Virus record (IMG/VR): IMGVR_UViG_3300025018_000257 | Coordinates: 1-41,615 of that record | Origin: a virus | Taxonomy: Duplodnaviria; Caudoviricetes | DNA: 41,615 bases | Reading direction: 5' to 3' (one strand) | Shown here: one piece after another, positions 1 through 41,615 of the stretch | Layout: every line of letters begins with the position of its first letter | Position numbering within the stretch: the stretch's first letter is position 1 | Notes under the pieces: model-generated | The model's database searches: none | Told to the model about the DNA's origin: nothing | Seen by the model: the letters and a program-made list of their open reading frames with translations, nothing else | Translations under genes and position numbers: made by a program

Positions 1-186
<186 letters not shown>

Positions 187-200
<14 letters not shown>

Positions 201-510
201 AGGTGGGGAACTGCGCGATGTTCTCGGCAGCCTCGGGCGAGCAGGCGATGATCTCGCAGTTCTCGGTCAACACCAGCGTGACGGCTGCGCCCACGCGCGT
301 GTCTCGGGTATCGAGGCCGTGGACGGCGAGATCGGACAGGGTGATGCCCTTGTTGCCGTTGACCCGCCAGCGCCACAGGCGGCGGCTCTCGGCCAGCTCG
401 CACTGGCGGCCGTCGCGCGAGCGCAGCACGCCGGCGTGGACGCCGGCATCGCGCGTGCGCACGATCACGAATTTGCCGATCCAGGGATCGTCGGGCAGCT
501 GCTTTGTCAT
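187..510 (-). CDS. DUF6948-like phage protein
   Basis: IGKFVIVRTRDAGVHAG...SRRLWRW...TLSDLA pattern recalled for this family; AAGGAAG upstream. Confidence 0.75.
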
Positions 511-571
511 TGATTGTCTTCCTTGCTGTGGTGCCGCGAACCGCGCGGCGCGGATTGGTAAATCTCGGGCA

Positions 572-682
572 TCAGGCGGCCAGCAGCCAATACAGCAGCC
601 CGATCGCCGCCGCGGCGCTGGCGGGGGCCAGCAGCAGCCATACGGCGGCGCTGCGCCATCCGATGTGGGGTTGCCGCGCCAT
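572..682 (-). CDS. Small membrane peptide (36 aa)
   Basis: MARQPHIGWRSAAVWLLLAP...IGLLYWLLAA; TGATG coupling to the upstream gene. Confidence 0.55.
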   Translation of the reverse strand: MARQPHIGWRSAAVWLLLAPASAAAAIGLLYWLLAA

Positions 683-924
683 CAGTCGTTCACTCCGGGG
701 TCCTGGTCGAAATCGTCGTTGGCGCTGGTGCGCGTGGCGAAGTAGCGGGCCGCATCGCGGCAGGCCTGGCGGTGGAGCTTGCGGTTGCCGAAGCGCCAGT
801 GGTCGAGGATCGCGGTGCGGATCCGGTGCGGGAGCTGGCGAAAGCAGCTGTCGCAGAGGCGCTGCCAGCGATAGCGTTCGTGGGTGCAGGTGGGCACGTC
901 GCAAGGCAGGCGACGCTTGCCCAT
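682..924 (-). CDS. Small Cys-rich (Zn-binding) protein
   Basis: CDVPTC...LCDSCF...H motif; GGAGG RBS upstream of ATG at 924. Confidence 0.65.
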   Translation of the reverse strand: MGKRRLPCDVPTCTHERYRWQRLCDSCFRQLPHRIRTAILDHWRFGNRKLHRQACRDAARYFATRTSANDDFDQDPGVND

Positions 925-1068
925 GTCAGCATGCCTCCGGCCAAGGCTGCCATCCGCCGCCTTGACCTTGGGGGGCACCGACTGATGGCAGCCGGCCGAC
1001 CGCGCCAGGCGCGGCCGGTTCACCCGCGCCGGCGGGTTCGCTTGTACCGGCGCGAGTGAGGGGGAAGG

Positions 1069-1449
1069 TCACGCGGCGCTGGCTCCAACCAAGCGAAGGT
1101 TGGCGGCGCGCTGATCCATGGTATCGGCGGCGCGGGCCATGTCCTGCTGGCTGATCGCGCAGGCGAGATCGGGCGGCAGCTGGCCGTCGAACCAGGCGTC
1201 GACCGCGCGCACGTTCCAGCGGCTGCCGAGACGGACCTCGCGGGTGTTGCCCTGGCCCTTGACGAACAGCGGGAACGGTTCGGGAAAGCCGCTGTCGGCG
1301 ACGAGCGCGGCGACGTAGCGCACCAGCGCGGTGTTGCCGAGGCGCAGGGCGCCGGCGCGCTGCTTGATGTAGCGGATCCCGCAGGTGAAGCGGTCGGCGT
1401 CGATCCTGCGATCGGGCGCTGGCGGCGACGATGGTGCCAGTGCGGACAT
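1069..1449 (-). CDS. AlpA/excisionase-like DNA-binding protein
   Basis: GFPEP...SRWNVRAVDAWF resembles the AlpA/Xis signature; first gene after the PL-like promoter; GGGGAG RBS. Confidence 0.55.
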   Translation of the reverse strand: MSALAPSSPPAPDRRIDADRFTCGIRYIKQRAGALRLGNTALVRYVAALVADSGFPEPFPLFVKGQGNTREVRLGSRWNVRAVDAWFDGQLPPDLACAISQQDMARAADTMDQRAANLRLVGASAA

Positions 1450-1479
1450 TGGAACGCTCCCCGTTTGCTTACGGGTGGC

Positions 1480-1532
1480 GTTTTATGTCCAGAATGGAAA
1501 TGGCGTCAAGAAAAAAGTTGCCGTTTTGGAAA
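1480..1532 (-). promoter_or_regulatory. PL-like promoter with two operators (OL)
   Basis: TTGACG at 1509-1504 with an A-rich -10 near 1486-1480; 15-bp imperfect palindromes TGTCCAGAATGGAAA (1486-1500) and TTGCCGTTTTGGAAA (1518-1532). Confidence 0.7.
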
Positions 1533-1537
1533 TGGCG

Positions 1538-1888
1538 TCACGCGGCATCCTCGGCGGGCGGGCCGTTCCAGTCGATCACCGCGTCGGCGACGCGGGCGAA
1601 ACGATCGCGGTCCTCGCGGCTGCCGGCGCGCAGCCGTTCGATCAACGCCTTCTCCTCGGGCGAGAGCGCCCAGGGATTGTCGACGCGAGGCAGCAGCTCG
1701 GCCGGGGCGACGCCGAGCACGTTGGCGATGCGGCGCATCCACAGCTGGTCGAGCTTGCGGTCGCCGGTTTCGACCTTGGACAGCGCCGACGGGGTGCAGT
1801 GGATCTGCCGTGCGAGCGCGGCCTGCGACATGCCGATCGCCTCGCGCAGCTCGACTATGCGATTGGGGGGTGAAGTGTTGTCGCTCAC
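1538..1888 (-). CDS. cI: XRE-family phage repressor (CI-like), no peptidase domain
   Basis: NRIVELREAIGMSQAALARQIHCTPSALSKVETG HTH; divergent from the cro-like gene; start GTG 1888 (or ATG 1921). Confidence 0.85.
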   Translation of the reverse strand: MSDNTSPPNRIVELREAIGMSQAALARQIHCTPSALSKVETGDRKLDQLWMRRIANVLGVAPAELLPRVDNPWALSPEEKALIERLRAGSREDRDRFARVADAVIDWNGPPAEDAA

Positions 1889-1914
1889 CAGGCGAATATA
1901 GCTTGTCCCCCGAA

Positions 1915-1969
1915 TTGCCATATTGGCATATTGCCATTTTGGAAACGGCTTGTCTATCCAATTTGGACA
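1915..1969. promoter_or_regulatory. OR-like operator triplet
   Basis: TTGCCATATTGGCAT (1915-1929), TTGCCATTTTGGAAA (1931-1945), TATCCAATTTGGACA (1955-1969); same CCR-N3-TGG core as the OL sites. Confidence 0.8.
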
Positions 1970-2002
1970 TGGCGCGTGGTGCGCCGGAGGATGGGGCAAG
2001 CC

Positions 2003-2230
2003 GTGAAGCTGCAGGACTGGCGGGAAAACGAGGGGCTGACGCGCGAGCAGCTGGCGGCGCGACTGCCGAGCCGGCCCGACGCGCTCAACGTCTATCGCTG
2101 GGAAACCGGGCGGCGGCTGCCGAACCGCGGCGCAGCGGTGGAGATCTACGTGCTGACGGCGGGCGCGGTGACGCCCAACGATTTCTACGAGCTGCCGCTG
2201 CTCGAACAGCCGCTCGAACGCGCGGCGTGA
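2003..2230 (+). CDS. cro: Cro-like HTH regulator
   Basis: KLQDWRENEGLTREQLAARL...VYRWETGRRLP...TAGAVTPNDFY. Confidence 0.8.
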   Translation: MKLQDWRENEGLTREQLAARLPSRPDALNVYRWETGRRLPNRGAAVEIYVLTAGAVTPNDFYELPLLEQPLERAA

Positions 2231-2309
2231 CCGGCGGTGGTGCATGCAAATCCCCCCTTGCGGGCTCCCACCCGCCACCAGATCCCGGCAAACCCGTACG
2301 GTAAACGTG

Positions 2310-2325
2310 TTAATGCTCTGTTGAC
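2310..2325. promoter_or_regulatory. CtrA-box-like site
   Basis: TTAA-N7-TTGAC, one mismatch to TTAA-N7-TTAAC, in an AT-rich intergenic patch. Confidence 0.4.
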
Positions 2326-2343
2326 CCGCGGGCATGGCGGGCG

Positions 2344-2622
2344 ATGAACGCGCGCAACCGGGCGAGCCAGTGCAACGCGCGGCCCGACCTGCACGACGCG
2401 CTGCTGCCGCGCGAACGCGAGATCCTGGCGCTGTGGGACGCGGGGCAGGATCACGCGACGATCGCCGCGGCGCTGGGGCTGGCCACGGTGACGGTGGAGA
2501 AGTGCTGCAGCACGTTCGACGACCGGCCCGACGATTCCAATGCGAAGATGCGCAAGGGCTCGGCCGAGCTGCGCGCGCGCATCCTGCAGTTCCATCCGCA
2601 TGTGGTGCTGGGGCGAGGCTGA
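2344..2622 (+). CDS. LuxR/sigma region 4-type HTH protein
   Basis: LLPREREILALWDAGQDHATIAAALGLATVTVEK. Confidence 0.75.
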   Translation: MNARNRASQCNARPDLHDALLPREREILALWDAGQDHATIAAALGLATVTVEKCCSTFDDRPDDSNAKMRKGSAELRARILQFHPHVVLGRG

Positions 2623-3287
2623 TGGCGCGGCTCGACCAGCGGCAACGGATGCAGCGGATCGTCGCCGGTGTGCTGGCGCTGGCGCGCTCGGCCGCTGTCG
2701 ACGTGGGAGGCGCGGCCCCTTCCGCGCCGCGGTCAGAAGGAGAAAGCCATGGCCGAGAAGGAAAGCACCCTGCCCGAATTCAACCCGTCGGGAAGCGACG
2801 TCGTCGCCGGGATCAAGCAGCGCACGGAGGAGCTGATGCAGTTCCTGCGCGAGAAAGTGCCGGACAACCGCTGCCGCTCGATCGCGCTGACGAATTACGA
2901 GCAGGCGGCGATGTGGGCGGTGAAGGCGAACTTCACCTAACTTCCGTCGAGACACCTCCACCGGGTTCATCAACAGCCGCCGGCGCGGGCGGCTGCGAAG
3001 GGCAGGCACCTGCGGGACCAAAGGGGCCGGTGGAGGGCGATGTAGTACCCCGGAATGCCTGCCAACCGCGTGTGGAACCGGTCGAGGTGGCGACAGTGCC
3101 GCCGCCTCGGCCGGGACCGGCGCTGCCGCCGACGGTGTTCGGCGGCACCGCCGCGCCGCGCGACCGCTACGAGGCGCGCGAGAAGGGATTGGCGCGGTTC
3201 TGCGCGCAATGCGACCGGCTGATCGGCAACGACGCGGCGGCGCGGTGCGAGAGCCGGTTCTGCAGTCTGCGAAAGGTGGCAGCATGA
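2622..3287 (+). CDS. Hypothetical protein with C-terminal Cys4 motif; hosts a nested gene
   Basis: TGATG-coupled start, ATGA-coupled end; C-terminal FCAQC...CESRFC. Confidence 0.5.
   Translation: MARLDQRQRMQRIVAGVLALARSAAVDVGGAAPSAPRSEGESHGREGKHPARIQPVGKRRRRRDQAAHGGADAVPARESAGQPLPLDRADELRAGGDVGGEGELHLTSVETPPPGSSTAAGAGGCEGQAPAGPKGPVEGDVVPRNACQPRVEPVEVATVPPPRPGPALPPTVFGGTAAPRDRYEAREKGLARFCAQCDRLIGNDAAARCESRFCSLRKVAA
2749..2940 (+). CDS. Acb2/Tad1-like helical hairpin protein (putative nucleotide-signal sponge), 63 aa
   Basis: Strong GAAGGAG RBS; FNPSG...RCRSIALTNYEQAAMWAVKA; typical codon usage. Family call is from motif recall. Confidence 0.65.
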   Translation: MAEKESTLPEFNPSGSDVVAGIKQRTEELMQFLREKVPDNRCRSIALTNYEQAAMWAVKANFT

Positions 3288-3550
3288 GTTATCCTGAAAC
3301 CCCGCCGCGGCGGCTTTCGATCCTGTCGACCGACCCGCACCATCACCCCTGCTGCAGCCACGTGGGCGTGCTGTTCGACGGTGCCGATCGGCGCGACGTG
3401 GTGACCTACGACGTCGATACCGGGCGGATCGAGGTTGTGCGCGGCGAGCCGCTGACGGGCACGGTCGAGCCGTACTGGCGCAAGCCGCGCAATCGCCAGC
3501 AGCTGCGCCGCTGGGCGCGCTACGACGAGAAGCATGGGGCGCCGGAATGA
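3284..3550 (+). CDS. DUF3297-like protein
   Basis: PRRLS...VGVLFDG...YDV...GTVEPYWR; coupled at both ends. Confidence 0.55.
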   Translation: MSYPETPPRRLSILSTDPHHHPCCSHVGVLFDGADRRDVVTYDVDTGRIEVVRGEPLTGTVEPYWRKPRNRQQLRRWARYDEKHGAPE

Positions 3551-3798
3551 GCTGGCGTCCAGCCTGTCATCTTCGTGGCGGCAAGTTGCCGAGGCCCGAT
3601 CAACGCGAACGGGACGCCGAAATCGTGCGGCTATATCGGGAAACGAACATGTCGCAGGACGATATTGCAGCCGCCTTTCTTGTGAGCCGGGTCACCGTTT
3701 GGTCAGCGATCAAGCGGGCGGATGCCCGGATCTCCATGAGCGAGGTTGCGTACAAGCGCGAGCGGCGCCGGCGATGCTCTAGGATCCTTTCGGCGTGA
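3547..3798 (+). CDS. HTH DNA-binding protein
   Basis: RDAEIVRLYRETNMSQDDIAAAFLVSRVTVWSAIKR. Confidence 0.7.
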   Translation: MSWRPACHLRGGKLPRPDQRERDAEIVRLYRETNMSQDDIAAAFLVSRVTVWSAIKRADARISMSEVAYKRERRRRCSRILSA

Positions 3799-4922
3799 CC
3801 TCCGATCGCCTCACCGAAAGCGAGATCTCGGACATGCTGGCCGAGCGGATCGACAGCCTGGTGGCCGAGATCCTGCCGAATGCCCGGCGATCGGGGAGCG
3901 AGCTGACGGTGGGCAGCCTGGCCGGCGAGCCGGGCAAGTCGCTGTCGATCCACGTCGGCCGCAATGCCCGGCGCGGGATCTGGAAGGACTTTGCCGGGAC
4001 CGATGGCGGCGACGCGCTCAAGCTGGTGTGCCTGGTGCTGTTCGGCGGCGACTACAAGCGCGCGGTGCCGTGGGCCAAGAGCTGGCTGGGGATCGACCAG
4101 ATGGACCCGGCGCGGTTCGAGCAGGCGCGGCAGCAGGCGCAGGCGCGCGCCGCGGCGCGCGACGCCGGGGCCGAAGCCGAGCAGGAGGCCCGGCGCAAGC
4201 GCGCGCATGCCACCTGGCTGGCAGCGCGGCCGCTCGAGCGCGGCGACCCGGTCGACCGCTACCTGCTGGCGCGCGGGATCGACCTCGGCGTGCTCGAGCA
4301 TGGGCCGGGCGTGCTGCGGTACCATCCGGCGCTGCCGTACTGGGTGTTCGACAAGGACGCCGATCGCTTCATCAAGCTGGTGGAGCTGCCGGCGATGGTG
4401 GCGGCGGTGACCGAGCTGGCGACCGGCCGGTTCATCGCCTGCCACCGGACCTGGTTGCGCGCCGATGGCCGCGGCAAGGCCGGGGCGGCCGAGCTGGGCC
4501 ACGATCACCGCGGCCGGGTACGCGATGCCAAGAAGGTGGCGGGCAGTTTTACCGGCGGGCACATCAAGCTGTGGCTGGGCCGCGATGCCGCGGGGCAGCG
4601 GTACAAGGGCCCGCTGCGCTCGCTGCGCCTCGGCCGGCTGCATATCAGCGAGGGGATCGAGGACGGGCTGACCGCGGCGGTGGCGGATCCCGATATCGCG
4701 GCGATCGCCGCCATCACCGTGGGCAACATGGTCACACTGGCGCTGCCCGAGCAGGCGCGCGAGCTGGTGATGCTGAAACAGAACGACGCGCCCGATTCGG
4801 ACGCGGCGGCGACCTACCTGCAGGCGGTCGAACGGTACCGCGGCGAAGGCCGCCGGGTGCTCGAGGCGGTGCCGCCGCCGGGGGTGAAGGACTTGAACGA
4901 CCTGGCACGCGCCGGGTCATAG
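3795..4922 (+). CDS. DNA primase (DUF7146/Toprim type)
   Basis: GSLAGEPGKSL, WKDFA, YLLARGI, HRTWL, Toprim ISEGIEDGL, C-terminal PPPGVKDLND. Confidence 0.85.
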   Translation: MTSDRLTESEISDMLAERIDSLVAEILPNARRSGSELTVGSLAGEPGKSLSIHVGRNARRGIWKDFAGTDGGDALKLVCLVLFGGDYKRAVPWAKSWLGIDQMDPARFEQARQQAQARAAARDAGAEAEQEARRKRAHATWLAARPLERGDPVDRYLLARGIDLGVLEHGPGVLRYHPALPYWVFDKDADRFIKLVELPAMVAAVTELATGRFIACHRTWLRADGRGKAGAAELGHDHRGRVRDAKKVAGSFTGGHIKLWLGRDAAGQRYKGPLRSLRLGRLHISEGIEDGLTAAVADPDIAAIAAITVGNMVTLALPEQARELVMLKQNDAPDSDAAATYLQAVERYRGEGRRVLEAVPPPGVKDLNDLARAGS

Positions 4923-4938
4923 CAGCAGGGAGTCGGGC

Positions 4939-6840
4939 TTGGCAGGCAGGCTGGACAGCGTGAAAGCGGCGCTCGACGCGGCGCAGGAAGCCGGGATCAC
5001 CGGCGATCCGGCCGCGCCCGTCGACCACGACGGACCCGGCATGCCCGAGAGCTGCCCGGTGGCGGCCGTGGGGACGCAGGGCGGGCTGTTCTATTACCTG
5101 TCGGCGCTGGGCGAGCTGCGCGCGCTGAAAGCCGACCAGGTGGCCAACAAGCACATCGTCGCGCTGTTCGCGCCGCGATCGGCCTACCTGATCGAGCAGT
5201 GGCCGCGCAAGAAGCTGGTCAAGACCAGGGATGCCGCCGGCGACGAGATTGAGGAATGGATCGTGACGGGCTGGCGCACCGACGACGTGAGCATGCTGCT
5301 GATGGATGCGGCGGCGAGCAAGGGTGTGTGGGATCCGCGCGAGAGGGTGCGCGGCCGCGGCGGGTGGCAGGCCGAGGATGGCAGCCTGGTGCTGCACGCG
5401 GGCGACCGGATCCTGCTGCACGGCCAGTGGTGCAAGCCGGGGCTGTACGAGGATCTGGTCTATCCGACGCAGCCGGCGATCCCGCGGCCGGCGAAGAAGG
5501 TACCCAAGGACGCCAGCGCGCTGGCACCGCGGCTGTGCGAGTATCTCGAGACGCGCGGGGTGGAATTCGCGAACAGCGCGGGCGGCATCATCCACGGCCT
5601 GTTCGAGTGCTGGCGCTATGCCCGGCCGACGGTCGATCCAATGCTGCTGACCGGGTGGAACGCGGCGGCGATCTATGGCGGGGCGCTCGATTACCGGCCG
5701 CTGATCTGGCTGGCGGGAGACAAGGCGACGGGCAAGAGCCACCTGCAGAAAGCCACCGGGCTGATCCACGGCAACGGGATCCTGCAGAGCCCCGACGCGA
5801 CCGAGGCGGCGGTGCGGCAGATCCTCGGCCAGCAGTCGCTGCCGGTGGCGATCGACGAGGCCGAGGCCGACGAGGACAACCGCAAGATGCTGGCGCTGAT
5901 CAAGCTGGCCCGCCTCGCCGCCACCAGCCAGGGCAACGTGCTGCGCGGCGGGCAGGATCACGAAGGCCACGAATTCCGCGCGACCAGCTGTTTCCTGTTC
6001 TCGAGCATCCTGATCCCGCCGATCCCGCCGCAGGACAAGAGTCGCCTGGCGGTGCTCGAGCTCGACGAGATCGCCGGGACATTGCGCGAGCCACCGCTCG
6101 ACGAGTGCAAGCGCGAGCTGGCGGTTCTCGGCGAGCAGCTGCGCAAGGACATGGCTGATCGCTGGCCGCTGTGGCGCGACCGGCTGCGGCTGTTCCGCAA
6201 CGCGATGATCGACATTGGCGGGCACCAGGGGCGCACCGCCGACCAGTTCGGCAGCCTGCTCGCCGCGGCGCACCTGGCGCTATCGGAAGCGCCGCCCACG
6301 CCCGCGGAGCTGGCGCGCTGGGCCGAGTTGCTGGGCAAGGACCAGCTGACCGAGGCGAGCGACAATGCCAGCGAGGCGACGCGCTGCATCGAGCGCCTGG
6401 TCTATGCCAACGTGCAGCTGACCGGGGCAGGATCCAAGAAACAGGTGAGCGAGTGGCTGCTGCAGTCGGTGACCACGGACGATTGGGGCGTGGCGGATGC
6501 GGCGAGCCTGCGGCAGAGCGCCAACGACGCGCTGCAGCGGATCGGGCTGCGGGTGCTGCCGGGCGGCGACCCCAAGCGCAAGGCGGGCGGCAAGCTGGTG
6601 CCCGGCGTGACCTACGTGGCGGTGGCGAGCGACCATGCGGGACTGGCCGAGCTGTTCCAGGGCAGCCGGTGGAACAGCGGCACCTGGGCGCAGGCGCTGC
6701 GCCGGGCACCGGGGGCGGTGCGGTACGATCGGCAACGGATCGGCGGTCGCGTGACCGCCTGCACCACGCTGCCGATCACCGAGTTGGTGGAGATCGAGGA
6801 ACGCGAGGCCGCGCGGCAGAGGGAGAAGATGGATGGATAG
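4939..6840 (+). CDS. Replicative P-loop helicase/ATPase
   Basis: Walker A GDKATGKS, Walker B AIDEAE; directly after the primase. Confidence 0.8.
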   Translation: MAGRLDSVKAALDAAQEAGITGDPAAPVDHDGPGMPESCPVAAVGTQGGLFYYLSALGELRALKADQVANKHIVALFAPRSAYLIEQWPRKKLVKTRDAAGDEIEEWIVTGWRTDDVSMLLMDAAASKGVWDPRERVRGRGGWQAEDGSLVLHAGDRILLHGQWCKPGLYEDLVYPTQPAIPRPAKKVPKDASALAPRLCEYLETRGVEFANSAGGIIHGLFECWRYARPTVDPMLLTGWNAAAIYGGALDYRPLIWLAGDKATGKSHLQKATGLIHGNGILQSPDATEAAVRQILGQQSLPVAIDEAEADEDNRKMLALIKLARLAATSQGNVLRGGQDHEGHEFRATSCFLFSSILIPPIPPQDKSRLAVLELDEIAGTLREPPLDECKRELAVLGEQLRKDMADRWPLWRDRLRLFRNAMIDIGGHQGRTADQFGSLLAAAHLALSEAPPTPAELARWAELLGKDQLTEASDNASEATRCIERLVYANVQLTGAGSKKQVSEWLLQSVTTDDWGVADAASLRQSANDALQRIGLRVLPGGDPKRKAGGKLVPGVTYVAVASDHAGLAELFQGSRWNSGTWAQALRRAPGAVRYDRQRIGGRVTACTTLPITELVEIEEREAARQREKMDG

Positions 6841-7159
6841 CGCGACGATACCCTATCGGCCGAGCAACAGCACCGAAGGCTGCGAGTTCGAGGCGAAGTT
6901 TTGCGATCGGTGCGAATACAACAGTGAGGATCAGCGCGACGAAATGGCCGAGTGCTGCCTCATCCTGGCCAACGCCCTGGCCTATTCGATCGGCGAGCCG
7001 CACTTTCCGGCCGAGTGGGTGAGCGATGCGAACGGCGACAACCCGCGCTGTACCCGCTTCCGGCTGCTCGGTACAGGCACCTGGGAGCAAGCGGCCGAGG
7101 ATCGTCGGCGCTATGAGCTGGCGCTGGCAGAAATGCGGGCGGCGCGCGGCGAAGCATGA
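6833..7159 (+). CDS. Cys-containing hypothetical phage protein
   Basis: YRPSNSTEG...FCDRC...C.IL...P.EW...C; coupled to the helicase stop. Confidence 0.7.
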   Translation: MDSATIPYRPSNSTEGCEFEAKFCDRCEYNSEDQRDEMAECCLILANALAYSIGEPHFPAEWVSDANGDNPRCTRFRLLGTGTWEQAAEDRRRYELALAEMRAARGEA

Positions 7160-7450
7160 GCCTGCTGTCGCGCGCGACCAGCCCGACCAGGTACGCGGTG
7201 CCGCGCCACCGGACGGCGGGGAAGGCGCGACCCTTGCGATCGACGGCCTGCTCGAGTCGATCGACCCCGGTGCGGCGGCGGTGCTGCTGGCGATCGCCTC
7301 GAGCCCCTGCCGGGCGCTGGCCTCGGCGTCGGCGAGCTCGCGGTCGATCCGCTTGTCGAGGTCGAACATGGTGCGCGCGGTAAAGTTGCCCTTGAAGCGT
7401 TCGCGGCCGCCCATGCGGGCGAGCAGGCGCTGCTGGAAATTGTCGATCAT
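7150..7450 (-). pseudogene. Apparently frameshifted small gene
   Basis: GAAAGGA RBS and good codons MIDNFQQ...LEAIA; coding-like signal then moves to another frame near 7285 (QQHRRRTGVDRLEQAVDRKGRAFPAVRWRGTAYLVGL). 3' end approximate. Confidence 0.4.
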
Positions 7451-7464
7451 GGTTGTGGTTCCTT

Positions 7465-7782
7465 TCAGGCGTAGCAGCTGGTGCGGCAGGGTTGGCCGTC
7501 CCAGGGGTAGGCGTAGGCGTAGGGCGTGATCTGCACGAAGGTGCTGCCCCAGCTGGCCTTGTGGATCTTGCGGCGGAAGCGGGCGCTAACCAGCACCGCC
7601 TCGTCGGGCACCGCGCGGCCGGTCATGGCCAGCTCGCCGTCGCTGGTTTCCTTGCTGCCGAGCTTCTGCAGCACGGCGAACTGGCCAGCGATGCGCTCGA
7701 CGCGGTAGAAGTCGACGTTGGTTTGCTCGTAGCCCCAGCTGCTGGCGAGGATCTGGCCCTCGGTGATCTGTTGGTTGCTCAT
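7465..7782 (-). CDS. Conserved MGE protein (SWGYEQTNVDFY family)
   Basis: ILASSWGYEQTNVDFYRV motif recalled from plasmid/phage early proteins; ATGA coupling. Confidence 0.75.
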   Translation of the reverse strand: MSNQQITEGQILASSWGYEQTNVDFYRVERIAGQFAVLQKLGSKETSDGELAMTGRAVPDEAVLVSARFRRKIHKASWGSTFVQITPYAYAYPWDGQPCRTSCYA

Positions 7783-7997
7783 TGTGCGTTCTCCCTGGCT
7801 GCGGGAAAGGCAGCCCATGCGCGCTTGGCGGCCTGTTGGGGATCGTCGGTGCGCCAGAAGCCGCCGCTGTCGGGTTCAACCTTGTAGTCGCGTTCGATCC
7901 ATCCGTAGATTTCAGGGCGCGAGTCGCCCTGGAGCATCCACCGGAACACGCGGCCGTCGCTGCCGTCGATCTGACCGCTGGTTTGCTTGTCTTTCAT
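7779..7997 (-). CDS. Hypothetical protein
   Basis: GGAGG RBS; coupled to the next gene. Confidence 0.65.
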   Translation of the reverse strand: MKDKQTSGQIDGSDGRVFRWMLQGDSRPEIYGWIERDYKVEPDSGGFWRTDDPQQAAKRAWAAFPAARENAQ

Positions 7998-8078
7998 GGT
8001 GTTCAACCTCCATTGAGCCGGGCCGGAATGGCCCCAGCGGATGGGTGCGACCGGATTTGTCGCACCGCACCGCTGGGG

Positions 8079-8465
8079 TCAGACCAGCTGCAGCTGGCGG
8101 CCCTGCGGCTCGCCGCCGAATTGCGCCCAGCAATCGCGGCGCCATTCGGCCGCCCAGGCATCGCCCGGCCAGATCGGGGTGAGCAGCTCGAGGATCTGCC
8201 GCGGGCAGCGCCGTTCGTTCGGGCCCACGGTTTCGTCCATCAGCTTGTAGCCGAAGGGCTGGCGCTGGAACAAAGCCACCAGCGCGACGATCCGCGGCTG
8301 CACGTTCGGCCGTTCGATCCGCGCGGCGGCATAGTAGGCGCGGCCGACGATCGCGCTGGCCAGCACCCGGCAGCCGTCGCCCTGGTCGCCCCAGGTGCAG
8401 ATCCGGTCAAGCTCGGCCTGCGGGCAGGGCACGGACTCGAAAGCGTTGTAAATCAACCATCCCAT
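8079..8465 (-). CDS. DUF6927-like protein
   Basis: YYAAA...FGYKLMDETVGP...CP..ILELL...WAAEWRRDC; GGAGG RBS. Confidence 0.75.
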   Translation of the reverse strand: MGWLIYNAFESVPCPQAELDRICTWGDQGDGCRVLASAIVGRAYYAAARIERPNVQPRIVALVALFQRQPFGYKLMDETVGPNERRCPRQILELLTPIWPGDAWAAEWRRDCWAQFGGEPQGRQLQLV

Positions 8466-8517
8466 AATCAACCTCCATTGTCGGGGCGCCCGGCCCGATG
8501 CCAGGCGCCAGGGGAAT

Positions 8518-8910
8518 TCAGAGCAGCGCGGGGCTGCGGTAGCTGTCGAACAGCGCGAGCCCGTCGACGTCGGCTTGTGCCACCGGCCGTCGCAAGGGCG
8601 CGGCGGCGAGCAGCTGCAGGCGCGGCTTGCTGGCCTGCCGGCTTTGCCGATCGCGGCCGACCTTGCGGGCAGCCATCGCGCGATCCTCGAAAGCGTAGGC
8701 GGCATTGCAGGCCGCGGCATTGCGCCGGTTGACCGGGTGAGCCGGGCCGAGGATGCCGCCGCCGAGCGCGTCGCGATCGCGCTCGAGCTGTTCCAGCGCA
8801 CGGCCGCGAAGCCATGCACCGGCGAGGCGAATCCGGCGCACATAGGTCAGGTTGCGATCGCACGGCTGCAGGCCGTGCGCTTCGCAATAGTCGAAGTCGT
8901 TGGCGGCCAT
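8518..8910 (-). CDS. Hypothetical protein
   Basis: MAANDFDYCEAHG...DGLALFD; TGATG coupling. Confidence 0.65.
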   Translation of the reverse strand: MAANDFDYCEAHGLQPCDRNLTYVRRIRLAGAWLRGRALEQLERDRDALGGGILGPAHPVNRRNAAACNAAYAFEDRAMAARKVGRDRQSRQASKPRLQLLAAAPLRRPVAQADVDGLALFDSYRSPALL

Positions 8911-9050
8911 CAGTTGAGCTCCGCGAATTGATCGCGATCGCCTGCCGCGATCGGCAGAGCGGTCATGTAGCGGGAGAGGAACCACTTGCCCTTGGGAAAG
9001 CTGGTTGCCGCGGTGAGAGCGTAAACCGCATTGTCGGTGGGGATCGTCAT
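8910..9050 (-). CDS. Small hypothetical protein (46 aa)
   Basis: GGAGG RBS; first gene after the promoter at 9104-9132. Confidence 0.55.
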   Translation of the reverse strand: MTIPTDNAVYALTAATSFPKGKWFLSRYMTALPIAAGDRDQFAELN

Positions 9051-9099
9051 TGTCAGCCTCCATTTGCTGCCATCCCCGGCCTCGATTGCCGGGAACAGG

Positions 9100-9150
9100 T
9101 GTGCAGATAAGCTGCACAAAACCCGGTGTCAATCCCCTTAGCAAAAAAAA
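9100..9150 (-). promoter_or_regulatory. Sigma70-type promoter with operator palindrome
   Basis: TTGACA (9132-9127), 17 nt, TATCTG; upstream T8 tract; TGTGCAG-N5-CTGCACA (9100-9118) covers the -10. Confidence 0.7.
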
Positions 9151-9323
9151 GTTCGCCGGGCAGGATCGCGCAGCGATCCGGTGCGCCCGGCGTCCATGCT
9201 CAACCCCGGCCCCTGGCGGTGCGATCGGCCAGCGCGACGCGCCTCGAGCCCTTCCCTTCACATTTCGCTTGTCGCCCCCGCCCCTGGGCGGCTAATAGTG
9301 CTCGAGCGCGGCCGGTTGCTTGC

Positions 9324-9597
9324 TGTAACCGGGTCGGGGGGAGGGTGGTAACGCCAAGGGTAACGCCTCCGGTAACGCACAAATGTCTGAAATCGTTAAC
9401 CAATCGCGGCTTGTTACCGTGTTACCGCGATTGCGCGTGTCTCTTGATGCGCATGCGCTCGCACGCGCGCACACATTATAATGTGTTGGTATATGGGTTA
9501 CACGGTTACAACATAGGGAACTGCCCAAAAATCAGGTGATTGGCTGTAACTTTCGGCGTTACCCTGCCTTCGTGAGGGTGGGTAACAGGGTAACAGG
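9324..9597. repeat. Probable replication origin: GTAAC/GTTAC iterons around an AT-rich palindrome
   Basis: About a dozen GTAAC/GTTAC units in both orientations; purine-pyrimidine alternating tract; perfect palindrome ACACATTATAATGTGT (9471-9486). Confidence 0.6.
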
Positions 9598-9607
9598 CCG
9601 CCGCGCC

Positions 9608-9637
9608 GGTTTGGATGAAGTCGATCGACCGCTGATA
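9608..9637 (+). promoter_or_regulatory. Putative late promoter, copy 1 (GGTTTGGATGAA-N16-TA)
   Basis: Exact 12-mer at 9608-9619, TA at 9636; upstream of terS. Confidence 0.75.
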
Positions 9638-9677
9638 GGCCGCCGCCTCGCGGTGCAGTTTTCTAGGGTGATCTGGG

Positions 9678-10316
9678 GTGTCGAAGGCGGGCGGGTCGGC
9701 GGAAATTTTGGGCGAGGCGGCCGCGGCGCATCGGGCCGCGGCCGATGCCGCCCAGGGCGAGCAGCTCGGCCTCGAGCTCGACCAGGCCGAGCAGCAGCTG
9801 CTCGAAGAGCTGGCCGAGGAGGACGACGAGGACCAGCTGCCGTTCGCCGATGCCAGGGAGATCGCCGAGATCCAGCGCGAGCTCGACTGCGACGTGTACC
9901 GGGCGGTGCGCGAGCATCAGCGGCGGCAGGGCAAGGGCGGCAGGAAGCCCGGCTCGGGCAACAAGCGCAACGCCGACTTCCGCCGCTGGCTGCTGACCAT
10001 GGGGCCGCATCCGGCGGCCGTCCTGGCGCGGATCTACGGCCGGCCGACCGACCAGCTGGCGGCGCAGCTGGGCTGCAGCAAGACCGAGGCGCTCGATCGG
10101 CAGATCCGCTGCGCCGATATCGCCCTGCCGTTTGTGGAGGGGAAGATGCCGGCGACGATGAACGTCAACCTGCGCGGCGACTTCGCCCTGGTCGCGGGTG
10201 CCGGGACCGGCCTGTTCGACGATATCGCCGATGCCGAATTCGACGAGCTGCCCGCGCTGGGCTTTGCCGAGGAAAATCAGGACGATAGCGGCGACGATGC
10301 CGAGGCGTCGGATTGA
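9678..10316 (+). CDS. terS: Terminase small subunit (putative)
   Basis: GRKPGSGNK motif; upstream of terL; acidic termini. Confidence 0.6.
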   Translation: MSKAGGSAEILGEAAAAHRAAADAAQGEQLGLELDQAEQQLLEELAEEDDEDQLPFADAREIAEIQRELDCDVYRAVREHQRRQGKGGRKPGSGNKRNADFRRWLLTMGPHPAAVLARIYGRPTDQLAAQLGCSKTEALDRQIRCADIALPFVEGKMPATMNVNLRGDFALVAGAGTGLFDDIADAEFDELPALGFAEENQDDSGDDAEASD

Positions 10317-10647
10317 TGGTGTCGGATATGGCCAGCCAAGCCATTGAAGCGGCGCGCTTTTCGGCGTGTGGCCGTCAGGTTTCCGGCCTTCTCGATCGAG
10401 GTGCCACCCCGTCGCCGATCGGCGAAGCCGATCGGACCCCCCCACCCCCCCCAATCGGCGAGCTCCGCTCCCCATGCGGGGTCGCACACGGGCGATTTCG
10501 GATTTTCTGCGAAGGCCTCGCGTCGCCAATCAAGCTGCTGGCGCCTCGGGCGCTGGCGTCGATAGCCGGGACGGCTGAAAAAAATCGCGAAACCTCGGAC
10601 CCGCGCCATGGGGTCGGGGTGAACGGCTGGCGAGGAAGGGAGCCGCA

Positions 10648-12219
10648 ATGCTAGAGCGGCTGATGACCCCTGTGGGGCCGGTGGCGTCGGCGTTCGTGAA
10701 ATCGCGCGCTTTCATTTCCGGCATAATGGGGCCGGTGGGCGGTGGCAAGACTGTGGCGGGAATTGCCCGCAGCCTTCGCCTCGGCATGTCGCAGCGGGCG
10801 ATGCCGGATCCGGCGCGCGGCTGCATGGTCAAGCGGTGCCGCATCATGGCGGTGCGCGATACCTACCCCAACCTCGACCGCACGCTGATCAAGACCTGGC
10901 ACCAGTGGATCCCCAAGAACCTGGGCAAGTGGTCGGGCGACGCGCCGCGCCGGCACAGCTTCACGATCGACGTCGGCCGGCGCGGCGATCCCGGCTTCTA
11001 CCAGCTCGACATGGAAATGCTGTTTTCGGCGCTCGGCGAGCACGCGGTCGAGGATATCCTGCGCGGATTCGAGGGCACCGGGCTGTGGGCAAACGAGTGG
11101 GATCTGCTGCCGCGGATGCTGCTCGAGCTCGGCGTGGGCCGCGTCGGGCGCTTCCCGAGCGCGGGCGAGGGCGGCTGCAGGATCTCGCAGATCTTCGGTG
11201 ACTTCAACGCTCCCGACGAGGACAACCACCTGTACGATTTGTTCGTAAATCAGAAAATCGACCCTGACCTGGCCGAGCTGATCCGCGAGCAAACTGGCGG
11301 AAAACAGCCACTTTTGGAGTTTTTCGAGCAGCCGGGCGGGCTCGAGCCAAATGCAGAGAACCTGCACAATCTCGACCCCAGCGGCGAGGGCAGCCGCGAA
11401 TCGGGGCGGATCTACTACCGCAAGCAGGCGGCGGTCATGTCCGAGCAGATGAAGCTGCGGATGATCGACAACAAGTGGGGTGCGGTGCGCTCGGGCATGC
11501 CGGTCTATCCCGAGTGGTCGGACAGGATCCACACCGCCGATCTCGAGCCGGTGAAGGGCCTGCCGCTGCGAATCGGCATGGATGCGGGGCTGACGCCTGC
11601 CGCGGTGATAGGGCAGCGCCTGGCGAGCGGGCAATGGCGGATCCTCGCCGAGCTGGCGACGATCATCGACCAGGAGGACGAACAGCTCGACACGGTCGGC
11701 CCGACCGCGTTCGGCGAGGCGCTGGCCGACTTGCTGGCATCGCGTTTCCCTGGCTTCCCGGTCGAGTATGCCGCCGCCGACCCTATGGCAGCCAAGGGCA
11801 CCGATCAGAGCGGCAACGAAATGTCGTGGCTGCAGACGGTCGCGAAGGTGGCGAAGATCCGCGTTCGGCCGGCGCCGGTGCCGAACAACGACCTGACGAT
11901 CCGGCTCGAGGCGGTGCGGCGCCCGCTCAAGCGGTTGATCGAGCAGGGACAGCCGGGGCTGCTGGTCGACCGCCGCTGCACGGTGCTGCGGCGCGGGTTC
12001 AATTCGGGCTACGTGTTCCGCCGCACGGCGGTGGCCGGCGGCGACAGCCGGTACGAGAACCGCCCGAGCAAGAACCAGTATTCGCACGTGCACGACGGGC
12101 TGCAGTACCTGCTGGTGGCGGGCGGCGAGGGCCGCGTGGCGGGTGCGGGGCTGGCGGGTTTGGATGAAAGCCGCGCGCGCAAGGTAACGGTGCAGGCCGA
12201 TTACAACCCGTTCGCCTGA
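10648..12219 (+). CDS. terL: Terminase large subunit
   Basis: Walker A GPVGGGKT, VRDTYP.L, WANEW, DFNAPD; RNaseH-like IGMDAGLTPAAV and HVHDGLQY. Confidence 0.93.
   Translation: MLERLMTPVGPVASAFVKSRAFISGIMGPVGGGKTVAGIARSLRLGMSQRAMPDPARGCMVKRCRIMAVRDTYPNLDRTLIKTWHQWIPKNLGKWSGDAPRRHSFTIDVGRRGDPGFYQLDMEMLFSALGEHAVEDILRGFEGTGLWANEWDLLPRMLLELGVGRVGRFPSAGEGGCRISQIFGDFNAPDEDNHLYDLFVNQKIDPDLAELIREQTGGKQPLLEFFEQPGGLEPNAENLHNLDPSGEGSRESGRIYYRKQAAVMSEQMKLRMIDNKWGAVRSGMPVYPEWSDRIHTADLEPVKGLPLRIGMDAGLTPAAVIGQRLASGQWRILAELATIIDQEDEQLDTVGPTAFGEALADLLASRFPGFPVEYAAADPMAAKGTDQSGNEMSWLQTVAKVAKIRVRPAPVPNNDLTIRLEAVRRPLKRLIEQGQPGLLVDRRCTVLRRGFNSGYVFRRTAVAGGDSRYENRPSKNQYSHVHDGLQYLLVAGGEGRVAGAGLAGLDESRARKVTVQADYNPFA
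12157..12186 (+). promoter_or_regulatory. Putative late promoter, copy 2 (inside the terL 3' end)
   Basis: 12-mer at 12157-12168, TA at 12185. Confidence 0.7.
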
Positions 12220-12238
12220 TCGCAGGGAGGTCCAGCAC

Positions 12239-12421
12239 ATGAAAGTCAAGGCACCCAAGCAGGCTGCTGCAGCCCCGCTCCCGCGGCGCGACGACACGCT
12301 CGAGCGGGTGCGCCGCGAGCGCGAGCTGCGCCGCCGGCGCGGCGGTGCGGCAGATATCCTGACCGGAGTGGACGGCGCCGAGGCGACCCCCGTCGGGGTG
12401 AAGCAAATCCTCGGCATGTGA
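12239..12421 (+). CDS. Small basic pre-portal protein (60 aa)
   Basis: GGGAGG RBS; RRRRGG..ILTG...K.ILG pattern typical before podoviral portals. Confidence 0.75.
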   Translation: MKVKAPKQAAAAPLPRRDDTLERVRRERELRRRRGGAADILTGVDGAEATPVGVKQILGM

Positions 12422-12432
12422 AAGGACCGCAA

Positions 12433-13065
12433 GTGACCGACCATACCAATTCCGACACCGGTGCCGGGCAGGATCCCGCCGCCGAGGGTGCAACCGCCAG
12501 CGAGACGCCGGCGATCGACGCGGAGGTGGCTGCTGCCGACGGGGCGGTCGATGCCGCCGTCGCTCTTGCAGCAGCAGCCGCTGCCGCCGAGGCCGACGAG
12601 AAGGCCCAGCGCGAAGGCTTTGCCGATGCCAAGGCCAAGGAAGCGGCCGAGGCCGTTGCCGCTGCCAAGGCCAAGGCTCCCAGGAAGCCGCGCGCGTCGA
12701 AGAAGAAGCCCGGCGGCGGTTTCAAAACGCTCGCGCTCGACCCCGAGGGCCGCGCCAAGCTGGCCCAGCTGGTCGCCGACAGGGTGCCGGTGAAGATCGC
12801 GCTCGGCGACGAGAACCGCGTGCAGGGTGAGCTGCCGGTGACCGAGGCCATGCTGTCGCCCAAGCGACGCCTGTTCGTTTCCACCGCCGCGCTCAACTTC
12901 ACCGGCGCGGCGCTGACCCGCGGGCGACGGATCACGCACGTGTACGGCTTCGCGCCCGACCGCACGATCAACGATGCGCCGCTGGTGCGGGTCGAGCTGG
13001 CCGCCCCCCTGATGGTTTCGCCCGGCGAGCAGCTGCAGCTGCCGCCCGGCGGCGTCGCCTTCTAG
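12433..13065 (+). CDS. Hypothetical protein, Ala-rich N-terminus
   Basis: AAAGGA RBS before GTG; coding-like codon usage. Confidence 0.7.
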   Translation: MTDHTNSDTGAGQDPAAEGATASETPAIDAEVAAADGAVDAAVALAAAAAAAEADEKAQREGFADAKAKEAAEAVAAAKAKAPRKPRASKKKPGGGFKTLALDPEGRAKLAQLVADRVPVKIALGDENRVQGELPVTEAMLSPKRRLFVSTAALNFTGAALTRGRRITHVYGFAPDRTINDAPLVRVELAAPLMVSPGEQLQLPPGGVAF

Positions 13066-13083
13066 GCGAAGGGCTGGCCGGGC

Positions 13084-14718
13084 GTGGAAACGCAGGAAAT
13101 CGTCGACGATATTCTGCATCACCAGGGCGAGCTGGAGAGCCAGCGCCTGCCCTGGGAGCCGTTGTGGCGCGAGATCGACCAGCGGGTGAACCCGCTGGGC
13201 GAAGGCGCGTTCAACGAACAATCGCCCGGCCAGCTCAATGGCCTCGACATTTTCGACCATACCGCCTCGCTCGGGCTCGACCGCTTCACCGCGGCCTATA
13301 CCGGGATGATCATCCCGCGCGGCGAGCGGTACCACACGCTGGTGTCGACCAGTCCCTCGCTCAACGAGACGCCGCAGTTCCAGGCCTGGGCCGAGCTGGC
13401 GACCGACCGGCTGTTCTCGGCGCGCTATTCGCCCGAGGCGGGTTTCGATCCCGAAGCGAACATGAACATTCGCTCGCTCGGCTCCTACGGCTGCGGCCCG
13501 TTCTGGATCGACTGGCGGCCGGGACGCGGGATCTTCTACAAGACGCTGCACCTGTCCGAGTGCTACGTCGACGAGGACTATACCGGCCGGGTCGACACGC
13601 TGCACCGCAAGTTCCGCTGGACGGTGCGCAAATGCGCGCAGCAGTTCGGCGCCGCGAACCTGGTCGGAGTGCTGCGCAAGGATTTCGACGAGCGCAAGTT
13701 CGACAAGCAGCACGATATCCTGCACGTCGTGCGGCCGCGCCACGATCGCGACCCCGAGCGGTTCGATTACCGTAGCATGGCGATCGAAAGCCGGTACATC
13801 TGCCTGTCCGACAAGCTGCAGATCCGCGAGGGTGGCTACCGCAAGCGGCCGATCGCCTTCTCGCGCTATGTCACCGGGCCGCGCGAACGCTATGGCCGCT
13901 CGCCGGCGGCGCAGGTGATGGGCGCGATCCGCACGGTCAACGCGATGGCCAAGACGATCCTGCGCGCCGGCCACCGCGCGGTCGACCCGCCGCTGCTGGT
14001 GCCCGACGACGGGGTGCTGTCGACCATCCACACGGCGCCGGGCAAGGTGACGGTGGGCGGGCTCGACGTGATGGGCAACCCGCAGATCGTGCCGCTGGCA
14101 CACGGCGGCGAGCTGCAGATCGGGATGGAGCTGCTCAACAACGAACGCGAGCCGATCCGTGACGCCTTTCTCGAAAAGGTGTGGTCGCTGGTGCTAGAAC
14201 GGCGCGATCGCATGACTGCTACGGAGGTGCTGGAGATCAGCCGCCTGCAGGGCATGTTGCTGGCACCGATGGCGAGCCGGCAGGAAGTCGAATGGCTCGG
14301 CCCGCAGATCGAACGCGAGCTCGACCTGTTGATCGACAACGGCGTGATCCCCAAGCCGCCGCCCGAGTTCTATGAGGAAGGCGCGGCGCTGCGGGTGATC
14401 TACGACAATCCGCTGTCGCGCGCGGCCAAGGCCGAGGAGGCGTTGGGGTTCTCGCGCTGGGTCGAGGTGATGGCGCCGGTCGCGGCGATCGACCCGAGCG
14501 TGTACGACGCGATCAACACCGAGCAGGCCCCGCGCGAGCTGGCCAAGGCGCTGGCGGTGCGCACCGCCTATCTCTCGTCGCCCGAGGACGTGGCAGCCAA
14601 GCGCGAGGCGCGCGAGCAGGAACAGGCGATCCGTTCGGCGCTTGCCGGGCTCAAGGATGCCGGCGCGGCGGTGAAGGATCTTTCTGCAGCGCGCGGACAG
14701 GAGTCGGTGATTGCCTGA
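13084..14718 (+). CDS. Portal (head-tail connector) protein
   Basis: 544 aa; E.YGRSPA, RAVDPPL, RMTATEV motifs of BPP-1/T7-type connectors. Confidence 0.92.
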   Translation: METQEIVDDILHHQGELESQRLPWEPLWREIDQRVNPLGEGAFNEQSPGQLNGLDIFDHTASLGLDRFTAAYTGMIIPRGERYHTLVSTSPSLNETPQFQAWAELATDRLFSARYSPEAGFDPEANMNIRSLGSYGCGPFWIDWRPGRGIFYKTLHLSECYVDEDYTGRVDTLHRKFRWTVRKCAQQFGAANLVGVLRKDFDERKFDKQHDILHVVRPRHDRDPERFDYRSMAIESRYICLSDKLQIREGGYRKRPIAFSRYVTGPRERYGRSPAAQVMGAIRTVNAMAKTILRAGHRAVDPPLLVPDDGVLSTIHTAPGKVTVGGLDVMGNPQIVPLAHGGELQIGMELLNNEREPIRDAFLEKVWSLVLERRDRMTATEVLEISRLQGMLLAPMASRQEVEWLGPQIERELDLLIDNGVIPKPPPEFYEEGAALRVIYDNPLSRAAKAEEALGFSRWVEVMAPVAAIDPSVYDAINTEQAPRELAKALAVRTAYLSSPEDVAAKREAREQEQAIRSALAGLKDAGAAVKDLSAARGQESVIA

Positions 14719-15040
14719 CGCAAATCCCCAGGGCGTGCGCGGCGTGATGGCCGAGGCCTTGAGCGAGGCGCTCGAGGTCGGCCAGGTCATTCTCAACGGG
14801 CGCCGCGCGTTCCATTACCAGCGCGTGTTCCACGACAGGGACGGGAAGCTGACCACGTCGGGCGAGCGGGTGCTGGCCGACCTGGCGCGCTTCTGCCGCG
14901 CCAACGAATCGACGTTCCATGCGGATCCGCGGACGCACGCGCTGCTCGAGGGGCGGCGCGAGGTGTGGTTGCGGATCTGCGGTTTTCTCGGTGTCGACAG
15001 CGCAATGGCTGTCAAGTTCGTGGAGGTGAAAGATGAGTGA
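14711..15040 (+). CDS. Bbp19-like protein
   Basis: YQRVF...GERVLADLARFC...LEGRREVWLRI; between portal and scaffold. Confidence 0.75.
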   Translation: MPDANPQGVRGVMAEALSEALEVGQVILNGRRAFHYQRVFHDRDGKLTTSGERVLADLARFCRANESTFHADPRTHALLEGRREVWLRICGFLGVDSAMAVKFVEVKDE

Positions 15041-16031
15041 TGCAGCAGCAGGTGCAGCGGGTGACGCAGGTGCAGCCGGTGCGGGCGGTGCGGCCGGCGC
15101 GGGTGATGCAGGTGCTGGCGGTGCCGCCGTCGGCGCGGCGGCGCTGATCGGCCAGGGCGGCGGCGATGGCGGCGGTGCGGCCGGTGCGGCCGGTGACGGC
15201 GGTGCGGGCGGCGACGCCGGTGCGGCGGGTGATACTCGGTGGCTCGAGAGCTTTTCGGCGGCCGCGCCGGCGGCCGATCAGAAATCGAACCGCGACTGGC
15301 TGACGGCCAAGGGCTTCAAGGATCCCGACGCGGCGATCGCCGGCTACCGCGAGCTGGAGAAGCGCCTGGCAGCGGGCGACAAGCTGGTGGTGCCGAAGGA
15401 CGGCGACGCGCCCGAAGTGGTCGAGCGGTACGCTAAGGCGATCGGCCGGCCCGACACGCCCGAGGGCTACGAGGTCAAGATGCCCGAGGGTATGGAGGCC
15501 GACGCGACGCTGCTGGCGAAGATGCAGCAGGTGGCGTTCGAGCAGGTGCTGCCGCCCAAGGCGTTGCAGGCGATGGTCGATGTCTTCAACGAACACGGCG
15601 CGGCGCTGGTGCAGGGCCAGTCCGACGAGGCGCTGGCGGCCAAGCAGGCCGGGGTCGAGGCGCTGCGCAAGGGGTGGGGCGCCGATTTCGATGCCAATGT
15701 CGGCTATGCCAACAAGGCTATCGCCGGGCTCGAGCTCGACATGGACACGGTGACCGGGATCGAGAGCGGCATCGGTACCGAAAAGACCATGCAGCTGCTC
15801 GCGCGCCTCGGTCGCGGCATGGGCGAGGACGCGCTGCTGGGCGAAGGCGGCGGCAAGTTCCAGATCCCGGTCGAGCAGGCCAAGGCCGAGCTCGACGCGA
15901 TGAAAACCGACCGCGACCAGGCGGCCAAAATCCTGGCCGGCGACAAGACGCTGACCGCGCGGCGCGACATGCTGCAGCGCGTGGTGGCGGCGCACGAAGC
16001 GGCGGCGCAGCGCCGCGCGGCGCAAGGTTAG
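15033..16031 (+). CDS. Capsid scaffolding protein
   Basis: Gly/Ala low-complexity N-terminus; YRELEK, IGRPDTPEGY, LRKGWG; precedes the capsid gene. Confidence 0.85.
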   Translation: MSDAAAGAAGDAGAAGAGGAAGAGDAGAGGAAVGAAALIGQGGGDGGGAAGAAGDGGAGGDAGAAGDTRWLESFSAAAPAADQKSNRDWLTAKGFKDPDAAIAGYRELEKRLAAGDKLVVPKDGDAPEVVERYAKAIGRPDTPEGYEVKMPEGMEADATLLAKMQQVAFEQVLPPKALQAMVDVFNEHGAALVQGQSDEALAAKQAGVEALRKGWGADFDANVGYANKAIAGLELDMDTVTGIESGIGTEKTMQLLARLGRGMGEDALLGEGGGKFQIPVEQAKAELDAMKTDRDQAAKILAGDKTLTARRDMLQRVVAAHEAAAQRRAAQG

Positions 16032-16074
16032 GCGGCCCCGGTTTCCTCTCCCTGTTGACGCGGCCGACCGAAGG

Positions 16075-16110
16075 AAGCGGCGGGGTTTGGATGAAAGCCC
16101 CGCCGCTTTT
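16075..16110 (+). terminator. Terminator-like hairpin overlapping late promoter copy 3
   Basis: AAGCGGCGGGG (16075-16085) pairs with CCCCGCCGCTT (16098-16108); TTTT at 16107-16110. Confidence 0.55.
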
Positions 16111-16113
16111 GTA
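16084..16113 (+). promoter_or_regulatory. Putative late promoter, copy 3
   Basis: 12-mer at 16084-16095, TA at 16112; upstream of the capsid gene. Confidence 0.75.
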
Positions 16114-16259
16114 TGGCGGCATGGTTCGGCAAGCCGGGGAGCGCCCTGGCCCGGCGAGCAGGAGGGGCAGACCCCCGCGCAAGCGTGCGACAACGCCAGA
16201 AAGACCCGGCCGGTGCGGCGGGCAAGTCTTTCGATCCTCCCCGATTGAAAGGAAAACCC

Positions 16260-17180
16260 ATGTTCGAGAGCGAAATTCCGCAGACGTTCCGCACCAAGTA
16301 CCGCGACAACGTCGAATTCCTGCTGGAGCAGAACGATTCCAAGCTGCTCAAGTGCGTCACCGAGGTCGACGCCAGCGGCGAGCTGTTCAAGCTGACCGAC
16401 CACGTCGGCGACGTTAACCCCTATCGCAAGACCGGGCGCAACGATCCGACCGAGTACCTCGAGGTCAGCCATGACGGCCGCTGGGTGGCGCAGCCCGATC
16501 CGATCGTGGCGGCGATGCTGGTCGACAGCCAGGACAAGCTGGCCTCGGGCATCGACCTGCAGGGCACCTATACCCAGACCGCGGCGCGGGCGATCGCGCG
16601 CGGTACCGACGATATCATCATCGGCGGGATCTACGGTACGGTGCAGACCGGCCGCAACGGCACGGTGCTGACCACCTTCGATTCGGGCAACGTCGTGCCG
16701 GTGGACGAAGGCGGCGCGGGCAACGTCAACCTGACCGTCACCAAGCTGCGCGCAGCCTGGGAAATCCTCGCTGCCAACCATGTCGATCTCGACATGGAGG
16801 AGTTCTGGATGGCGATCACCGCCAGCCAGGCTGCGGCGCTGATGGCCGAGGTCCAGGCAGTGAGCAAGGATTACGCCGCGCGCGGCGACGAGATCCGCGA
16901 CGGCCGCCTGCACAAGCTGTTCGGCTTCAACTTCGTGCATATCGAGCTGGGCAACCCCCGGTTCGAGAACGCCGATCTGACGGTCGACGGCAGCGGCTAC
17001 CGCAAGGTGCCGTTCTGGGCCAAGTCGGGCATGGTGGCGGCGTTCTGGGAACGCATGTTCACCGACGTCACCCGCCTGCCCACGCGCCACTACTCGGCGC
17101 AGACCTATGCGCGCCGTGCGGTCACTGCCGCACGCCTGCAGGAAGGCAAGGTCGGCTACATCCTCTGCAACGAGGCATAG
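16260..17180 (+). CDS. Major capsid protein
   Basis: GAAAGGA RBS; LLEQNDSKL, AIARGTDDIII, FGFNFV, AARLQEGKV; 306 aa after the scaffold. Confidence 0.9.
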   Translation: MFESEIPQTFRTKYRDNVEFLLEQNDSKLLKCVTEVDASGELFKLTDHVGDVNPYRKTGRNDPTEYLEVSHDGRWVAQPDPIVAAMLVDSQDKLASGIDLQGTYTQTAARAIARGTDDIIIGGIYGTVQTGRNGTVLTTFDSGNVVPVDEGGAGNVNLTVTKLRAAWEILAANHVDLDMEEFWMAITASQAAALMAEVQAVSKDYAARGDEIRDGRLHKLFGFNFVHIELGNPRFENADLTVDGSGYRKVPFWAKSGMVAAFWERMFTDVTRLPTRHYSAQTYARRAVTAARLQEGKVGYILCNEA

Positions 17181-17296
17181 TCGCCACCACGGCAGGGGCG
17201 GGCTTAGGCCCGCCTCCGCTACCGGCCTGACGGAGCCGCGATCCGCCACCTGGATATGCCGCCACCCGGCGGTGTCGAGAAGAAGGAATTGAGAAA

Positions 17297-17743
17297 ATGG
17301 CCGAAACCTATTCGGACGAAACGGACGGCCGGCTCGATGTGTCGGGCCGGGCGCAGATCCCCTCGCAGATCTATCGCGCAACGCTCAAGCGCATCCGCGC
17401 GACGATCCCCTACGATGGCCAGGCGTCCGGCGACACGGTGGTGCTGGGCGAGCTGCCGCCCGGCGCGGTGTTCGCCTTTGGCGTCATCAACGCCACCGCG
17501 ACTGCCGGTGCATCTGCGACGATCGCGATCGGCACGGCTGAGAGCGCGGCGAAGTACCGGGCCGCGGCGGTGTTTACCACGGCCGACACGCCGACGCTGT
17601 TCGGCAAGGCGGCGGCGGTGGGGTCGGCAGCGGATCCGCTGACCGCGCCCGAGCGCGTGATCGCCACTGTCGGCACGGCGGCGCTGCCGACCAGCGCCGA
17701 CTACATGGTGGTCGATCTCTACTATTCGGGCGACGCCGCCTAA
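17297..17743 (+). CDS. Capsid cement/decoration-like protein
   Basis: Beta-rich, GDTVVLGELPPGA; immediately after the capsid gene. Confidence 0.65.
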   Translation: MAETYSDETDGRLDVSGRAQIPSQIYRATLKRIRATIPYDGQASGDTVVLGELPPGAVFAFGVINATATAGASATIAIGTAESAAKYRAAAVFTTADTPTLFGKAAAVGSAADPLTAPERVIATVGTAALPTSADYMVVDLYYSGDAA

Positions 17744-17865
17744 GGCGCCTGCCCGATTGCCCCGGCACCGAGGCGGGGCGGCGGCGGCCAGTGCACCCAG
17801 GAGCGCGCTTTCACCCTCCTGCACGGCCGCCGCCATTCCGCTGTAACTGGTAAGGATAACCCGAC

Positions 17866-18483
17866 ATGGATCGCCTCGACCTGATGCGCCTGGCCCTGAC
17901 CAACCTGGGCGTGGACGAACAGCTCGACGATCCCGATGCCACCGACAGCCGCGCCGCGCGGGCCTTCCGCGACGTGTGGGATATGACCCGCGACGCGACG
18001 CTTCGCGCGCACCTGTGGAACTTCGCAGTCGATCCGGCGGGGCGGCAGCTGACCGCCGATGGCGCTTTTACCGCCGCCACGCTGGGCGACCACAGCCACA
18101 GGTTTGCGCTCCCCGAGGATTACCTGCGTCTCGACCTGCAGCGACTGCGGCCCGAGAACCTGCGCCGCGACGTGCGCGTTTCGCGCCGCTACATCTACGC
18201 CAATGACGCCGGCCCGATCCACATCGCTTACGTCGCGCGGGTGGAAGCCGTCGGCGAGTGGGATGAGCTGTTCTGCAATGCCTTCGCCTGGCGCCTGGCG
18301 GCGGCCACGACCAAGCGCATTACCGGCGGCGCTCCGGCGGCGGCGGGGTTGATGCAGGAGTTCCGCGCCGCGGTGCTTGAAGCCAAGTCGATCGACGGGC
18401 GCGAGAACCCGCCCGAGGAAATCGAGGACACCGATTGGGTGGCGTCCCGGTACGACGGGAGCCCAGGCCAGAGGTTTTACTGA
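17866..18483 (+). CDS. Tail tubular protein A (adaptor)
   Basis: ALTNLG, LRAHLWNFA, FALPEDYLR, F..AFAWRLA. Confidence 0.85.
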   Translation: MDRLDLMRLALTNLGVDEQLDDPDATDSRAARAFRDVWDMTRDATLRAHLWNFAVDPAGRQLTADGAFTAATLGDHSHRFALPEDYLRLDLQRLRPENLRRDVRVSRRYIYANDAGPIHIAYVARVEAVGEWDELFCNAFAWRLAAATTKRITGGAPAAAGLMQEFRAAVLEAKSIDGRENPPEEIEDTDWVASRYDGSPGQRFY

Positions 18484-20690
18484 TGGGCACCCATCACCTG
18501 CAGGCGAGTTTCAACGGGGCGCAGATCTCGCGCCGGCTGCAGGCGCGCGCGGATCTCGGCATCTACGGCATCGCGGTGCAGGAAATGACCAACATGGTCG
18601 GCGCGATCGACGGGGCGGCGGTAAAGCGGCCCGGTACCTGGTACCGCGCCGCGGCGCTGGCGACGGCCGCGCGGCTGACCCCGTTCGTGTTCAACGCGAC
18701 GCAGGCCTATGTGATCGAGTGGAGCGATGCGGTGCTGCGCTTCGTGACCAACGACGCGCTGGTGATGGACGGCCCCGACCCGCTCGAGGTGGTGGTGCCG
18801 TACAGCGCGGCCGAGGCGGCGCGGGTGTCCTACGAGCAATCGGGCGACGTGCTCTACCTGGCGCACGGCAGCCACCAGCAGGCGGCGCTGTCGCGCACCG
18901 CGGCCGACGCCTTCACCTATGCCGCGATCGACCTGGTCGGCGGGCCGTTCGGCGACGTCAACGACGACGACGCGATCACCGTCTCGGCCGCGGGCGTGCT
19001 GACCGAAGGCGGCGCGGTGACGCTGACCGCCAGCGCGGCAATCTTCGCCGCCGGCCACGTCGGCGGCAGGATCCGCATCGAGGCGCGTGACTTCGCGGCG
19101 ATCAAGGCATGGCAGGAAGGCATTGACGGCATCACCATCGGCACCTTCCGGCGCAGCGAGGGGCGGGTTTACGAGGCGGCGAGCGCCGGGCGCACCGGGT
19201 ACGAGCAGCCGGTACACGTCGAGGGCAGCGAGTGGGACGGCGACGCCACCGGCCAGGATATCAACGCCAAGGGCCCCTACGGCGTGTTGTGGAGCTATGC
19301 CTACGACCGCTTCGGGATCGTCAAGATCACCGGATTTACCAGCGCGACCCAGGCGACCGGCACGGTCGAACGGACACTGCCCGCCAGCCTTGCCACCACC
19401 GCCTCGCCCTTGTGGGCCTTCGGGCTGTTCTCGGCCGAGGAAGGCTGGCCCGAGCACGTGTGGCTGTGGCGCGGGCGGCTGTGGTATATCCGCGATTTCG
19501 AGCTCGCCGGTTCGGTGGCGGGATCGTACCGCGATTTCAACGAGTACGACGCCAGCGGCGAGCGGCAGACCGACATGGGCATCCGCCTGCGGATGGATAT
19601 CACCGACAAGGTGCTGTGGGTGCGCGCCGATCGCGACACGGTGATCCTCGGCACCGCGCGCGGCGAATACGCGATCAAGGCGATCAACCCTTCGGAGGGG
19701 ATCAGTTCGTCGAATCTCAAGATCGAGCCGCAGCGGCGCCACGGCTCGGCCGAGGTGTGGCCGATCGAGGCCGGCGGCGAGACGTTTTTCGTCCAGCGCG
19801 GGGGCAAGAAGGTCCGCGCCACGGCATACGAATTCTCCGAGGATCGCTACACCGGCCGCTGGGCCAACGTCTATGCGCGCCACGTGAGCCGTTCGGGGAT
19901 CGTCGAGCTGGGATACCAGGCCGAGCCCGAGGAGCTGGTGTACGCGCTGCGCGCCGACGGGACCATGGCGGCGCACGGCTACAGCCCCGAGCAGGAGGTC
20001 AAGGGCTGGTCGACCGCGGTGGAGATCGAGGACGCGCAGATCCTCTCGCGCACCGAGATCCCTTCGCCCGACGGCGCGCTCGACGACATGTGGCTGCTGG
20101 TCGACCGCGCCGGCGTGCGCTCGCTCGAGCAGCTCGGCGACTGGTGGGACGACGAGGATCCTCCGGCGCTCGAGGATGCGATGTTCCTCGACAGTGCGCT
20201 GCTCTACGACGGCGCCGCGACGACGAGTTTCGCGGGGGTCGATCACCTTGCCGGCGAGACGGTGCCGGTGCTGGCCGACGGGGTCGAGCAGCTGGTCGAG
20301 GTGCAGGGGGACGGCACGTTCGAGCTGGAAGCGGCGGCGAGCAAGGTGCTGATCGGGCGCTACTACACCGCGCGCCTGGTGCCGCTGGCACCAGCGATCG
20401 AGCTGCGCGATGGCACGGCCATGGGGCGGCTGCGCAAGACGATCGGCATGTCGCTCTACGTGCTTGACAGCGCGATGGTGAAGCTCGGCCGCCTGGGCGC
20501 GGCGGCGCTGTCGCTGGTGTTTCCCTGGACTGCCACCACGCCGATGAGCGGGCCGCCGCTGCAGAGCGGGTGGAGCGAGCCAAAAATGCCGGGCCTCTCG
20601 CCCGGCCGCAACGAACGCGAGACGATCGAGGACCGCAGCGCCTATCCGCTGGTGCTGCCGGCGATCGTGCGCGAGGTGGACGTGGGATGA
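18483..20690 (+). CDS. Tail tubular protein B (nozzle)
   Basis: SFNGAQISRRL, KRPGT, EQSGDVLYLAH, GWP, FFVQRGG, EQEVKGW. Confidence 0.85.
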   Translation: MGTHHLQASFNGAQISRRLQARADLGIYGIAVQEMTNMVGAIDGAAVKRPGTWYRAAALATAARLTPFVFNATQAYVIEWSDAVLRFVTNDALVMDGPDPLEVVVPYSAAEAARVSYEQSGDVLYLAHGSHQQAALSRTAADAFTYAAIDLVGGPFGDVNDDDAITVSAAGVLTEGGAVTLTASAAIFAAGHVGGRIRIEARDFAAIKAWQEGIDGITIGTFRRSEGRVYEAASAGRTGYEQPVHVEGSEWDGDATGQDINAKGPYGVLWSYAYDRFGIVKITGFTSATQATGTVERTLPASLATTASPLWAFGLFSAEEGWPEHVWLWRGRLWYIRDFELAGSVAGSYRDFNEYDASGERQTDMGIRLRMDITDKVLWVRADRDTVILGTARGEYAIKAINPSEGISSSNLKIEPQRRHGSAEVWPIEAGGETFFVQRGGKKVRATAYEFSEDRYTGRWANVYARHVSRSGIVELGYQAEPEELVYALRADGTMAAHGYSPEQEVKGWSTAVEIEDAQILSRTEIPSPDGALDDMWLLVDRAGVRSLEQLGDWWDDEDPPALEDAMFLDSALLYDGAATTSFAGVDHLAGETVPVLADGVEQLVEVQGDGTFELEAAASKVLIGRYYTARLVPLAPAIELRDGTAMGRLRKTIGMSLYVLDSAMVKLGRLGAAALSLVFPWTATTPMSGPPLQSGWSEPKMPGLSPGRNERETIEDRSAYPLVLPAIVREVDVG

Positions 20691-21160
20691 TGCGGATCCG
20701 CCCTTTCCGGCCGACCGATATCGTCGCCATCGAGCAGCAGGCGAGCCAGCGCGGGGTGCTGGGGATCTACGAGCCGCAGGTGAGCCTGCGGCACGGTTAC
20801 GAGCTGGAAGCCATGGGCCCAGCCTACACCGCCGAAATCGCCGGTGGGCGGGTGCTGGCGGTGGCCGGGCTGGGCGAGGTGTTTCTCGATCGGCAGGCGA
20901 CGGCCTGGGCGATCTTTGCCGAAGGTTGGTGGGCTGCGGTCGATCGCCGGGCAGTGGTGCGCGCGCTGCGCGCCGGGCTGCAGACGGCGCCGTTCGCGCG
21001 CATCGAGGTGCTGGCGCGCATGGCACGGCCGGCCGAGATCCGCTTCCTCGAGTTTATCGGCTTCACCCGCCGCGCGGTACTCGAGCAATGGGGACCGCGC
21101 AGCGAGGCGGTGATGCTGCTTGACCGGCTTGGCCCGGTCCCGGTGCAGGAGAACGACTGA
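20687..21160 (+). CDS. GNAT-fold virion assembly protein (T7 gp13-like)
   Basis: IRPFRPTD, VLAVAG, RFLEFIGF; syntenic position. Confidence 0.7.
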   Translation: MMRIRPFRPTDIVAIEQQASQRGVLGIYEPQVSLRHGYELEAMGPAYTAEIAGGRVLAVAGLGEVFLDRQATAWAIFAEGWWAAVDRRAVVRALRAGLQTAPFARIEVLARMARPAEIRFLEFIGFTRRAVLEQWGPRSEAVMLLDRLGPVPVQEND

Positions 21161-21588
21161 TGCAGGCCGCAGTACCCTTGATGGTTGCCAGCGCGGTGGT
21201 CGGCGCCGCCGGTACGGTGGCGAGCGGGTTCCAGAACGCCTCGGTGTTCAATGCGCAGGCGCGCGAGGAACAAGCCATGGGCGTAGCCGAGCGGACGCAG
21301 ATCCGCGCCGCTTCGCGCGCGCAGATGGGGGTGCAGGTGATTCGCCAGGCCGAGAGCGGTTTCGCGCCCGGCATGGGCTCGGCGCTGGCCGATCTCGAGG
21401 AAAGCCTGGTCAACCGCGAGCTGGACCTGCTGATGAGCAAGCGCAATGCCAACACGCGCGCCGCAGGGCTTAAGGCGCAGGCGAAGATGGCCAAGATTGG
21501 CGGCATCATGGGCGGGGTGTCGCAGCTGCTCGGCGGCGCGGCCGCGGTGGGGCAGCACAGCAGCCAGATGGCAGCAGCAGGGAGCTAG
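21160..21588 (+). CDS. Internal virion/ejection protein (gp14-like)
   Basis: Ala/Gly-rich hydrophobic ends, helical core; syntenic position. Confidence 0.7.
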   Translation: MQAAVPLMVASAVVGAAGTVASGFQNASVFNAQAREEQAMGVAERTQIRAASRAQMGVQVIRQAESGFAPGMGSALADLEESLVNRELDLLMSKRNANTRAAGLKAQAKMAKIGGIMGGVSQLLGGAAAVGQHSSQMAAAGS

Positions 21589-21592
21589 GCCG

Positions 21593-23662
21593 ATGCCCGA
21601 CGATACCTACCGCGCTCAGGTGGCGCCGCAGCGCGGAACCGGCACGTTGCCGTTCGCACGGCCGGAAACCTACGGCGCCGGCGTGGCTGATGCGCTGATG
21701 CAAGGCAGCCAGGTGCTGGGCCAGATGGCGGTGCAGGACCGTGCGCTCGAGACGCAGCGCAACCGCGATTTCCAGGCGACGGCTGCCGCGCTCGAGTTCG
21801 CGCAGATCCAGCAGGAGCTGGACGAATTTGCGCTGCAGACGCAGGAGGAAGTCGATGCCGGCGGCAGTGGCTACCGGCAGCTGATCGAGGCGCGGATCGC
21901 CGAGCGGCAAACGAGCTTTCTCGCCGGCATTGCCGACGATCGGGTGCGGCAGCAGTATGCCGCACGGTTCGCGGCCTGGAGCGGCGAGGCGCTGGTTACC
22001 GCCGAGGCCTGGCAGCGCGGCCGTGCCGCCGGGCAGGTGGTGACCAATCACCGCGAGACGGTGAACATTCGCGCCAACCGGGCAACGCGCGCCGACCAGG
22101 TCGGCTTTACCCGCGAGATCGCCGAGCATCGCGCCGACGTCGCCGCGCTCGAGCATGTGCCGGCCAACATTCGCGAGGCTCTCGATCGCGAAGGGGTGGC
22201 ACAAATCAGTGCCAGCTGGATTGGTTCGCGACCGCCGGCGGAACGCTTTGTCCTGCTCGACAGCGGTCTATTTGACCAGCTCGACCCTGGCGTGATTGAA
22301 CAGTTGCGCAGCCAGGCCGAGGTCGACCAGCGCCGCGCGGCAGTAGAAGCCGAAGCGCAGGCGCGCGCGCGACAGGCCGAGGTCACGTCAGTGGTCGACG
22401 AGCTGCTCGACGATTACCGCGCCGGGGTGCCGCGTAGCGAGGCCGACCTGACCGAAGGCTACAACATGGCCGTCGAGGCCGGGCTGGACGACGATGCGCG
22501 CGATTTGCGTGGGGCGATCATGGGCAATCGTGCGCTGCAGGCCTATGAGCGCGCGACCCCGCCGCAGATCGACGCCGAGATCATCCGCCTCAACCAGCAG
22601 CTGCGCGAAACCGAGGACGTCGACCAGCAGCGCGACATCGTCGCCCAGCGGGATGCCCTTACCGGGCTGCGCGATCGCCGGCAGGCGCAGCTGACGGATA
22701 ATCCTTCTGCCTTCGCTGCCGACCTGGGGGTGGACTGGCCAGAGCTGGATTTCGGCGATCCCGCAACTGTCGCAGCGCGCCGTCGCGCAGCACAGTCGCT
22801 GTCCGAGGCAACGGGGACTCCGGCGCAATACCTGACCGCGGCCGAGGTTGGGCAACTGCGCGCCAACGTCGGTTCTCTCGATGGCCAGCGAGCGGTGCTT
22901 GACCTTGCGCGCGCGTTCGGCGGGCAGGCCGGCGCCGCGGTGATCCGGCAGGTGGACAGCGATGATTACCTACTGCTGCATGCGGTATCGCTCAACGACG
23001 ACTATGCCGCGCGCGCCTTGCAGGGCCGTGATCTTCTGGCGCGCGACGTGGTGAGCATTCCGTCAGACTTCGATCAGCGCTACGCGGAATTCGTTGGCGG
23101 TGCCTTTACCGACATGTCGGCTGCGGCACAGGGCGGCCGGCGCGATGCCGCGCGCTCGCTCTATGCCTATTACGCGCAGCGCCACGGACTGTCGCGGGAA
23201 CAGACCGATGTGGAGTGGCTGCGCACGGCGGTGCAGCATGCGGTCAACCGTCGCGCGCCCCAGGGTGGGCTTACGACCTGGGAAGGCTATCGCGTAGAGC
23301 TGCCGCAGAACATGACGGCTGAAAGTTTCGACCGTCGCCTGGCCAACATTCGCAACACTACCGGCTTCTGGTCGGACGGCGAAACGCCGGTTACCGGGCG
23401 GCAGTTGCGCGAGGATTTCTACCCGGTGCGGCAGGGCAACGGCTTCTATGCTTTCCGTCGCCGCGGCGGCAATACCTACGTACTCAACGATCGCGGCGGT
23501 CGGTGGATGGCCGACATTGCCACTATCGCCCCTCTCGCCGCCCAGGCCCAGGAGCCGCCGGCCCCGCGCCGCGCCCAGCCCAATTACCGGATTGGTGGCG
23601 ATCCTGCGCCGGTCGATCCGAACCGGCCGCAGCCGAATTATCGCATCGGCGGGAGCGACTAG
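21593..23662 (+). CDS. Internal virion/ejection protein (gp15-like)
   Basis: 689-aa helical protein in the ejection module; ends with two QPNYRIGG repeats. Confidence 0.7.
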   Translation: MPDDTYRAQVAPQRGTGTLPFARPETYGAGVADALMQGSQVLGQMAVQDRALETQRNRDFQATAAALEFAQIQQELDEFALQTQEEVDAGGSGYRQLIEARIAERQTSFLAGIADDRVRQQYAARFAAWSGEALVTAEAWQRGRAAGQVVTNHRETVNIRANRATRADQVGFTREIAEHRADVAALEHVPANIREALDREGVAQISASWIGSRPPAERFVLLDSGLFDQLDPGVIEQLRSQAEVDQRRAAVEAEAQARARQAEVTSVVDELLDDYRAGVPRSEADLTEGYNMAVEAGLDDDARDLRGAIMGNRALQAYERATPPQIDAEIIRLNQQLRETEDVDQQRDIVAQRDALTGLRDRRQAQLTDNPSAFAADLGVDWPELDFGDPATVAARRRAAQSLSEATGTPAQYLTAAEVGQLRANVGSLDGQRAVLDLARAFGGQAGAAVIRQVDSDDYLLLHAVSLNDDYAARALQGRDLLARDVVSIPSDFDQRYAEFVGGAFTDMSAAAQGGRRDAARSLYAYYAQRHGLSREQTDVEWLRTAVQHAVNRRAPQGGLTTWEGYRVELPQNMTAESFDRRLANIRNTTGFWSDGETPVTGRQLREDFYPVRQGNGFYAFRRRGGNTYVLNDRGGRWMADIATIAPLAAQAQEPPAPRRAQPNYRIGGDPAPVDPNRPQPNYRIGGSD

Positions 23663-26600
23663 GTGCCGCAGAACCAGGACATTTACGAGGAAGGCTACCG
23701 GCCGCTGCTCGAGCGTGGCGAGATTGCGCCGCAGAGCCTGGGCGACGTGTTCGAGGCCAACCGGACCATCGCGCGCGCCGACAACAGCAATTACCTGGAT
23801 CTGATCTACGATGAGGAATTGCGGCCGGTGCTGGAGGCAGTCAACGACGTGCGCCGGGCGCAGGGGCTGACCACGATCCTGCCCCCCAGCATGGGCTATC
23901 TGCCCGGCGGAACACTGGCGGATCTGCAGCAGGTAACCAGCGCGCAGGCTGCCCGCGCCGGCATGACGCGCGGCGATCGCCGCGCGGCAGGGCAGGCGAT
24001 CCTAGACGAAGTGGCGCGGATCCAGCGCAGCGATCCGCAGTTCCTTGCCGGTACCGCGCTGCAGCTCGACGAGTACCTGGCGCCGCGATTAGAGCGCGAG
24101 CAGGCGACGCGCGCTGAGGCGTTCGGGGTAGCTGCTGGTGCCCGCGGCGTAATTGGTACCGCAGTGGGCTTTGGTGGCGGCATGATCGCTGCGCTCGAGG
24201 ATCCGGTGGTGCAGGCAACACTGCCGTTCGGCGGGGCCGGCCGCAGCGCGGCAATGCGGATCCTGACCGAAGGCGGGGTGCAGTCCTTCCTCGAGCTGAC
24301 TTTGCAGGGCAACGTGCGCGAGAACCGTGCAGCCCTGGGCGAGCAGCTGACCGGCGGGGAAATGGCGGTGAACGTCGGGTCGGCGTTCGTGCTGGGGTCA
24401 CTGTTCCAAGGCGCATTCGAGGGCGGCCGCCTAGCCTACGACCGGCTGACGCCGCGCGAGCTGCGCCTAGCGCGCGCGCTCGAGCAGGACGTGAGCATGG
24501 CCCAGATCGACCGCGAGGCACTGCTGCGCGAGGCGCTGCAGGCGTTCGACCCCGAGGAACAGGCGCAGCTTATCCTGGCCACCGGCCGCGAGCTGACACC
24601 GCAGGAATCGGGCGCGCTGCTGCAGTGGCAGCGCCAGGTCGAAATCGACGCCGCCAATCCGTTCGCGCCGATCGGCGAAGGGCGGGCGCAGTTCGAGGAC
24701 CGGCTGACCGCGGCGCTGGATACCCTGCTGCACGGCGTTCCCGACGACGTACCTGCCCCTCTGCGCGCGGCGCCTGGTCCGGCGCCGAGGGTCGATCCGC
24801 CGGCGGCACCGGCGCGGCCAGCAGTAGCTGGTGCGGCCGGGCCCTTCGACATGGCGAGCTACCTTGCCCGCAACCGCACGGCGGAGAGCGGCGGCAACGA
24901 CACGGCCGCGGCCGAGTCCTCGAGCGCCTACGGCCGTTACCAGTTCCTGACTGACACCTGGATCGAGTTCTACCGCCGCACCTTCGGCGACACCGGCGAA
25001 AGTCGCGCGCAGATCCTCCGTAAGCGCGCCGATGGCGCGGTACAGGACCGGGTAATGGCGACCTTCACCCAGGCAAACCTGCAGTCGATCGAGGGTGCTG
25101 GCTTTGCGGCGACGCAGGGCAACGCCTACCTGGCGCATTTCCTCGGCGCCGGCGACGCGCTGCGGGTACTGCGCGCGGATCCCGACGCGCCGATCGGCGA
25201 GGTTGTCACGGCCGCTTCGATCCGCGCCAACCCGGCGGTGTTCCGCGATATCGAAACCGCCAGCGAGCTGATTGCCTGGGCGCATCGCAAGATGGGCGGC
25301 GAGGCGGCCAGCGTGGGCCGCGGCGGCCGGGTGAGCGGCGAGGGCGGGGTCAGCCGGGGCGCGGTGCTGCGCGAGGAAGCGGCGCAGCTGCGGCGCGAGG
25401 CGGCCATGATCGACGATCTCGGGCCGGTGGCGTTCGAGCGGTTCGACCCGGCCGATATCGAGGTCGACGCGGGGCTGATGCAGTTCAAGGCTGGCGGCGA
25501 CGAGTTCGGGGTGACCGACCGGCTGCAGGGAGTATCGCGCTGGAACCCGATGCTGGCCGGGCGGGTGATCGTGTGGGAAGCCGAGGACGGCCGCCGGCTG
25601 ATCGCCGACGGGCACCAGCGGCTCGGACTGGCGCGGCGGATCGCGGCGCAGAACGACGGGCAGGAAGTGCTGCTCGACGCGCTGGTGCTGCGCGAGCGCG
25701 ACGGATGGGACGCCGAGACGGTGCGTACCTGGGCGGCGCTCAAGAACATTGCCGAGGGCAGCGGCTCGACGATCGACGCGGCCAAGGTGCTGCAGGGAAT
25801 CGCGCGCGAGGAATGGGCCAAGTACCTGCCGCCGCGATCGGCGCTGGTGCGCGATGCCGAGGCGCTGGTGCGCCTGGGCGACGATGCGTTCGGCATGGTG
25901 GTCAACGAGCTGGTCGATCCGGCGCATGCCGCGGTGGTGGGCCGCCTGGCCAGCGACCCCGGCGAGCAGAAGGCGCTGATGGATCTGCTGCTGCGGCTGT
26001 CGCCGCGCACGATCGGCGAAGCCGAGGGCGTGGTGCGGCAGGGCATGGCGGCGGGCTTCGCGCGCGAGACGCAGGAGGACATGTTCGGCGCGCTCGATTC
26101 GACGACGAGCCTGTTCGTCGAGCGCGCGCGCGTGCTCGACCGGGGGCTTGCGGAATTGCGCAAGATGCGGCAGGTGTTCGGCAGCGCCGCGCGCAACGCC
26201 GACACGCTCGAAAGCGCCGGCAACCGCATCGACCGCGAGCGCAGCGCGCAGGAGATCGAGGACAATGCCCGCGCGCTCGAGCTGGTACGGCGAAGCGCCT
26301 GGAGCGCGGGCCCGGTAAAGGATGCGATCGACGCAGGCGCAAGGAGGCTGGCAGATGGCGAACGGATCGGAGAAGTCGTCAAGGAATTCGTCGCCGCCGT
26401 CAGGCAGCTCGACCTCGACGATCTCGCCCGCCTTGCAGGATCCGGCGAAGGTGCGGCGCGGGGTGGCCTCGCTGATGGAGCTGGACGCGCAGGCGGGGCT
26501 GCAGAAGCGGATGCGCAGTTATTCGCGCGCGATGGGGATCCGGCAGACCAGGCAGAGCTGACGCCGGAGGGCGACCGGGTCGACCCGGTCGACGGGGCCT

Positions 26601-27751
26601 GGCCGAGCCGCGACGAGCTGGAGGCCGCAGGGCAGGATGCGTTCGGCTTCGGCGACGATCCGCTCGACGGCTTTGCCGAGCCTGATGCGCCGGCGACACA
26701 GGCCCAGGCAGAAAGCATCGCCCATGACGTGCGCCAGCAGCTGGCACTTGACAGCGAGGATATCGGCACCACATTGGCGGCACGGATCGACGAGGATTTC
26801 GACGAATACCGCAATCTCTACGACCAGATCGACGACGCCGATACCGGCCTGACGACCGAGGGCGGTCGCGTCCTCAACACCGACCTGGCACGCGAGTTGT
26901 CGCCCGAGTACCGGGCGGATCGTTCGCGTTCGCAGGAGGTGCACGAAGCGGCGAGCGCCTTCGTCAAGCGGCTCTATGCAGCGCGGCTCGCCGAGGAGCC
27001 GCCGCCGGGCCGCGACCGCGAAGTGCTGTTCACCGCTGGCGGGACCGGCGCGGGCAAGTCGACCGGGCTCAAGGTGCTCGGCGGCGAGAACGCGGGTATC
27101 ATCTACGATACCAACATGAACACGCTGGCCAGCGCGGTGACCAAGATCGAGCAGGCGCTCGACGCCGGGTGGGACGTGGATATCGTCTATACCTACCGCG
27201 AGCCGATCGAGGCGCTGGTGAACGGCGCCTTGCCGCGGGCCGAGCGGATGGGGCGCACGGTGCCGGCCGCGGTGCACGTGGAAACCCATGTCGGCGCGCG
27301 CGCGGTGATCGGCCAGCTGGCCGAACGCTATGCCGGCAACGAGCGGGTGCGGATCCGCGCGATCGACAACAGCCGCGGTCGCGGCAATGCGCGCGAAGTG
27401 GCGCTTGCGGATCTGCCCGAAGTGAAGGAAGAAGGGCTTTATGAGCAATCAGTCAGGGAAATCGTCGCAGCCCATGAGCGCGGAGCAATTACTGCGCGCA
27501 CGCTGGCAGGATCTGTCCCCGGCGCAGCAGGCCGAGCGGGCCCGGCTGCGCGAGCAGCGGTCGGCCGAGCGGATGCAGCGGGTGGTGGACAGTCTCAACC
27601 AGCACACGGCGACCAGGCACTAGCCGCCGCGCTCGAGGCCGAGCGCACCAGCCTGTTCACGATCGACGGCGAGGAGCGGCAGCTGGGCGACATGCTCGAC
27701 CAGCACGATACCGCGATGAAGGCGATCGAGGCGGCACGGCGGTGCCTGTAG
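23663..27751 (+). CDS. Polyvalent internal virion protein: lysozyme/transglycosylase-like + ParB-like + zeta-toxin-like kinase domains
   Basis: ESGGN...AYGRYQF...YLAHFLG (~24850-25290); IVWE...LIADGHQR (~25570-25620); VLNTD, TAGGTGAGKST, IYDTN, RAERMGRTVP, IDNS (~26870-27370). Confidence 0.85.
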   Translation: MPQNQDIYEEGYRPLLERGEIAPQSLGDVFEANRTIARADNSNYLDLIYDEELRPVLEAVNDVRRAQGLTTILPPSMGYLPGGTLADLQQVTSAQAARAGMTRGDRRAAGQAILDEVARIQRSDPQFLAGTALQLDEYLAPRLEREQATRAEAFGVAAGARGVIGTAVGFGGGMIAALEDPVVQATLPFGGAGRSAAMRILTEGGVQSFLELTLQGNVRENRAALGEQLTGGEMAVNVGSAFVLGSLFQGAFEGGRLAYDRLTPRELRLARALEQDVSMAQIDREALLREALQAFDPEEQAQLILATGRELTPQESGALLQWQRQVEIDAANPFAPIGEGRAQFEDRLTAALDTLLHGVPDDVPAPLRAAPGPAPRVDPPAAPARPAVAGAAGPFDMASYLARNRTAESGGNDTAAAESSSAYGRYQFLTDTWIEFYRRTFGDTGESRAQILRKRADGAVQDRVMATFTQANLQSIEGAGFAATQGNAYLAHFLGAGDALRVLRADPDAPIGEVVTAASIRANPAVFRDIETASELIAWAHRKMGGEAASVGRGGRVSGEGGVSRGAVLREEAAQLRREAAMIDDLGPVAFERFDPADIEVDAGLMQFKAGGDEFGVTDRLQGVSRWNPMLAGRVIVWEAEDGRRLIADGHQRLGLARRIAAQNDGQEVLLDALVLRERDGWDAETVRTWAALKNIAEGSGSTIDAAKVLQGIAREEWAKYLPPRSALVRDAEALVRLGDDAFGMVVNELVDPAHAAVVGRLASDPGEQKALMDLLLRLSPRTIGEAEGVVRQGMAAGFARETQEDMFGALDSTTSLFVERARVLDRGLAELRKMRQVFGSAARNADTLESAGNRIDRERSAQEIEDNARALELVRRSAWSAGPVKDAIDAGARRLADGERIGEVVKEFVAAVRQLDLDDLARLAGSGEGAARGGLADGAGRAGGAAEADAQLFARDGDPADQAELTPEGDRVDPVDGAWPSRDELEAAGQDAFGFGDDPLDGFAEPDAPATQAQAESIAHDVRQQLALDSEDIGTTLAARIDEDFDEYRNLYDQIDDADTGLTTEGGRVLNTDLARELSPEYRADRSRSQEVHEAASAFVKRLYAARLAEEPPPGRDREVLFTAGGTGAGKSTGLKVLGGENAGIIYDTNMNTLASAVTKIEQALDAGWDVDIVYTYREPIEALVNGALPRAERMGRTVPAAVHVETHVGARAVIGQLAERYAGNERVRIRAIDNSRGRGNAREVALADLPEVKEEGLYEQSVREIVAAHERGAITARTLAGSVPGAAGRAGPAARAAVGRADAAGGGQSQPAHGDQALAAALEAERTSLFTIDGEERQLGDMLDQHDTAMKAIEAARRCL
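26355..26561 (+). CDS. Nested +1-frame small protein (68 aa) after the ParB-like module; putative immunity/inhibitor
   Basis: AGGAGG at 26342-26347, 7 nt before ATG, formed by rare AGG-AGG codons of the host gene; G/C-ending codon bias shifts to the +1 frame. Confidence 0.65.
   Translation: MANGSEKSSRNSSPPSGSSTSTISPALQDPAKVRRGVASLMELDAQAGLQKRMRSYSRAMGIRQTRQS
27441..27623 (+). CDS. Nested +1-frame small protein (60 aa) after the zeta-like domain; putative antitoxin
   Basis: AAGGAAGAAGGG before ATG; host frame switches to A/T-ending codons while the +1 frame reads CTG/GAG/CAG/CGG; charged helical product. Confidence 0.65.
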   Translation: MSNQSGKSSQPMSAEQLLRARWQDLSPAQQAERARLREQRSAERMQRVVDSLNQHTATRH

Positions 27752-27778
27752 TCTTGGGGCCTGTAGGCGCCAGCGGTC

Positions 27779-27808
27779 GGTTTGGATGAAGCCCGCGCGC
27801 GGGTGATA
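27779..27808 (+). promoter_or_regulatory. Putative late promoter, copy 4
   Basis: 12-mer at 27779-27790, TA at 27807. Confidence 0.75.
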
Positions 27809-27845
27809 GGCAGCGGGCTTCCCAGGACGCCCGAGGATCCAGACC

Positions 27846-28109
27846 ATGGCCGAGAATTTCCCCCCGCAGCAGAACACGGTTTCGTCGCCGGCGCGGCAGA
27901 TGTTCGCGCTCACCCCGCACGATACCAATCCGGTCGATCCGCTGCCCAAGGCGCTGCGCTTCGACGCGGCCGGCACGGTGGTGCTGCGCGCGGTCGACAG
28001 CGATGCCGACGTGACGCTCGAGGTGGCCGCCGGCGAAGTGCTCGACGTGCGCGCGCTCTACGTGCGCGACACCGGCACCGACGCGATCACCATCCACGGC
28101 CTGGCTTAA
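27846..28109 (+). CDS. Head spike base protein (RcGTA Rcc01079-like)
   Basis: SPA...FALTPHD...KALRF...G.V...GEVL.VRALYVRDTGT. Confidence 0.75.
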   Translation: MAENFPPQQNTVSSPARQMFALTPHDTNPVDPLPKALRFDAAGTVVLRAVDSDADVTLEVAAGEVLDVRALYVRDTGTDAITIHGLA

Positions 28110-28780
28110 TGCCTGGCTTCGGCTTCGGTGCGGTGCGTGGCCGTGCGCGGCGACGGGGCAGCGGGCTGACGGCGCAAGGCCTGCTGATCGCCAGCATGAA
28201 CGCCGCTGGCGGGCAATCGGCGCTCCACGATTACAGACTGGCGACCGTAAGCGGCGTGCCGGAGTTCCTGTCCGCAGATCTGACCGCCAACGGCAACGAC
28301 CACTATGCCACGGCAGCGGGTACTGTTCCGACTGTTGGCGCTGGCGGCGCAACCTTCGACGCCAACGACAGCGCCCGGCAGGCAATTAGCGGTGGGACAT
28401 TCACCTGCGTTATCAGCTTCACCCCCGGTGCGCTGGGCACCGCTGGCCGGTTTTTCTCCGACCAAGGCGGCAGCACTGCGGTGATCTATAGTAGCTCGAA
28501 TACCTCAGTGTTGACTGCGCCGGTCTATGTTTATGAGAACGGCGTGGGCGGTATCGTTGCCACTCGCAAAGACCTTTACGACGCAATGGTCGCTGCATCG
28601 GGCGAGGTGGTTATCATGGCGACAGGGCTGGACTTCACCGCCGACACCGAACTGCTGGTCGGCCACACCACGGCATCCGGTCCTGGCGTCTATCGCAAGG
28701 CGGCGATCATCGACGAAGTGACGCACGCGGCCACGCTGGCGGCTGATCGGGCGTTGGCGCTTGAGGCGCTGGCGGCGTGA
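28109..28780 (+). CDS. Putative head spike/fibre protein
   Basis: TAATG-coupled to the spike base; MPGFGFG N-terminus; beta-rich; more A/T-ending codons than neighbours. Confidence 0.6.
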   Translation: MPGFGFGAVRGRARRRGSGLTAQGLLIASMNAAGGQSALHDYRLATVSGVPEFLSADLTANGNDHYATAAGTVPTVGAGGATFDANDSARQAISGGTFTCVISFTPGALGTAGRFFSDQGGSTAVIYSSSNTSVLTAPVYVYENGVGGIVATRKDLYDAMVAASGEVVIMATGLDFTADTELLVGHTTASGPGVYRKAAIIDEVTHAATLAADRALALEALAA

Positions 28781-31266
28781 GTCTTTCCGCCTGCATCCCC
28801 GGCCTGGTCGCGCGCGGCGAGATCTCGGCCGAGCAGGGCGCGGAAATGGAATCGTTGTTCGGCAAGTACCAGCGGCACTATGCGCGCCACGGCGGGCCGG
28901 CGGCCGAGGCGATGGCGAGCCAGGCGACGCTCGAGGCGCTCGAGCGGGCTGCGCGCCAGCGGCATCGCCGCGAGCTGCTGCAGGTGCGCGCACAGCGCGA
29001 GGCCTGGCTGGCGATGCAGCGGTACGGCGGCGGCCTGGGCGGGCTGCGCGCGCTCGATCCCGATCGGCCGGGGCACCTCGCCGAAGCGGCGCAGGCGCTG
29101 CTCGCGCGGCGCGAGTTCGCGCCCTACCGCAACGTCGAGCACCTGGCGCGCGCGATTCGCGGCCGTGCGCATGCCATGAACCGCGGGATCCTGCAGCGCC
29201 ACAAGCGGGATATCCTCGGCCGGGTGCGCGACCGCGCCGGCGCCGAGGATCTGCTGCGCGAGGCGCGCGGCGAGGCGAGCGGCAATCCGGCGGCGGCCGA
29301 GCTGGCGCGTTCCTGGCTGCAGTCGAGCGATTACCTTCGCCGCCGGGCCAATGCCGCGGGCGCCGATATCGGCCAGCTCGAGGATTGGGGCGTGCCGCAG
29401 GCATGGGACAGCCAGAAAGTGGCCGATGCCGGGTTCGACCGGTTTTTCGCCGACTTCCGCGCCGAGGTCGACCGCGGGCGCTTCACCGACCGCGACACCG
29501 GCGCTCCGCTCGACGATGCCGAGTTCGAGGATCTGGCGCGCGACATTTTCGCCACGATCAGCAGCAATGGTTGGTCGAAGCGCACGCCGGGCGGGCGCGG
29601 CGCGGCGGCGCTGGCCAAGCGGCTCGGTCGCGAGCGGGTGATTCATTTCCGCGACGCCGATGCCTGGCTGCGGATGGCTGACAAGTATGGCAGCCGCGAC
29701 GGCGTGTTCGAGGCGATGATGGCGCACATCGACCTGACCGCGCGCGACGTGGCGCTGATGGAGGTGCTCGGGCCCGATCCTGCCGGCACGATCAAGTGGC
29801 TGTCCGACACCATCGAGAAACAGGCCAATCTCGACGGCCGCGCCAGCCACCGCAATGCCGCGACCAAGGGCGTGGCCAAGCTCGAGCGGCTGTTCGACAC
29901 CGCGCGCGGGGCGACCAGCGCGGCCGAGGACGGCGCCCTGGCGCGGTTCGGCGGCACGGTGCGCGCCTGGCAGGTGGCGACCAAGCTGGGCAGCGCGGCG
30001 CTTTCGACCACCAGCGACCAGGCGACCGCGGCGATCGCGCGGCGGTTCAACGGGCTGCCGGTATGGCAGGGGGTGGCGACGCAGCTGCGGCTGCTCAATC
30101 CCGCCAATGCGGCTGATCGCGAGCTCGCCATGCGCATGATGCTGGTGGCCGAGGAAGCGAGCCAGCTCGGCGCCGGCCAGGCGCGTATGACCGGCGAGGA
30201 GCTGACCGGCGAGGTGGCGCGGCGGGTGGCCGAGACGACGCTGCGCGTGTCGGGGCTGAACGCGCTGACGCAGAGCGGCCGCTGGGCCTTCGGGATGGAT
30301 TTCTGGAGCTTTGCCACCAGCATGCGCTCGCGCAGCTTCGACCAGCTCGAGGCGCCGTTCCGCAACATGTTCCTGCGGCACGGCCTCGGTGAGCAGCACT
30401 GGCAGGCGATTCGCGCGGCGCCGCTCCACGAGGAGCGCGGGGCGACCTGGGTGCTGCCCGAGAACCTGGCCAGCGAGGGGCTGGCCGACGACATTATCCA
30501 GATGGTGCTGCGCGAAATGGATATGGCAGTGCCGGTGGCCGGGCTCGAGATCCGCGCGGCGATCGAAGGCGCGGCGCCCAAGGGGACGGTGATCGGCGAG
30601 ATCGTGCGCACCGGGTTCCAGTTCAAGGCCTTTCCGGCGACGATCATGCTGCAGCAGTGGCGCCGCACCATGGCGCTGCAGGGCGGGTGGAACCGGGCCA
30701 AGTACGTAGCCCAGGTGGCGATCGGCACCACGTTAATGGGGGCGTTGGCGCTGCAGCTGAAAGAGATCTCCAAGGGCCGCGATCCGCGTCGGCTGTGGGA
30801 TCCCGACGACAAGGCGCAGATGGCCAAGTTCTGGGGCGCGGCGCTGGCGCAGGGCGGCGGCCTGGGGATCTTCGGCGATTTCTTGTCGAGCTCGACCAAC
30901 CGATTCGAGGGCGGGATCACCGGCACGCTGGCGGGTCCGGCGTTTCAGACCGGCGACGCGCTGGCCAACCTGCTGATCGGCGAGCCGGCGCGCGCTCTGG
31001 CCGGGGAGAATACCAACCCCGGCCGCGCGGCGGTGCGGCTGCTGGCGGGCGAGACGCCTGGCATCGGCAGCCTGTGGTTCACCAGGCTGGCCTACGAGCG
31101 GCTGCTGCTCGACACGCTGCAGCAGGCGGTCGACCCGAACAGCGGCGAGGCCTTCCGCCGACGCCGCGACTATGCCGAGGATGCGGGGACCGACTTCTGG
31201 TGGGAGCCCGGCGAGGGTTTGGATGAAATGCGCGCGCCGGCTGTAGGGAACATGGCCGCCAACTAG
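28777..31266 (+). CDS. Large internal virion/ejection protein
   Basis: 829 aa; WGVPQAWD, RVIHFRDADAW, QFKAFP, QGGGLGIFGDFL motifs of BPP-1-like ejection proteins. Confidence 0.8.
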   Translation: MSLSACIPGLVARGEISAEQGAEMESLFGKYQRHYARHGGPAAEAMASQATLEALERAARQRHRRELLQVRAQREAWLAMQRYGGGLGGLRALDPDRPGHLAEAAQALLARREFAPYRNVEHLARAIRGRAHAMNRGILQRHKRDILGRVRDRAGAEDLLREARGEASGNPAAAELARSWLQSSDYLRRRANAAGADIGQLEDWGVPQAWDSQKVADAGFDRFFADFRAEVDRGRFTDRDTGAPLDDAEFEDLARDIFATISSNGWSKRTPGGRGAAALAKRLGRERVIHFRDADAWLRMADKYGSRDGVFEAMMAHIDLTARDVALMEVLGPDPAGTIKWLSDTIEKQANLDGRASHRNAATKGVAKLERLFDTARGATSAAEDGALARFGGTVRAWQVATKLGSAALSTTSDQATAAIARRFNGLPVWQGVATQLRLLNPANAADRELAMRMMLVAEEASQLGAGQARMTGEELTGEVARRVAETTLRVSGLNALTQSGRWAFGMDFWSFATSMRSRSFDQLEAPFRNMFLRHGLGEQHWQAIRAAPLHEERGATWVLPENLASEGLADDIIQMVLREMDMAVPVAGLEIRAAIEGAAPKGTVIGEIVRTGFQFKAFPATIMLQQWRRTMALQGGWNRAKYVAQVAIGTTLMGALALQLKEISKGRDPRRLWDPDDKAQMAKFWGAALAQGGGLGIFGDFLSSSTNRFEGGITGTLAGPAFQTGDALANLLIGEPARALAGENTNPGRAAVRLLAGETPGIGSLWFTRLAYERLLLDTLQQAVDPNSGEAFRRRRDYAEDAGTDFWWEPGEGLDEMRAPAVGNMAAN
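31216..31245 (+). promoter_or_regulatory. Putative late promoter, copy 5 (inside the 3' end of the ejection gene)
   Basis: 12-mer at 31216-31227, TA at 31244; upstream of the tailspike. Confidence 0.7.
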
Positions 31267-31277
31267 CGGAGTTTGCC

Positions 31278-33878
31278 ATGATCCCTGACGATATCGTGCC
31301 GGAAAGCGTCTTTGCCGGCGATGATACGGCCAGTGCCAAGTCGATCACCTGGCGCTTCGACGATCCCGACCACGTCAAGGTGCAGGCCGAGACAGACGGC
31401 GAGGCGACCTTGCTGGTGCGGGGGACGCACTACGAGATTGCCGGCACCACGCTGACGCCGCTGGCGGCGATCCCCACCGGCACCAGCTGGCGGGTTTATC
31501 GCGATACCCCGGTCGGGCAGCCGTCGACGCTTTCGCCGACCGCTTACCTGGTGTCGCAGTACCAGCTCGGGCTCGACCGCCTGGGCATGATTGCGCAGGA
31601 CCAGCAGGCCTTGCTCGATCGCGCGGTGATGGTGCCGCGCGGCGCGGACCCGGTATCGGTTACGCCCGCCAGCGACCTGGTGGCGCTGTGGAATGCGGCA
31701 GGCAGCGTGCTGGGAAGCATCACCGACGAGGATCTTGCGGCGCGGCTTGTGACCGACCTGACCACCTTGCTGGGCAGTTCGTTCAAGGGCGACCCCGGCT
31801 CTGCAGGCGAAGGCTATGCCACCAAGGACTTGCTGGCCGCCGCCGCCGACACCGCGAGCAATCTGGACGACGCCTACCTGACCACATCGCGGCAGGAGGG
31901 CAAGTTCATCATGTCCACCAGCAGCATTGCGACGCTGGTGGAATACGACTGGTCGCGCAACCGCAACGTCCCCAAGGCCAGCGTGCCCGCTGGCGGCTCG
32001 GGCGGTTTCGCGCGGGTGAACGATGGCACCGTGACCATCGAAGGCGGCGGCACCGGGCGCGAGGCGGTGTTCTCTGCGCTCAACCTGTTGCAGCAGGACA
32101 GCACCCTTCTGAAGCTGATCGCGCAGGGAGTGCATACCACTGTCGGCCTTGGCGGCGAGCGCGTGGCCGATTACTCTGGCTATGCCAACAAGGCGGCGGC
32201 GGAAGTCGATCTCGCCACCTTCACCGATGGCGACCTGATCTCCTGCACCGATGGCACCGCCTACCTCAAGACCACCGGCGTGCTCAAGCGGGTGAAGGAG
32301 GCGACACTCAACGGCGAGATCATCGAAGGGCTGTCGAGCAAGTTGAGCGGCCTCAAGCTGGAAGCCAATCGCCCTGCCGGCGAAGCCCTGTTCGACTTCG
32401 ACCTGGCCGATGTAAAGGTGGTCAACTTCCACTTCGACGGCAACAATCCCTCGCCAGAATGGCCGGGTTACGCCGGGCTCCAGAACAACCCGCTGACCGA
32501 GACGCTGGTGCGCGTCAGCGGCTATGACTACAATTTCGACCACGTGCTGACGCGCTTCAGTGGCGGCGACGGGATGGAAGCCTACGGCATTGTCGGCTGC
32601 TCGGGCCTCGTCAACTGCGGGTGGACCTACAACAACGGCGTCGGCCTCAAGATTACCCGTAATTCGGTGACCAACCTCGTGCGCCCGTGGTTCGAAGGCA
32701 ACGGCGTGGGCGGGTGTCTGGTTGCGCCGCGCGTGAACAGCGGCGACGGCAGCTACGTCACCAACACTGCTTATTGGCTGCGGCAGGGCGTGAACAGCGA
32801 CATTGCCTACGACGAGAACGGCACCGCGACCGCCTATACCTACCGCATCGAGGGTGCCTACGGGTGCCGCCTTGGCGAGATCGTCACATGGGCCAACGGT
32901 CGCACCGGCTATGACCTTGAGTTCGGCGATGCCGCAGGCAACACCGGCCTCTACCAGAGCGCGGTAGGCGGCTACATGGGGCCGACCGCCAAGATCGACC
33001 TCAAGTGCAAGTTCGAGGACCGGGCGTGGAACAATACCGTGGTGCGCCTGCCCGGCCTGCCGACCAACACCGAGAACGGGCAGTGGCGATGGGATGACGC
33101 GCAGGAAGGGCGCACCGGCAACACCTGTTCGTGGCTGGTGTCGCCCGAAGCCTACGAACCCGGCGCGCGGCACGGCGACCTGTCGATCAATGCCGGTTCG
33201 TCGAATTGGGCAACCAAGAACGGCTTTCAGGCCAACGCTGTTCGCGTGATCGGCAGTCTTCACGATCCACTGCTCGACTACCTTGCTGCCCATGCCGATG
33301 GGCCGAGCGTGCTGGAATGCACCGACATGGACGTGGCCCACGGCGGCGGCACGGCGTTCAACCAGACGCTCTCGCTCAACACCGCGCTTGCGGCGAGCAC
33401 TTGGTATTGGCTGTTCTATACCTGCGAAGGCGAGGCCTACCAGCGGCACCGGCTGCGGCTGTGGAGCGTGGCAGCGAACAAGTATTACGGGTGGGGCGAG
33501 GACGATCCCACAGTCAACGACCCGTGGGCGGCAATCGGCGCGCACGACGCCCTGGGCTACGAACGGATTATCCATGTCCAGCGCGGCCAGAAGGGATACC
33601 GGGTGCCGTTCTATTCGGGGCCGGGTGTGATTGCCGAAATGCGCGTGGGCCTCAACATCGTCGGCGCGGGCAAGGCGCGGCTTGGGCATTGCTGGGTTGA
33701 TACCATCGACAACAGCGCGCTCGCCGGGATCGTGGCGGGCTATTCGCACGGCACCCCGACCATGCGCCGGTTCACCGATGCCAACCGCCCGCCTGCGACC
33801 GCGCCGTTCGCGGGCATCCATGGCCACAACACCACCACCAACACGTTCCAGTTGAACACTGGCGCAGCCTACGTCTGA
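31278..33878 (+). CDS. Tail fibre/tailspike (receptor-binding, possible depolymerase)
   Basis: gp17-like N-terminal adaptor (RGTHYEI, YRDTP, LDRLGMIAQD) followed by an Asn/Gly-rich beta-helix-like region. Confidence 0.8.
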   Translation: MIPDDIVPESVFAGDDTASAKSITWRFDDPDHVKVQAETDGEATLLVRGTHYEIAGTTLTPLAAIPTGTSWRVYRDTPVGQPSTLSPTAYLVSQYQLGLDRLGMIAQDQQALLDRAVMVPRGADPVSVTPASDLVALWNAAGSVLGSITDEDLAARLVTDLTTLLGSSFKGDPGSAGEGYATKDLLAAAADTASNLDDAYLTTSRQEGKFIMSTSSIATLVEYDWSRNRNVPKASVPAGGSGGFARVNDGTVTIEGGGTGREAVFSALNLLQQDSTLLKLIAQGVHTTVGLGGERVADYSGYANKAAAEVDLATFTDGDLISCTDGTAYLKTTGVLKRVKEATLNGEIIEGLSSKLSGLKLEANRPAGEALFDFDLADVKVVNFHFDGNNPSPEWPGYAGLQNNPLTETLVRVSGYDYNFDHVLTRFSGGDGMEAYGIVGCSGLVNCGWTYNNGVGLKITRNSVTNLVRPWFEGNGVGGCLVAPRVNSGDGSYVTNTAYWLRQGVNSDIAYDENGTATAYTYRIEGAYGCRLGEIVTWANGRTGYDLEFGDAAGNTGLYQSAVGGYMGPTAKIDLKCKFEDRAWNNTVVRLPGLPTNTENGQWRWDDAQEGRTGNTCSWLVSPEAYEPGARHGDLSINAGSSNWATKNGFQANAVRVIGSLHDPLLDYLAAHADGPSVLECTDMDVAHGGGTAFNQTLSLNTALAASTWYWLFYTCEGEAYQRHRLRLWSVAANKYYGWGEDDPTVNDPWAAIGAHDALGYERIIHVQRGQKGYRVPFYSGPGVIAEMRVGLNIVGAGKARLGHCWVDTIDNSALAGIVAGYSHGTPTMRRFTDANRPPATAPFAGIHGHNTTTNTFQLNTGAAYV

Positions 33879-33900
33879 CCTTGGAAGGAGTATCGCCATC

Positions 33901-34320
33901 ATGGCCGAAGTAACCCGCGACGAGTTCGAGAACCTGCAAAACCACTGTTCGGAACTGCACATCGAACTCGACCAGTATCGCCAGCTTTCGCTCGAAATGC
34001 TCGAACTGATGAGCGGCAAGGCCGCGCTGATGGCCGAGGCAGGGCTGTGCATGGCGTGCGGCGATGCCGACCACGGCAAGGTGCGCGCGGTGGCCGACCG
34101 GGTATCGGGGCTGGCCAAGGGCAGAGAGGCGCGCGCGGACGACGGGCAGGATACTCTCGACGAGGCGGGCAATGTCACCGCCCCCGCGAAGTTCCCGCGC
34201 AACATGCAGGGCGCGATGGCGCGCATTGCCGAGGCCGACGCCAAGGCGAGCGCGCGTATGGCGGAACTGGCGACCGAATTGCGCGGAAACGCGCCGCCTG
34301 CGGGACGTGGGCGCGCATGA
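33901..34320 (+). CDS. Hypothetical protein
   Basis: GAAGGAG RBS; coupled to the next gene. Confidence 0.7.
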   Translation: MAEVTRDEFENLQNHCSELHIELDQYRQLSLEMLELMSGKAALMAEAGLCMACGDADHGKVRAVADRVSGLAKGREARADDGQDTLDEAGNVTAPAKFPRNMQGAMARIAEADAKASARMAELATELRGNAPPAGRGRA

Positions 34321-34727
34321 GCGCGGATCGCGGCACACAGATGGCCGAGGCGTCGGCGCTCAAGCTGGCGCTGGTGTTCAGCTGGATCGGTTTCGCCGCC
34401 CCGGTGCCAGTGGTGGTGACCGGGTTCGTGTTCGCGGTGGTGGGCGGGCTGGTGGGGCTGGCCGCGCTGCCCGTGGCCGAGCGCGAAAAGGATCTGCGCT
34501 GGGAGATTTGCAAGACCGTGCTGACCGCGCTGTTCATCGGCGCGCTGTTCGGCGTGGTGCAGCCCAAGATCGGCGACTTTGCCGGGTTCCTTGCCCCGCT
34601 GGGGCAGCCGCAGTTCCTGCCCTGGGCGATGGGCGCCGGGGGGCTGGTGTCGCGCTGGCTCGCGCGCCGCGTGTCGAAGGGCGATTTCAGTCTGCCGAGC
34701 TTTGGCCGGCGAGGAGAAGGACAATGA
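34317..34727 (+). CDS. Holin-like membrane protein
   Basis: 3-4 hydrophobic segments, basic C-terminus; start of the lysis cassette. Confidence 0.65.
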   Translation: MSADRGTQMAEASALKLALVFSWIGFAAPVPVVVTGFVFAVVGGLVGLAALPVAEREKDLRWEICKTVLTALFIGALFGVVQPKIGDFAGFLAPLGQPQFLPWAMGAGGLVSRWLARRVSKGDFSLPSFGRRGEGQ

Positions 34728-35167
34728 CCGAACGCTTGCTGGTGGCCGTGCTGGCCATGCTCGAAAGCCTGTGGCAGCGCGGGGGATGGTGGCGAATAGG
34801 GCTGTGGCTGGCGGGGCTGCTGGGCGTCTATGCCGCGGTGCAGCTGGCCGAATTCGTGTGGCTGGGATACCTGCTGGTGGCGATGGCGCTGATGCCGCTG
34901 GCCAGTACCGCCGCGCGGCATTGGGCCAACCGCGCGATGTTCCTGCTGTTGCTGGGGAGCATGGCGATGTTCGGGCTGGGCCGCTTCCTCGCCTTCGCCT
35001 GGCCGCACTATGCCGGATGGTACAGCCTGTTTCTCGACCTCGCCCACTTCGGCTTCATCGCCTACGGGCTGCTGCTGCTGGTGAGCAAGACGCCGAGCGG
35101 GCGGCGACTGATGGGGCTGCCGCCGACGCGCCAGTGCGGGGAGGCAGGCCATGCTGCCCGGAATTGA
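34724..35167 (+). CDS. Second membrane protein (holin/antiholin-like)
   Basis: About 4 TM segments; GAGGAGAAGG RBS; overlaps the endolysin start. Confidence 0.65.
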   Translation: MTERLLVAVLAMLESLWQRGGWWRIGLWLAGLLGVYAAVQLAEFVWLGYLLVAMALMPLASTAARHWANRAMFLLLLGSMAMFGLGRFLAFAWPHYAGWYSLFLDLAHFGFIAYGLLLLVSKTPSGRRLMGLPPTRQCGEAGHAARN

Positions 35168-35663
35168 CTGGCCGCTGGCGCGCAACCTGATCCGGCGCGG
35201 CTCGATCCGCCACACCTTCGGCAATGTGCGGCGCAATGCAGATGGCAGCCTGCGCCCGCACCAGGGCTGGGATTTCGAGGCGGCAATCGGCACGCCGATC
35301 CATGCGATCGCCGATGGCCACGTGGTCATGGTGCGCGACCAGGGCGATTACGGCAAGCAGGTGGTGCTCGCCTTCGACGTCGACTTTGACGGCGACGGCC
35401 GGAAGGACCGGCTGTTCGCGGTCTATGCCCACCTGTCGGCGATCGACGTCGAGCCGCGGCAGGCGGTGGCGCGCGGCAAGCTGCTGGGGCTGACCGGCGA
35501 CAGCGGCAACGCGCGCGGGATGCCGCTGGCCGACCAGCACCTGCATTTCGAGATCCGCACGCAGCCGGTGGCGGGGCGCGGCCTGTCGGGCCGCCTGACC
35601 CCGCTGGTGGTGTTCGGGGTGTGCCCGCTGCGCGAGGCTGCCTACCGGCAGAAACTGGCGTGA
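35151..35663 (+). CDS. M23 peptidase endolysin
   Basis: HQGWD, GTPIHAIADG, YAHLS, HLHFE zinc motifs. Confidence 0.9.
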   Translation: MLPGIDWPLARNLIRRGSIRHTFGNVRRNADGSLRPHQGWDFEAAIGTPIHAIADGHVVMVRDQGDYGKQVVLAFDVDFDGDGRKDRLFAVYAHLSAIDVEPRQAVARGKLLGLTGDSGNARGMPLADQHLHFEIRTQPVAGRGLSGRLTPLVVFGVCPLREAAYRQKLA

Positions 35664-36259
35664 GCGTCCCTGTGGGCCTCGTGGAGCGCATTTCCGGCTT
35701 CGCGGCAAGGATCGGGCTGTCGGGGCTGGCGATTGCCGTGCTGCTGGCGCTGCTGGCCATCCAGACGGTGCGCATCGAGGGCTTCAAGGTGTGGCCGATC
35801 GAGCTGCAGGGCTGGAAGCCGCGCGCGCTGGCGGCCGAGGACGACCTGAAAGCGGTGGCGGCCGCGCAGGTGGAGGCCGCAGCGCGCGCGCGCACGGTGA
35901 AACTGGAAGCCGAAGCCACCTATCGCCAACTGGCGGAAAGGATCGACGATGAAGCGGAACACGATCGCGCTGGCGAGCTTGCTGCTGCCGAGCGTTTCAT
36001 TGCTGCTGGCGGGCTGCGGCGCGCGGCAACTGGAAGTCCATGCAGCCGAGCCGCTGCCCCCGCCGCAGGTGACGGCGCCGGAAGTGGTCAAGCAGCCGGT
36101 CGAGCGACCGAGCTGGATGCGGCCGCAGAACCCGCGCTAGATCCAGAGCTGGTAACCGTGCTGGCGGAGGACGTGCGGATCTGCACGGTCAACACGCTGC
36201 AGGCCGAAGCCGCGCGCGCCTGGGCGGTGGCGCTGGAAGCAGCGACGGCGGCGGATTGA
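35660..36259 (+). CDS. rz: Inner-membrane spanin (Rz-like)
   Basis: N-terminal TM, coiled coil, C-terminal Cys; follows the endolysin. Confidence 0.8.
   Translation: MSVPVGLVERISGFAARIGLSGLAIAVLLALLAIQTVRIEGFKVWPIELQGWKPRALAAEDDLKAVAAAQVEAAARARTVKLEAEATYRQLAERIDDEAEHDRAGELAAAERFIAAGGLRRAATGSPCSRAAAPAAGDGAGSGQAAGRATELDAAAEPALDPELVTVLAEDVRICTVNTLQAEAARAWAVALEAATAAD
35949..36140 (+). CDS. rz1: Outer-membrane spanin lipoprotein (Rz1-like), embedded in the +1 frame
   Basis: Signal peptide with lipobox LAGC, Pro-rich mature part, AAAGGA RBS. Confidence 0.85.
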   Translation: MKRNTIALASLLLPSVSLLLAGCGARQLEVHAAEPLPPPQVTAPEVVKQPVERPSWMRPQNPR

Positions 36260-36262
36260 GCT

Positions 36263-36736
36263 ATGGCGCTGCGCCGATTCACCAACCGGGCCAAAAGCAA
36301 TCCGCGGCGCGAGGCACGCGCGACTGCTGCCCCGGTGCGCGTTGCCACGGCGAGCGCGGCCGCAGTCGTCATTCAGGATGCCGAGATCGGCGCCGCGGTG
36401 CAGGCGTACAGCGAGCTGCTCGATGCCTACGGGTCGGGCGAGGTCGTGCTGCCGGTGCAGAACGTGTCGGCCGACACGGCCGTGGCCAGCGGCAAGTCCG
36501 TAGCCCTGGCGGATGCGACGACTGCCCCCCTTACGGTAACGCTGCCGCCGGCGGCCGCGCTCGATGGCCGTCAGATCGCGGTCAAGAAGGTCGATGCCTC
36601 GGGCAATGCGGTGACGATCGAAGGCGACAGCGGCGAGCTGATCGACGGCGCGGCGACTTTTCCGCTAGCGGCGCAGGGCAAGGTGGTGACGCTGGTTTCC
36701 CATGGCGGCGAGTGGTACGTGGTGGCGCAGGTGTAA
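36263..36736 (+). CDS. Fibre/decoration-like beta-sandwich protein
   Basis: TVTLPPAA...IAVKKVDASGNAVTI...IDG...VTLVS...WYV pattern seen in phage fibre domains. Confidence 0.6.
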   Translation: MALRRFTNRAKSNPRREARATAAPVRVATASAAAVVIQDAEIGAAVQAYSELLDAYGSGEVVLPVQNVSADTAVASGKSVALADATTAPLTVTLPPAAALDGRQIAVKKVDASGNAVTIEGDSGELIDGAATFPLAAQGKVVTLVSHGGEWYVVAQV

Positions 36737-36817
36737 ATCCGACGAGGCGCCGTAAATGCCCCGAAATCGGATTTGATATTGCGGCTAAGGTATTGAGAAC
36801 AAAGGCCTTGATAAAGT

Positions 36818-36862
36818 CTCATAACCTGAAGGTCGTTGGTTCAAATCCAACTCCCGCAACCA
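36818..36862 (+). other. attP core: 3' half of initiator tRNA-Met(CAT)
   Basis: CTCATAACCTGAAGGTCGTTGGTTCAAATCCAACTCCCGCAACCA: anticodon loop, T-arm and CCA; 5' half absent. Confidence 0.92.
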
Positions 36863-36894
36863 CCGAAAAAGCCTGAAATCATTGATATTTCTGG

Positions 36895-36910
36895 TGTTCC
36901 ATGTGGAACA
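36895..36910. promoter_or_regulatory. parS-like palindrome
   Basis: TGTTCCATGTGGAACA versus consensus TGTTNCACGTGAAACA. Confidence 0.5.
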
Positions 36911-36942
36911 AGGTCAGGTGAAATCCGACGTCGGATTTAAAT

Positions 36943-37314
36943 TCAATCCGACTTTTGGTGGTCCGGGCGAGTCGGTGGCGGTGCGAGTTCACCGGCACGG
37001 CGGTCCATCATCTGATCTGCTCGGCGCCGGCGCGGTCCTTTGTGTTGGCGATCTTTCGCCATCATGTCGGCGTGGTTTTCATAGGTGGTTCCCCAGCGGA
37101 GATGGGAAGGATTGACGCAGCGCGGGTTGTCGCAAAGATGCAAGGCGATGTGGGCCTCGCTCGGTCGTCGCTGGCCGGCGATGGCGAGCACCGGACGGGT
37201 GCCGCGTAGTCGGCCATAGCCGCGACTGTCACGCGGCCCGCTCCACGGCCAGCACTCGTCGTCGGTGCGCCGGTCAACCTTGGCCCAGTAGCGTTCGAGC
37301 ATTTCGATCAGCAT
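36943..37314 (-). CDS. HNH endonuclease
   Basis: YWAKVD...ECWPW.G...GYG...LHLCDNPRCVNPSHLRWGT..EN..DM; AGGAGG RBS. Confidence 0.88.
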   Translation of the reverse strand: MLIEMLERYWAKVDRRTDDECWPWSGPRDSRGYGRLRGTRPVLAIAGQRRPSEAHIALHLCDNPRCVNPSHLRWGTTYENHADMMAKDRQHKGPRRRRADQMMDRRAGELAPPPTRPDHQKSD

Positions 37315-37323
37315 GACAGCCTC

Positions 37324-37527
37324 CTAATCGTTGGCGCGGTAGCGGGTGGTGCTGGCGGTGCCGACGACTTCGTGCGCCTCGGCGGCGATGAGATCGAGCA
37401 GACCCTGCAGCTGCTCGCTGCCTAACGTCATGTCGGGCACCTGCCCGGAGATCAGGTTGGAAAGCCCGTCAAGGGCGGAGAGGAAGCGCGTGGCGCGCGC
37501 TTCGCGGTCGATCGGTGTGTGCTGCAA
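37324..37527 (-). CDS. Small protein downstream of the C4 RNA (icd/antirepressor position)
   Basis: AGGAGG RBS, TTG start, 67 aa helical. Confidence 0.65.
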   Translation of the reverse strand: MQHTPIDREARATRFLSALDGLSNLISGQVPDMTLGSEQLQGLLDLIAAEAHEVVGTASTTRYRAND

Positions 37528-37573
37528 TGTCGCCTCCTATACAGTTCGAGCCGACCGCCAGACGCCAAGCTGG

Positions 37574-37645
37574 TGGCCGGACATGCCCGGTTGGCGTACC
37601 GTCTGTAGGAACGGCGCCCCGAAGGGCCCGGAACATGCCCGACCA
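37574..37645 (-). ncRNA. C4-like antisense RNA
   Basis: Outer stem TGGTCGGGCATGTTC/GGGCATGTCCGGCCA, a UUCG hairpin, exposed CCTACA and ACGCCAA complementary to upstream (37685-37708) and downstream (37536-37568) targets. Confidence 0.75.
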
Positions 37646-37678
37646 AAGGAAACCGCGCCGAAGCGGGGCTTGGCGCGG
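37645..37678 (-). terminator. Attenuator hairpin between the a1/b1 targets and C4
   Basis: CCGCGCC-AAGC...GCTT-C-GGCGCGG followed by TTTCCTTT on the minus strand. Confidence 0.55.
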
Positions 37679-37763
37679 GCTGCGCCTACAAGTAACACGG
37701 AACGCCAATTCCGACGCGGGACTGACCGCGTGAGACCTTCCATACCGAGGCGCTGCCAGAAAA

Positions 37764-39065
37764 TCAAGATCGGTCCTGCTGCAGCTGCACCACGTTGCCG
37801 GCCGGGCGGCCCTGGGCCTCGGCGCGGGCAGCGATCGCGCGGGCGGCCATGCCCTCGGTACGGGGCATGTAGGTTTCGAGAATCGTCTTGATGGTGTTGA
37901 GCTTGTGGCCGGTGATCGCGCCGATCGCGGCGTCGTCCAGCCCGAGCTCGCCGAGGAACACGACGCAGGAGCGGCGCAAGTCGCCGTACCAGAGCGCCTC
38001 GAGCTCGGCCGCGAGCGCCGCGTCGCCGGCCGTGCGCGCCTGGTCAGCTGCATGCTGCCGCACCTTGCCGAACACCTCGATGAAATTGTCCTGCTGCCAG
38101 GGCTGGCCGTCGCTGTCGCGGCCGATGATGGTCGTGCGCGGCGCCTTCTGCGCTATCGCTCCGCTGCTTGAGCGCATGGTCGTCGCTTTCGCTTCGGCGA
38201 TCGCGGCCTCGATGCGGCGGCGATCCTCGCCTTCGACCGGGATCCCGACCCAACGCTTGGTCTTGCCCTGGCGCACGTAGATCCCCATCACCTGCCCGGC
38301 ATGCGGGCCGTCGCTGCTGGCGAGCTGATCGTAGAGCGCGGGGTCGGCGCGGAACTTGGCGCGCGGGATCGGGCGCCAGGCGGTGAGCGGCAGGGCGAGG
38401 ATATCGGCCTCGCGCTGGCCGATGTAGAGCCCGAGCGCGACCGCGAGCGCGATCGAGGGGCGCTGCAGCGCGGCCGCGGCGGCGTCGATCGCGGCGCGGT
38501 GGTGATCCTCCCAATAGACCTGCCGGGCGGGCGGCTTGCCGAGCCCGAATTCGACGAAGGGATTGGCCGGTGCGAGATCTTCGTCGACGAGGAATTTCCA
38601 CACCGCGCGGCCGCGCTCGAGGACGTGGAAAGCGGGGTGATGGCCGATGCCGCCCTGGTCCTCGGGCTTCATCATCGCATCGCGCAGCGCCTTGACGCGG
38701 GCCCTGGTGACCCAGCTGATCGGCATGTCGCCGGCCCATGTCTCGAGCCGCTTGAGCGGGGTTTCAGCGGTGCGCCTGGTGCTGGCTGCATGGTGCGCCA
38801 GTACCTCGGCGCGGTACCGCTTGATGCCGGCGGCGACGGTGTTGCGCTTGACGTAGGCGGCGACCGCTCGCGGCCGCGCGCCGCCGGTGCGCCATTCCTC
38901 GATCTCGGCGTTGCGCTTCTCGGCCGCGGTGACCGCGGCGGCGAGATCGCTGCCGAGGCTGATGCCCTGCCACTTCGCCCGCCGCTCGGCCGGCGAGGGT
39001 TCCCAATAGTAGCGGATCCCGCCGGGGTACGGCTTGGCGCGCAGCCCCTTGACCTTCAATTTCAC
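37764..39065 (-). CDS. int: Tyrosine integrase
   Basis: Arm-binding N-terminus (IRYYW), GQREADIL, RQGKT, GDLRRS, ITGH, catalytic Tyr (ETYMP); GTG start with GGAGG RBS. Confidence 0.92.
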   Translation of the reverse strand: MKLKVKGLRAKPYPGGIRYYWEPSPAERRAKWQGISLGSDLAAAVTAAEKRNAEIEEWRTGGARPRAVAAYVKRNTVAAGIKRYRAEVLAHHAASTRRTAETPLKRLETWAGDMPISWVTRARVKALRDAMMKPEDQGGIGHHPAFHVLERGRAVWKFLVDEDLAPANPFVEFGLGKPPARQVYWEDHHRAAIDAAAAALQRPSIALAVALGLYIGQREADILALPLTAWRPIPRAKFRADPALYDQLASSDGPHAGQVMGIYVRQGKTKRWVGIPVEGEDRRRIEAAIAEAKATTMRSSSGAIAQKAPRTTIIGRDSDGQPWQQDNFIEVFGKVRQHAADQARTAGDAALAAELEALWYGDLRRSCVVFLGELGLDDAAIGAITGHKLNTIKTILETYMPRTEGMAARAIAARAEAQGRPAGNVVQLQQDRS

Positions 39066-39349
39066 TGGCCGCCTCCCGTTGCGAGATCTTGCGGATCCTC
39101 GATCCGGCCATCCTCGACCGCGCGAATCGCGGCGATCACGGTGGCGCATTGCTGACGATGCTCGATCAGCAGCTGGCGGGTGTCGGCGAGGATCCCCGGC
39201 GAGACGGTGCGCTTGCCGGCCATCAGCGCGTAGATCGTGCGCGGGGCGATATCGAGCAGCTGGGCGAGCTTCTCGGCGCCGATCATGTCGCCGGCGGCGC
39301 GCATCGCCGCGGCTCGGGCGGTGGGGGGTGGTGTTCGTTCGTGTGCCAA
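39062..39349 (-). CDS. HTH protein coupled to the integrase
   Basis: IGAEKLAQLLDIAPRTIYALMAG; GTGA overlap with int; start uncertain; TTGACA upstream at 39427-39422. Confidence 0.7.
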   Translation of the reverse strand: MAHERTPPPTARAAAMRAAGDMIGAEKLAQLLDIAPRTIYALMAGKRTVSPGILADTRQLLIEHRQQCATVIAAIRAVEDGRIEDPQDLATGGGQ

Positions 39350-39667
39350 GGAATAAGCCCTTTCGGCTGTGGCTCCGGCCGGATTGCCAGAGCGGCATAG
39401 ATGTGGGTTGCGACCCTGTGGTGTCAAGCGGGGCGGGCAGCTGCCCGCCCGCGCGGGCGGCGTCAGACCTTGAGCAGTACGTCGGTATCGGTTTGACAGT
39501 AGCCGTCGCCGGCCGGGGTGATGGCAGTAACGCCGGTGATCTTGATCGCCGCGCCGTCGGCGTCGGTGCCTTCGATGGTCAGCGCGTTGCCGCTGCTTGA
39601 GGGCAATTGACCATGGCGCGGCACGGTTGCCAGCGCGGGAGATAAGTCGCGCCGCGGCGCGGGGTTG

Positions 39668-39937
39668 TCAAGCGGTGGAGCCATCCAGCCTGCGGCGGGC
39701 GTTGTCGCGCCACGAGCGCAGCAGAGGCGCACCCTGGTGCCAGGTGCAGCTGCCGGTGATCCCGGCGAGGCGCAATCGGTGCGGGTCGCCAGCGCGGAAC
39801 GTGGCGCCCATTCCGACAAGGGCGTTGAGCGCGGCAGCGGCGGCTTTGTCGTTGCGCAGCGCGTGGCAGTCGGCGGCCTCAAGCAGGGCGATTGCCGCTT
39901 CGGCCTTCGCGCGGGCGTGGGGGGAAAGCGGTTTCAC
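39668..39937 (-). CDS. Hypothetical protein
   Basis: GTGA coupling; coding-like. Confidence 0.55.
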   Translation of the reverse strand: MKPLSPHARAKAEAAIALLEAADCHALRNDKAAAAALNALVGMGATFRAGDPHRLRLAGITGSCTWHQGAPLLRSWRDNARRRLDGSTA

Positions 39938-40233
39938 TGCACAGGCCTTTCAGCCTGTTCCCTGAACCATGCTGCCCAGCTCTTGCGGCCATAGAGCTTG
40001 CGCTTGACCGGCAATGGCCGCCGGGTCCAGCCAGCGCGCGTGGGTCTGGAAATCGAACTGGACCCCGGCTCGGTGGCCGGGGTGACGGGCGCGCAGGGAT
40101 TGTCGCGCGCGAGGGTGACGCGGGGATCCTCGCCGTCCATCGGGTCGAAGCCGGTATGGGGCGTGAAGCTGCCGTGGCGCGGCTTCCATTCGGGGCCGTT
40201 CGGGCCGTCGACGATTGCGGGTTCTTCGCTCAC
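39934..40233 (-). CDS. Hypothetical protein
   Basis: Coupled at both ends; AGGAG RBS. Confidence 0.5.
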   Translation of the reverse strand: MSEEPAIVDGPNGPEWKPRHGSFTPHTGFDPMDGEDPRVTLARDNPCAPVTPATEPGSSSISRPTRAGWTRRPLPVKRKLYGRKSWAAWFREQAERPVQ

Positions 40234-40832
40234 AGTGCCATCTCCTGTTGGCCGCCCACGGCGGCGGGGGTTAGTCCGGCGTGGTGCAGCAGGTCACGGA
40301 CGATCCGTTCCCAGTTGGCATCGCCGCGATCGAGCGCGAAGGCGAGCTGCAGCTGCAGCCATTCGCCGCGCGCGATGGTGCTGGGCTCGCCGCCGTAGAA
40401 GGCGGGGCGGGCGCCGTTGCTGGCGGTCCAGTCGAAGCCGTCCTCGTAGATCCGCCGCAGCGCGGTGAGGGCATTGGTGCGGGCGTCGGCGTCGGCCTGG
40501 TGCAGGCGGCCATCGGCGACCATGCGCGGATAGCTGCGCGCGCGCAGTTCCAGCTCGCGCACCAGCGCCTGCCGTCGCACCGCCCAGGCGACGTTGTGCT
40601 GGCGGGCGCGCGGGGTTCCCTGCCGCACATGGTGGATGCGCTCGCAATCCTCCAGCCAGGCGCGGGCGATCGCGGTCCCGCGGTCGGCATCCTCGGGCGT
40701 CATCCGGCCCGCGCCGATGCGCTGGGGGTAGAGGCGCAGGCGCTCGGCCAGCTCGCGCTCGACCTCGCGGCGCACGGCGGCCAGCGGCAGATCGGGCTGC
40801 GAGGCGTGGGCGAAGGGGATATCGCCGGTCAT
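40230..40832 (-). CDS. Protein with two tandem REL..R...YP....GR repeats
   Basis: ERELAERLRLYPQRIGAGRM...DAD and VRELELRARSYPRMVADGRL...DAD. Confidence 0.75.
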   Translation of the reverse strand: MTGDIPFAHASQPDLPLAAVRREVERELAERLRLYPQRIGAGRMTPEDADRGTAIARAWLEDCERIHHVRQGTPRARQHNVAWAVRRQALVRELELRARSYPRMVADGRLHQADADARTNALTALRRIYEDGFDWTASNGARPAFYGGEPSTIARGEWLQLQLAFALDRGDANWERIVRDLLHHAGLTPAAVGGQQEMAL

Positions 40833-41209
40833 GCGCAGACCTGTTCGAATTCGGCGTACTGCGGCGCGAGATCGAGCAGCAGTTCGGCATGGCACCACGG
40901 GCTCGACACCGGGCACCAGCAGGCGAGGTCCACCCCGGCGAGGCGGTGCAAATTGGTCAGCACCCGCGCGCGCAGGCGCTGCAGGGTGTCGACCTCTGAC
41001 GGGCAGAAGCCCATACGTTCGAGCGACAGGGCTGCCAGCTCGCCCTTGAGCCAGCGGCGATGGAGGATCACCGACTTGGCGTGACCCCAGCGGCGGGCCA
41101 TGAAGGGGTTGCCCCACATGGTGGGCCGCCCGACATACACCGCGCCCGCGGGCATCAGGCTGCCCTTGCGGCGGGACCGCTGCACGCGCTGGCCTCTCGG
41201 GTGTTGCAT
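40829..41209 (-). CDS. DUF4326-family protein
   Basis: AVYVGRPTMWGNPF, LAGVDLACWCP, CHAELL. Confidence 0.85.
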   Translation of the reverse strand: MQHPRGQRVQRSRRKGSLMPAGAVYVGRPTMWGNPFMARRWGHAKSVILHRRWLKGELAALSLERMGFCPSEVDTLQRLRARVLTNLHRLAGVDLACWCPVSSPWCHAELLLDLAPQYAEFEQVCA

Positions 41210-41236
41210 TGCGTTTCTCCTGCAGAACGATGGGTT

Positions 41237-41262
41237 GATCGGGGGCGCGAGCGCCCCCGATC
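41237..41262. other. Perfect 12-bp inverted repeat after the Gly-X gene
   Basis: GATCGGGGGCGC-GA-GCGCCCCCGATC; no U-tract on the transcribed strand. Confidence 0.7.
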
Positions 41263-41270
41263 CAAGACGG

Positions 41271-41615
<345 letters not shown>

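Follow-up and report, generated by a model that had tools for sequence, protein, structure and literature searches.

Comparison of sequences confirms that the gene for a giant injected-type protein of a T7-like phage (69% GC) contains two real and conserved small-protein genes, both of which are read in the +1 frame relative to the surrounding gene. They lie in the window, by which we mean the whole analysed stretch of 41,615 nucleotides, at the ends of a ParB-like and a zeta-like domain, respectively. We put the probability that the encoded peptides serve as cognate neutralisers (antitoxins or immunity proteins) of the domains preceding them at roughly one in two, a reading derived from sequence. 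The original prediction had envisaged immunity genes overprinted in the linkers of such a protein, each travelling with its domain. Of this interpretation, the existence of real, domain-specific genes and the zeta cassette are upheld, while the proposed direction of overprinting is probably wrong for the zeta partner.

The main reading frame and its domains

23663-27751, plus strand: main ORF, GTG start, 1362 amino acids, polyvalent internal-virion-type protein
24860-25438, plus strand: lytic transglycosylase (lysozyme-like) domain, residues 400-592 (phrog_4067, E 7.7e-19)
25382-26419, plus strand: ParB/Noc-fold domain with a DGHQR motif, its C-terminal part helical, residues 574-919 (phrog_10691, E 9.9e-56)
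26774-27440, plus strand: zeta-toxin-like kinase domain (Pfam Zeta_toxin, residues 1146-1231, E 6.8e-7), Walker A motif GGTGAGKST at 27038-27064
27653-27748, plus strand: C-terminal tail (LF.IDGE...AAR.CL) common to the window and the relatives L001 and L002, from a protein alignment

The main ORF is preceded by genes for the terminase, portal, protease, major head protein and two tail-tube proteins, and is followed by the gene for an 829-amino-acid virion structural protein. As had been read from the sequence, it unites a transglycosylase, a ParB/Noc-fold domain and a zeta-toxin-like kinase in one polypeptide encoded among T7-like internal-virion genes. It thus possesses at least two conflict-type effector domains in a delivery context, the hallmark of a polyvalent protein. 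Sequence searches of Pfam and the PDB returned no match for the ParB-like domain; its AF2 model (pLDDT 88) was matched by Foldseek to Noc (7nfu, E 7e-6) and ParB (6t1f and 7bnr, E about 1e-4), with a probability of 1.0 and target TM scores of 0.57-0.61. The glycine, histidine and arginine of its DGHQR motif are invariant across 33 sequences and, judged by the model, the phrog_10691 region has the ParB N-terminal fold and the GxxR-type motif of the ParB/Srx superfamily. The nearest solved kinase to the zeta-like domain is 6eph, annotated as 'Zeta_1 toxin' (E 1.4e-7), and the glycine and lysine residues of the domain's Walker A motif are invariant in 31 sequences.

The GC content at third codon positions (GC3) of the main frame lies between 0.83 and 0.97 inside the domains. 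It drops from about 0.9 to about 0.5 where the loss of codon bias had been noted, with values of 0.47-0.70 at 26273-26510 after the ParB-like domain and of 0.47-0.67 at 27353-27590 after the zeta-like domain, and at both places a +1 ORF begins. Over the same two stretches the GC content at first codon positions of the main frame climbs to 0.93-0.97; in the +1 frame these positions are the third. The odd composition of these linkers (rich in G, A, R, P and Q, with codons ending in A or T) is probably that of a main frame crossing a small gene whose own frame dictates the codons. The G- and R-rich linker downstream of the lysozyme domain retains a GC3 of 0.90-0.97, and no +1 ORF was found there, the +1 frame being closed in the window and in two relatives; hence, the contrast drawn between this linker and the other two holds.

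The two nested genes in the window and its relatives

26322-26561, plus strand: nested +1 gene 1 (from the ORF list and sequence), 79 amino acids from the ATG at 26322 or 68 from the ATG at 26355
26342-26347, plus strand: AGGAGG, 7 nt 5' of the ATG at 26355, read from the sequence
27424-27436, plus strand: purine-rich, Shine-Dalgarno (SD)-like stretch GAAGGAAGAAGGG 5' of the ATG at 27441, read from the sequence
27441-27623, plus strand: nested +1 gene 2 (from the ORF list and sequence), 60 amino acids (P0003), with a disordered N-terminus, two helices and a C-terminal VVDSLNQ
26771-27652, plus strand: inserted cassette, residues 1037-1330, comprising the zeta-like domain and the whole of nested gene 2; L001 and L002 lack it (protein alignment and border coordinates)

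Both nested ORFs are preceded by the RBS-like elements that had been proposed for them. Furthermore, chance falls far short of explaining the switch in codon bias, the start signals, the phase in which sites vary or the homology of the peptides. Each ORF is complete, lies on the same strand as the main ORF in another frame and has its own start signals, and among the relatives the nested frame is under purifying selection; these are the properties expected of an embedded overlapping gene. It is the +1 frame that selection maintains in this segment in the relatives, and the main frame there is a loosely constrained hydrophilic linker.

For nested gene 1, +1-frame purifying selection can be seen in the window itself, where it is the only ORF for which this is so (in comparisons with L001, L044 and L045). 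Between the window and L001 there is almost no synonymous change over residues 907-955; the first 25 codons of the ORF show the ordinary main-frame pattern (variability at third codon positions, p3, of.40), and its N-terminus and true start are therefore unsure. When the window, L044 and L045 are left out of the profile, nested gene 1 comes first among 650 ORF segments of the window (E 5e-4). The expectation that domain and +1 ORF would occur together in homologues was borne out for the ParB type in 59 of 62 evaluable relatives (GC.32-.69), in which the +1 frame is open over 47-81 codons. The three relatives lacking a +1 ORF include a Prochlorococcus phage, the only cultured low-GC relative examined. 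In low-GC lineages this openness differs from that of synonymous shuffles with P values of.001-.05. The suppression of synonymous variation that had been anticipated is evident over nine clusters, in which main-frame p3 variability is.49 in the domain and drops to.27 over the distal part of the overlap (Fisher 1.8e-17), with p1 variability increasing from.18 to.30 (P 1e-7). The peptides have the common core LS.[LM]S[DE]E[QE][FL]..A...[LM]A..DA.

With respect to nested gene 2, 34 viral relatives of the zeta type were found, of which 33 could be evaluated (GC 0.36-0.70). All 33, like the window, possess a +1 ORF of 48-91 codons at the matching place, starting between -13 and +41 nt from the domain end with ATG (n=30) or GTG (n=4). 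It should be noted that an open +1 frame carries no weight by itself for this type, because +1 stops require L, V, I or M codons in the main frame, and the frame stays open after synonymous shuffling (P 0.27-1.0 in all 34 sequences). An ATG-started +1 ORF is present in 26 of 29 non-redundant loci, as against 11.0 expected from synonymous shuffles, and an SD-like match, of the kind foreseen as a conserved ribosome-binding element, in 20 of 29 as against 4.2; none of 200,000 simulations equalled either count. These signals are retained beyond what the main frame requires. Over 27 loci, the main-frame GC3 runs from.69 to.46 and then to.65 (Wilcoxon 8e-7). In two clusters, whose member loci, like those of the ParB-type clusters, are not independent of each other, the variation switches phase to the +1 frame. 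Given as variable sites at main-frame codon positions p1/p2/p3, cluster A changes from.17/.11/.58 in the domain to.32/.29/.18 in the distal overlap and to.16/.10/.40 past the +1 stop, and cluster B from.08/.07/.55 in the domain to.53/.18/.13 in the distal overlap.

In the window, P0003 is modelled by AF2 (pLDDT 82) with helices at residues 14-23 and 27-59. It ranks first among the 650 ORF segments with a held-out profile, but with a modest E value of 0.033. The nearest relative of the window's zeta ORF, from a Porphyrobacter MAG (L109), encodes a 59-amino-acid counterpart with 20 identical residues; it differs by 0.4-0.7 at all codon positions and is too diverged for a phase test. The suggestion that domain and nested gene can be inserted mid-gene as a cassette fits the zeta region, which forms a discrete insertion relative to L001.

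The two peptide families are unrelated to each other (hhalign probability 0.1), and each is tied to a single type of domain in a wide variety of host proteins. Neither has a match in Pfam, NCBIfam or the PDB, and the families are unnamed. Profile A5, built from the full-length zeta-partner peptide, matched 82 cluster representatives among 1.84 billion proteins at E<=1e-3 (best 6e-16), and the 17 of these that were retrieved range from 53 to 218 amino acids. Among 13 cluster members listed, two are called 'hypothetical protein' and none bears a functional name. The ParB-partner profile found four called proteins among 5.8 billion (E 4e-11 to 5e-9). The forecast that standard gene callers would pass over such genes is mostly correct.

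A free two-gene module in bacteria

The zeta partner also exists outside phage genes. In 47 loci from bacterial genomes, 27 gave any match to the distal-peptide profile (E<1), and in 26 of these the best one lies on the plus strand in frame +1, 53-194 nt past the domain end. Among stand-alone kinase genes, 20 of 22 have a +1 ORF with an NL[KRN].NV-type motif that extends beyond the kinase stop; the zeta partner motif is absent from L121 and L142. The non-overlapped part of the small gene varies by.33/.21/.79 in its own frame, and past its stop the variation is about.87 at all positions. In three loci (L018, L022, L026) the distal part of the peptide is located past the kinase stop, and a distal-peptide profile made without them recovers them with E values of 7e-4 and 5e-3 among 5405 ORF segments, the next false match appearing only at E 3.9. 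The small ORFs of 15 stand-alone modules resemble each other in 25 of 105 pairs at E<1e-4; their flanking ORFs do so in none, and this includes the absence of a conserved upstream ORF. The small gene is the only conserved partner of stand-alone zeta-like kinases in bacterial chromosomes, and in this free form the overlap does not reach its conserved helix. The free two-gene form suggests read-through of an older small gene and not a small gene born in a linker, so that 'overprinted' probably describes the wrong direction for the zeta partner, with the main frame reading through a pre-existing gene.

Possible function and relation to known systems

If the peptides are neutralisers, ribosomes would initiate at the internal SD/ATG signals and produce a largely helical peptide of 60-80 amino acids, which would bind and silence the enzyme domain within the producing cell. 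The large protein would then be packaged and injected without the peptide, and the effector would become active in the next host. A point against such an immunity role is that a lytic phage near host lysis may have no need for protection. A less probable but serious alternative is that the nested genes are real and translated and that their products do not inhibit the adjoining domain, but act as packaging or folding chaperones, early anti-defence peptides or regulators of translation. All of the coding evidence applies equally to it, and the peptides are unlike known antitoxins. Moreover, in other proteins the zeta-partner module is found as two to four tandem copies, or as a fusion with an HD_4 domain or with transmembrane segments, which fits a more general binding module. 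However, the bond of each peptide family to a single domain type in many host proteins argues against this alternative, as does the retention of the zeta partner beside stand-alone bacterial kinases, a setting that involves no virion assembly and in which no further neighbour is conserved.

Programmed +1 ribosomal frameshifting, by which the +1 sequences would be alternative C-termini of truncated products ending after each domain, is in our view unlikely. The +1 ORFs do start within the final helices of each domain, some loci have a +1 frame that stays open a long way upstream, and several ParB-type loci have no ATG near the conserved core. Yet the ATG and SD-like signals are strongly enriched, 15 of 29 loci have a +1 stop at most 15 codons 5' of the start (5 codons 5' in the window), and gene callers report the peptides as separate proteins of 50-100 amino acids. 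Slightly more doubtful still is that fusion made the main frame run through the small genes of an ancestral two-gene module and that these genes are now linker only in this phage. Such a history accords with the existence of the free form, and the window's zeta cassette has no relative close enough for a selection test; it sits poorly with the intact ATG, SD, stop and full-length ORF of both window genes, with the +1-frame selection on nested copies in other phages and with the near lack of synonymous change in ORF 1. As for an artefact of chance or composition, high-GC genomes are rich in long alternative-frame ORFs (159 of at least 100 amino acids in the window, many of them spurious), hydrophilic linkers cannot give +1 stops, and the +1 frame survives synonymous shuffles. 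For the two families, this very improbable reading is ruled out by the switch of phase, the start signals, the coding periodicity of the non-overlapped copies and the profile matches among 1.84 billion proteins; +1 ORFs are also present in genomes of GC 0.32-0.47, where their openness is non-random.

The arrangement resembles the lambda Rz1 gene, which is embedded in Rz in the +1 frame: in both cases, a larger gene encloses a whole small gene that has a start of its own, and in Rz1-in-Rz the phage uses both products. Here, however, each nested gene is found where an enzyme domain of a multi-domain injected protein ends and moves together with that domain as a cassette, the overlapped main frame is a linker and not a functional domain, and the predicted products are soluble-looking helical peptides, in contrast to the lipoproteins of the Rz1 type. 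With epsilon/zeta, PezAT (reviewed in PMC10532202) and ng_epsilon1/zeta1, the window's module shares a P-loop kinase of the zeta type that is accompanied by a small helical protein, and it too occurs as stand-alone chromosomal two-gene modules. In the known epsilon/zeta systems the antitoxin gene comes before the toxin gene, whereas the partner described here, a putative neutraliser, follows the kinase, overlaps the 3' end of its gene in the +1 frame and does not resemble epsilon or PezA in sequence. By sequence, neither peptide resembles epsilon, PezA or any solved chain; profile A5 matched no PDB chain at E<=1, and profile A7 gave chance-level matches only. An identity as an epsilon/PezA-type antitoxin was rejected on these grounds, namely the lack of a family match or PDB chain and a partner gene that is not upstream.

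In plant pathogens, the gene for AvrRxo1-ORF2 adjoins that for AvrRxo1-ORF1. AvrRxo1-ORF2 is cited in PMC5087710 as the interactor of AvrRxo1-ORF1. The pair resembles the present case in that a zeta-like kinase is delivered into another cell and a small interactor is encoded alongside; AvrRxo1 differs from the main ORF in being a type III effector whose partner is a separate gene. MuF polymorphic toxins, according to Jamet et al. 2017 (PMC5576092), are virion-associated phage toxins with a downstream immunity gene; the candidate protector reported here lies inside the toxin gene and not after it. The main-ORF protein (P0001) is not itself a MuF polymorphic toxin, as Pfam detects Zeta_toxin only and no N-terminal MuF domain. 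Polyvalent proteins are likewise multi-domain injected proteins of phages and conjugative elements, and the sections of Iyer et al. 2017 (PMC5512222) drawn on here report that late phage genes can join a DdrB-like ParB domain to lysozyme and that phages also have fusions of zeta-toxin-like kinases with MuF domains; these sections describe no nested partner genes, and the word 'overlapping' occurs nowhere in the paper.

Inside the gene for a giant injected phage protein, there are hence two small genes, one base out of step with it, that relatives have kept and gene callers have mostly missed, and whose products are likely inhibitors.

Setting and domains of the giant gene

The viral contig is complete (41.6 kb, 69% GC), and its layout is of the T7-like podovirus type: genes for a terminase, a portal-type adaptor, a protease, the major head protein and two tail-tube proteins are followed by ORFs of 196, 738, 1362, 332 and 829 amino acids, the last of which is labelled 'virion structural protein'. 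Judged by this gene order, the 1362-aa ORF (23663-27751, + strand) lies in the position of the genes for internal, ejected virion proteins, and its product is probably one of them. The 332-aa ORF (27782-28780, + strand), located between the giant gene and that for the 829-aa virion protein, has no match in Pfam, PHROG or NCBIfam; it is missing in the relative L001, where the homologue of the 829-aa ORF comes directly after the giant gene.

The original prediction assigned lysozyme-like, ParB-like and zeta-like domains to the 1362-aa protein, and all three calls proved correct when assessed with PHROGs, Pfam and AlphaFold2/Foldseek. PHROGs detects a transglycosylase (residues 400-592, E 8e-19) and phrog_10691 (residues 574-919, E 1e-55), while Pfam detects Zeta_toxin (residues 1146-1231, E 7e-7). 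The nearest solved sequence to the zeta-like kinase is 6eph, 'Zeta_1 toxin' (E 1.4e-7), and its Walker A motif, GGTGAGKST, is kept across 31 relatives. The middle domain finds no sequence match in Pfam or the PDB; its AlphaFold2 model (33 sequences, pLDDT 88) resembles Noc and ParB structures (Foldseek E 7e-6 to 1e-4, probability 1.0). Among phage polyvalent proteins, Iyer et al. (2017, PMC5512222) describe fusions of lysozyme with DdrB-like ParB domains and of MuF domains with zeta-like kinases; these proteins share the architecture of the giant gene product, and are described without nested partners in the sections of that paper covered here.

Within the domains, the main-frame GC3 is 0.83-0.97. 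Two stretches deviate, 26273-26510 and 27353-27590: there, GC3 is lowered to 0.47-0.70, and the main-frame GC1, which is equivalent to GC3 of the +1 frame, climbs to 0.93-0.97. The following ORFs lie there:

26322-26561, + strand: ORF 1, +1 frame, behind the ParB-like domain; inner ATG at 26355 with AGGAGG 7 nt upstream of it
27441-27623, + strand: ORF 2, +1 frame, behind the zeta-like kinase; purine-rich stretch ahead of the start

The takeover of the codon bias by the +1 frame behind these two domains, and the lack of a +1 ORF behind the lysozyme domain, had both been noted from the sequence, and both observations are borne out. The +1 frame after the lysozyme domain is closed in the window and in two relatives, and its G/R-rich linker keeps a GC3 of 0.90-0.97; low GC3 hence does not characterise the linkers of the giant gene as a whole. 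A third nested gene behind the lysozyme domain (25193-25370) was considered and rejected, as the +1 frame is closed, the +2 frame reads as R/G-rich junk, and GC3 is about 0.97. Synonymous change between the window and L001 is low at 25193-25370 and 25805-25900, neither of which has an open alternative frame; a GC3 of about 0.93-0.97 at 25283-25370 may cap synonymous change there. Two additional GC3 dips (0.57-0.73) in the N-terminal half, at 24083-24170 and 24713-24790, fall one over a G/A-rich hydrophobic stretch and the other over a P/A-rich linker, and no +1 ORF was seen at either; a +2-frame ORF is present at 24625-24954.

It should be noted that long spurious ORFs are common at 69% GC; the window contains 159 ORFs of at least 100 aa. 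Furthermore, the +1 frame acquires a stop only where a main-frame codon ends in TA or TG (L, V, I, M), so that a hydrophilic linker is automatically open in the +1 frame. In synonymous shuffles, a null model that fixes a main-frame protein possibly itself shaped by the overlap, the +1 frame stays open in 34/34 zeta-type sequences (P 0.27-1.0), and for this reason we dropped openness as an argument for the zeta-type gene.

The gene behind the zeta-like kinase domain

In viral contigs, 34 relatives of the zeta segment were identified (42-62% identity, GC 0.36-0.70), nearly all embedded in ORFs of 500-2100 aa with varied neighbours. A +1 ORF of 48-91 codons is present in the window and in all 33 evaluable loci, the remaining one being cut by the contig end; its start codon (ATG in 30 cases, GTG in four) is located -13 to +41 nt relative to the end of the domain. 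Of 29 non-redundant loci, an ATG-started +1 ORF is found in 26 and an SD-like match in 20, as compared to 11.0 and 4.2 expected from synonymous shuffles; neither count was attained in any of 200,000 simulations. For all locus counts given here and below, it applies that loci within clusters share common ancestry and are not independent events. A +1 stop precedes the start by at most 15 codons in 15/29 loci. Common to the peptides is the core A-x-x-[FILM]-[VA]-x-[SN]-L-N-[RK], which the main frame reads as G-[QE]-[PS]-[QE]-P, using rare A/T-ending codons.

The phase of variation was assessed on nucleotide alignments built without frame information and is given as the fraction of variable sites at main-frame codon positions 1/2/3. 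In cluster A, the domain shows.17/.11/.58, the distal overlap.32/.29/.18 and the stretch beyond the +1 stop.16/.10/.40; in cluster B, the values are.08/.07/.55 for the domain and.53/.18/.13 for the distal overlap. Variation thus switches phase in the distal overlap. Across 27 loci, the main-frame GC3 goes from.69 to.46 and back to.65 (Wilcoxon 8e-7). The expectation that homologues would retain an open +1 ORF with a ribosome-binding site and suppressed synonymous variation therefore largely holds for the zeta type. In one clade, the zeta-like domain is followed by another type of +1 peptide, MEKYQNQYTV...LLSLPDT..RAALLRAMP (L027, 2051-2239; L030, 3734-3922; L031, 3707-3901), which displays the clearest phase switch (.53/.18/.13) and a weak MgtE_N match (E 0.002, below the cut-off).

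The small gene also occurs outside the overlap. In L018 (GC.47) and L022/L026 (GC.36), it continues beyond the kinase-frame stop, and a distal-peptide profile trained without these loci recovers them among 5405 ORF segments at E 7e-4 and 5e-3, the next false match being at E 3.9. A profile of the full-length peptide (A5) matched 82 of 1.84 billion cluster representatives at E<=1e-3 (best 6e-16); the 17 retrieved are 53-218 aa long, no match to longer proteins was found, and none of the 13 cluster members listed carries a functional name, two being called 'hypothetical protein'. The distal-part profile was also applied to 47 bacterial-genome loci that form an independent set; here, the best match lay on the + strand, in frame +1 and 53-194 nt past the domain end in 26 of the 27 loci with E<1 (E<0.01 in 9/47).

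Twenty of 22 stand-alone zeta-like genes (256-420 aa) from Acidobacteria, Binatia, delta-proteobacteria and a CPR bacterium are accompanied by a +1 ORF with the motif, which extends beyond the kinase stop by 21-53 codons in 19 of them and by nine codons in one. In five related modules, the non-overlapped part of the small gene varies in its own frame (.33/.21/.79) much like the kinase gene (.31/.24/.73), and variability is about.87 at all positions beyond the small-gene stop. Of the small-ORF pairs from 15 diverse modules, 25/105 match at E<1e-4; no flanking ORF is common to these modules (0 pairs at the same threshold, 489 flank segments). Kinase and small gene hence also exist as a free two-gene module, and the stand-alone arrangement is the picture of a mobile one. 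On an Acidobacteriaceae chromosome (L139, 1884-2817), a 267-aa zeta-like gene and a 63-aa small ORF overlap by 62 nt, next to genes for a solute-binding protein and an IS3 transposase; with the IS3-family transposase at its side, this pair resembles a mobile toxin-antitoxin pair.

The zeta-partner module, of the form KP.ES.K.ST ... A..[FIL]V.[SN]LN[RK].V, was also seen in seven proteins (P0004, P0005, P0006, P0008, P0033, P0084, P0052), in some of them in 2-4 tandem copies, behind transmembrane segments in P0006, and joined once to an HD_4 domain (P0052; E 8e-6, just under the Pfam cut-off). For P0005, a tandem-module protein, no genomic context was found in viral contigs.

As to the window's own cassette, a profile built with the window held out ranks ORF 27426-27623 at the top of 650 window ORF segments, albeit only at E 0.033. 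Its closest relative is in a Porphyrobacter MAG (L109; 68-71% kinase identity), which has the same architecture and a 59-aa +1 ORF with 20 identical residues; divergence is strong, and all codon positions are saturated between the two. The 60-aa window peptide, modelled by AlphaFold2 with a disordered N-terminus and helices at residues 14-23 and 27-59 (pLDDT 82), has no tblastn match in phage records and no word-sharing protein. Compared with the relatives L001 and L002, the window carries an insertion at 26771-27652 that comprises the kinase domain and the entire ORF 2 and ends 29 nt beyond the ORF 2 stop. The proposal that each effector domain travels with its nested gene as a cassette insertable mid-gene is thereby upheld in part, namely for the zeta domain and ORF 2.

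The gene behind the ParB-like domain

Phage records supplied the ParB-type loci L040-L042, and 66 loci, one of them the window itself, came from scanning metagenomes; six of 68 were dropped as too short or without alignment, and 62 were evaluated. From the domain end, the +1 frame is open for 47-81 codons in 59/62 loci (GC 0.32-0.69); the exceptions are L098, L104 and the Prochlorococcus phage L042 (25% identity). Openness is informative in the low-GC lineages because of hydrophobic residues in the main frame, and the shuffle P is.001 (L074),.002 (L073),.005 (L071), about.015 (L090 group) and about.03 (L058 group). The peptide core reads LS.[LM]S[DE]E[QE][FL]..A...[LM]A..DA..[ML]. Across nine clusters, third-position variability of the main frame is.49 within the domain, goes down to.27 over the distal overlap (Fisher 1.8e-17) and amounts to.56 further downstream; first-position variability rises from.18 to.30 (1e-7). 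Variation in the L058 group is as low as.12/.07/.12 in the distal overlap, as opposed to.65/.55/.80 immediately after it. Between the window and L001, the strongest synonymous suppression of the whole gene is at residues 907-955, with synonymous differences of 2/20, 0/20, 1/15 and 1/16 identical codons as compared to a typical 30-50%.

With the window, L044 and L045 left out of the profile, ORF 26319-26561 comes out at the top of the 650 window ORF segments (E 5e-4), and four called proteins in 5.8 billion match the family (E 4e-11 to 5e-9), all of them unnamed. The true start of ORF 1 is less certain: in ParB-type loci, the main-frame motif GP[IV]SDAL frequently gives rise to an ATG, which in the window is the one at 26322, the SD sequence is far better at ATG 26355, and the first 25 codons show a main-frame-type variation pattern relative to L001. 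ORF 5297-5503 of L001, a +1 ORF of the same length, was rejected as a counterpart of ORF 1 since its place and sequence are non-homologous. The nested ORF is also present in two cultured or deposited phages, Ruegeria phage 45A6 (L041) and Dunaliella viridis virus SI2 (L040), where the annotation gives the surrounding gene (11.7 kb in 45A6) as one hypothetical protein; both records list only the large CDS over the region examined, just as anticipated for standard gene callers.

Neither peptide family matches Pfam, NCBIfam or PHROGs, nor any solved chain (A5, none at E<=1; A7, the second peptide profile, chance-level only), and a search of the ESM Atlas (best score 0.77) gave no usable lead. Both families are unnamed and absent from standard annotation, and they are unrelated to each other (hhalign probability 0.1). 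The two window peptides start alike with M-x-N-x-S-x-K-S-S (26355-26381 and 27441-27467); kinship on this basis was rejected (BLASTP E 0.31, unrelated profiles). Together, the two families are conserved across phages and bacterial phyla over a GC range of 0.32-0.72.

Origin and putative function of the nested genes

Both stretches of the giant gene are dual-coding: a small +1 gene is conserved and, in relatives, under selection, its start signals are retained, and each small-gene family is tied to one type of enzyme domain. Pure chance as the origin of the two families is excluded. We regard the zeta-type genes as very probably real and the ParB-type genes as nearly as secure. Nested +1 genes are known in phages, as exemplified by Rz1 within Rz of lambda. 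Programmed +1 frameshifting, by which the main-frame ribosome would enter the small frame, is disfavoured by the excess of ATG and SD-like signals, by the +1 stops close upstream of the starts, and by the stand-alone copies of the small gene. That the +1 frames are mere fossils in the window phage is an improbable but tenable reading for the zeta cassette, which has no close relative.

Zeta-type kinases are known to be held in check by small protein antitoxins of the epsilon/PezA family, whose gene lies upstream; the window peptides do not test as members of that family. MuF toxins keep their immunity in a separate downstream gene, and the giant gene product differs from them in having no MuF domain. 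Searches of the full-text literature open without subscription turned up no description of zeta-like or ParB-like domains with nested or overlapping partners. The most far-reaching interpretation, with a probability of about 0.4, is that effector domains of phage polyvalent proteins carry putative neutraliser genes in the +1 frame of the adjoining downstream linker, so that toxin and antidote form one movable, inseparable block. Internal ribosome initiation would yield a helical peptide, which would bind and silence the adjacent domain in the producing cell, and the large protein would then be packaged and injected without it. The zeta peptide would represent a new antitoxin family with free overlapping pairs in Acidobacteria, Proteobacteria and CPR bacteria, and the ParB peptide a new inhibitor of an injected ParB-fold enzyme. 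For the inhibitor role as such, we see roughly even odds. A real gene with another function, such as that of a chaperone, an anti-defence factor or a regulator, is a somewhat weaker possibility; it agrees with the tandem and fused copies of the zeta-partner module and fits poorly with the stand-alone chromosomal pairs.

The free modules point to uptake of a kinase gene and its overlapping partner by the giant gene; subsequent loss of the kinase stop would have left the partner to be read through by the main frame as linker. This read-through would be why the linker is rich in G, A, R, P and Q and in A/T-ending codons, and nested genes would account for the odd composition of 'linkers' in giant phage proteins. 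A main-frame GC3 drop combined with a phase switch of variation provides a practical rule for finding such hidden genes. If the peptides are cognate inhibitors, they would constitute a new antitoxin family for zeta-like kinases and the first inhibitor for injected ParB-fold domains, encoded in an arrangement in which toxin and antidote are genetically inseparable; this would account for the survival of the producer when toxic domains are shuffled into virion proteins.
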